Shown: positions 1 to 39,673 of the stretch, piece after piece | Layout: every line of letters starts with the position of its first letter | How positions within the stretch are numbered: position 1 is the first letter of the stretch | Assembly: GCA_041629275.1 (NCBI GenBank) | Contig: JBFKNO010000001.1 | Location: 1-39,673, forward strand | DNA from: Nitrospiraceae bacterium | GTDB lineage: Bacteria > Nitrospirota > Nitrospiria > Nitrospirales > Nitrospiraceae | DNA length: 39,673 nucleotides | Direction: 5' to 3' | Program-made: the position numbers and the translations under genes | Notes under the pieces: generated by a model | What the model saw: only the letters and a program-made list of their open reading frames with translations | Databases searched by the model: none | What the model was told of the DNA's origin: nothing

Positions 1-234
1 CGAGTTCCGCCGGGGCAAGGGATCGAAAGCGGAGGTCGATGGGTTCGACGAATCAGGCACGTGGCGGGTCGAGGTTCGCGAACAGGCGCCGCGTCTCGTG
101 CTCCAGGTACCGCATGCGCTGCCGCAGGAGCATCGGCTCGCCGGTCAGGACGAGGCGGTGACGCTCGACGAGGAGGTCATCGAGCGGAGCGTGAGCAATC
201 GGTGCTTCTAGAACCGTGACGGAGAACGCCGCCG

Positions 235-654
235 CTATTGTTGCAGCTCTCGGACGAGGTCCTTGACGAAGAACTTGAACCGGGCGTTCTGCTCCGGCTG
301 CATATAGAGGGTTTCCAGCCCGAATTCCTGGCCGCGGGACCATCGCACGATGGCCCGCTCGATCGTCATCGGGACCTGGTGGTCGGGGAGGAACACGCAG
401 AGGGCGAGCACCGTTCCCACCAGCACATCGTGCTCGCCGTCCACGCGCCAGCCCTTCCGCGAGAAATTCCAGACGGTCCCCTGAGCAATGAATTTCTCGC
501 AGAGGTAGAAGACGGGACACTGCATCGAGAAACGTCGATACGTCCGGATTTGGAAATCCATCTCCGTGCTCTCGGGCTCGTCGTGCCAAAGTCGACAGGT
601 CATCGGGTCCGCCTCTGCAGCGTCGGGGCGCGCGCGGTCGGTGGTAGTTGCCAC
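235..654 (-). CDS. PilZ domain protein (c-di-GMP receptor family)
   Basis: 139 aa ORF. It has an RxxxR-type motif (IRTYRRF) followed by NFSRKG (D/NxSxxG), which is the usual PilZ spacing. The rest is beta-rich sequence. Confidence 0.7.
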   Translation of the reverse strand: MATTTDRARPDAAEADPMTCRLWHDEPESTEMDFQIRTYRRFSMQCPVFYLCEKFIAQGTVWNFSRKGWRVDGEHDVLVGTVLALCVFLPDHQVPMTIERAIVRWSRGQEFGLETLYMQPEQNARFKFFVKDLVRELQQ

Positions 655-837
655 GGATTGACCTTACATGTATGGCGTGAACGAGCCACTCCGTCCAAGT
701 CCGCTTATGGGGGAGCGGCATCGACCCTTTGCAGGGGGCCTGGTGAGGACCTTCCGGAGGCGGGGGTCGTGAGCATGGTTGACGGAATGGGTAGAGCTGG
801 CTACAGTCCCTTGTCCCAAAAGAGGGGGAGCGGCGAC

Positions 838-1908
838 ATGAGTCGGACACAGCGAGCAGCGGGTCTTGTGGGGCCGATCGTAGCCCGGTCATGGGCCCGC
901 TGGCAGATGCTGGGCCTGTGCCTGGCCCTCGGGTTGTCGATGATCCCGCTCGCCCCGCAGGCGGCGGCAGCAGAAACGGAAGCCGAACGTCCAGCCGCTC
1001 CGATTGATCGGGCCAAGCGGGCCACCGTCGGGATTCTGCAGGACGATCAGGGGACAGCCGCACCCACGAAAGCCCATTTCTCAATTCGCGGCACCGGGGT
1101 CCATCTGCACGACGGCCACATCGTGACGGCCCGCCACGCCGTCACGCGGCAGGAGGGCGGCCAAACCGTCCTGGCCGAGACGATCGGGGTGCTCACCGAG
1201 GACTTTCACGAGCTCCCTGCGAGGCTGGTCGGCTTCAGCGAGTTCGTGGATCTGGCGGTGTACCGCGTGGACCCGGAGGCCGCCTCCTCCGTCCTCGGGA
1301 CCGTCTTCCTCGGCGCGCAGGAGCCGGACCCCGGCGACGAGGTGTTCACCGTTGGCTACCCGCTTGGCTGGGGCCCCACCGTCGGGTTCGGCCACGTTGG
1401 CAATCCCGAAACCTTCCTCCCCACCCTGCCGTCCCGGCTCCTGCAGCTGGACCTGGCGGCCTGCAGCGGCAACTCGGGCGGAGGGCTCTTCAACACGGGC
1501 GGCGACCTCGTGGGGTTCGTGCATGCCATCATTCAGACCGAAGGACCGGAGCGGGAACGGCGATGCAGCCGGATGGCCTTCGGGGTGCCCGCGCAATTGG
1601 CCGGCCGGATCATCACGGCCCTCATCAAGGGTGAGCGGGCCGGCTTTCCTCGGCTGGGCCTCGGGCTGACCTCCGCCAAGGTCGGCACGCAATGGCTGGT
1701 GGCCGTGTCCAGTGCGACCGGACCGGCACGGGAAGCCGGATTCGAGAAGGGGGATATCCTCCTCGCCATTGAGGGGACCGCGGTGGTCTCGGCCGCCCAA
1801 CTAAAGAGTTACCTCCTCGAGCGGACACGCCCGGGCCAGCAGGTGCGCATGACGGTGCTGCGGGATCGTGCAGAGATCGCCCTCGTGGTCACTCTGGGCA
1901 GCTCCTGA
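838..1908 (+). CDS. S1C (HtrA/DegP-like) serine protease with C-terminal PDZ domain
   Basis: Internal ATG of the 238..1908 ORF, followed by a signal-like segment (WQMLGLCLALGLSMIPLAPQAAAA). Catalytic triad contexts are TARHAV, DLAVYRV and GNSGGGLF. A PDZ-like tail follows (GFEKGDILLAIEGTAV...). The start codon is uncertain. Confidence 0.85.
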   Translation: MSRTQRAAGLVGPIVARSWARWQMLGLCLALGLSMIPLAPQAAAAETEAERPAAPIDRAKRATVGILQDDQGTAAPTKAHFSIRGTGVHLHDGHIVTARHAVTRQEGGQTVLAETIGVLTEDFHELPARLVGFSEFVDLAVYRVDPEAASSVLGTVFLGAQEPDPGDEVFTVGYPLGWGPTVGFGHVGNPETFLPTLPSRLLQLDLAACSGNSGGGLFNTGGDLVGFVHAIIQTEGPERERRCSRMAFGVPAQLAGRIITALIKGERAGFPRLGLGLTSAKVGTQWLVAVSSATGPAREAGFEKGDILLAIEGTAVVSAAQLKSYLLERTRPGQQVRMTVLRDRAEIALVVTLGSS

Positions 1909-2092
1909 GGCCCCCCGCGAAAAACCTCGCCCTGTCCCCTCCATTGGGGACCCCTGAAACACGTTGATTTTTGGTAAAAAAATAAAGTTAGGGTAGATCC
2001 CTGGAACGAGTCCGTCGTTTGCTATCCTTGGAAGGGATGGCAGATCTGCCCTGCCATGGACGGTAGGTCTCACTTTTGACAAAGGTGAACCC

Positions 2093-2362
2093 ATGAACCG
2101 ACGAGCGTTTCTGAGACACTCCGGTGTAACCGCGCTGGGCCTCGCCGCGATACCGATCGCCTCGGCCCTGCGCCTCTGGTCCGGCACGGCTCACGCACAA
2201 GACGACGACGTCGAGACCGATCTCGAGAGCTATCACCTGACGGAAGAAGAGGTGATTGAGCTGACGCTCAATTACGCCGACAGCTACGCCGATGTCCCGC
2301 CTGGCGTCAACATCAGGGAATCCCTGCTCGCGCGCTTGCTCAAGGACAAGGCCGGCTCCTAA
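2093..2362 (+). CDS. small secreted protein with twin-arginine (Tat) signal, function unknown
   Basis: [11 protein letters not shown]...AHA signal with an RR-x-F-L motif. RBS-like AAAGGTGAA lies upstream. The mature part is acidic, about 55 aa. Confidence 0.55.
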
Positions 2363-2400
2363 TCGGTCCAGCGCTCCGGCGCCACCGCACCTCAAGAGAA

Positions 2401-2462
2401 GTTCCAGGTCTCAGGTTCCGGCAGCAGGGCCTGCCCCTGCTCTCGGAACCTGAAACCTGGAG
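2401..2462. repeat. long imperfect palindrome built from two inverted copies of a GTTCCAGGTYTCAGGTTCC-type intergenic repeat
   Basis: The left arm is TCCAGGTCTCAGGTTCCGGCAGCAGGG. The reverse complement of the right arm is TCCAGGTTTCAGGTTCCGAGAGCAGGG, giving 27 nt arms with 3 mismatches. It lies 39 nt after the TAA at 2360-2362. Related copies are at 8965-8986 and 16101-16160. Confidence 0.7.
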
Positions 2463-2580
2463 GGTGGAACCCTTCCCTCCCCGCTTCCCTCTTCAGGGCT
2501 TCGCTTTTCTCCCGACAATGGTACAATGCGCGCAACGCGCGTCCGTGCCGTCCCCGGGCGCGGGCCGGGAGCGTGAGCGC

Positions 2581-3495
2581 ATGGGTCAGGAGCAGAGCCA
2601 GCGGCACTCGGGCAGCAAGATCCAGAAGCGTCTCTGCCGGTTGGTCGGGCAAGCGATCGCCGACTACGCCATGATCGAGCATGGCGACAGGGTCATGGTT
2701 TGCCTCTCCGGTGGGAAGGACAGCTACGGCTTGTTGGATCTGCTCCTGCTCCTGCGCCGGCGCGCGCCCATTCGCTTCGAGATCGTTGCCGTCAATCTCG
2801 ATCAGCGCCAGCCCGGCTTCCCTGAAGAAGTCCTGCCCGACTACTTGCGCCGTATCGGCGTCCCCTATCACATCGAGACCGAGGACACCTACTCGGTCGT
2901 CACGCGCCTCATCCCCGAGGGCGAGACGCCCTGCTCGCTCTGCTCGCGGCTCCGCCGGGGGATTCTGTATCGCGTGGCAGCCGAGCTCGGGGCGACGAAG
3001 ATCGCGCTCGGCCATCACCGGGACGACATCGTCGAGACGCTGCTGCTGAACATGATGTTCGCCGGACGGCTCAAGGCCATGCCGCCGAAGCTGCTGTCGA
3101 GCAACCGGCGCCACATGGTGATCAGGCCGTTGGCCTACGTGAGGGAGGACGATCTCGCACGCTACGCGGAGGAGCGCCAGTTCCCGATCATTCCCTGCGA
3201 CCTCTGCGGGTCCCGTGAGGATCTGAAGCGAAATCAGGTCAAGACGCTTTTGAAGCAGCTGGAGCAGCGGTTCGCGGGATGCGGAGACAACATGTTCGCC
3301 GCCCTCTCGCGCGTCGTGCCATCCCACCTGATGGACCGCGGTCTCTTCGACTTTTCCGCCCTGCAGGTGAGCGAGGTGCCGACGGACGATGGATCGGCTG
3401 AAAATGATTTCGAGCGCTGGGAAGACCTCGCCACAAGCACCACACCCGTCCGATCTCCCTCACCCTCCCCTCTTCCCCTGCGGGAAAGAGGGTGA
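2581..3495 (+). CDS. ttcA: tRNA 2-thiocytidine biosynthesis protein TtcA (PP-loop ATPase)
   Basis: It carries the SGGKDS PP-loop, [23 protein letters not shown] and IPCDLCGS motifs. The start is placed at MGQEQ (2581) inside the 2464..3495 ORF. Confidence 0.85.
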
Positions 3496-3500
3496 GGGGG
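3457..3500. repeat. GC-rich REP-like hairpin (CCCTCACCCTC...GAGGGTGAGGG type), probable terminator
   Basis: CCCTCACCCTCCCCTCTTCCC-ctgc-GGGAAAGAGGGTGAGGGGG is an imperfect inverted repeat followed by ttgccgctcttttt. It overlaps the last 13 codons and the stop of ttcA. A similar element is at 17857-17895. Confidence 0.6.
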
Positions 3501-3512
3501 TTGCCGCTCTTT

Positions 3513-3599
3513 TTACCGAGGCACGACTGGTCCCATGATCAGAAAGTAGACCATCAGCGAAAACGCAATGATGACGAGCCAGATCTGCCAGAACTTCAT
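3513..3599 (-). CDS. possible 28-aa hydrophobic micro-protein
   Basis: The ORF encodes MKFWQIWLVIIAFSLMVYFLIMGPVVPR, with GAGG 9 nt upstream of the ATG. It is a single predicted TM helix and is too short for the ORF track. Confidence 0.3.
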   Translation of the reverse strand: MKFWQIWLVIIAFSLMVYFLIMGPVVPR

Positions 3600-3732
3600 T
3601 CGCCCAACCTCGGTGCCAACATGCGGGTCACAGGTGAGCGTTCCTAGAGCAGGTTCGTACGTCATGAGGCTCGCGTTGCAGTCTCACCTCTCGCTCCTGG
3701 CTCCCTACGCCTGACTCCTTGCGCCTCTCGAT

Positions 3733-4359
3733 CTATGTTCCCGAGAGCTCCCGCCGATGTGACTTCGAGGAGCGTCGCCATTCTTCGAGGTGCTTCACGA
3801 CCAGTTCCTCCAGTTCGGCCCACGAGCTCGCGCGGGGTGGCGGAAGGTGCCCGTTGGTGGAATTGGAAAAGACGATGGTGGCGTGACCGTCCCGGCGCAG
3901 ATGCTCGATGTTGTGCGGCGAATCCTCGACATAGAGATCGGCTCCGACCGCGGCCTTGTCCTTCATGAAACACAGGTCCCAGAACGGAATGCCGTGGTAG
4001 TCGAGCCATTCAATGGTCTGCTGGATGGCCTGCTGATGAAAGTACTTGATGAAGAGGCGGTGGGTGATGATGCGGATCCGCAGGTCGCAAGCCGACAAGC
4101 GCCGCAACGCGGCGGGCGCGCCGGGCATGGGCTCCAGCGTCCGAAACAGGTTTCGCTGCGTGACGGCGAAGCGGTGGAGCGCTTCATACCCGCCGGCGTT
4201 GTCCAGCGACCACTCACTGAGATTGTACGTCACCTGTTCGGTGAGCCGGTCGACAGGGACATCGAGCCATTCCGCGGCGACCTGCCGCAAGCCGCCGTAG
4301 AAGTCGGCGACCACCCCGTCGAGATCGACTCCGAGCACGAAGCGGGGCCCGTTCTCCAT
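3733..4359 (-). CDS. HAD-superfamily 5'(3')-deoxyribonucleotidase-like phosphatase
   Basis: The N-terminal [12 protein letters not shown] is a DxDGV HAD motif I in the NT5C-like context. Size is 208 aa. Confidence 0.7.
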
Positions 4360-4413
4360 GGGCGGACCTTAGCGCAGGTCGTATGAGAAGTCCACCTTGC
4401 CAAAAAGTTTCTG

Positions 4414-4442
4414 TTGTCATGAAGCCGTGTGTTCCGTATGAT
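4414..4442 (+). promoter_or_regulatory. sigma70-like promoter candidate
   Basis: TTGTCA (4414-4419), an exact 17-nt spacer, then TATGAT (4437-4442). It sits in the divergent intergenic region upstream of the lipoprotein gene. Confidence 0.4.
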
Positions 4443-4601
4443 CCGCCTGCCATCGGCTCACTTCTCTGCCCAGCGCGCATGGATCGATCCCGACAAAAGC
4501 ACCAGACGGACGGACCGTTCACCCACCTTCGCAGAAAACCAGAAATCCCCGGCCTTTATAGCCTGAGCTATTTCAAGGGAGTAGGCTCGAGCCGTGGAGG
4601 A

Positions 4602-5468
4602 ATGCGAATCGTGCGTCCGCCGAGGCCCTGGCGAATGCCGGCTACCTCGGCGGGCTCTGCCGGAGCTTTCATAGGCGTAGCGGCCGTGAAGCCCGCGGGC
4701 CCCATATTCTTGGTCGCTGCCCTCCTTGCACTGGCGACGGTGGCCTTTGGTTGCGCAGGCCCCCTGCGGCAATGGGGCGAGGAAGTCTCCCTCGTCTCCG
4801 TATCGCCTTCGTTTGATCCCCAGACGCTGACACGAGCTCGGGTGGTCGTACTGAACGGGGTCGTTGGGTTTGGCCTTGAGGGGTACGCGGTACAGGTGTC
4901 GCGCTCGTTGTCTCAGGTGCTGGGAGAAAACGATCTTGGCCTGAACGTGGGTCCCGCGCAACAAGCGATGAGCGACATTAATCAACAAGGACTTGCCTCC
5001 CCCTATGCGAGGATGATGAGCGAGTATATCCACAGCGGGATTCTCGACCGTGCCACGCTGGAGAAGATCGGCCACGCCGTGGGTGCCCGCTACATCGCGC
5101 TTCCGAGCATGGCAGCCTTCAGCCAAAGTGCCTCCGCGCGCTTGTCTTTCTTTGGCCTCCGGGTCTTTCAAACGAGGATCTCGATGCTGCGCCTATCCCT
5201 CCAGCTCTGGGATGCGCGATCTGGCGAGATCGTCTGGGAGGCGTCCGGAGAAGCAACGCTGGCAAACGAAGACATCCGGGAGTTCCGGATTCCCTTTGAA
5301 GATATTGCGCGACGGCTGTGGCGTCGTCTGCTGTTAGATCTGAAGCCCGCGGCGACGGAGAAAGAGGACGACCTCGGCCGGGCGAAAAACGGCCCTTGGA
5401 ATAGCGCTCGGGTCACAGCAGGTTTGCGTGAATGCGGGCTCGTCCAGTGCGGCACGTTAGCACGATGA
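4602..5468 (+). CDS. putative lipoprotein, function unknown
   Basis: The hydrophobic segment PIFLVAALLALATVAFGC ends in a lipobox-like AFGC. GGAGG lies just upstream of ATG 4602, but the spacing is short, so the start is uncertain. Confidence 0.55.
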   Translation: MRIVRPPRPWRMPATSAGSAGAFIGVAAVKPAGPIFLVAALLALATVAFGCAGPLRQWGEEVSLVSVSPSFDPQTLTRARVVVLNGVVGFGLEGYAVQVSRSLSQVLGENDLGLNVGPAQQAMSDINQQGLASPYARMMSEYIHSGILDRATLEKIGHAVGARYIALPSMAAFSQSASARLSFFGLRVFQTRISMLRLSLQLWDARSGEIVWEASGEATLANEDIREFRIPFEDIARRLWRRLLLDLKPAATEKEDDLGRAKNGPWNSARVTAGLRECGLVQCGTLAR

Positions 5469-6311
5469 AGCGCCTCCTGTTGTCCAACGTCCTCGTCGCA
5501 ACCATGCTATGCCGACAATCGCGAGGAGGAGCCCGGCCGCGTCGAGCCAGAGCGGATGGAACTGGATCGGATCCGTGACGAGCGAAAAGCCGGGAATGGA
5601 CGGAAAGGTGAAGGAGACGAGAAGGGGAAACCCGTTGACGGCGGCGTGGCCGATCAGGCAGGGAACCAGCGATCGAAGGGCGAGGTAAAACCATCCGAAC
5701 AGGAGACCGAGGACGAACGCGCCGAGGAATTGCCAGGGGTTCACATGGAACAGGGCGAAGAGCATCGCCGTGACGACCACGGCAGAGCCGGCGCCGAACC
5801 GGCTCAGGAGCCCGCGCAGAATCAGGCCGCGAAACAGGAGCTCCTCCGTGATCGGAGCAACGAGCATGAGAAGAAAGATTGAGCCGGGCAACTGGCGCCA
5901 GTCCCCCGTGAACATCCAGGAGAAGTCGAGGGCCTTGGGTGGCGGGCCGATGATCGTGTGCGACACGTTGTCGAGCTCGCTGACCAGGATTCCCACGCCG
6001 ATGACGCAGGAAAGAATGGGCGCGACCAGGATCGGAGGAATCGGGCGCAAGCGGAGCAGTGCGGAAGTGCCGCCCGCTCGCCGCCACGCGTAGAGGATCA
6101 CCGGGCTCAACGAGAGGAGGTTGACGAACCCCCACAGGGCTGGGACGCGCATCAGGCTTTCTTGGCCGCCAAAGACCAGGGTGAAGCTCGTCCCGATGAC
6201 GGCTTGGAGCACAATCGCCAGCAGGAGGAGCCCCACGGCCTGCAGCAAGTTCGGGTAGATCCTCGGCGATGGGGCCAGGTCAGGATCGCGAAACAGGGGC
6301 GCGTCGTTCAT
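5457..6311 (-). CDS. CPBP family intramembrane glutamic endopeptidase (CAAX protease/Abi family)
   Basis: It has EELLFRG, FALFH and HAAVN motifs in a polytopic membrane protein. It overlaps the convergent upstream gene by 12 nt. Confidence 0.8.
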   Translation of the reverse strand: MNDAPLFRDPDLAPSPRIYPNLLQAVGLLLLAIVLQAVIGTSFTLVFGGQESLMRVPALWGFVNLLSLSPVILYAWRRAGGTSALLRLRPIPPILVAPILSCVIGVGILVSELDNVSHTIIGPPPKALDFSWMFTGDWRQLPGSIFLLMLVAPITEELLFRGLILRGLLSRFGAGSAVVVTAMLFALFHVNPWQFLGAFVLGLLFGWFYLALRSLVPCLIGHAAVNGFPLLVSFTFPSIPGFSLVTDPIQFHPLWLDAAGLLLAIVGIAWLRRGRWTTGGASSC

Positions 6312-6336
6312 GTCGGACAGTCGGTCGGTGCCGGGC

Positions 6337-7137
6337 TCAGTGGGGGCGAGAAGCCCCGGAAAATGTGAGTGTCACCTCTCGGTTCTCACCCGAGCGGAGC
6401 GTCACGCTTGTCTCCTGGTACCCCAAAATGGGGTGCCACGCACCGATCGTGTGTCGGCCGGCGGGCACATCCGACAGCTCGAAGCGCCCGGTCTCGCCGG
6501 TCACGGTAAAGTACGGGTTTGCGGCGACCAGCACCCAGGACTGCATGAACCGGTGCTGATCGCATTCAAGCTTCACCACGCTGCTGCGCCGGATCTCGAG
6601 CGTATGCGACTGCTGTTGACCCACGGCGAAATGGGGTAAGTGAAACAGGGGTAGACGGCCTTTGCTCAGGACCTCCCAGCCGCGAATCTGATGGATGATC
6701 GCGTCGCGCATCTCGAGACGAAGGGGTTGCCCGTAGAGGCCGGCTGTGACAAAGGGCTCGAAACGGCACTGGTCGATGGTCACGAGAGGACCCGCGGCGG
6801 GAAACGGCTTTCCGCGCGGGACCTCCTGAATGAACACGACGACATCCGCCATCTCACGGCGAGCGGTCACCCTCGCTTGCGGCAGCGTGACATAACCGGC
6901 CTCGTCGGCGATCCGCTTGCAGAATTCGGGGTCGGAGCCCCGCGTGACCTTGAAGCGGAGGGGCTCCGGGACGGGACCCTCCAGCATCACGACCCCCGAA
7001 ACCGTGCCACCGTCCCGAACGGGTCCTTGCTCGTAGGGCAAGGTCAACCCGGTCGCGGTGAGCAGGACCACCAGAAGACCGATCACGATCGGGCTCGTCT
7101 TGGACGGCATTGCTGCGCGTGGAGATACATGTCGCAT
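6337..7137 (-). CDS. exported cupredoxin-like protein with carboxypeptidase-regulatory-like fold segments
   Basis: It has an N-terminal TM/signal (IVIGLLVVLLTATGL). CDQHRFM fits the amicyanin-type CxxHxxM copper-ligand pattern, with an upstream His in IIHQIRG. The C-terminus has GRFELSDVPAGRHTIGAWHPILG. Confidence 0.5.
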   Translation of the reverse strand: MRHVSPRAAMPSKTSPIVIGLLVVLLTATGLTLPYEQGPVRDGGTVSGVVMLEGPVPEPLRFKVTRGSDPEFCKRIADEAGYVTLPQARVTARREMADVVVFIQEVPRGKPFPAAGPLVTIDQCRFEPFVTAGLYGQPLRLEMRDAIIHQIRGWEVLSKGRLPLFHLPHFAVGQQQSHTLEIRRSSVVKLECDQHRFMQSWVLVAANPYFTVTGETGRFELSDVPAGRHTIGAWHPILGYQETSVTLRSGENREVTLTFSGASRPH

Positions 7138-7249
7138 CGGAATTTCACCTTACCTGTAGGAGCGGGACAAATGCAATGCCGCAGACGTGCAGCTTCAGCG
7201 CTCAGGTTCCAAGCTCAACGTTCTATTCTCTTTTTCGGTCCGTGAGCCT

Positions 7250-7555
7250 TCAGCTCGAGGTGTCTCCAAGGGTGATGCCCAGGTCCGCCAGTTTCCTCGC
7301 GAACCCCTCTGGCGTATTCAGCGTGTGCACGATGCTGCCATCGTCCCGGACATAGGAGATGACGCCCCCGTCTATGAGGGGCACGACCAGGACGCGGTCT
7401 CTGGCGTTTTGGCTGATGAACTCCCGCACCGTGGCCTGTCGGCCCAGCAGCGTCTCGAAGGAAAGTCGTCGATCCTCGTTCACCAGGACGGACCGCCCGG
7501 GGCAATTCGGGATGGCCCTCCACTGCCAGCGATCGTGGAGCTCCCTACGCGTCAT
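7250..7555 (-). CDS. hypothetical protein (101 aa)
   Basis: High third-position G+C supports coding. I saw no recognisable motif and only a weak RBS. It is divergent from the BLUF gene. Confidence 0.45.
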   Translation of the reverse strand: MTRRELHDRWQWRAIPNCPGRSVLVNEDRRLSFETLLGRQATVREFISQNARDRVLVVPLIDGGVISYVRDDGSIVHTLNTPEGFARKLADLGITLGDTSS

Positions 7556-7559
7556 CGGG

Positions 7560-7588
7560 TTGCACGCATCTCACGTCTCTGTTATCAA
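7560..7588 (+). promoter_or_regulatory. weak sigma70-like promoter candidate upstream of the BLUF gene
   Basis: TTGCAC, a 17-nt spacer, then TATCAA. The last position of the -10 is non-consensus. Confidence 0.25.
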
Positions 7589-7673
7589 GAAGAGGACTCG
7601 GCTCTCAAGACACAGGCACACGACTACCCGATTGCATGGTTTCCTGCCCGCAGTTCATGCGAGGAGAACGATC

Positions 7674-8558
7674 ATGATCCAGGTTTCGTACATCAGTTCG
7701 GCCACCAAAGCAATGTCGACGGACGACTTGCTCGTGCTGCTGCAGGAATGTCGAGAGCACAACGCGCCGCTTGGCATCACCGGCATGCTGCTCTACGGCA
7801 ATGCCACCTTCGTGCAGGTTCTGGAGGGGGAAGAGAAAGTTATCAATGATCTCCTCGCCAAAATACGGCGGGATCCTCGGCATTCAAATGTCCAGTTGCT
7901 CTCCCGGAAACAGATCGACCGGCGAGAGTATGCGGATTGGAGCATGGCGTTCAACCGCGTCTCAGGTGAGGAGCTCCAGTCCGTCGAGGGACTGCGCGAT
8001 TTTTACGAGAAGGACTTCACCCCCGACTACCTCGCTCAACACGGCAACGTCGTCCAGTCGCTCATGAATCATTTTCGAAAGGATCGACTCAAGGCCATCG
8101 GCCAGGAGGAGCTCTCGGTTGACCAGGAGGATCGGTTGATCAATCTGCTCCATCGCACCATCCGTGCCGCCGTGAGGGTGCTCGCTGTGTTGATGACGCT
8201 GACTATCCTCTGGGGCATCGTGGACGTGATTTATGTGATGTACGACAGGCTCGTGCGCCCATCGTTTGCCGAACTGGCGATCCGCGACATCATCACCACC
8301 TTCGGCGCCTTTTTGGCAGTGTTGATCGCCATTGAGATCTTCATCAACATCACGATGTACCTCCGGAGTGACGTCATCCATGTGAAGCTGGTGGTTGCGA
8401 CCGCGCTGATGGCGATCGCGCGAAAAGTCATCGTGTTTGATTTCAAGCAGTTGACGCCGCTCTATATCCTCGCCACGGCGGCAGTGGTGTTGGCATTGGG
8501 GCTCACCTATTGGCTGATCGAAAGAAGAATTTCCTGGGGGGAGCCTGATAGGCTATAG
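7674..8558 (+). CDS. BLUF (blue-light FAD sensor) domain fused to a PsiE-like 4-TM membrane domain
   Basis: GAGGAG lies 7 nt upstream of ATG 7674. BLUF hallmarks are Y6 (VSYISS), N30, Q48 (FVQVLEG) and W89/M91 (DWSMAF). The C-terminal ~140 aa has 4 hydrophobic helices with FLAVLIAIEIFINITMYLRSDVIHVKLVVATALMAIARKVIVFD, the pattern I recall for the PsiE family. Confidence 0.8.
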   Translation: MIQVSYISSATKAMSTDDLLVLLQECREHNAPLGITGMLLYGNATFVQVLEGEEKVINDLLAKIRRDPRHSNVQLLSRKQIDRREYADWSMAFNRVSGEELQSVEGLRDFYEKDFTPDYLAQHGNVVQSLMNHFRKDRLKAIGQEELSVDQEDRLINLLHRTIRAAVRVLAVLMTLTILWGIVDVIYVMYDRLVRPSFAELAIRDIITTFGAFLAVLIAIEIFINITMYLRSDVIHVKLVVATALMAIARKVIVFDFKQLTPLYILATAAVVLALGLTYWLIERRISWGEPDRL

Positions 8559-8648
8559 TGATAGACGTGGAGAGTGCGTGGACGCGCCGTTCGACCGCTG
8601 CTGGACATGCGGGACGGCCCGGCCGGAAGAGGCGGAAGGAAAGGAGAC

Positions 8649-8951
8649 ATGATGACACTGAACGTTGCACGAATCGCCACCCTGCTCACCCAGGCGGGAG
8701 CGGCGCATCACGAGTATGAGCAGACCCAACTCAAAGGCAAGACCGACAGCGCCTGGGCCGATTGGTACGCCGAGTTCCTGGTCAAGCATGGCGTGCAGGA
8801 CATCGTCGGAGCACAGGTCACGGCCCGACAGCTCAGCCAGGGCCTCATCCAGGCGACCGATTCCCACAAGAAGGAGCAGTCCGGCCTGGCGTGGGCCGAG
8901 TACGCGGCGACGAAGATCGCCGAGGTCTTCGCGACGGTGTCCAAGTCCTAG
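8649..8951 (+). CDS. hypothetical protein (100 aa)
   Basis: A strong RBS (GGAAAGGAGAC) sits directly before ATGATG at 8649. It contains an HHEYEQ...WADWYAEFL motif of an unknown family. It lies 90 nt downstream of the BLUF gene on the same strand. Confidence 0.55.
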   Translation: MMTLNVARIATLLTQAGAAHHEYEQTQLKGKTDSAWADWYAEFLVKHGVQDIVGAQVTARQLSQGLIQATDSHKKEQSGLAWAEYAATKIAEVFATVSKS

Positions 8952-8964
8952 CTCGCGGACGAAC

Positions 8965-8986
8965 GTTCCAGGTTTCAGGTTTCACC
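8965..8986. repeat. copy of the GTTCCAGGTTTCAGGTTTCACC intergenic repeat
   Basis: GTTCCAGGTTTCAGGTTTCACC lies 14 nt after the TAG at 8949-8951. A degenerate inverted partner follows (GGTTCCTGAGTCCTACGACCTGGGAC, about 8992-9017). Confidence 0.5.
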
Positions 8987-9034
8987 AGAATGGTTCCTGA
9001 GTCCTACGACCTGGGACGCTTCCCTCCCCTCTGC

Positions 9035-9610
9035 TCACTCCCGTTGATCGCGGCTCTCAACGAGCGCTTCCTGTAGCGCCTTCATACCCACGCCCCAGAT
9101 GCTGCGCGCCGCTCCCTGGTCGCGACCGTAGGCGGCGGTCAGGACCGTCAGGCTCCAGCCGGTGACACCCTGAACATGAAAAATGGTCGGATGGACCTCG
9201 AGCACCATGTCGAGGTGCAGGCGCCGCTCCAGGGTGTCGCTCGCCAGTTGCAGCAGCTCCGAGGTGCGGCGATTGAGAAAACCGGCCAGATCCATCAGGG
9301 TCATGTTCGTGTTGTGGGTGAGCCGGGCATAGCAGAGGGTGATGAAGGACGTGAGGGCCGTCCCGTGGTCGGGATGACTGACATGGGCAAAGGCTTGGTC
9401 GGCCGCCAGAGACATCAGTGGGGATTCTGCGGAGTTGATCGTGCGCAGCAGATCGCGCGTCTCGGGCCAGCCGATGCAAGGAGGTAGGACCGCGACCCAT
9501 TCGGGGTGGGTCTTCAGGTCTACGAAGTTCGATTCGGGCGTCCCATCGCTGTTGGGAATTCCGTAAGGGACGTGAAAGACCTCGTCACGCTGGGAGATTC
9601 GAATACCCAC
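9035..9610 (-). CDS. hypothetical protein (191 aa)
   Basis: The ORF has a GTG start and protein-like composition. I recognised no family and saw no clear RBS. Confidence 0.5.
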   Translation of the reverse strand: MGIRISQRDEVFHVPYGIPNSDGTPESNFVDLKTHPEWVAVLPPCIGWPETRDLLRTINSAESPLMSLAADQAFAHVSHPDHGTALTSFITLCYARLTHNTNMTLMDLAGFLNRRTSELLQLASDTLERRLHLDMVLEVHPTIFHVQGVTGWSLTVLTAAYGRDQGAARSIWGVGMKALQEALVESRDQRE

Positions 9611-9760
9611 GTGGGCGCGGGCTCAGGAGGGTGAGGAAGGCCTATTGTAGCAGGTTCGAGGCCCTGCCTTCGCCGGCGCACCCCCTCGATCGTAGCGGTT
9701 GTCACGGGCTCGGAGACTCCGTTAAGAGGAGAGCCTGCTCATCCTGAGGCGCAGAAACTT

Positions 9761-9786
9761 AAAATAAGACATGAGCATCTTATTTT
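9761..9786. promoter_or_regulatory. perfect 9-bp inverted repeat in an AT-rich divergent promoter region (operator-like)
   Basis: AAAATAAGA-catgagca-TCTTATTTT, followed by TATGAT-like sequence. It sits between gene starts at 9610 (-) and 9815 (+). Confidence 0.4.
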
Positions 9787-9814
9787 ATGATGATGTTTTA
9801 GTTGGAGATTCACG

Positions 9815-10369
9815 ATGCGTATTCTACCTGTCGCTCTCCTCGCATTCCTGGCCCTTTCTGTCACGCCCCCTCATGCCGGCGCGGTGGAGCCCATCGAGGA
9901 CGCCTTCGGCCTGAGGATTGGAGCGGAGTTCGTTCCGCTCGAGGGCCCGGACGCCTTCACGACGTTGAACGGCTCGCGCGCCTACTACTTCGCTCCGGAG
10001 ACGCCCTCCCCGTTCTTCACGCTGTACCTCGCGCAAATCACCCCGATCACGCACCTCGTGCATACGGTCATCGCCATCGGTCCGGGCCCGGATCTGCAGA
10101 CCTGCCTGGAGCACCGGGCGAACCTCATGCCGGGCCTCACGGAGCGGTACGGCAAGTCGTTCACCTTCGAGCCGCCGGCTGGACCCGCTTACGAGAAGGA
10201 TTATGAGATCATCCTCCAGGCGGATCAGAAGCGCGGTGTGGGGGTGACGTGCGGGGGCAATGCGGACGTAATCCTGCAGATCATCTACGTGGACGATGTG
10301 CTGTCCGACCTGGCGGAGCTCGAGCGCTTGCAGCTTGCGAGTGAGGCCACCGACAAGCTGGTTTTGTAG
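9815..10369 (+). CDS. secreted hypothetical protein
   Basis: GGAG lies 7 nt upstream of the ATG. It has a classic signal peptide, MRILPVALLAFLALSVTPPHAGA. Confidence 0.6.
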   Translation: MRILPVALLAFLALSVTPPHAGAVEPIEDAFGLRIGAEFVPLEGPDAFTTLNGSRAYYFAPETPSPFFTLYLAQITPITHLVHTVIAIGPGPDLQTCLEHRANLMPGLTERYGKSFTFEPPAGPAYEKDYEIILQADQKRGVGVTCGGNADVILQIIYVDDVLSDLAELERLQLASEATDKLVL

Positions 10370-10513
10370 TGCTTTGGCATTCCGTCCAACCCTCTGTCGA
10401 TAACCACCTGTGTTTCTGACTGCCCGGCACGTGGTTACCGCACCTGGACTTTGGCGGCGCCCTTGTTTACCCTTGCCTGCAGGTCCCACGACGGCCGGTG
10501 AGGGGACGCCGCC

Positions 10514-11050
10514 ATGCGCTTGTCCCGACAGAAGCTTCAGACAAGGCTCATCGACGGGTTCTGGGCACTAGCCCTCGTGGCAGGCCTCCAGGCCTGCACG
10601 CACCAGCACATCCAGGAGCCCACCGGCCTGGCCATTGAGGCCGGCAGGCGGGTCACGATGGAGTACACGATCAGAGGCGCGGACGAGACGGTCCTGAGGA
10701 CGACCGCGGGCGACGGTCCATTCTCCTATGTGCACGGCCAGGGGGAGCTGCGGCCCTCGCTGGAGCAGGCGTTGACCGGCATGCGTCGCGGTGGGACGGC
10801 GCGTATCCGCGTCGCCGCGAGCGAGGCCTTCGGTCTCTACAACGAGGCGAAAATCATGACGTTGCCACGCACAGGATTTCCCCCCGATGTGGCCGTCGGT
10901 GCCGAGTACGAGGATCAAATCGGGCGCACCTTGCGCGTGATCGCGCTCGATCATGAGTCGGTGACCGTGGACTGGAACCATCCGCTGGCGGGGCAGGATC
11001 TCTTCGTGGAGGTCGTCATCCTGGACGTGCAGAGGGCGGAGCCGCGATAG
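10514..11050 (+). CDS. FKBP-type peptidyl-prolyl cis-trans isomerase (SlyD-like, lipoprotein-type signal)
   Basis: Motifs are VTMEYTIRG, GQGELRPSLEQALTGMRRGG and DWNHPLAGQDLFVEVVILDV. The N-terminal LVAGLQAC is lipobox-like. Confidence 0.8.
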   Translation: MRLSRQKLQTRLIDGFWALALVAGLQACTHQHIQEPTGLAIEAGRRVTMEYTIRGADETVLRTTAGDGPFSYVHGQGELRPSLEQALTGMRRGGTARIRVAASEAFGLYNEAKIMTLPRTGFPPDVAVGAEYEDQIGRTLRVIALDHESVTVDWNHPLAGQDLFVEVVILDVQRAEPR

Positions 11051-11070
11051 ACCACGAGAGGAGGACATGC

Positions 11071-11331
11071 ATGGCAAGGAAGAAGAGACCTTCGCGCAAA
11101 CCAGGCGCACGGGCTCAGCGACCCGGTCGCCGCAGCCGGACCGCGGCCACGTCACGGTCCCGCGGGATCAAGCCTGATATGGATGCCCTTTCGGAACGCC
11201 TCGACATGATGTTGCCCGAGCTGATCGCTCGCGTGGCGGCAGTCGAGCATCTGCTGGTGGAGAAAGGGATCTGCTCCCACGAGGACCTCCTGAGGTCCAG
11301 GCGGTTCATCGATGAGCAGGAGAGCTGGTAG
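11071..11331 (+). CDS. hypothetical small basic protein
   Basis: A strong RBS (GAGGAGGA) lies 5 nt upstream, and third-position G+C is high. It has an Arg/Lys-rich N-terminus followed by a helical C-terminus. Confidence 0.5.
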   Translation: MARKKRPSRKPGARAQRPGRRSRTAATSRSRGIKPDMDALSERLDMMLPELIARVAAVEHLLVEKGICSHEDLLRSRRFIDEQESW

Positions 11332-11446
11332 GCGGCTCCGGTCGGGCTTGGCGACATCCGACTGTTCAACACAGACGGAGCCGGTGTCGATGGTGACGGA
11401 GCGCCGGCCGGCGGCGGGAGATGCACCGGAGCTCGGTGTGGCGCGT

Positions 11447-12103
11447 TTAGGAAAATGGCGCGGCGCCCGCCGTCGACGGGGAGGTCTCCTCGAGCAAACC
11501 GAGGGCATGGAAGCGCCGGTGGATGGCGTCGAGGATCGTCCGGCGAAGGTCGTGCCGGTAGGGGGCCAGCGCATCGTCACGGAGGTACCGGTCGACCGTC
11601 TTGGGGAGGCGGCGCCACCATGCTTCGGCGAAACGCCGGGCCAATCGGGCGGCGCCGCCGCCCGCGACGAGGAGTTGGCGGATCTCCCGCTCGAAAAACC
11701 CGACGTGGACTTCCTCATCCTCGAGAATCGGTCCTAGGTCCGGCCGCAATCCCACCAGAAGCTTCGCAAACTCGAGCCCCAGCGTCTCATAGCCGAACAG
11801 GTGCACCGCCAGCGCCGCCCATTGCTCCGGCACACGCGGCAGAGCCGGTTTGTCTCGGGCGCGTGTCCCCAGGGAGGCCTCGAACTCCCGAAGATGCCGC
11901 GCCTCGTCCTGCTCGTGGCGCAGAAGAAAACGCCGCACGTGGGGCGGAACGTCCGTCCCCTGCGCAGCCTTGACCGACCACATGGCCATCGCTTCGGCTT
12001 TGACGAAGCGCAGCAGGAGGGCGCGTTCACAGGTGGGAGGCAAGTGGATCGACATGGAATGGGTATGCTCGGGCATCGAAAGGCTGCTCACGGTGCCGTC
12101 CAA
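11447..12103 (-). CDS. ferritin-like (di-iron carboxylate) domain protein
   Basis: It has two ExxH-type motifs, HEQDEARH and EDEEVH, spaced as in ferritin-like four-helix bundles. Confidence 0.55.
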   Translation of the reverse strand: MDGTVSSLSMPEHTHSMSIHLPPTCERALLLRFVKAEAMAMWSVKAAQGTDVPPHVRRFLLRHEQDEARHLREFEASLGTRARDKPALPRVPEQWAALAVHLFGYETLGLEFAKLLVGLRPDLGPILEDEEVHVGFFEREIRQLLVAGGGAARLARRFAEAWWRRLPKTVDRYLRDDALAPYRHDLRRTILDAIHRRFHALGLLEETSPSTAGAAPFS

Positions 12104-12208
12104 CCCGGTATTCTACATCAGCCGGCGGCCGGTTCGCTCCCCCCTTCGCACCCGTGCTTGATTTTGAATGCTCGCGCCAGTAGGCTGCCCCCGCCCTCAC
12201 CGTGACCC

Positions 12209-13039
12209 ATGGGACGAGCGAGGCCGATGCAGACGAATGAATACCGAGAGCACTTGGAGCTGGCACGACGCCTCGCGCGGGAGGCGGCCGGCGTGATCAT
12301 GCCGTTTTTCCGGTCGGTCGCCGTGGAGCACAAGCGTGATGGGACCGAGGTCACCGAAGCGGACCGCCGCGCGGAGGAGCACATTCGGGCGGCGCTCATG
12401 CGGGCGTATCCGGCTGCCGCCGTGCTCGGCGAAGAGTTCGGAGGAGACCAACTGCCGGTGTCCGGCGACCAGTGGATCGTCGACCCGCTGGACGGCACGG
12501 CCTCGTTTGCGCTTGGCCTGCCGACGTTCGGCACGCTCATCGGATTGTTGCGCGAAGGCGATCCCGTCGTCGGCGTCGTCCACATGCCGGCGCTGGGGGA
12601 GACGGTCTACGCCGCGAAGGACGCAGGCTGCTGGTTCGAGCTCGCGGGCGAGACTCCCACGCGGCTCCAGATCGCTCCCGTCGGGTCCCTGGGGAAGGCC
12701 TTCGTGTCGGCCGGCGGTCTGCACGCGTCCATTCTGCAGCCCGTCCCGGGGCTGCGCCCCTACCCGCTGGACAAAGTGGTCGCGCGGGCCAAAAAGTTTC
12801 GCGTCGTGAGCGATTGCATCCAACACGTGCTCGTGTGCCGGCAACGGCTTCATGTGGCAATCGATCCGGTCATGTCGCCCTGGGACAGCGCCGCCCTCGT
12901 GCCCTGCGTGCGCGAAGCCGGCGGTGTGGTCAGTAGCCTGACCGGGGAGTGCGAGAACGTCGTCTTTGCCGGCAGCCTGCTCAGCGCGGCGGATCGCTCC
13001 CTCCATCAGGAAGTCGTCTCGCTCATCACGCGGCCGTGA
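12209..13039 (+). CDS. inositol monophosphatase family protein (possibly histidinol-phosphatase HisN type)
   Basis: Motifs are GEEFGG, WIVDPLDGTASF and SPWDSAA. An alternative start is at 12227. Confidence 0.8.
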   Translation: MGRARPMQTNEYREHLELARRLAREAAGVIMPFFRSVAVEHKRDGTEVTEADRRAEEHIRAALMRAYPAAAVLGEEFGGDQLPVSGDQWIVDPLDGTASFALGLPTFGTLIGLLREGDPVVGVVHMPALGETVYAAKDAGCWFELAGETPTRLQIAPVGSLGKAFVSAGGLHASILQPVPGLRPYPLDKVVARAKKFRVVSDCIQHVLVCRQRLHVAIDPVMSPWDSAALVPCVREAGGVVSSLTGECENVVFAGSLLSAADRSLHQEVVSLITRP

Positions 13040-13104
13040 GCTGTGAAAACTTCGGCGAGCGTGTGAAACTCGTCGGTCTCTGTCACGGCCGCATGTCCCC
13101 CTGT

Positions 13105-13192
13105 CGTCCCCCGCAGTTCTTAGCGGGGATCCATCTTTCTCTTGCCTCTTATGATCCACAGGATGGATTCCCGCGTCCGCGGCAATGACGGG
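13105..13192. repeat. inverted pair of REP-like palindromic units (BIME-like)
   Basis: Unit 1 is 13105-13134, CGTCCCCCGCAGTTCTTAGCGGGGATCCAT. Unit 2 is 13163-13192, ATGGATTCCCGCGTCCGCGGCAATGACGG. Each is internally palindromic, and they lie in opposite orientation. Confidence 0.6.
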
Positions 13193-13265
13193 ACGAGATG
13201 GCAGGGGGCATCAGCGGGACCGCGGGACGTTCTGTCCCGTTATGGACAACCTGTCACGTCAGGAT

Positions 13266-13277
13266 AATCAATTGATT
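13266..13277. promoter_or_regulatory. perfect 12-bp palindrome AATCAATTGATT (operator-like)
   Basis: The sequence is self-complementary. It sits in an AT-rich patch of the 520-bp intergenic region upstream of 13559. Confidence 0.35.
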
Positions 13278-13375
13278 TTATTCAGCTATGTGCGGAGACC
13301 CGGCGACGATCTTTCCTCCAAGCTCCCTCCGGCTCGATCACCGGCAGCCTGAAGGCCCATGGAACTTGCCGAAAA

Positions 13376-13409
13376 CAATCAAGCCAATCAATGAGATACA
13401 GATGATCTG
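13376..13409. promoter_or_regulatory. direct CAATCAA repeats plus CAGAT-g-ATCTG palindrome
   Basis: CAATCAA occurs at 13376-13382 and 13385-13391, the same half-site as in the 13266 palindrome. The palindrome is at 13399-13409. Confidence 0.3.
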
Positions 13410-13558
13410 AATGTTTTCTGCCAGGCCCCCGGCCGATGGTACGGCGGTTGCTTTACCCAGACCCTCGACTCCGGCAGCCAGGCCGTCGAAGGGCCCGTTC
13501 CAACCCTTCGTGACCCGGACAGAGGCCGCACGTGGAGCTAGAAGGGAGCTAGTCGACC

Positions 13559-14506
13559 ATGCCGATCATCGAACGAGACCCCTGGCGGACCCAGTATTTC
13601 CAGGCGGTGCCCTGCCCGGACGACGTCACGATCCCCACCGACGACGGCGACGCCTATGAGCTGTTTCCGGCCCACCGGTGGGTATACAACAAAATGCTGA
13701 TCTGCGAGACGCAGGGGTTGGCACATGCGCCGCACGGGCTCCTTCCCCCCAGGTTCCCCGTGTTCAGCAAGCCCATTTACAACATGAAGGGTATGGGCAC
13801 AGGCAGCGCGGTGATCGAGACCCCCGAAGCTTATGAGCGCAAGCAGCAGCCGGGGCACATGTGGATGCCCCTGCTGTCCGGCGAGCACGTCAGCACGGAT
13901 GTGGCGGTCCGGGACGGCGAGCCCCTCTGGTGGCGTCACGTGATCGGCAAGGCCCTCGGCAATGGGATGTTCGATTATTGGACGGTACTGGCGGAGGCGC
14001 GTACCCACCTCGAAAGCTACCTGGGAGCGTGGCTCCGCAAATACCTCCAAGGCTACGCGGGCATCGTCAATTTCGAAACGATCGGCGGCACGATCATCGA
14101 ATGCCATCTGCGCATGAGCGATCAGTGGGTGGATCTCTACGGCCGCGGCTGGGTCGAGCACATCGTGTTGCTCTACACCGGCCGACGCTGGACCTACAGG
14201 GACGCCGACAGGCGAACCGGTTACAGTGTGGTGCTGTTCGGCGAGCATGGCGCGCGCTATCCGAAGGTGAGCGCCGACGTCGTGGGGGCCTGTCTCGCGC
14301 AGCCGGGTATCTCGAGCATCCAGATCCCCTTCCATCAGGACAAGGACCCGGAGCTTCACGCCATGCCGCCGGGCGGCTTCCGGCTGGCGATCGTGAACTG
14401 CTGGGACCTGGACGCGGGGTTGCGAGCTCGCGACGCGCTCAGGCAGACCTTCATGGCGACAGAGCGCCCGGGCGTCACGGAGCCGGGCCAGTTCATGGCG
14501 GCGTGA
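13559..14506 (+). CDS. conserved hypothetical protein, probable ATP-grasp fold
   Basis: It has SKPIYNMKGMGTGS (a Gly-rich loop after KP), GEHVSTD and NFETIGGTIIECHLR, which resembles the E-x-N/R catalytic strand of ATP-grasp enzymes. The product call is inference. Confidence 0.6.
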   Translation: MPIIERDPWRTQYFQAVPCPDDVTIPTDDGDAYELFPAHRWVYNKMLICETQGLAHAPHGLLPPRFPVFSKPIYNMKGMGTGSAVIETPEAYERKQQPGHMWMPLLSGEHVSTDVAVRDGEPLWWRHVIGKALGNGMFDYWTVLAEARTHLESYLGAWLRKYLQGYAGIVNFETIGGTIIECHLRMSDQWVDLYGRGWVEHIVLLYTGRRWTYRDADRRTGYSVVLFGEHGARYPKVSADVVGACLAQPGISSIQIPFHQDKDPELHAMPPGGFRLAIVNCWDLDAGLRARDALRQTFMATERPGVTEPGQFMAA

Positions 14507-14549
14507 CGCGGACCAAGTCAGCCTGCACAGTGGCAAGGAGGGAGCAAGC

Positions 14550-14993
14550 ATGGCAGCGCAGAGTGCAGTATTAGATGAAGTTTCGGGTCGGCTGGACAGG
14601 GTGAGTCATACGCAGGCGGTGAAACCCCGGCCGCGGAGTGAGGCTTCCCACCGTGGAGGCAAGGTAAAGAGTCGGGGACATGAGGATCGCGTGTCCCTGC
14701 TCAGGCCCATCGCTTACACGTTCTCGTCGATGATCGAGGAGGCGACGGAGCGCAACGGGACCGCCAAGTTGACCAACCGCACCGGGACGGCTCTCGGCTT
14801 GAACCTCGGCCCCGGCGGCCTCTTGGTCCTCATGGGTGAGCCAGTCTCACTCGGCCAGGTCCTGCGCGTCCGGGTGCCGGCATCGCTCCCGCATCTGAGC
14901 ACGCCGACCCTGGTCGACGTCCGATGGTCGAAACGATTGCCCTTGGATCGGGCAAGCTCCGCCTACCTCGTCGGCCTGCGATTCCTGCTGTAG
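14550..14993 (+). CDS. PilZ-like domain protein with degenerate c-di-GMP motifs
   Basis: A strong RBS (AAGGAGGGAG) lies 5 nt upstream. HEDRVSLLRPIAY and GTAKLTNRTGTALGLNL occupy the positions of RxxxR and DxSxxG but do not match them exactly. It starts 44 nt after the upstream gene. Confidence 0.55.
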   Translation: MAAQSAVLDEVSGRLDRVSHTQAVKPRPRSEASHRGGKVKSRGHEDRVSLLRPIAYTFSSMIEEATERNGTAKLTNRTGTALGLNLGPGGLLVLMGEPVSLGQVLRVRVPASLPHLSTPTLVDVRWSKRLPLDRASSAYLVGLRFLL

Positions 14994-15044
14994 TTTGCCG
15001 AGGCCGATCCAAGCCCCCGTATCCCACCACTCTCCCAGGGAGGG

Positions 15045-15257
15045 ATGTTTCCCAGCGCGCCGCTTTCCGCGCAGGTCGACGTGCAGCACATCACCGTGCT
15101 TCGTCGCGGCGACTGGACCACCCGCATCGAAACGCACACCCGCCTGACCGCCGGGTCCGATGTCTTCCGGCTCCACGCGACGCTCGACGCCTACGAGCAA
15201 GGCACCCGTATCTTCTCCAAGCGGTGGGATCGATCCTTCCCGCGCGATCTGGTCTAG
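15045..15257 (+). pseudogene. possible stranded C-terminal fragment of a larger (hydrolase-like) gene
   Basis: The 70-aa ORF ends ...FSKRWDRSFPRDLV. It reads like terminal beta-strands rather than a stand-alone protein. It is in the same frame as 14550..14993, separated only by the TAG at 14991-14993. The family assignment is from weak recollection. Confidence 0.3.
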
Positions 15258-15318
15258 TCACGGGTCGCGGAGGAGCCGTCGGGTCGTCCGGCGAGCCGAT
15301 TCGTCCATACGGACTCGT

Positions 15319-15966
15319 TTACTGATGCAGATCCTTGAGCTCGTGGCGCTCCTCACCCGACTCGGTGATGGTCCATTCATCGCAGGTGGCATCGTCGTCG
15401 AGGTTGCCCTTGGCCGCGGCGACAAAGGTCGAAGGCGAGGCGGCCACGCTGGCGGTGGTGGGCGGTGTGGTGAGATCGCAGGGAGCCGTCTCGGTGGCGC
15501 TGCCGCGCAGCACGCGGGGCTCACCCTTCACGGCGTACCAGAACGAGTAGCGCTTCGCGCGAAGGCCCTCGAGGTTGAGGTCGGCGCGATCCCCGATCTC
15601 GTAGGTGCCGTGAGTCTTCCGAAACGCCGTGGCCGCCTCGTACACGCGATGCAGGCCCGTACGACCCTCCGCCATGCGCGCGCGGCGCTCCATGAGCGTG
15701 GCGTTGAGATCGAAGATCCAGTAGATGAGGCCGAAGGGCACGGCGAAAAAGAGAAAGACCTTCGCCCTCCGCGGAAGGGGCGCCAGGGCGGTGCCCACGA
15801 GCAGGAGCAGGCAACCGACGAGGAAGGATAGCAGGAGGAGACCCGCCTGGGAGGGCAGCGTCACGAGGAAGGGCGCGCCGGCCAGAACGGCTCCGAGGGC
15901 GAGCATACCGAGCCCCTCGACCTGGCGGGCGGTGATGGGAGACGAGGTGGGCGGCAATTCGGACAT
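15319..15966 (-). CDS. polytopic membrane protein with type IV pilin-like C-terminal domain
   Basis: About 3 N-terminal TM segments are followed by RARMAEGRTGLHRVYEAATAFRKTHGTYE, RYSFWYAV and AAKGNLDDDATCDEWTI. These resemble the post-helix region and C-terminal motif of type IVa pilin-like proteins. There is no G/FTLIE class III signal. Confidence 0.6.
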   Translation of the reverse strand: MSELPPTSSPITARQVEGLGMLALGAVLAGAPFLVTLPSQAGLLLLSFLVGCLLLLVGTALAPLPRRAKVFLFFAVPFGLIYWIFDLNATLMERRARMAEGRTGLHRVYEAATAFRKTHGTYEIGDRADLNLEGLRAKRYSFWYAVKGEPRVLRGSATETAPCDLTTPPTTASVAASPSTFVAAAKGNLDDDATCDEWTITESGEERHELKDLHQ

Positions 15967-16100
15967 TGTGGAGCACCGTCGCGTTGACGCAAGACCTAAC
16001 GGATTCTATCTTGACACAGACGGAGGGAGAATCGAAAAGCCAAATCATGCACGATCACAGGGCGATGGGAAGCAAGCTCCCCCGGTAAACAGGTCTCATC

Positions 16101-16160
16101 GAACGTGGCACCTGGAACCTGGAACCTGTGACGAGGCCCCTGGAAGGTGAAACCCTGAAT
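16101..16160. repeat. copy (reverse orientation, duplicated core) of the CCAGGTT(T)CAGGT repeat family
   Basis: GAACGTGGCACCTGGAACCTGGAACCTGTG...CCTGGAAGGTGAAACCCTGAA. The reverse complements read GTTCCAGGTTCCAGGTGCC and TTCAGGGTTTCACC, matching the 8965 copy. It ends 17 nt before the mscL start. Confidence 0.5.
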
Positions 16161-16176
16161 GAACGGAGGCGCGATC

Positions 16177-16623
16177 ATGTGGAGAGAGTTCAAGCAATTC
16201 GCCATGCGCGGCAATGTCGTGGACATGGCGGTGGGAATAGTTATCGGCACCGCCTTCGGCAAAATCGTCTCATCCCTGGTGGCCGACATCCTCATGCCCC
16301 CGGTGGGGTTCCTGCTCGGGAGGGTGCCCGTGGCCAGCCTGTTCATCACGCTCTCGGGTAGCCAGTACGCCACGCTCGCCGAGGCCAAAGCCGCGGGCGC
16401 GGTGACGATCAACTACGGCCTCTTCGTCCAGACGGTGCTGGACTTCCTCGTCATCGCACTCGTCTTGTTTCTGTTCGTGCGGCAGATCAATCGTTTCCTG
16501 GAGGCGAAGTCGCAGGCCGCGCCGACCTCGCCGACGATCAAGGAATGCCCGTACTGCCTCTCGAGCATCGCCATCAAGGCCAGGCGCTGCGCGCACTGCA
16601 CCGCGGACCTCGGGGCCGCCTAG
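16177..16623 (+). CDS. mscL: large-conductance mechanosensitive channel MscL with C-terminal CxxC...CxxC extension
   Basis: GGAGG lies 7 nt upstream of ATG 16177. MscL signatures are MWREFKQFAMRGNVVDMAVGIVIGTAFGKIVSSLVADILMPP and INYGLFVQTVLDFLVIA. The tail is KECPYCLSSIAIKARRCAHCT. Confidence 0.85.
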   Translation: MWREFKQFAMRGNVVDMAVGIVIGTAFGKIVSSLVADILMPPVGFLLGRVPVASLFITLSGSQYATLAEAKAAGAVTINYGLFVQTVLDFLVIALVLFLFVRQINRFLEAKSQAAPTSPTIKECPYCLSSIAIKARRCAHCTADLGAA

Positions 16624-16690
16624 TGCGCCACGCCGGTCGTTGGATCGGTCCTGGGAAACGGCACATCGTACCGCATCTGGCATGTCACTG

Positions 16691-16699
16691 TGGTATGAT
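16691..16699 (+). promoter_or_regulatory. extended -10 promoter candidate for tdh-kbl
   Basis: TGgTATGAT (TG at 16691-16692, TATGAT at 16694-16699) lies 68 nt upstream of tdh. The -35 is poor. Confidence 0.35.
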
Positions 16700-16766
16700 T
16701 TTTGGGCAGCGACAGCCCGGCCGCCGTGCCACGCCGGTACAGAAGCAGAATGAGGAAGAGATACCC

Positions 16767-17801
16767 ATGAAAGCTCTCGTGAAAACTACCCCCGAGCCCG
16801 GCCTGACGCTCATGGATCGGGCCGATCCCACACCGGGTCCCCACCAGGTCGTCGTCCGCGTCATGGCGACCTCGCTCTGCGGAACGGACGCGCACATTTA
16901 TAACTGGGACCCCTGGGCGAGCAGTCGCCTGACCTTGCCGCGTATCATCGGGCACGAGATGTGCGGCGAGGTCGTCGAGCTCGGCCAAGCCGTATCGGGC
17001 ATCGAGGTGGGCGATTTCGTGGCGGCCGAGTCCCACCTGACCTGCGGCCTCTGCTATCAATGCCGGACCGGGCAGGCGCACGTGTGCAAGAATTACCAGA
17101 TTCTCGGCGTCGATTTCGACGGGTCCTACGCCCAGGCGGTCGTCCTGTCCGAGCGGGTCCTGTGGAAGACCGATCGTGCCATCCCGCCGGAGCTGGCCTG
17201 CGTCCAGGAACCGCTCGGCAACGCCGTCGATGCGGCCCTCGCCGAGGATGTGACGGGCCAGGCGGTCTTCGTCAGCGGCTGCGGGCCGACCGGCTTGCTG
17301 GCCATCGCCGTCGCTCGCGTGGCGGGGGCGTCCATGATCCTGGCGACCGATGTCAGCGACTACCGTCTGCGGCTGGCGCGTGACCTCGGCGCGACGCATG
17401 TGCTCAACGCGGGGACGATGTCCAAGGAAGATCTGTCCGCCGCCGTGGCCGACCTGACCGAGGGCGAGGGCGTCGACACGGCGCTGGAGATGTCCGGCAA
17501 CCCCTCGGCCCTGCACCTGGCGTTCAAGACGGTGAAGAACGGCGGCCGCGTCACCCTCTTCGGCATTCCCACGGGGTCGGTCAGCTTCGATCTGCCGAAC
17601 GAGATCATCTTCAAGGGCATCCGGGTCTACGGGGTCACCGGCCGCAAGCTCTTCGAAACGTGGTACAAGCTGGCGGGCCTGTTCAAGGCCGGCCTCGATA
17701 TCAAGCCGGTCGTGACCCATCGCTTTCCGCTGTCCGAGTTCCAGAAGGGCTTCGACCTGTTGAATTCCCAGGAGTGCGGGAAGGTCGTGCTCGTTCCCTA
17801 G
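16767..17801 (+). CDS. tdh: L-threonine 3-dehydrogenase
   Basis: The sequence begins MKALVK. It has SLCGTDAHIY, GHEMCGEVVELG and a structural zinc Cys cluster (CGLCYQCRTGQAHVC). A kbl gene lies immediately downstream. Confidence 0.9.
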   Translation: MKALVKTTPEPGLTLMDRADPTPGPHQVVVRVMATSLCGTDAHIYNWDPWASSRLTLPRIIGHEMCGEVVELGQAVSGIEVGDFVAAESHLTCGLCYQCRTGQAHVCKNYQILGVDFDGSYAQAVVLSERVLWKTDRAIPPELACVQEPLGNAVDAALAEDVTGQAVFVSGCGPTGLLAIAVARVAGASMILATDVSDYRLRLARDLGATHVLNAGTMSKEDLSAAVADLTEGEGVDTALEMSGNPSALHLAFKTVKNGGRVTLFGIPTGSVSFDLPNEIIFKGIRVYGVTGRKLFETWYKLAGLFKAGLDIKPVVTHRFPLSEFQKGFDLLNSQECGKVVLVP

Positions 17802-17856
17802 CGTGCTGTCTTGCAAATTGATGATATCAGTCATCCTGTGATCTCCCTCTGCCTTT

Positions 17857-17895
17857 CCTCTCCCCCGGCGGGGGAGAGGGTGAGGGTGAGGGGGC
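17857..17895. repeat. GC-rich REP-like hairpin (CCTCTCCCCC-ggc-GGGGGAGAGG followed by GTGAGGGTGAGGGGG)
   Basis: It has a 10-bp perfect stem and sits in the 107-nt tdh-kbl spacer. It is the same sequence type as 3457-3500. Confidence 0.6.
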
Positions 17896-17908
17896 GGAGG
17901 TCGGCGCA

Positions 17909-19099
17909 ATGGCCTACACCTCTTTGAAAAAAGCGATCGACGCGCAGCTCGACGAGATTCGGAAGGCGGGCTTGTACAAGCGCGAGCGGCAGCTCCTGGG
18001 CCCGCAGGATGGGGTCATTCGCGTGGCCCAGGGTGACGTCGTCAACCTCTGCGCCAACAACTATCTGGGGCTCGCCAATCACCCCGACGTGGTCCAGGCG
18101 GCGGCCGAAGGCTTGCGCACCCACGGCTACGGGATGGCCTCCGTCCGGTTCATCTGCGGCACCCAGGATCAGCACAAGCGGCTGGAGCAGGCGCTCAGCC
18201 AATTCCTCGGGACCGAGGACACGATTCTCTATACGTCCTGCTTCGACGCGAACACCGGCTTGTTCGAGACCCTTCTCGACGACCGCGACGCCATCATCAG
18301 CGACGCGCTCAACCACGCCAGCGTGATCGACGGGATTCGCCTCTGCAAGGCCAAACGGTTTCGATACGCCCATGCCGACATGAAGGACCTGGAGACCGCC
18401 CTGCAAGAGGCGGCGGCCTGCCGCCTGCGGCTGATCGCGACGGACGGCGTGTTCTCGATGGACGGCGACCTTGCCCGGCTCGATCGCATCACCGAGCTGG
18501 CCGAACGGTACGACGCCGCCGTGGCCGTCGATGACAGCCACGCCACCGGCGTGCTGGGACAGAACGGCCGGGGCACGCCGGATCACTTCGGCGTCGCCGA
18601 TCGGGTGGACATCATCACCAGCACCCTGGGCAAGTCGCTGGGCGGCGCCTCTGGAGGCTTCACGACAGGTCGAAAGGAGATCATCGAGCTCCTGCGCCAG
18701 CGCTCGCGCCCCTATCTGTTCTCCAACGCCTTGCCGCCCGCCCTGACGGCGGCCGCGCTGAAGGCCCTCAAGCTCGTCGCCCAGGGCGAGCAGCTGCGCA
18801 AGTCATTGCGGGAGCATGCGGCGTTCTTCCGCAGGAGCCTCGAGTCGCTGGGGTTCACGCTCGTGCCTGGCGAGCACCCCATCATCCCCGTCATGCTGGG
18901 GGACGCCGCCCTCGCGACGCGGATGGCGGACCGTCTGCTCGAAGAGGGCATCTACGTCATCGGCTTCAGCTATCCCGTCGTGCCGAAGGGGCAGGCGCGG
19001 GTGCGCGTCCAGATCTCGGCCGCGCATCAGCGCGAGCAGCTCGAGCAGGCGGTCGCGGCCTTCGCCAAGGTGGGGCGCGAGCTGGGCGTGATCCAGTAG
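17909..19099 (+). CDS. kbl: glycine C-acetyltransferase (2-amino-3-ketobutyrate CoA ligase)
   Basis: It matches the AONS-family PLP enzyme. The PLP-lysine context is [10 protein letters not shown], with HASVIDG and DDSHATG motifs. It is paired with tdh. Confidence 0.9.
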
Positions 19100-19105
19100 A
19101 CGCCC

Positions 19106-19939
19106 ATGTCCAGCGGAGGCGCCCACCCCGTCGAACGACTTCACGTTGCCGTGAACACCCCCGCCGGAGAGGTCCACACCCAGGTCGAGGTCCCGACCGG
19201 TTTCGTCCCCCTCACGAGCATCGTCCCGACCCTGCGCGATGTCGGCGAGCGGGCGGTCGCGCTCGAGCAAGCCCGCGCCGAAGCGACCGGGCTGGCGATT
19301 TCCTGCCGGATGGGCTGCGCGGCCTGCTGCCGCATGCTCGTGCCCGTCTCCCCGCCGGAGGCCTTCGCACTCGCCGACGCGGTGCAGAATCTTCCGGATC
19401 CTCAACGGCACCACGTTCAGGCAAGAATCGAGACGACACGCGGCCGGCTGGAAGAGGCCGGACTGTGGTCTCGCCTGAGCGAGATCGCCGACACCGACAG
19501 GCAACTGTCGGATGAGGACATGGAGCAGACCAACCGGGACTATTACGCGCTCCGGCTGCCCTGTCCGTTCCTGGAGAACGAGGCATGCGCCATTTATGCG
19601 GATCGGCCCGCGGCCTGCCGCGAGCTGCTGGTCACGTCCCCGGCCGAGCTGTGCCAGGATCTCGTGCGGAATCCCGTGCGTCCGATCCCCGTCCCCGTTC
19701 GCATGGGCACAGTCCTCGGGATGCTCTGGGCGGAGCTGATCGGCGGACCAGTCAGGTTGATCCCGCTGCCGCTGGCCTTGTCTTGGACAGAGCGGCACGG
19801 CGAAGAACGCCAACGCCGATGCAAGGGCCCTGAGCTGCTCGAGAAAGCCATGGACAAGGTGTGGCGGTACCTCAGTAAAGAATTCGACAGCCGGGGCCGG
19901 CGGCCGCCCAGCGAAGGTTCGGGAGCGGCGGCGAGCTGA
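19106..19939 (+). CDS. YkgJ-family (CxxCxxCC) cysteine-cluster protein
   Basis: It has CRMGCAACC plus a distal CPFLENEACAIYADRPAACR, as in the UPF0153/YkgJ putative Zn/Fe-binding family. It starts 7 nt after the kbl stop. Confidence 0.7.
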   Translation: MSSGGAHPVERLHVAVNTPAGEVHTQVEVPTGFVPLTSIVPTLRDVGERAVALEQARAEATGLAISCRMGCAACCRMLVPVSPPEAFALADAVQNLPDPQRHHVQARIETTRGRLEEAGLWSRLSEIADTDRQLSDEDMEQTNRDYYALRLPCPFLENEACAIYADRPAACRELLVTSPAELCQDLVRNPVRPIPVPVRMGTVLGMLWAELIGGPVRLIPLPLALSWTERHGEERQRRCKGPELLEKAMDKVWRYLSKEFDSRGRRPPSEGSGAAAS

Positions 19940-19941
19940 GC

Positions 19942-20325
19942 CTACTTATGTCGGCCTGCACGGCGCCGCCTCTTGGCGGAGCCCTTGAGCGGGTCGTGTC
20001 CCCAGTTCATCAGCGAATAGCGCCAGGCTGACTCCCTCGCGGAGCCCTTCGGCCGCTGAGCACGGTGGCGCTTGATGTAGCCGATGACCTTCTTCATGTG
20101 CCGGTAGTCGCTGACTGTCAACGTGTCCTTCTTCTTGCGTCGGATCCTGACGATCCGGCGCCCCGAAGCGTGCCCGGTCGACTCCCCGCCGCCCTTGCCC
20201 TTGGCGCCAACGCTGCGCGAGGCCTTGGTCTTGAGCCAGCGCTGGAGTTGCCCCGGCGAAATGTTCACCAGCTTCGAAAATTCCCTGTACACCTCCTGCT
20301 TCGTATTGTCCGGCATACCCTTCAT
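19942..20325 (-). CDS. DUF3140-like small basic protein
   Basis: The start is placed at MKGMPDN, with GAGG 9 nt upstream. It has EFSKLVNISPGQLQRWL and YSLMNWGHDPLK motifs as I recall for DUF3140. Confidence 0.65.
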   Translation of the reverse strand: MKGMPDNTKQEVYREFSKLVNISPGQLQRWLKTKASRSVGAKGKGGGESTGHASGRRIVRIRRKKKDTLTVSDYRHMKKVIGYIKRHRAQRPKGSARESAWRYSLMNWGHDPLKGSAKRRRRAGRHK

Positions 20326-20532
20326 TGCGTTGCACCTCTCAAGCGGAAGGGGGAGTTGCCAAGCTGGCCGCGCGCTCAAGGTTCTTGTACAGCTGATGTT
20401 CGGCGGAATCAACCACCGAATGAGGAATGCTCCGATCGTAGGGCGGACGTGGATGATCTGCTCGGCAGCGGACAAATCCTCTCAGCCCGATGTGATGTGA
20501 GCTATCTGCGAGAACCTGTGAGACTTTTCAAA

Positions 20533-20589
20533 CGCCCACCCCGTGGCCGGGGAGACAGAATAATGCAGGGCGGGACTCGAGGGTGGGCG
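20533..20589 (-). terminator. weak terminator-like hairpin after the 20609..22210 gene
   Basis: CGCCCACCC (20533-20541) pairs with GGGTGGGCG (20581-20589), with a nested CCCCG-tggc-CGGGG. On the minus strand it is followed by TTTGAAAAG. Confidence 0.3.
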
Positions 20590-20608
20590 TGAAGAACTGA
20601 ATGAGACG

Positions 20609-22210
20609 CTAGTCCGCAGGAAAGGTCAGCTCGATCGCGATGGCGGCATCCCGGCCGGCTTCCGGATTCACGATGTAGACGGCGCGCTCCTGCGATCCCT
20701 CCGGTTTGTCGGGCTGGACCTGCTCGACGAGCAAGGGTTGCATCGACGTGCCGATGCGCGCGCGGCTGAGCAGGGTGTCGAGGTCGAGGGAGGGTCTCTC
20801 GTCCCCCTCCTGTCGTTCGAGCACCGCGGGGTGGAAGACCTGCAGCTCCGGCCGGGGTTGGCGGGAGTAGATGAGGATCATCTTGTTGGCGGACGCTGCG
20901 CCATAAAGCGGGAGGACTCCAGCGCTGGGGATGACGTAGCGTTTTCCCCGGAGGACGCCGACACCGGATTTCCTCTCTTCTTTACCGAGCGGGCCTGCGG
21001 GCGTGATCCAGCGCCAGTCGCCGCGCGAGCCGAGCCGGAAGACGTAGAGGTAGCCAGCCTCGTTGACCTCGACGGTCACTTGCATCGCATCATCGGCCTT
21101 GAACGGACCGCCAGGGTTCGTCTCCGCGAAGTCGCCGGCCTCGTCCTGCTTGAGGACGCTGTACCGGAGCCCCAACGGCGTGAGTTCGGCCAGACCGACG
21201 CCCGCCGACAGGCTCGTCAAGGCCTCCGCACTCATTGTCTGCTCAGCCGGTTCACGCTGTGAGCGCTCGGGAGCCTGTTCCATTTCCTCTTGCCGGCTCA
21301 GGGACATCTCCTCGGTTTCCCCTCGAGGCGCGGGAGCAAGGCGTGCATAATACAGGTGCCGCGCGGGACCTGGCTCGACCGGACGGCGATACGAGGTCAA
21401 CCACCGTGGACGGCCTTGCGCGCTGGCGGCAGGTGGCGCCCCCGAGGCGGCGGCTTGAGGCTCTTTCTTCTCCGGCGGGACGCGGAAGCCCGACACGGCC
21501 GGAGGTGCAGGAGCTCCCGGCGAAGCGCCCCGCTGAGACTCAGCCTGCTTCGCCGCTGGGGCGATGGCTCGCTTGGGATCCATTCTCCTTGCCTTCGCCT
21601 CGGGCGTCGCAGATTGGGAACCAGACCGCGGCTTGGAAACTGCCCCTGTCTCGGCTCGGCCGGCAGCACGCGACCGGTCCTGAGCCACGCGCGGCTCCGC
21701 GCCGGGGTCGGCTTCCGCAGATTTCTTTTCCGAGGCCGTGCCTCCAACCTCGAGCTTGCCGCCGGTTCCGGAGCGTTCGAGCGCGTCTTTCCCGGCCGAA
21801 GGATCGGGATGCGGCTCCGCCGGTTGCGCGGTCTGCTTGACTTGGGCAACCAGATCGTCTGCAAAAGGCCGCTCGGTCCTTTCGCGCTCGATTGCCACGA
21901 AGATCCAGACCGCGATGACCGCTGTGGCCAGCGTCCCGGCGAGCGCCACGTTTGCCGGGCGGCGGAACCATTCCAGCATGACGACCAACGGACGGCGGGC
22001 CGACCGCTGTTGCGCCTCCAGCGCGGCCAGGACCCGGCGCCGGTGCGTCGGGTCGTCGAGCACCTCCTTCAGCGCGGCTTCGTGCGTCAGCGCGTCGAAC
22101 AGTGCCTGGTCGTGCAGCGCGGCCTCGAAGAGCCTGTGCCGCTCCTCATCGGTCAGCGTGCCGGTCGCGTAGCCGCCCAGCAGTTTTTCGATGTCACGTT
22201 CGACCATCAC
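20609..22210 (-). CDS. single-pass membrane protein: anti-sigma(RskA)-like N-terminus, Pro/Ala-rich linker, DUF4384-like C-terminal domain
   Basis: The N-terminus is LLGGYATGTLTDEERHRLFEAALHDQALFDAL, followed by one TM (VALAGTLATAVIAVWIFVAI). About 200 aa of low complexity follow. The C-terminus is LRYSVLKQDEAG...VTVEVNEAGYLYVFRLGSRGDW. Confidence 0.65.
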   Translation of the reverse strand: MMVERDIEKLLGGYATGTLTDEERHRLFEAALHDQALFDALTHEAALKEVLDDPTHRRRVLAALEAQQRSARRPLVVMLEWFRRPANVALAGTLATAVIAVWIFVAIERERTERPFADDLVAQVKQTAQPAEPHPDPSAGKDALERSGTGGKLEVGGTASEKKSAEADPGAEPRVAQDRSRAAGRAETGAVSKPRSGSQSATPEAKARRMDPKRAIAPAAKQAESQRGASPGAPAPPAVSGFRVPPEKKEPQAAASGAPPAASAQGRPRWLTSYRRPVEPGPARHLYYARLAPAPRGETEEMSLSRQEEMEQAPERSQREPAEQTMSAEALTSLSAGVGLAELTPLGLRYSVLKQDEAGDFAETNPGGPFKADDAMQVTVEVNEAGYLYVFRLGSRGDWRWITPAGPLGKEERKSGVGVLRGKRYVIPSAGVLPLYGAASANKMILIYSRQPRPELQVFHPAVLERQEGDERPSLDLDTLLSRARIGTSMQPLLVEQVQPDKPEGSQERAVYIVNPEAGRDAAIAIELTFPAD

Positions 22211-22297
22211 CCGCTCGTTGGTCCTCCTCTTGATGAGATGTGGCCAAGACCGCGATCCTTTCAGGGATGATGGACAGAATGGGCTCGCCCGGCTGCC

Positions 22298-23749
22298 CTA
22301 CCCCCGCCAGAACGCGGGGGTCAGCAGCGCCAGAAGCGTGAAGAGCTCCAGCCGGCCCAGCAGCATGGCCGTGCACAGGATCCACTTGCCCACGTCGGTG
22401 AGCCCGGCGTAGGTCGCGCTCACCTCCCCCAATCCCGGCCCCAGGTTGTTCAGGCAGGCGGTCACGGCGGAAAACGCCGTGATCAGATCCGTGCCGGTGG
22501 CGCTCATGGCCAAGGTGAGGAGAACGAAGCTCACCACGTAGAGCGAGAAGAAGCCCCAGATCGCGTTCATGATGCGGTCCTCGATGGGCTTGTCCCCGAT
22601 CTTGATGCTCAGGACGGCGTCGGGATGAATCAGGCGGCGCAGCTCACGCAGCCCCTGCTTGTAAAGCAGCAGGACGCGGATGACCTTCAGGCCGCCCGCC
22701 GTCGACCCCGCGCACCCGCCGATGAAGCTCGCCGCGAGGTAGAGGACGGGCAGGAAGACCGGCCAGGTGTGAAAGCCGGTGGTCGTGAACCCCGTCGTGG
22801 TCGCGATCGAGACGGCCTGGAACAGGCCGTGATCGACCACCGCGCCGATGTCGGGGAAGACCTTCAGCTCGTTCAACACGACAATGCTCAGGGTGCTCAC
22901 GACGAAGAGGACGCCGAGATAGGTCCGTACTTCGGGATCGCCGAGGTAGGGCAGCGGGCTTCTCGCGTGCCAGGCGTGGAAGTGCAGGGCGAAATTGATT
23001 CCGGCCAGCACCATGAAGACCACCGCGACGAGGTTGATCGTCCGGCTCTGAAAATAGCCGAGGCTCTGGTCATGGGTGGAGAAGCCCCCGATGGCGATGG
23101 TGGAGAAACTGTGCCCCACCGCATCGAACAGGCTCATGCCGGCCCACCAGTAGGCGAGGAAGCAGGCCACGGTGAGGCCCAGGTAGATGTACCAGAGGGC
23201 TTTGGCCGTCTGGGCGATGCGAGGTGTCAGCTTGGTTTCCTTGGCCGGCCCCGGCGTCTCGGCGCGGTACAGCTGCATGCCGCCGACCCCCAGCATCGGC
23301 ATGACCGCGACGGCCAGGACGACGATTCCCATGCCCCCGAGCCATTGGAGTTGCTGGCGGTAATAGCGGATGGACTCCGGCAGGTCGTCGATCCCCGACA
23401 GGACTGTGGCCCCGGTCGTGGTCAGGCCCGACATGGACTCAAAGAATGAATCGGTAAAGCCCATCACCGGCCGCTCCGAGGTCAGGAAGGGAAGCGCGCC
23501 AAAGAGCGCGAGGAGGGTCCAGAAGAGGGTCACGATCAGAAATCCCTCCCGGACGCGGATATCATCGCGGTTGCGGAGGACGGGAAGCCAGAGGAGGACG
23601 CCGGCGCCGAGCGTGATGCCGTAGGCGCTGACGAAGGCGGGTGCGGCGCCATCGTGAAAGTAGAGGGACAGGCCGATGGGCGGGAGCAGGGCCGTGCTGA
23701 AGACCGCCAGCAGGAGCCCCATGACGCGCTGGATCGCAGCGAACCGCAC
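22298..23749 (-). CDS. trkH: Trk-type potassium uptake protein TrkH
   Basis: It is a 483-aa polytopic protein with repeated pore-loop GLTTTG / TTTGFTTTG / GGFSTHD / GPGLGE signatures. It starts 12 nt after trkA. Confidence 0.9.
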   Translation of the reverse strand: MRFAAIQRVMGLLLAVFSTALLPPIGLSLYFHDGAAPAFVSAYGITLGAGVLLWLPVLRNRDDIRVREGFLIVTLFWTLLALFGALPFLTSERPVMGFTDSFFESMSGLTTTGATVLSGIDDLPESIRYYRQQLQWLGGMGIVVLAVAVMPMLGVGGMQLYRAETPGPAKETKLTPRIAQTAKALWYIYLGLTVACFLAYWWAGMSLFDAVGHSFSTIAIGGFSTHDQSLGYFQSRTINLVAVVFMVLAGINFALHFHAWHARSPLPYLGDPEVRTYLGVLFVVSTLSIVVLNELKVFPDIGAVVDHGLFQAVSIATTTGFTTTGFHTWPVFLPVLYLAASFIGGCAGSTAGGLKVIRVLLLYKQGLRELRRLIHPDAVLSIKIGDKPIEDRIMNAIWGFFSLYVVSFVLLTLAMSATGTDLITAFSAVTACLNNLGPGLGEVSATYAGLTDVGKWILCTAMLLGRLELFTLLALLTPAFWRG

Positions 23750-23760
23750 GGCTGTCGCCC

Positions 23761-25146
23761 TCAGGTCGCGGCCTTGAAGAGCCGCTCGACCTCTCCGAGG
23801 TGGCGTTTGTCGACGAGGAAGAGAATGATGTGATCTCCCTCCTGCACGATCGAGTCGTGGTGCGCCATGATGACCTCGTCACCACGCACGATCGCGCCGA
23901 TGGTCGTCCCCGGGGGCAGCTTGATGCGTGAGATCGTCCGCCCGACCAGCGAGGAGGTGCGGGGGCTGCCCGTGGCGATGCCCTCGATCGCCTCCGCCGC
24001 TCCGCGTCGCAGCGAGTGCACCGACGCCACCCGCCCGCCCCGCACGTGTGTGAGCAGCGTGCCGATCGTGGCCTGCTGGGGGGAGATGGCGATGTCGATC
24101 GTGCTCGCACCGTGCACCAGATCGACGTAGGCCGTGCGGTTGATCAGGGCCATCACTTTTCTCGCCCCCAAACGCTTGGCCATGAGGGCGGAGAGAATGT
24201 TGTCCTCGTCGTCATTCGTGAGCGCGCAGAAGGCGTCGATGGCCTCGATCCCCTCCCTCCGGAGCAGCTCCTCGTCCGTCGCGTCTCCGAGCAGGACGAT
24301 GCAGGTCCGGAGATCCTCCGACAGCATGCGAGCCCGATCCGGATTCAGCTCGATCAGCTTCACGTTGTAGTCGGCGTCCTCGAGGGCCAGCGCGAGCCGG
24401 TGGCCGATGTAGCCGCCGCCGGCGAGCAGGATCCGCTCCATGGGGCGCTCGAGCTTGCGCAGCTCGCTCAGCACGGCCTGGATGTTGGTCGGTGTCGCGA
24501 CGAAGAACACCTCGTCCCCGGCATGGATCACCGTGTCGCCTTCCGGAAGGATGGCGCGGTCGTGCCGATAGATCGCCGCCACCCGCGCCTCGATGCCAGG
24601 CAAGTGCTCGGCGAGGTCGCGCAACTGGTGACCGACCAGCGGCCCGCCGTGATACGCTTTGACCGCGACGAGCTCCACCCTGCCCTGGGCGAAGTCCAAA
24701 ACCTGGAACGCCGTCGGATACTCGATGAGGCGCTTGATGTAGCTCGCGACGATCTGGTCCGGGCTGATGATCACGTCGATCGGAATGCCCTTCTCGGAAA
24801 ACAGCTCGGCCGTGGCGAGGTACTCGGCGGCGCGAATGCGGGCGATCTTCGTCGGGGTGTGAAAGAGCAGCCAAGTGATCTGGCAGGCGGTGATGTTGAC
24901 CTCGTCGCTGTCGGTGACGGCCAGAATGATGTCGGCCTGCGGCGCGTTGGCCTGCCGCAGCGTCTTGGGGAAGGCCCCGTTGCCGAGGACGGTGCGGATG
25001 TCGAGCCGGTTCTGAAGCTCCTGCAAAGGGCCCGGATGCGTGTCCACGACCGTGACGTCGTTGCCCTCTCGGACGAGCGCCTCGGCGACCGAGGTGCCGA
25101 CCCGCCCGGCGCCCAGGATGATGATTTGCTTGCTCGATTGCGGCAT
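23761..25146 (-). CDS. trkA: Trk system NAD-binding component TrkA
   Basis: It has two RCK_N Rossmann motifs (IIILGAGRVG and ILLAGGGYIGHRLA) plus RCK_C segments. Size is 461 aa. Confidence 0.9.
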   Translation of the reverse strand: MPQSSKQIIILGAGRVGTSVAEALVREGNDVTVVDTHPGPLQELQNRLDIRTVLGNGAFPKTLRQANAPQADIILAVTDSDEVNITACQITWLLFHTPTKIARIRAAEYLATAELFSEKGIPIDVIISPDQIVASYIKRLIEYPTAFQVLDFAQGRVELVAVKAYHGGPLVGHQLRDLAEHLPGIEARVAAIYRHDRAILPEGDTVIHAGDEVFFVATPTNIQAVLSELRKLERPMERILLAGGGYIGHRLALALEDADYNVKLIELNPDRARMLSEDLRTCIVLLGDATDEELLRREGIEAIDAFCALTNDDEDNILSALMAKRLGARKVMALINRTAYVDLVHGASTIDIAISPQQATIGTLLTHVRGGRVASVHSLRRGAAEAIEGIATGSPRTSSLVGRTISRIKLPPGTTIGAIVRGDEVIMAHHDSIVQEGDHIILFLVDKRHLGEVERLFKAAT

Positions 25147-25316
25147 GGACGGCCTTCAGGTCCGGCCGCGCCCGCCGGCCGGTTGCCCGTGGCAATGGAC
25201 CGCTGGATGAGAGAGCGAGGACGGACTCATTGATCTGTCCCGGCGCGGCCGCGTCCGGGACATGGCAGTGTATCACTACTCATGGAGTGGCACAAAGGCA
25301 ATCAGTCGACCCGGCC

Positions 25317-26315
25317 TCACACCCTCGCGAACCAGAACGGAAACTTCAGCTTGGCCGTGAGCCGAGCGAGACGAGCGGATAGGGGAAGCCGGCGGGGTTT
25401 GTTGGCGCGGGGGACGGCTCGTCGGTCATGAGGGCGACGTTCCGCCCGCTCCTCAACGGACGTGAGCGGCTCGGTACTCGCCGAGGGATACCCCTCGTCG
25501 TGGTCGACATCTGCTTCCTGGGTTGGGACGCCCTGGGGCGCGCTGTCGTCGGATTCGAGCTGCGTCGGCGGGTGCGCCATCACCTCGTGTTGCGAATGGC
25601 GCCGTGAGGAGGATTCGGTGGAGCGTGAGTGTGCCGTGTGAGATTCACGGAGCAGGGTTTGAATGAACTGGGTGCAGGCTTTGAATTCCGTGAACTCGAG
25701 CATCGGCGGCGCCGGCAACGGCTCCCCCTGCTCGAAGGCCTGCCGCGCATCCAGGATCCAGCCGACGAAGGCCGAGAGGTCCTGGGGTGGGATCGCCACG
25801 GGATTGCCCAGGCAGCTGTTCCCCACGGGAGGATCCGGATTGGGCGGCACAAAACCTCCCTCAAACGCCGAGGCGGCCCAGAGCGGACTTACCATGACCG
25901 ATGGCGATCGCTTGGGGGGAGCGGGCTCGAGCCTGTGTCGGCCACGCCTCGCGCGGGCGAGCTGCATGTAACTGTCATCCAGGAACCGGCGCAGCCGCTT
26001 CTGCGTGTCGACGGACATTTCGACGATCTTCAACCCGAAATGGCTGCCTTGCACCCACTGGACCAGCGCTAATTGGACCTCCAAGGGTTCGTCCATCTCC
26101 GGCAGGTCGATACGGCAGGAAAGCATCGAAGCCGGATGCGGGGAACGATCCGACTCCACCAGACAGCCATGCATGGAGATGTCCTTGACGGTGCCCCCTT
26201 GGGTGGCGAAGCCGACCGAATACACGATGTTGCCCTCGATCGGGATACGTATCTCCTTGCGGGGCATCTGGGCCATAGTCGTCTCGCAGCAAAACCGTCG
26301 CGTTGCTTCAACCAT
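25317..26315 (-). CDS. PilZ domain protein with long low-complexity C-terminal region
   Basis: PRKEIRIPIEG (RxxxR) and VKDISMHGCLV (DxSxxG) are present. Alternative starts are at 26276 and 26267 (MAQMPRKE). The remaining ~215 aa have no recognisable domain. Confidence 0.7.
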   Translation of the reverse strand: MVEATRRFCCETTMAQMPRKEIRIPIEGNIVYSVGFATQGGTVKDISMHGCLVESDRSPHPASMLSCRIDLPEMDEPLEVQLALVQWVQGSHFGLKIVEMSVDTQKRLRRFLDDSYMQLARARRGRHRLEPAPPKRSPSVMVSPLWAASAFEGGFVPPNPDPPVGNSCLGNPVAIPPQDLSAFVGWILDARQAFEQGEPLPAPPMLEFTEFKACTQFIQTLLRESHTAHSRSTESSSRRHSQHEVMAHPPTQLESDDSAPQGVPTQEADVDHDEGYPSASTEPLTSVEERAERRPHDRRAVPRANKPRRLPLSARLARLTAKLKFPFWFARV

Positions 26316-26619
26316 ACCGTGATGCGGCCAACGCGCAGCCCTTCGGATGGGGGGGCCTGACAGCGGGAGGAGGGGTCGGGGTCGACCGGAGCGGGAAGCC
26401 CGCGAAAAACCTTCTCGACCGGCTGACCGGTTGTAGGGTACCCTAAACCCCTGCTGGAGCGGGGGTTGGTCACCCGGATGGTGATGTCAGGGACTGAGTT
26501 TTTACTTTTGCATCACTCGCCGGTGTCCTATCCTACGGCAGCTCATGCTCCGGGCGGCGAGGCCCGTATCCATGACCGCGTGCCTGAGCCCACGCCAATC
26601 TCTTCATGGTAGCTGACAC

Positions 26620-27210
26620 ATGAGTCGACACACAACCTGGGGCATCGTCCTCATCCTTGTCGGGATCATGACCGCCGCGGGGTACTGGGCGCTGCTCTTC
26701 CCGACGCCGCCATCCGCGACGCAGGTCGACATCTCGGCGAGCCGTGCCGCGGACTTCGTCCACGCCGTCGTTGACGCGAACCGAACCGTCTACCAGGCGA
26801 ATGTGGTGGATCATCTCGAAGTGAAGGGCGTCGTCCGTGCCACACGCGAGTGGCAGGGCAGCGGCGGCCTGCCCCTCCCCGACCAGTTCGTGCTCGCGAC
26901 CGGCCGCGTCGCCGAAGCGAACGGAATCCGCTATCGCCTGGCCAGCCTCCAGCCGCTCAACGAGAGTAACGCGCCGCAGACCGAGTTCGAACGGCGTGGG
27001 CTGGATGCCGTTCGGCGCAATCCGAGCACGCCCTACACGGGCGTGGTCACCCTGGAGGGAAGGCCCCACTTTCAGGCGATCTATGCGGAGGTCGCGACCG
27101 CGCAGCGCTGCGTCGGCTGCCACACCGACCTGGCCGGTAAGTCAGCCATGCCCTACAAGGTGGGTGACGTGCTGGGCGGCCTCATCATCACCTTTCCCCT
27201 TGCCGACTAG
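26620..27210 (+). CDS. membrane-anchored DUF3365 (Tll0287-like) c-type heme domain protein
   Basis: It has an N-terminal TM (WGIVLILVGIMTAAGYWALLF). The CVGCH (CxxCH) heme-c motif is near the C-terminus. The LPLPDQF and GLIITFPL context is as I recall for DUF3365. Confidence 0.7.
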   Translation: MSRHTTWGIVLILVGIMTAAGYWALLFPTPPSATQVDISASRAADFVHAVVDANRTVYQANVVDHLEVKGVVRATREWQGSGGLPLPDQFVLATGRVAEANGIRYRLASLQPLNESNAPQTEFERRGLDAVRRNPSTPYTGVVTLEGRPHFQAIYAEVATAQRCVGCHTDLAGKSAMPYKVGDVLGGLIITFPLAD

Positions 27211-27323
27211 CCTGCTCCCCCTCTGCTGGGAAAAGACCGTGAGGCCGCTCCAGCCTGGGTCGATCAAGGAGAGATCACGGCGCGATGCAAGGCGCTTGGC
27301 TCGCGACCCGTGAATCATTCTGG

Positions 27324-27872
27324 CTACAGGTAGTCTGACACCTGGCCAAAGAAGTCCCCATCCTCCAGGCGAATGATGTCATCGTGACTTGGCTTGCCCT
27401 GGAGCGGTGGGACGCTCTTTCCGTCCGGACCCGTGCTGAAGAGATCATAATCAGAATTGGCTGGATTGAGTTGCTTGTACTTGCGCACCTGCCCCGGAGG
27501 AAGACTGCCGCCCGATTTTGGGCCCGAGCCCTTCCCCTTGCCAGAATTGCCAGAACCGCTGGGAGCGGTGATCCAGTATTGATAGGGGTTTCCCCAAGGG
27601 TCACGAACATTGGCGGGCACACCCGCCAGCGTCATCGTCGCAGGCAACGTCCCCGTATCCATCTCGTAGAGATCAATCGCTTTGGCAAAATAGCGGAGCT
27701 CCACGATCGTCCGCTTGATCTTGGCCTTCTCGAGATAGCCTGTGTACAGCGGAATCGCGAGGCCGGCGAGGATTGAGACAAGGGCGACCGCCGTCACCAC
27801 CTCCAGGAGCGTATAGCCAGACGAGTCCACATGTCGCAGCCGTTCCCGGTATGAGCTGAGGTCCGGTCCCAC
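27324..27872 (-). CDS. GspG-like pseudopilin (prepilin-type N-terminal cleavage/methylation domain)
   Basis: It has a GTG start with GGGAGGGTG 7 nt upstream. The leader ends ...SSG, followed by YTLLEVVTAVALVSILAGLAIP with E at +5. It has the DPWGNPYQY and YDLFSTGPDG GspG signatures and a Gly/Ser/Lys-rich insert. Confidence 0.75.
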   Translation of the reverse strand: MGPDLSSYRERLRHVDSSGYTLLEVVTAVALVSILAGLAIPLYTGYLEKAKIKRTIVELRYFAKAIDLYEMDTGTLPATMTLAGVPANVRDPWGNPYQYWITAPSGSGNSGKGKGSGPKSGGSLPPGQVRKYKQLNPANSDYDLFSTGPDGKSVPPLQGKPSHDDIIRLEDGDFFGQVSDYL

Positions 27873-27904
27873 GTGTCAACACCCTCCCTGGTCCTGCTTA
27901 CACG

Positions 27905-28486
27905 TCAGGAAGCCGTCTTGAAAAAACGGAGTTGCGAGCCCAGCCGATCCATTTCCGCCTCCAAGCGCTGTATCCGTTCTGTGGAGCCCCGACCGCCCCC
28001 CTCAGCCCGTTTCAACTCACTCACCTCACCCAGCACCACTCGATACTGCGTTTCAATGTCCATGATCTTGAGACGAAGCGATTCGATCATTTCGTTAATG
28101 CAGTCGGCCTCTTCATGCAAATAGTCATGCTTGCGGATCGTGGCCTGGACGCTCAGGTTTCCCTCTCCAATCGTTTTCAACACGCTACGAAGCCTGTAGA
28201 GGGGCCCGGCAATTCTGTGGGTGAAAATGACGGTTCCGACGCACAGAATTACAAAGAGGAGAACGAGCGGGGGCCAAATGAGCTGTTGAAACATTAGGTA
28301 CTGAGTCGCGACTTCTTCCGGGCTGTAGAAATATGGGAAGAGGTCGGACTCCAGCCCAATGATTAGAGGACCAAAAAGCGCTCCTCCAAAGATGAGAAAG
28401 AGGAGGAGAAAAAAGTTAAAGTTGGTCAGGGAGAAGCGATTGGGAACTTTACCTGCGATGAGCCGTCTTCGGTATGGTCGCGTCAT
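27905..28486 (-). CDS. membrane protein with two TM helices, a HAMP domain and a coiled-coil tail; no output domain
   Basis: The HAMP-like segment is THRIAGPLYRLRSVLKTIGEGNLSVQATIRKHDYLHEEADCINEMIESL. The start is placed at MTRPY (28486), and the longest ORF uses TTG at 28528. It lies 32 nt upstream of the pseudopilin gene. Confidence 0.7.
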   Translation of the reverse strand: MTRPYRRRLIAGKVPNRFSLTNFNFFLLLFLIFGGALFGPLIIGLESDLFPYFYSPEEVATQYLMFQQLIWPPLVLLFVILCVGTVIFTHRIAGPLYRLRSVLKTIGEGNLSVQATIRKHDYLHEEADCINEMIESLRLKIMDIETQYRVVLGEVSELKRAEGGGRGSTERIQRLEAEMDRLGSQLRFFKTAS

Positions 28487-28560
28487 AGCCGAGCCCTTTC
28501 CTCGTTTAGCGTGGCTGAGCCAGCTCAAGGGAGCAGAAGCGAGCCGTCAGAGGCCCTTCC

Positions 28561-28601
28561 CAAATACAAACGCCCATCCCTCGACCCTCGAAGGATGGGC
28601 G
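28561..28601 (-). terminator. strong Rho-independent terminator (minus strand)
   Basis: On the minus strand it reads CGCCCATCCTTCGA-GGG-TCGAGGGATGGGCG, a 14-bp stem with 1 mismatch, followed by TTTGTATTTG. It lies 75 nt upstream of the HAMP start, with no called gene ending nearby. Confidence 0.65.
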
Positions 28602-28913
28602 CACTCCTGCCATGCATCTGATGTGCAGCGTGGCAACCAGGCTTACCCGGGAAGACTCCTCCCCAATAGGTCCCTTGGCTTTGCGTCCCACCCTCTCGAG
28701 TGGTTTGCCTTTTTCACTCTGGTCGCAGCCTGGAACGCAAGCTTGGTGCCTGCCTACCGGCTGGCTAAGACCCTGAATTCCTTGATCTCCAAGTCGATGA
28801 CGCTCATTGGAGAGCATGGGTTGCAACAATTTTCGTCACCCCTGCATCACGCGGAGCGCCATTCTGTCCAGACTTCACGTCGTGGCGGGAGAGCCGTTCT
28901 CAGAAGGCGCCCC
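28602..28913 (-). other. ORF-poor, hairpin-rich segment; candidate ncRNA, long 3' UTR or 5' leader
   Basis: It is bounded 3' by the terminator at 28561-28601. A 13-bp stem with one bulge pairs 28901-28913 with 28853-28866. Further local stems are TGACG/CGTCA and CCAGGCT/AGCCTGG. No credible CDS is present. Confidence 0.25.
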
Positions 28914-29039
28914 TCATTCGATCTGCGCGATATCATCAAAGCCAAAGGGCCGAGGCTCCTTGCGCTGGACGGAATTGAGCCACAGTTGGCCGGACCGCAG
29001 GTCATACATCACGCACAGCGCGTCGAGCCGCCCTGTCAC
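28914..29039 (-). CDS. possible 41-aa ORF (VTGRLDALCVMYDLRSGQLWLNSVQRKEPRPFGFDDIAQIE)
   Basis: It has a GTG start with GAGG about 10 nt upstream and protein-like sequence. It is only the 3' end of a longer ORF-track entry that runs antisense to yacG. This call is speculative. Confidence 0.2.
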   Translation of the reverse strand: MTGRLDALCVMYDLRSGQLWLNSVQRKEPRPFGFDDIAQIE

Positions 29040-29075
29040 GTTCGGCAGGCCTCGATCCTTGTCCCCCCCGGTGGT

Positions 29076-29288
29076 ATGATTCGCCGCATGACCTGCCCGA
29101 TGTGCGGGAAGCGTACGACGTGGAAAGAGAACGCGTGGCGCCCGTTCTGCTCCGAGCGGTGCCAGGTCCTCGATCTGGGACTTTGGGCTGGCGAGCGCTA
29201 CCGGGTCCCCGGCACGACCCTCATGGTGACACCCGTCGAGCAGGACCAGGACGAGGAGGCACCCGATCACCCTCCCCCAAATTTCTGA
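29076..29288 (+). CDS. yacG: DNA gyrase inhibitor YacG (zinc-binding)
   Basis: It has CPMCGKRTTWKENAWRPFCSERCQVLDLGLWAGERYRVP, the YacG signature. It is the last 70 codons of the 28359..29288 ORF, with an alternative start at 29088. Confidence 0.8.
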   Translation: MIRRMTCPMCGKRTTWKENAWRPFCSERCQVLDLGLWAGERYRVPGTTLMVTPVEQDQDEEAPDHPPPNF

Positions 29289-29335
29289 CGCGACTCACCG
29301 ACTACGTGGCACCACGGGCACATTCCCCCTTCCCC

Positions 29336-29421
29336 AAAAGCGTCCGCCCACGCTTCCGCCTTCGCCGAGGTGACGGTGGACGAGTCGGGGAGCGGCCTGG
29401 CCGTCGCGAAGGCGGGCGGAC
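29336..29421 (-). terminator. metF terminator candidate (long bulged hairpin plus U-tract on minus strand)
   Basis: GTCCGCCC (29342-29349) and GCCTTCGC (29358-29365) pair with GCGAAGGC (29406-29413) and GGGCGGAC (29414-29421). On the minus strand this is followed by GCTTTTGGGG. Confidence 0.45.
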
Positions 29422-29459
29422 ACGTACGACTGTCGGCCGTGCTCAACCCGTGCTGACGT

Positions 29460-30362
29460 TCATTCTGATGCGCGTTGAGAGGAGACCGTCATGCCGAGGT
29501 TCGTATAAATCTGGCGGGTCGCCTTGGATTTGTTGAGGGTGTAGAAGTGGAGCCCCGGGACCCCGTTCGCGAGGAGCTCCGCGCACTGCTCGGTCGCGTA
29601 CTCGATTCCGAACGCCTCCACGGAAGCCTGGTCGTCGCCGAAGCGCTCGATGGCCGCCTTCATCTCGTAGGGGATGCTCGCGCCGCACATCGCGGCGAAC
29701 TTCTGAATCTGCGGACCGTGCGTCACGGGCATGATGCCGGGGACGATGGGCACCTCGATGCCGACCGCGCGGGCACGGTTCACAAAATCGAAGTAATCGC
29801 GATTGTTGAAGAACAGCTGGGTGATGACCGCGTCCGCGCCCTGATCGACTTTGCATTTCAAGTTTTCCAGGTCCCGGCGCTTGTCCCGACATTCGACATG
29901 GCCTTCCGGATATCCTGCGACGGCGATGGAGAAGGCCTTCCCGAGGCGGGGATGACGGCGGATCAGCGCCACCAGCTCCCACGCGCCCTGAAGCCCGTCC
30001 GGCGTCGCCGTGAACGACGTTTCGCCTTTCGGAGGATCACCGCGCAGCGCCACGATGTTTTCGATGCCTTTCTCGTGCAGCTCCTCGAGGATCTGTTCGA
30101 TGTGGGCGCGCGTGTGCGCGACGCAGGTCAGGTGGGCAGCCGCCTCGAGCCCGATCTGCGTCTTGATGTGCTCCACGATCCGAATCGTGTTCGCACGCGT
30201 CGTGCCCATGGCCCCATAGGTGACCGAGACGAAGGCCGGGGCCAGCCGCTTGAGCTGGGTGATCGTCTCGAACAGCTTCTTCTCGCCCTCGTCGGTCTTG
30301 GGCGGAAAGAACTCGAAGGAAAAGGTGTGCGCCTGGGTGCGATAGGAGTCGGTCATTCGCAT
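29460..30362 (-). CDS. metF: 5,10-methylenetetrahydrofolate reductase
   Basis: Motifs are FSFEFFPPKT, VSVTYGA, HLTC, LRGDPP and GYPEGH. The start is placed at MRMTDSY inside the 29460..30536 ORF. Confidence 0.9.
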   Translation of the reverse strand: MRMTDSYRTQAHTFSFEFFPPKTDEGEKKLFETITQLKRLAPAFVSVTYGAMGTTRANTIRIVEHIKTQIGLEAAAHLTCVAHTRAHIEQILEELHEKGIENIVALRGDPPKGETSFTATPDGLQGAWELVALIRRHPRLGKAFSIAVAGYPEGHVECRDKRRDLENLKCKVDQGADAVITQLFFNNRDYFDFVNRARAVGIEVPIVPGIMPVTHGPQIQKFAAMCGASIPYEMKAAIERFGDDQASVEAFGIEYATEQCAELLANGVPGLHFYTLNKSKATRQIYTNLGMTVSSQRASE

Positions 30363-30498
30363 CGTGGCGCTACTATAACGAACCCGGTCCCGAAGTAAAA
30401 CCCTTTCTCTCACATGGGCATCGGATCCCCTCGCCCGTCTTCTCCCCTTGGCCGTCCTCTCCCCTCGGCCGGGAGACCCGAGCGGGAACAGGCAGCCC

Positions 30499-31377
30499 TC
30501 ACTTCCCCGGAGATTCCTTCTCCTTCTTGAACACATTCACGAGGGCGTTCTTCACGGACTTGAACGCATTCCCCAGGCGGTCAGTCGCTTTCTTCAGCCC
30601 CTGCGCCGCGCGTGCGTCACCGCCGTGCCGGAGGGCTCGCCTGGGCTCTCCCTTCTCCAGCCGCCGGGCGTTTTTCTGCAGGATCTCGCCGGATTTCGAG
30701 ACGACCCTCTGCACGGACCTCACGGTGCTGGCCAGGATCCGGCTCGCTGCCCCGTCCGTCGTGACCCCACGCGAGTCCTTCCCGATGTCACGAAGGTGGA
30801 TCTCGTCCATGTCGAAGGTCAGGAAGCGACCCCTGAAGATCGAGGCGCTCACGTTCAGCTTGGGGTCCTTGACGATGAAATGGTTGATTTGGACGTATTG
30901 CACGTCGTCCTCGGTTTCCCCGCGATTCGTCCCCTCGCGTCGCGTTCGGTGCTTCCTGCTGAAGGCTTGGGCGTGGCTCTTGATCTTGTCGAGATTGTTG
31001 CCGGACAAATTGATCTCGTAGGTAATCTCGGGGCTCTCCAGGACCACTCGATCAATGACGATCTTCCCCTGCAACACGGAGGTGGGATCGAACACGACCC
31101 GCGCGTTCGGCACATACACGGCCCTGGCGGTGTGGTAGCCCTTGGGGTTGCCGACGACCAGACCTTGGAGCCGGCCCCGCCCCAGCACGAGGGAGAGATT
31201 CACCCGCTCGACCGACACAGGGGTCCCGGTGATCTCCGGGCCGATCCGCTCCAGCCCCCTCTTGACGACGGCGTCGAGGTAGAACCCGCCGACCACCCAC
31301 CCGACAAAGATCAGGAAGGAGAGCAGCACGACAAGCCGGGCGAGAATCCCAATCATCCGACCTTCCCCCAGCGACAC
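30499..31377 (-). CDS. membrane-anchored AsmA/DUF748-like protein
   Basis: An N-terminal TM (ILARLVVLLSFLIFVGWVVGGF) is followed by beta-rich repeats (VSVERVNLSLVLGRGRLQGLVVGNPKGY, VIDRVVLESPEITYE). An alternative start is at 31356. Confidence 0.55.
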   Translation of the reverse strand: MSLGEGRMIGILARLVVLLSFLIFVGWVVGGFYLDAVVKRGLERIGPEITGTPVSVERVNLSLVLGRGRLQGLVVGNPKGYHTARAVYVPNARVVFDPTSVLQGKIVIDRVVLESPEITYEINLSGNNLDKIKSHAQAFSRKHRTRREGTNRGETEDDVQYVQINHFIVKDPKLNVSASIFRGRFLTFDMDEIHLRDIGKDSRGVTTDGAASRILASTVRSVQRVVSKSGEILQKNARRLEKGEPRRALRHGGDARAAQGLKKATDRLGNAFKSVKNALVNVFKKEKESPGK

Positions 31378-31822
31378 CCACCATCCAAAGGCACGCTGTC
31401 CTCAAGTCTACCCGACCATGCCGAGACATCTTCCCTATGTTTTACAATGGCTTCCCCGTGCCGATCGTGCCCCCTCGAGCTGATGCCCTATTCCTGCGCG
31501 ATTCGCGCGAGCCGTTTGACACTGCCCTGGCGGCATGGTACGCTTCAACGCCGTACGAGCCACGGTGATTCCTGCCTTTGGCCCTTCCGTTCCGGTGTAT
31601 TGACAGTCCTCGCGACGTTTCGCAGACCCCCCGCTCTTACGGCCCGACCCGCCGGGCATGGCATGCCGGACCCGGGGGAGGCCCGATCTGTTTGCCGGCA
31701 CTCCTGTCGAGATTGCGCGGGCAGGCCCCGCGAGGCGCGCTCCAGATGTGGAGCCAGACGCAGCCCGGACCGTAGAGCTCACGCCCGCATGCTCTGGGAC
31801 CGAGCTATGGAAAGGAACCGGC

Positions 31823-32113
31823 ATGGCCAAGCTGAACGTGGATCCCCTGACCTCGTTTCCAGATGGCTCCCAGTTGCTGATCAGCACGCAGTGCTCGAAG
31901 GAGGGCAGCTTTACCTGCGGCCTCTACGTGGCCAGCACGGACGAGGACGAGCGCCTCAATTTGCGAATGGTCACGGACCACCTGGCGGCCTCGACCTGTC
32001 TCGAGGCGCAGCAAATCGCCTACGGGTACGCGCAGCGTCTCTATCCGGGCACCGCCGTCGGGATGAAGAAGCCGCCGTATCTGGTCTGGCAGGGACCGGC
32101 TCGCTCCACATGA
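31823..32113 (+). CDS. hypothetical protein (96 aa)
   Basis: The start is placed at MAKLNV, preceded by GGAAAGGAA. I recognised no family. Confidence 0.5.
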   Translation: MAKLNVDPLTSFPDGSQLLISTQCSKEGSFTCGLYVASTDEDERLNLRMVTDHLAASTCLEAQQIAYGYAQRLYPGTAVGMKKPPYLVWQGPARST

Positions 32114-32181
32114 CGCAGTGACATGATCCTGTTGGTCATGAGCACTCATTTCGCAGGACTATCACGAGACGGGAGAATTTC

Positions 32182-32463
32182 ATGAAGATCAGCGGACGTT
32201 GGCCTGGTAATGCGAGCAAAAACAAGATAAAGCGCGTCATCCGGAAGCCGAAAATTCGCTGGCAGGCGTTGGGGCTCGCGGATCCGGCGGACAAGCAGGC
32301 CGCCCTGTCCATGGATGAGATTCGGCGTGAGGTGGCCACACTCTCGAGCCGCGGCTTTGGACAAGGCGTGCGGTCGCGGACGACGGCGCAGGAAATGCGG
32401 ACCGCCGACAGGAACGGTCCGTCAGAGGGAGCGAAGAAGCGCCGGCGGGGCGCGACCGAATAA
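32182..32463 (+). CDS. hypothetical highly basic protein (93 aa)
   Basis: GGGAGA lies 5 nt upstream of the ATG. Composition is Arg/Lys-rich and low-complexity, so the coding status is uncertain. Confidence 0.3.
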   Translation: MKISGRWPGNASKNKIKRVIRKPKIRWQALGLADPADKQAALSMDEIRREVATLSSRGFGQGVRSRTTAQEMRTADRNGPSEGAKKRRRGATE

Positions 32464-32483
32464 GACCGGACTCCCATCCCGAC

Positions 32484-33128
32484 TTGGCCCGCCCCCCTGG
32501 CAACAGCGTAGATGGCGGCAGGAGCCGGATCTGCGCGGCTCTCCTCTTACTCCCCACCCTGTTATTCGGGAGCCCGAACGACACCGCCCGTGCGGCGGAG
32601 CGCAGCCAGCCTGTCGCCCTCGAAATCAATGGCGAAGGCGTGGCTGCCGCCAAGGCGGTCCTCATCCTGCCCGGGTCCTCCGAGTTCGCACGACGTCTCC
32701 TGACCGATCCATGGAACTGGCCCGGCCTATTCCCTTCGCCGGTGCGGGTGCAATCCGTGATCCGAAACCAAGACCGGGCAGTGACCGATATGTACCTGTC
32801 TCCTCCATTCTCCTTCGGCGAGCTTCACATGGTCGTGGAAACGAGGGAGATCTCGCCCCTCCGCCTGGAAACGAGACTGCTCCGCGGCGATGTTCGCCAG
32901 TACGTCCATGTCTGGCAATTGATTCCGCTCGCCGGTGAACGTTGCACCCGGGCCGTCCTCGAGCTCACGATGCAGTTGAAGACGTGGATGCCGAGCTGGC
33001 TCTTACGCTGGTTGGTGGGGCACGAGCTGGACGGACACCTCCAGCGGGTCCTCGCCGAAGCCGGGCGGCGGGCGGGCGATGCGAGCGCCTGCGCCTCCGG
33101 CGAGACGGCGCCACGTCCGTCCGATTGA
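32484..33128 (+). CDS. SRPBCC (START/polyketide cyclase-like) family protein with signal-like N-terminus
   Basis: It has a TTG start. The pattern DPWNWPGLFPSPVRV...LELTMQLKTWMPSWLLRWLV is typical of SRPBCC ligand-binding folds. The start is uncertain. Confidence 0.5.
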   Translation: MARPPGNSVDGGRSRICAALLLLPTLLFGSPNDTARAAERSQPVALEINGEGVAAAKAVLILPGSSEFARRLLTDPWNWPGLFPSPVRVQSVIRNQDRAVTDMYLSPPFSFGELHMVVETREISPLRLETRLLRGDVRQYVHVWQLIPLAGERCTRAVLELTMQLKTWMPSWLLRWLVGHELDGHLQRVLAEAGRRAGDASACASGETAPRPSD

Positions 33129-33131
33129 CTC

Positions 33132-33890
33132 ATGGCACCCGTTCCCCTACAAGATCCTGCAGGTATGGTCCCCCCTGACCGGAGACTCGAACGCGTGCAC
33201 CGGTTCTTCTCTGGAACCGGCACGACCTACGACTGGATGGTCCAGGCCGCCACCTTCGGCATCGACCGCCGCTGGAAGAGCCGGCTCGTGGACCTGATTC
33301 CGCCCGACGCCAGCCGCGTGCTGGATCTGGCCTGCGGGACGGGAATCTCGACGCTGGCCATCGCGGACCGGCTCCCCGGCTGCCGTGTCGTGGGCGTCGA
33401 ACTGCGGCGGGAGTACCTCGATCTCGCGCGCGCCAAACTAGCGCGCGGGCCCGGACGGAATGTGGAGCTGGTTCTCAGTCGCGCGGAGGACTACCGCTCC
33501 GAGACGCCATTCGATTGCGTGGTCTCGTCCTACCTGGCCAAGTACGCTGACCTCAAGAGCTTGACCCGCAGCACGAAGGACATGCTGAAGCCGGGCGGGC
33601 TCCTCCTCATGCACGATTTCACCTTTCCGCCCAAGGCCTCCCTGGTTGGGATTTTCCGGCTGTACTTCTTCGTGCTCCAGCGTCTGGGGAGTCCCCTCTT
33701 TCCGTCATGGCGGGAGATCTTTTACGGATTGCCCAAGCTGATCGAGGAGACGCGCTGGGTGCCGGAGCTCACCGAGGCCCTGCGCGAGGAGGGATTTGCC
33801 GATACCCGGACGGAATATCTGACGGCCTACGGGTCGGCCATCGTCGTCGCCAGAAAAGACCCCGGTCCTTCCTTCCGGCAGTCCTCATAG
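33132..33890 (+). CDS. class I SAM-dependent methyltransferase
   Basis: It has motif I (VLDLACGTGIST) and post-I (VVGVEL). It starts 3 nt after the upstream stop. Confidence 0.8.
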   Translation: MAPVPLQDPAGMVPPDRRLERVHRFFSGTGTTYDWMVQAATFGIDRRWKSRLVDLIPPDASRVLDLACGTGISTLAIADRLPGCRVVGVELRREYLDLARAKLARGPGRNVELVLSRAEDYRSETPFDCVVSSYLAKYADLKSLTRSTKDMLKPGGLLLMHDFTFPPKASLVGIFRLYFFVLQRLGSPLFPSWREIFYGLPKLIEETRWVPELTEALREEGFADTRTEYLTAYGSAIVVARKDPGPSFRQSS

Positions 33891-33928
33891 AGGAGCCGTG
33901 CGCGCGCGCCCTCGCTTGACCCGACCGC

Positions 33929-34657
33929 TCAACCGCTCACTCGCCAGGCGACCAGGCCGAGGCTCAGCAGCATGACCCCCACGCTGACACTCTTTAAAAT
34001 AGACTCGAGTGACCGCACCTGCTCGCTCCCGATCGGCTGCCCGCCCGAATCGCGCTCACGCTTCATGGACTTGTAGTGCCGCGAGGCCTTGATCTCCACG
34101 AGGCTCAGAAGCCCCATGGACGCCGCCACGAGGAGCGAGGCCAGCGACACCCGGTTGGTCTGGAGGACATAGCCCGCCAAAACCGGGAGGCTGCCCCACG
34201 ACAGGCCGAACCAGGCGTCCGTGTGAAAACGTCCGTGAAACCATTCCAGATTGTAGGCGAGAAGGAAGAAGCCCTCCGGAATTGCAATCAACCACAAGAC
34301 CGGCGTGTACAGCACCATGTAGTAGATGCCGATCGCGTAGGCGGCGACGAGCGACACGATGGCGAGGGCGATCAGGCTGCGCTTCGAGAAGGCATTGCCC
34401 CAGGGTTTGAGGCCTTTGCTGCCCACGGCATCCAGCGCATGCCCGCCGATGCCCAGGGCAAGAAAGTAGATCAACAGGACCGCCCCCACCCGATCCCAGT
34501 GGATCTGGTCGGCCATCATCGACCCGATGACGGTGTACGCGAGGACCATCCCGGTATAGGGCAGAAACAGGAGGCCGATGAAGAGCCGTAGCTTCAAGGG
34601 GCCAACGCTGGGAACAAACCACTCGGTCCGCCGATCTCCTGCGCCGCTCGTGCTCAT
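33929..34657 (-). CDS. polytopic membrane protein, function unknown
   Basis: A strong RBS (GGGGAGGG) lies 4 nt upstream. It has about 7 hydrophobic segments. I saw no prenyltransferase Asp-rich motif. Confidence 0.65.
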   Translation of the reverse strand: MSTSGAGDRRTEWFVPSVGPLKLRLFIGLLFLPYTGMVLAYTVIGSMMADQIHWDRVGAVLLIYFLALGIGGHALDAVGSKGLKPWGNAFSKRSLIALAIVSLVAAYAIGIYYMVLYTPVLWLIAIPEGFFLLAYNLEWFHGRFHTDAWFGLSWGSLPVLAGYVLQTNRVSLASLLVAASMGLLSLVEIKASRHYKSMKRERDSGGQPIGSEQVRSLESILKSVSVGVMLLSLGLVAWRVSG

Positions 34658-34803
34658 GATGCCCTCCCCTTCCCGGAGACGCCCGTGTGGTGCGTCGCGG
34701 CATCGCCCTGCCGCCCCATGCCCGCCGCACAGTACGCCCGGCGACGCAGGGGATCAAGGCCCCGTGGGCCGCCTGGTCTTGGGAGATGGATCGACGGGCG
34801 AAG

Positions 34804-34891
34804 ACGTAAGGCGTCAGGTCCTTCGACGAAGCTCAGGGCAGGCGTGAGGCGTGGGGGGTCAGAGAAGAGGACAGATGCGCCTTACGTTTTT
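34804..34891 (+). terminator. terminator-like long hairpin with T-tract in the leader region of the ADH gene
   Basis: ACGTAAGGCG (34804-34813) pairs with CGCCTTACGT (34878-34887) and runs into TTTTT. An inner CTTCG-a-CGAAG hairpin is present. No upstream plus-strand gene is there to terminate. Confidence 0.3.
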
Positions 34892-35010
34892 GCCCCCCCT
34901 CTTCATAGGTAGCTGACTAAACCGAGCAGATGTATTACACTCTGCCGTTCCGTTGACCGGCCAGGCGGCGCCCTGCGCGTCCCCGTACAGCCAGGAGAGG
35001 AGGCCGACCG

Positions 35011-36054
35011 ATGATTCCCACGAATGGATACGCCGCAATGAAGCCCGGGGCCGCGCTCGAGCCGTTCAGGTTCGAGCGCCACCCGGTGGGACCCTATGAC
35101 GTCCTGATCCAGATCCGCTATTGCGGGGTCTGCCACTCCGACATCCATCAGGCGCGCGATGAATGGGGGGGGTCCATTTTCCCGATGGTGCCCGGCCATG
35201 AGATCGTCGGCACCGTCCTGCAGGCCGGGGCATCCGTGAAGCAGGTTCGAGAGGGCGAGACCGTCGGCGTCGGCTGTTTCGTGGACTCCTGCCGCACCTG
35301 CCCGTCCTGCCGCCAAGGGGTGGAGCAGTATTGCGAGGAGGGCATGATCCTCACCTACAACGGCCGCGACAAGAAGGGCCAGCCCACCTACGGGGGCTAT
35401 TCCACGCAGATCGTGGTCGACGAGAACTACGTGCTGCGAATTCCGCAGTCCTTGTCACCGGAAGGCGCGGCGCCGCTCCTCTGCGCCGGAATCACGACCT
35501 ACTCGCCGCTGCGGCACTGGGGCGTCGGCAAGGGGCACAGCCTCGCGGTCGCCGGGTTGGGAGGCCTCGGGCACATGGCCGTCAAGCTCGGCCGGGCCTT
35601 CGGCGCGCAGGTCACGGTCCTGAGCCGGTCGGAGAGCAAGCGACAGGAGGCCGAGCGCCTGGGGGCCGTGGACTATGTCGTCACCGCCAGCGGCGACGCC
35701 CTCTCGCGCCTTGCCAGGCAGTTCGACTTCATCATCGACACGATCTCGGCGCCCCATGACTACAACGCCCTTCTCGAGCTGCTCAAGACCGACGGGACGA
35801 TGATCCTGGTCGGCGCGCCCGCCCAAAACATTCCCCTGGCACCATTTTCCCTCGTTCTGCGACGGCGCCGTCTGGTCGGCTCGCTCATTGGCGGGATCAA
35901 AGAGACCCAGGAGATGCTCGACTTTTGCGCGGTCAACGACATCACGTCGGACGTCGAGGTCATTCCCATCCAGCAGGTAAACGATGCCTACGAGCGCGTC
36001 CTCCAAGGCGACGTGCGCTTCCGCTTCGTCATCGACATCGAGTCCGTGAAATAG
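35011..36054 (+). CDS. zinc-dependent NAD(P) alcohol dehydrogenase (cinnamyl-ADH/YahK-like)
   Basis: GGAGAGGAGG lies 7 nt upstream. Motifs are GVCHSDIH, GHEIVG, CRTCPSCRQGVEQYC and GLGGLGHMAV. Confidence 0.9.
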   Translation: MIPTNGYAAMKPGAALEPFRFERHPVGPYDVLIQIRYCGVCHSDIHQARDEWGGSIFPMVPGHEIVGTVLQAGASVKQVREGETVGVGCFVDSCRTCPSCRQGVEQYCEEGMILTYNGRDKKGQPTYGGYSTQIVVDENYVLRIPQSLSPEGAAPLLCAGITTYSPLRHWGVGKGHSLAVAGLGGLGHMAVKLGRAFGAQVTVLSRSESKRQEAERLGAVDYVVTASGDALSRLARQFDFIIDTISAPHDYNALLELLKTDGTMILVGAPAQNIPLAPFSLVLRRRRLVGSLIGGIKETQEMLDFCAVNDITSDVEVIPIQQVNDAYERVLQGDVRFRFVIDIESVK

Positions 36055-36320
36055 CCGAGCGCGGGACGCGCGCTTGGACCATTCTGCGGGAAGCGGTAAG
36101 ACGGGTTCGTCTTGAACTGCGAGGAGGTGCGATGATGCCAGGCCCCGTGATACCGGCAAGACCCCTGCTCTCGTATCGGAGTACATGCATCGAGCCATCA
36201 TGAAGATCCCATCTGACGCCTCGTTGTGGGAAGCCGCCGCCCAATAACCCAGGAACCGGAAATTCCCAATGAGATGTCTAAGATAGCGCCCGTCCGCGGT
36301 ACCCATCCCGTGGAGGCTGC

Positions 36321-36905
36321 ATGGACCTTTCCCCGACGATAAGCCCGAAGCGGAAGCTGCTCTACATCGTCCTCTTCTTTGCCGTGGTCTACCTGACCGT
36401 CGAGCTGTCAGGCCTCCGATCACGCCTCTCTCCCGCGTACATCCGAGACCTGTTCTGGCAGCACGAGACCTGGGGTGTCGTGCTCTTCTGCCTGGCCTTC
36501 AGCGCGGGGAACCTGCTGTACGTGCCGGGGTGGGTGTTCCTGATGGGCGCGGTGTTCGCGCTGGGGAAGGAATGGGGGGCGGTCGTGACCTATGGCGCCG
36601 CGCTGTGCTCGGCCGGGATCAGTTACGCGCTCATCCGGACCATGGGCGGGAGCGCGCTACGCAGCCTCAACCACAAGTGGGCGGACAGGGTCTTCGCCCA
36701 TCTCGATGAGCGCCCGATCCTCTCCGTCACCCTCCTGCGCCTGATGTTTCAGACCTTGCCCGCCCTGAACTACGCCCTGGCCCTCGCAAACATCCGGTTT
36801 CGCCATTACTTGATCGGCACCTTCCTGGGCTTGCCGATCCCCATCTTTCTTTACTGCTACTTCTTCGAGATCGTCTTCGAGCAGGTGCACGACAAAGTCC
36901 AGTGA
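36321..36905 (+). CDS. DedA / TVP38-TMEM64 (VTT domain) family membrane protein
   Basis: GGAGG lies 4 nt upstream. It is polytopic, with motifs PGWVFLMGAVFALG and TLLRLMFQTLPALNYALAL. Confidence 0.75.
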   Translation: MDLSPTISPKRKLLYIVLFFAVVYLTVELSGLRSRLSPAYIRDLFWQHETWGVVLFCLAFSAGNLLYVPGWVFLMGAVFALGKEWGAVVTYGAALCSAGISYALIRTMGGSALRSLNHKWADRVFAHLDERPILSVTLLRLMFQTLPALNYALALANIRFRHYLIGTFLGLPIPIFLYCYFFEIVFEQVHDKVQ

Positions 36906-37003
36906 ACGTCTGTTGAGCTTGCGCGCATGCGCACCTCGCAAACAGATCAACCCATTGCTGTGAAACTGCTCTCTTCGTTTCATACCTCCTCTGCCGACGA
37001 CGA

Positions 37004-37045
37004 ACAACTAAGAACTCAAAACTCACAACTCACAACTCAAAACTT
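37004..37045. repeat. short tandem repeat, ACTCA(C/A)A heptamer/octamer units
   Basis: AACTAAG AACTCAAA ACTCACA ACTCACA ACTCAAA ACTT lies in the convergent spacer, ending 7 nt before the stop codon at 37052-37054. Confidence 0.6.
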
Positions 37046-37051
37046 CCCCCC

Positions 37052-37483
37052 TCAGTCCCCTCCTTTGAGCGCGTCCTCATCGTACTCGGCTGGTTCGCTG
37101 TCGTCGGTCTCTCCCAGCCCACCGCGAAATGAGGAGTGGATGCTGTGAACTTGGCGCAACGCGTCCGATCCCTGGAGCTCCCTGCCAAACCGATCGAGAA
37201 ACCGGTCGCAGAGCTCGGCGCCCTTCTGAAAATAGCGCGGGAGGGTCACCTCCGTCACTTGCTGCCAGGTGATGTAGATCAAGAACTCCTGAAAGAACCG
37301 TGCCTCTGAGAGGCGTTCACCGAAGCTCTGGAGCCGGTCAAAGGCCTCACTTGCCTCCGGGCCGGCGCTGGAGGAAAACGTCTCCTCCGCATCGACGATC
37401 GCCTCTCTCAAATCCCCCAGCTCGCCCTCTTCCTCGGCGCGGTGCAAGGCCTGCTGCGCGGCAATCGAAGGATCAAAGTGCAT
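37052..37483 (-). CDS. hypothetical acidic protein (143 aa)
   Basis: The start is placed at MHFDP, with AGGAG 6 nt upstream. It is helical and Glu/Asp-rich. I recognised no family. Confidence 0.55.
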   Translation of the reverse strand: MHFDPSIAAQQALHRAEEEGELGDLREAIVDAEETFSSSAGPEASEAFDRLQSFGERLSEARFFQEFLIYITWQQVTEVTLPRYFQKGAELCDRFLDRFGRELQGSDALRQVHSIHSSFRGGLGETDDSEPAEYDEDALKGGD

Positions 37484-37715
37484 GATGCTCTCCTGACCGT
37501 GGAGTGAATGTTGACGAGGCTGCCACCAGCGCAACGCAGCTCGTCGGCAAGGCGCCACCCTATTACAATCGTCTGCCAAAGGGAAAGGGGGCGATCTCGT
37601 TTGCCCTTTTCCGTCTCTTGGGCCGGTTTTCGGTCGTGTATCTGGCAAGAACCTTGCGTGTGATCGGTAAGCGGGCCGGCCTGGGCTATACTTGCCCTCA
37701 GGCGGAGGAGAGGTC

Positions 37716-38387
37716 ATGCATCGGACGGGCTACATTTTGGCTGCCGGCAGCATCGCGCTGCTCGTGGGCTGTCCATTCCCTGCCTTCGACATGCCTCGCT
37801 CGGTCGAGGGGCCGGACACCGACTGCTGTCCGGCAGGATCGGTCGCCGAACGCCGTCATGCCATCGCCAAGACCGCCGCCAAGCTCGTCGGCGCCAAAAC
37901 GATCAAGTACAAGGGCCGGCGGATCAGGTACGACTGCGCGGGCGTCACCCGGGCGGTCTACCTCGCCAATGGGATCGATCTCTTCAAGAACCCCGACCGC
38001 GACCGACGGGGCAACGGAACCACGCTCATCTACAACCACGTTCGCCGGTACGGGCGCATCCACCGCGGCCCGAAGGCCCATCCGGGGGACCTCGTGTTCT
38101 TCAACAACACATGGGATTCCAACGACGACGGGCGTATCAACGATCCCCTCACCCATGTGGGCGTCGTCGAGCGAGTCGAAGAGGATGGCACGATCGTCTT
38201 CATCAGCCGTGTCTCCCGGGCTATCGAACGGTATCGCATCAATCTGACCAGGCCAGGCCTGCACAAGAGCGGGGACGGCCGCCTCCTCAACGACTTCATG
38301 CGCCGCAAGCGCCCGCGCGATCCCGGCAATACCCGCTATCTCACCGGCCAGCTCTTCGCGGCCTTCGGCACGCGCGTCACGAAATAA
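37716..38387 (+). CDS. NlpC/P60 (C40 peptidase/CHAP-like) lipoprotein
   Basis: GGAGGAGAGG lies upstream of ATG 37716. It has a lipobox (LLVGC), a catalytic Cys context (YDCAGVTRAVY) and a His context (THVGVV). Confidence 0.75.
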   Translation: MHRTGYILAAGSIALLVGCPFPAFDMPRSVEGPDTDCCPAGSVAERRHAIAKTAAKLVGAKTIKYKGRRIRYDCAGVTRAVYLANGIDLFKNPDRDRRGNGTTLIYNHVRRYGRIHRGPKAHPGDLVFFNNTWDSNDDGRINDPLTHVGVVERVEEDGTIVFISRVSRAIERYRINLTRPGLHKSGDGRLLNDFMRRKRPRDPGNTRYLTGQLFAAFGTRVTK

Positions 38388-38523
38388 GGACCTCTTCCCC
38401 TTCCCTGCGCGCCCGAGTGCAAAATCTCTACACCCGGGAGCGATTCACGAACGACTGAACGGCAAGGGATAGGGGGACAAGCGAACGACCAAAGCGGGTG
38501 GGGAAGGTCCGGGTCTGGCCGCG

Positions 38524-39366
38524 TCAGGTGAGGCCCATCGCCTCGATGCGCAGGACTTCCTGGGGGGTGAGCGACAGGTTCTCCACCTGGAGATCTTCCT
38601 TCATGTGTTGCTCGTTCGTCGTGCCGGTCAGGGGGAGCATTCCGATCTGCATGGCGAAGCGGAAGATGACCTGCTGGGGCCCGGTTCCCAGGCGCTTGGC
38701 GATCGCCCAGGTCTCGGGGTCGACCAGAACATCCCGGTTCGCCGTCAGCAGCGAGAAGCCCTGGTAAATAATATTGTGGGCCCGGCAGACCTCCCTGACC
38801 TCCTTGTCCCAACCGAGGACGGCGTAGCACCGGTTCTGCACGACCATGGGCTTGATGGATGCCTTGTCGCAGAGCTCCTTGAGCTGCGCGGCATTCACGT
38901 TGCTGACACCGATGATCTTGGTGCGACCCGTGTGGTAGAGCGCCTCCATCGCGGCCCAGACTTCCCAGTCCGCCTCCAGGAGTCCCCATCGTGAATGGGG
39001 TCCGTGCAGAACGTAGGAGTCCAGGTGATCCGTCCGGAGATGTTCCAGCGAGCTCTCGAAAGACTGCGCCACCTGGGTCGTGAGATCCGCGGAGGCATCG
39101 TAGGGCCTGCGATGGTCTTGTCCATTGACCGGGGTAAATTTAGTTTGGAGAAAGACCTGATCCCGCTTGATCCCCTTGGCTGCCAGCGCACGCAGCGCCT
39201 GCCCCACCTGGGCCTCGTCGTAATGGATGAGTTGATTGGCGGTATCGATGGCCCTGAAGCCCGCGGAGACGGCCTGGAGAACCAGCTTGGCGGTCGCGTC
39301 CTTCTTCCACGCCGTGCCGTACATGAAGGATGGAATGGTGACGCGATTGTAGGTCGTAGAGGTCAT
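38524..39366 (-). CDS. aldo/keto reductase
   Basis: Motifs are YGTAWKK, GFRAIDTANQLIHYDE and LDSYVLHGP. It has a typical AKR length of 280 aa. Confidence 0.85.
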   Translation of the reverse strand: MTSTTYNRVTIPSFMYGTAWKKDATAKLVLQAVSAGFRAIDTANQLIHYDEAQVGQALRALAAKGIKRDQVFLQTKFTPVNGQDHRRPYDASADLTTQVAQSFESSLEHLRTDHLDSYVLHGPHSRWGLLEADWEVWAAMEALYHTGRTKIIGVSNVNAAQLKELCDKASIKPMVVQNRCYAVLGWDKEVREVCRAHNIIYQGFSLLTANRDVLVDPETWAIAKRLGTGPQQVIFRFAMQIGMLPLTGTTNEQHMKEDLQVENLSLTPQEVLRIEAMGLT

Positions 39367-39436
39367 CGGGGTTCACCCCTGTTGAATGGTGGACGCGGTT
39401 TCACCCCCAGAGGGTACCGATCCTTGCAGGCAAAGA

Positions 39437-39673
39437 TCAACTCCGCCCGGTGCGAGCTGCCGGATCGTCCTGCGGACGCCAGCCGGACATGACACAGCAC
39501 TGCGCGATCAGGGGCAGGAAGCTCGGTAGATCATGCGCGATCGCCTGCATCACGGCCTCAGCCAGAGCCGTATGGGTAAAGCAATCGTAGACATCATCCA
39601 AAAAGCCCCCGCGCAAGAGCGGATGAGAGAGAAACGCGTCTCCCGCCTCGGTCTCCACGGTGATCGGCCATTC
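39437..39673 (-). CDS. partial CDS (C-terminal part), function unknown; 5' end beyond window
   Basis: The frame stays open to the window edge (EWPITVETEAGD...). I recognised no motif. Confidence 0.35.
   Translation of the reverse strand, partial: EWPITVETEAGDAFLSHPLLRGGFLDDVYDCFTHTALAEAVMQAIAHDLPSFLPLIAQCCVMSGWRPQDDPAARTGRS

Follow-up and report, generated by a model that had tools for sequence, protein, structure and literature searches.

What does a blue-light receptor control when it is built into a membrane protein? BLUF photoreceptors are textbook soluble sensors, and the question is raised by one gene in a stretch of 39,673 nucleotides from a Nitrospiraceae bacterium (assembly GCA_041629275.1, contig JBFKNO010000001.1; the whole stretch that was analysed is called the window below), which a preliminary description had read as encoding a BLUF domain fused to a PsiE-like integral membrane module. 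Profile HMMs, alignment to solved BLUF structures, topology, structure prediction and orthologues all agree on a BLUF domain fused to a PsiE-family module. As the best explanation we propose, tentatively and with confidence somewhat short of even, a one-component membrane photoreceptor in which the BLUF light signal controls a PsiE effector module whose output is probably a flux of cations or protons.

The gene and its BLUF unit

The BLUF-PsiE coding sequence (7674..8558, forward strand) is complete, running in the window sequence from an ATG at 7674 to a TAG stop at 8556-8558 and encoding 294 aa. It has its own good ribosome-binding site, as had been claimed, in the form of a Shine-Dalgarno-like GAGGAG (7661..7666, forward strand) separated from the ATG by a 7-nt spacer. 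The MIQ encoded at this ATG is the start of all orthologues in the alignment; homologues do not use the upstream in-frame extension, which reaches 7359 and overlaps the divergent gene. A scan of positions 7100-9100 returned no sigma-70-like promoter site and, between genes, no convincing terminator. Two small flanking open reading frames, 7250-7555 (divergent, reverse strand) and 8649-8951 (forward strand), are present as first described, and their products had no match in Pfam, NCBIfam and PDB sequence searches. The suggestion that they are conserved partners was rejected, as tblastn against 80 orthologous loci matched only the closest relative (L001, with a BLUF-PsiE orthologue 89% identical) and none of the 79 other loci.

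The first 95 residues (7674..7958, forward strand) form a BLUF core that is predicted to bind FAD. Pfam model PF04940 is matched end to end (residues 1-92 on profile positions 1-92 of 92; E 2.7e-31, 108 bits against a cut-off of 25), which bears out the placement of a BLUF domain at residues 1-93 in the preliminary description. The residues Y6, N30, Q48, W89 and M91 are at the positions given there, and in HMMER alignments they pair with Y8, N32, Q50, W91 and M93 of TePixD (1x0p) and, for all but N30, with Y21, Q63, W104 and M106 of AppA (2iyg). Across 79 orthologues, these photocycle residues are at least 97% invariant. Structurally, the AlphaFold model (pLDDT 80-88 here) has strands at residues 2-10, 36-42, 45-52, 70-80 and 92-95 and helices at 16-33 and 54-66, and both the model and Foldseek point to the ferredoxin-like beta-alpha-beta-beta-alpha-beta-beta fold of BLUF domains, with TePixD, AppA, PixD and BlrB matched at E 1e-8 to 3e-10 and TePixD the best match (E 3.4e-10). 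A PDB sequence search returned BLUF chains only, together with a chance-level acylphosphatase match (E 0.58) inside the BLUF region.

What had been taken for a linker of about 60 aa after this core is not loose. Residues 96-145 (7959..8108, forward strand) are conserved, predicted to be helical, and equivalent, on the evidence of Foldseek, the models and motifs, to the C-terminal cap helices of PixD-type short BLUF proteins: residues 1 to ~145 superpose on the whole PixD, TePixD, BlrB and BlsA chains, with 136-145 aligned columns on the 139-147-residue chains of PixD, TePixD and BlrB. The cap helices are predicted at 98-101, 117-122 and 124-145 with moderate pLDDT (65-89), and the orthologue alignment has conserved HFRK and IGxxEL motifs in this part. 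Alignment and modelling thus give strong support to reading residues 1-145 as a complete PixD-type short BLUF unit with every photocycle residue, and we consider it very probable that the protein is a genuine flavin photoreceptor.

The hinge and the membrane module

Between the BLUF and PsiE parts lies an acidic hinge, QEELSVDQ (residues 146-153; 8109..8132, forward strand), delimited by the models, by conservation and by alignment with stand-alone PsiE proteins. It is non-helical and is the lowest-confidence stretch in both AlphaFold models, invariance among the 79 orthologues is 97% or higher for E146 and L147, and H160 and I163, further on, are invariant in the same set. Alignments with stand-alone PsiE relatives mostly begin within residues 144-155, that with a relative coupled to a K+ channel gene at residue 150.

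The PsiE-family module that follows (residues 154-288; 8133..8537, forward strand; from Pfam and AlphaFold) consists of a juxtamembrane helix leading into TM1 and then of TM2-TM4. PsiE model PF06146 is matched at residues 166-285 (profile 2-120 of 122; E 1.2e-36, 126 bits against a cut-off of 23.9), so that the earlier label 'PsiE-like' holds at the level of the Pfam family; orthology to E. coli PsiE was rejected, with 16 bits for the NCBIfam equivalog NF002763 against its cut-off of 138. Hydropathy and AlphaFold recover the four hydrophobic helices that had been claimed. TM1 (about residues 166-190; 8169..8243) contains an invariant D184; TM2 (residues 205-232; 8286..8369) has E221, N225 and Y229 spaced every four residues and R231 at the helix end; TM3, placed by the model (residues 237-254; 8382..8435), carries T243, R250 and K251, with D256 just past the helix; and TM4 (residues 262-288; 8457..8537) includes Y279 and W280, all on the forward strand and with conservation as further evidence for TM1 and TM4. 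The string IAIEIFINITMYLRSDVIHVKLVVATALMAIARKVIVFD, quoted in the preliminary description, corresponds to residues 218-256, and ATALMAIARK in TM3 is a family-wide signature that we used for the collection scan.

Two AlphaFold models bear on the arrangement of these parts. The full-length model, built with 18 similar sequences, has a pLDDT of 65 (about 50 in the PsiE part) and is only moderately confident about how the BLUF and PsiE domains pack against each other, and that of residues 95-294, built with 83 diverse sequences, has a mean pLDDT of 84.7. A long helix is predicted at residues 154-194 with a pLDDT of 90-97. There is strong support for an architecture in which the acidic hinge, short and invariant, links the PixD-type unit to this long helix, and the helix leads directly into TM1. 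Because it needs a flavin cofactor and there is no signal peptide, the BLUF unit should be cytoplasmic, and from this topology both the N- and the C-terminus would therefore lie inside the cell.

Evolutionarily, the second and third membrane helices are the most constrained stretch of the protein. Among the 79 orthologues, TM3 is the most conserved segment (0.90), followed by TM2 (mean 0.88), against 0.68 for the BLUF core, and residues 150-288 are free of indels except for a single-residue insertion after residue 194 in one orthologue. Conserved polar residues lie within the membrane helices or at their ends (D184, E221, N225, Y229, T243, R250 and K251), and E221, N225 and Y229 are nearly invariant in stand-alone PsiE proteins too. 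Such conservation of TM2 and TM3 speaks against a module that does no more than anchor, and we regard it as rather likely that the PsiE module is a regulated effector.

The fold itself gives no functional hint, since a Foldseek search of the PsiE module against the PDB found no solved structure resembling it (best E 1.4, TM-score <0.4). A voltage-sensor-like or other known channel fold was rejected as homology, as the model is confident and has no Foldseek match below E = 1. The lack of a known-channel fold lowers the case for membership of a known channel family, not that for an action on ion flux.

Stand-alone relatives, genomic neighbourhoods and candidate outputs

The same PsiE module occurs in abundant stand-alone proteins of 150-175 aa that are 45-69% identical to it; it therefore works alone, and the BLUF unit has been added in front. 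In 10 of the longer proteins from a representative search, scanned for other sensor domains ahead of this PsiE subfamily, the module was preceded by BLUF or by nothing.

These relatives weigh on a rival explanation in which the protein is a membrane-tethered short BLUF, with PsiE serving only for anchoring or oligomerisation and the signal leaving through a light-dependent contact of the BLUF unit or its cap with a separate partner. Residues 1-145 do look like an entire short BLUF protein of the PixD type, and proteins of that class signal by binding a partner (PixD-PixE, PapB-PapA and BlsA with its partners are precedents), and to our knowledge the PsiE family has had no biochemical activity or output assigned to it since E. 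coli psiE was described. For GsGCS, a globin fused to PsiE in Geobacter sulfurreducens, the authors of its study likewise preferred to assign the PsiE domain a part in localisation and oligomerisation (PMC8076648). Rapid evolution would be expected of an anchor, however, whereas TM2 and TM3, with their polar and charged residues, are the slowest part of this protein, and the stand-alone homologues have no sensor to anchor. Nor is there a conserved candidate for the partner: neither de novo neighbour clustering over 80 BLUF-PsiE loci nor Pfam, run on 150 directly adjacent genes, turned up a universal operon partner. On balance we consider this explanation unlikely, at perhaps one chance in four.

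For the preferred reading, in which the BLUF unit controls a PsiE effector, the neighbours of the stand-alone genes offer a lead as to the output. The closest stand-alone protein measured is 69% identical over 136 aa, and its gene lies, with a 3-nt gap, beside one for a 112-aa KcsA-like K+ channel pore with a TTVGYGD filter, to which it is translationally coupled. Other stand-alone genes directly adjoin MscS-type channels, Kef-type antiporters, Na/Ca exchangers and P-type cation ATPases, and on an Azonexus plasmid nhaR, PsiE and an MscS-family gene stand in a tight row. A cation transporter lies within 4 kb in 10 of 80 stand-alone loci against 1 of 80 BLUF-PsiE loci (Fisher p = 0.009), and in 6 of the 27 stand-alone loci flanked on either side by 2 kb or more of sequence; the association thus concerns only ~12-22% of stand-alone loci, some of the transporter-linked ones coming from the same lineages and so not being fully independent. 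Two stand-alone relatives on contigs of 1-1.4 kb have uninformative context, and a third, similarly short contig has an MscS-domain gene upstream. A plasmid search with the PsiE module returned three records only. In heat-resistance islands a KefB-like pump is listed with a PsiE-family protein (PMC5347186), which is too distant for detection with the PsiE module in the plasmid search, so that for its place next to KefB we go by the gene lists of the papers. What is new here is the lead that the nearest stand-alone PsiE relatives recur beside cation transporters, which amounts to a testable hypothesis.

Stand-alone PsiE genes also neighbour those for histidine kinases, Usp proteins and ABC ATPases, a company as compatible with a role in regulation or stress as with ion conduction. 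From this arises a second alternative, that PsiE is a membrane transducer passing the signal to a membrane signalling protein, be it a histidine kinase or some other, so that light would be fed into a phosphorelay. Of the first 10 stand-alone PsiE genes, three follow a histidine kinase gene at a distance of 13-72 nt, a similar kinase is found within 4 kb in 7 of 80 metagenome stand-alone loci, and HATPase_c is among the commoner neighbour families. Such a kinase is nearby in only 1 of 80 BLUF-PsiE loci, though, kinase adjacency is no commoner than transporter adjacency (both are present in L090-L092), and a response regulator is not consistently present. We therefore regard a phosphorelay output as improbable.

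Around the BLUF-PsiE genes themselves, the survey of conserved neighbours that the preliminary description called for showed, beyond the lack of a universal partner, that light-response genes alone recur, and these at less than half of the loci. Of the 80, 14 have a same-strand photolyase gene no more than 3 kb away, and 11 have within 6 kb a gene resembling the MerR + B12-binding regulator of CarH/LitR type, a domain architecture that Pfam confirmed for three of the 11. In the window, there is no transporter adjacent to the BLUF-PsiE gene and, in a search of its whole length, no gene similar to the photolyase or MerR + B12-binding neighbours of other loci; a Pfam scan of ~30 of its ~42 likely genes likewise found neither a photolyase nor a CarH/LitR gene.

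The recurrence of photolyases and B12-dependent light regulators counts against a third alternative, that the BLUF domain is mainly a sensor of redox or flavin status that reports the cytoplasmic redox state, rather than light, to the membrane module. Some hosts do live mostly in the dark, such as Nitrospira of sand filters and sediments, and the globin-PsiE relatives sense gas or redox state. Yet every photocycle-specific residue has been kept near invariance, and many hosts are phototrophs, which together make this alternative very unlikely.

Mechanistically, we posit for the light-controlled effector a chain of events whose early steps follow AppA, PixD and OaPAC, in which BLUF photochemistry is established. 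By that analogy, blue light would drive electron and proton transfer from Y6 to FAD, Q48 would rearrange, strand beta-5 (W89/M91) would then shift, and the shift would reposition the cap helices. Movement of the cap could pass through the hinge to the juxtamembrane helix and alter the PsiE module in its conformation or in the packing of its oligomer. The least certain step is the output, probably a changed flux of cations or protons, either through the PsiE module itself or through a partner channel or transporter on which the module acts; it would belong to a response to light or to photo-oxidative stress. That the output concerns cation or proton homeostasis is a possibility to which we give about one chance in three. 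It is considerably less probable, and on present evidence doubtful, that BLUF-PsiE is a natural flavin-based, light-gated ion pathway whose PsiE module, probably tetrameric, passes cations or protons or else gates a partner K+ channel directly, with the BLUF unit as the blue-light switch that opens or closes it. If this were true, it would be the first natural non-rhodopsin light-gated ion conductance and would reveal the hitherto unassigned activity of the PsiE family. More generally, the built-in light switch provides an experimental handle on that family, with an output that could be switched at will, and, if the module affects ion flux, the protein would be a candidate for a small genetically encoded flavin-based optogenetic tool.

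Distribution and comparison with known systems

The last alternative, that separate short BLUF and PsiE genes were joined by a sequencing or assembly error, has no point in its favour and is refuted, as the frame is continuous and the same architecture, BLUF and PsiE in one chain of ~294 aa, is found in all of the best 120 database matches and at full length in 79 of 80 species genomes, the complete chromosomes of Methylomicrobium and Methylotuvimicrobium among them. The wider survey that the preliminary description had proposed thus finds the architecture to be widespread, with hundreds of orthologues; full-length ones, with 46-89% identity, are spread over Nitrospirota, Nitrospinota, purple sulfur and non-sulfur bacteria, Methylococcaceae and further groups. 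These hosts are ecologically weighty, comprising nitrite oxidisers (Nitrospira, Nitrospina), methanotrophs (Methylococcaceae) and purple bacteria, whose metabolism is light-sensitive.

The preliminary description had also taken the protein to be of an uncharacterised type, which is right in that the literature search found no characterisation, and BLUF together with PsiE in no paper's main text. The architecture itself is not new, since both domains are annotated by Pfam and NCBI and the combination was listed as early as 2014: supplement file 3 of Losi, Mandalari and Gaertner gives 'BLUF+PsiE' for Lamprocystis purpurea (295 aa), Methylobacter marinus and Thioflavicoccus mobilis (293 aa) (PMC4844311). 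In our set, the protein of L. purpurea DSM 4197 (locus L016) is 69% identical over residues 1-293, and a Thioflavicoccus protein (P0120) 67% identical. BLUF-PsiE is thus uncharacterised, not undiscovered. The 2014 survey that lists it still calls LOV and BLUF proteins 'non-membrane' (PMC4844311), and a membrane-integral BLUF protein that is both conserved and widespread is a blind spot in photobiology.

Compared with known photoreceptors, BLUF-PsiE shares with PixD (Slr1694), TePixD (Tll0078), BlrB and BlsA a BLUF core with identical photocycle residues followed by cap helices, and TePixD is its best sequence match (HMMER, E 9.6e-18). Those proteins are soluble and act via separate partners, whereas BLUF-PsiE is continued covalently into a four-helix membrane module. 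AppA, the EAL proteins BlrP1/YcgF and the cyclases bPAC/OaPAC share the sensor domain and the signalling principle, by which beta-5 and C-terminal helices pass the signal on to an effector; in them this is a soluble enzyme or anti-repressor whose output is known, unlike the membrane-embedded effector of BLUF-PsiE. Channelrhodopsins and the engineered LOV-K+ channel BLINK1 could at most be functional analogues, provided that ions are conducted or gated by the PsiE module; the former use retinal, the latter is man-made, and neither is homologous to BLUF-PsiE. We know of no natural flavin-gated channel.

On the membrane side, E. coli PsiE, a member of the Pho regulon, shares PF06146 and four membrane helices with BLUF-PsiE and, as its sequence suggests, the conserved helix-2 Glu and helix-3 Arg and Asp, of which BLASTP (22 bits, 35% identity over 62 aa in the helix 3-4 region) covers R250 and D256 only. 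The relationship is thus a distant one, and there is no sign that phosphate controls BLUF-PsiE. Stand-alone PsiE proteins (L098:4001-4465, P0126, P0338) share the whole module, including the juxtamembrane helix and the conserved polar residues; they have a short variable N-terminus in place of a sensor, and their genes often stand beside those for cation channels, transporters or histidine kinases, unlike BLUF-PsiE genes. As described, GsGCS is built along the same lines; in it the transmembrane domain drives tetramerisation, and 168 globin-PsiE proteins of this kind have been reported (PMC8076648). Both GsGCS and BLUF-PsiE join an N-terminal cytoplasmic cofactor-binding sensor through a helical linker to a C-terminal four-helix PsiE module, with a haem globin for gas or redox state as the sensor of the former and a flavin-based light sensor in the latter.

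Domain architecture and conservation of BLUF-PsiE

The reading frame at 7674–8558 (+) runs from an ATG to a TAG through 294 uninterrupted codons, with a GAGGAG ahead of the ATG read from the sequence at 7661–7666 (+). Its predicted product is assigned to both the BLUF and PsiE Pfam families, with BLUF (PF04940) matching residues 1–92 over all 92 profile positions (108 bits, cut-off 25) and PsiE (PF06146) matching residues 166–285 over profile positions 2–120 of 122 (126 bits, cut-off 23.9). Hydropathy and AlphaFold both place four membrane helices, near residues 166–190, 205–232, 237–254, and 262–288 (membrane part modeled as residues 95–294 from an 83-sequence alignment, mean pLDDT 84.7). Both domains occur at about 294 aa in all 120 best database matches, and a one-genome-per-species scan gave 456 relatives, of which 80 were kept, 79 of them full length (46–89% identical to the window protein, some on complete chromosomes); a fusion artefact, with the two parts really being separate genes, was thus excluded. 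The preliminary description had proposed a BLUF domain with canonical photocycle residues fused to a PsiE-family membrane module, and Pfam (far above both curated cut-offs), hydropathy, AlphaFold, and the orthologues bear this out. The photocycle site is intact: in HMMER alignments to solved structures, Y6/N30/Q48/W89/M91 correspond to Y8/N32/Q50/W91/M93 of TePixD, and Y6/Q48/W89/M91 to Y21/Q63/W104/M106 of AppA. Ahead of this start, the frame has no stop codon as far back as an ATG at 7359 (7359–7673), an extension that overlaps the divergent ORF 7250–7555, and some orthologue database entries, e.g., P0037 (370 aa) and P0107, carry spurious N-terminal extensions, all others beginning MIQ.

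Structurally, Foldseek matched the N-terminal region of the full-length model to the whole TePixD, Slr1694 PixD, BlrB, and BlsA chains, in alignments of 136–145 columns to proteins 139–147 residues long. Because these alignments cover whole PixD-type chains, residues 1 to about 145 are predicted to form a complete PixD-type “short BLUF” protein, consisting of the core and two cap helices. What had been described as a ~60-aa linker is not a plain one, since the segment is structured, conserved, and includes these cap helices. The only non-helical, low-confidence stretch in the models is the hinge QEELSVDQ (residues 146–153), after which a single long helix (154–194, pLDDT 90–97) continues directly into TM1. 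Stand-alone PsiE proteins mostly begin to align within residues 144–155, and one that is coupled to a K+ channel aligns from residue 150. Given the short-BLUF extent, the hinge, and these alignment starts, BLUF-PsiE therefore reads as a whole short BLUF and a whole PsiE joined head-to-tail.

Among the 79 aligned full-length orthologues, the helical connection between the two parts is rigid, with almost no length variation (residues 150–288 are indel-free, save a one-residue insertion after 194 in one sequence), and the membrane module is constrained more strongly than the sensor (conservation of 0.90 for TM3 and 0.88 for TM2, versus 0.68 for the BLUF core and 0.57 for the cap). Residues at least 97% invariant include Y6, N30, Q48, W89, and M91 of the photocycle, E146 and L147 of the hinge, H160 of the juxtamembrane helix, and D184, E221, N225, Y229, R231, T243, R250, K251, D256, Y279, and W280 of the membrane module.

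By sequence, the membrane module belongs to the PsiE family at the Pfam level only. Orthology to E. coli PsiE was rejected, as the NCBIfam equivalog scored 16 bits (cut-off 138) and BLASTP gave 22 bits (35% identity across 62 aa). An exhaustive HMMER search with residues 95–294 returned 1226 cluster representatives, many of them stand-alone proteins of 150–200 aa that are 45–62% identical to the module, and a word-indexed search with one stand-alone PsiE found 4964 clusters. A PDB sequence search returned BLUF chains only, plus one chance-level acylphosphatase match in the BLUF region (E 0.58). Foldseek of the confident PsiE-module model gave no match below E = 1, no solved structure was found for this PsiE family, and no relation to any known channel fold was detectable.

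Hosts and gene neighborhoods of BLUF-PsiE

Hosts include Nitrospirota (including Ca. Nitrospira neomarina and allomarina) and Nitrospinota, Chromatiaceae, the phototrophic Alphaproteobacteria Rhodoplanes, Rhodopila, Rhodoblastus, Rhodospira, and Rhodomicrobium, Methylococcaceae (e.g., Methylotuvimicrobium buryatense 5G), and one Cyclobacteriaceae MAG. The nearest relative of the window gene (89%) is in a Nitrospiraceae MAG, locus L001. Identity between the Nitrospirota and Proteobacteria proteins is unusually high, at about 70%. Two MAGs labeled Actinomycetes/Actinomycetota (L021, L025) carry a proteobacterial-like version 70% identical to the window's, which suggests mis-binning or horizontal transfer.

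The small genes flanking BLUF-PsiE, 7250–7555 (−) and 8649–8951 (+), each of ~100 aa, had been put forward as possible partners; this idea was rejected, since they recur only in L001 among BLUF-PsiE loci (74% and 83% identity). They matched nothing in Pfam, NCBIfam, or the PDB. Neither neighbor clustering nor Pfam searches of 150 immediate neighbors identified a universal partner gene. The recurrent themes instead relate to light: 14 of 80 loci have a same-strand photolyase gene no more than 3 kb away, and a gene resembling MerR + B12-binding (CarH/LitR-type) regulators is present in 11 of 80, directly adjacent in four (domain architecture verified by Pfam in three of these neighbors). In four loci a second BLUF gene is immediately adjacent; in one of them, from a Nitrospirales MAG (L033), the two are tandem BLUF-PsiE paralogues at 6001–6876 and 7104–8042, the second 61% identical to the window protein. 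Genes for DUF427, DCC1-like, and 2-thiouracil desulfurase proteins also recur. Several Nitrospirales share a conserved same-strand block upstream of BLUF-PsiE and photolyase (L004:1593–5069; also L005, L008, L011, and L012), which looks like a light-response gene cluster. Its products are a MerR+B12 regulator resembling CarH/LitR, a CbiX-like protein, an amine-oxidase-like fragment, and a protein of 221 aa that has a membrane helix at its C terminus but matches nothing in Pfam.

Within the window itself, nothing similar to the photolyase or MerR+B12 neighbors was found, and Pfam, run on about 30 of the roughly 42 likely genes, returned ordinary housekeeping content. Upstream of BLUF-PsiE, a CPBP/Rce1-like intramembrane protease gene (5457–6311, −) and a gene with a sub-threshold carboxypeptidase-regulatory-like match (6337–7137, −; 25 bits, cut-off 32.3) form a pair conserved with L001, the second being weakly matched in L052. 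Farther away, about 14 kb from BLUF-PsiE and with no link to it, a K+ uptake system (22298–25146, −) is made up of TrkH, matched as a cation transport protein at 319 bits, and TrkA, which has two TrkA_N/TrkA_C pairs; a PilZ-domain protein (25317–26315, −) and a Tll0287-like protein (26620–27210, +) may be signaling proteins.

Stand-alone PsiE relatives and the putative output

Among ten stand-alone relatives on assembled contigs, eight have a cation-transport gene adjacent or one gene off. In four cases the neighbor is a P-type cation ATPase, although two of these come from a single lineage. Other neighbors of stand-alone PsiE genes include an MscS C-terminal-domain gene 31 nt upstream, a Na/Ca exchanger that lies 50 nt upstream, and a Kef-type gene (Na_H_Exchanger + TrkA_N) at a distance of 25 nt downstream, with CorA after it. 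At L098:3659–4465 (also L099 and L100), the gene for a pore-only K+ channel of 112 aa, which belongs to Pfam Ion_trans_2 and has two membrane helices and a TTVGYGD filter, ends 3 nt from the start of a PsiE gene whose product is 69% identical to the window module over 136 aa. These two genes appear to form a translationally coupled unit. On an Azonexus hydrophilus plasmid (NZ_CP151407.1, L105:4031–6344), nhaR, encoding a Na+-responsive regulator, overlaps a PsiE-family gene by 14 nt, with an MscS-family mechanosensitive channel gene 15 nt beyond in the same tight same-strand row. Enterobacterial heat-resistance islands likewise list a KefB-like pump with a PsiE-family protein (PMC5347186, PMC7010813). 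A less biased sample comprised 80 stand-alone loci of this subfamily from metagenomes, some of them sharing lineage with the ten above. Ten of the 80 have a gene for a Kef-type antiporter, a Na/Ca exchanger, or a P-type cation ATPase within 4 kb (mostly 33–343 nt off and on the same strand), and these ten fall into seven or more clusters when grouped at 85% identity. Only one of 80 BLUF-PsiE loci, the control set, has such a gene despite having more flanking sequence (Fisher p = 0.009). Among the stand-alone loci with at least 2 kb of flank on both sides, the count is 6 of 27. The association is real but partial; other common neighbors are genes for Usp proteins, ABC ATPases, and histidine kinases.

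We consider BLUF-PsiE very probably a genuine photoreceptor. From established BLUF photochemistry, blue light would drive Tyr-to-flavin electron and proton transfer, after which the Gln would rearrange, followed by a beta-5 (Met/Trp) shift and cap-helix movement. We posit that the hinge and the juxtamembrane helix would carry this motion to the PsiE bundle or its oligomer, whose activity would change. PsiE is probably a regulated effector rather than an anchor, because TM2 and TM3 are highly conserved, as are polar positions within the helices or at their ends, and because autonomous stand-alone homologues exist. The weakest step is the field of action: given the neighbors of those homologues, we only tentatively suggest cation or proton homeostasis, by conduction or via a partner channel or transporter.

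A membrane-tethered PixD-like sensor whose signal leaves through a partner would fit the whole short BLUF, set against the constraint on the membrane module, and seems rather unlikely. Relay to a histidine kinase is improbable, although kinase genes precede three of the ten stand-alone PsiE genes (L085:2975–3988, L090:2823–3938, and L101:2865–3929; 13–72 nt upstream on three unrelated contigs; 337–371 aa, one to three hydrophobic N-terminal segments). That the BLUF domain senses redox rather than light is very improbable beside the intact photocycle site and light-related neighbors, and an artefact is next to impossible.

Relation to known systems

The preliminary view of BLUF-PsiE as an uncharacterized type holds in part: our literature search found no paper characterizing or discussing such proteins, which NCBI names “PsiE family” or “BLUF domain-containing”, but the architecture is already recorded, as “BLUF+PsiE” in the supplement of Losi, Mandalari and Gaertner 2014 (PMC4844311). 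The window gene thus adds one more member to a kind of protein that has been catalogued but not studied, a widespread, strongly conserved, and wholly uncharacterized membrane photoreceptor that will not surprise browsers of BLUF architectures. What our analysis adds is a concrete, testable lead that connects cation transport with the output module; that BLUF-PsiE forms a natural ion pathway gated by light through its flavin is a long shot, though of high interest if true. Among sensor–PsiE fusions, only GsGCS, a globin-coupled sensor from Geobacter, has been studied; its transmembrane domain drives tetramerization, and localization or perhaps proton transport was suggested as a role (PMC8076648). 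BLUF-PsiE would work in the manner of BlrP1 and bPAC, in which the effector is covalently linked to the BLUF photoreceptor, and shares with GsGCS its build of sensor plus PsiE.
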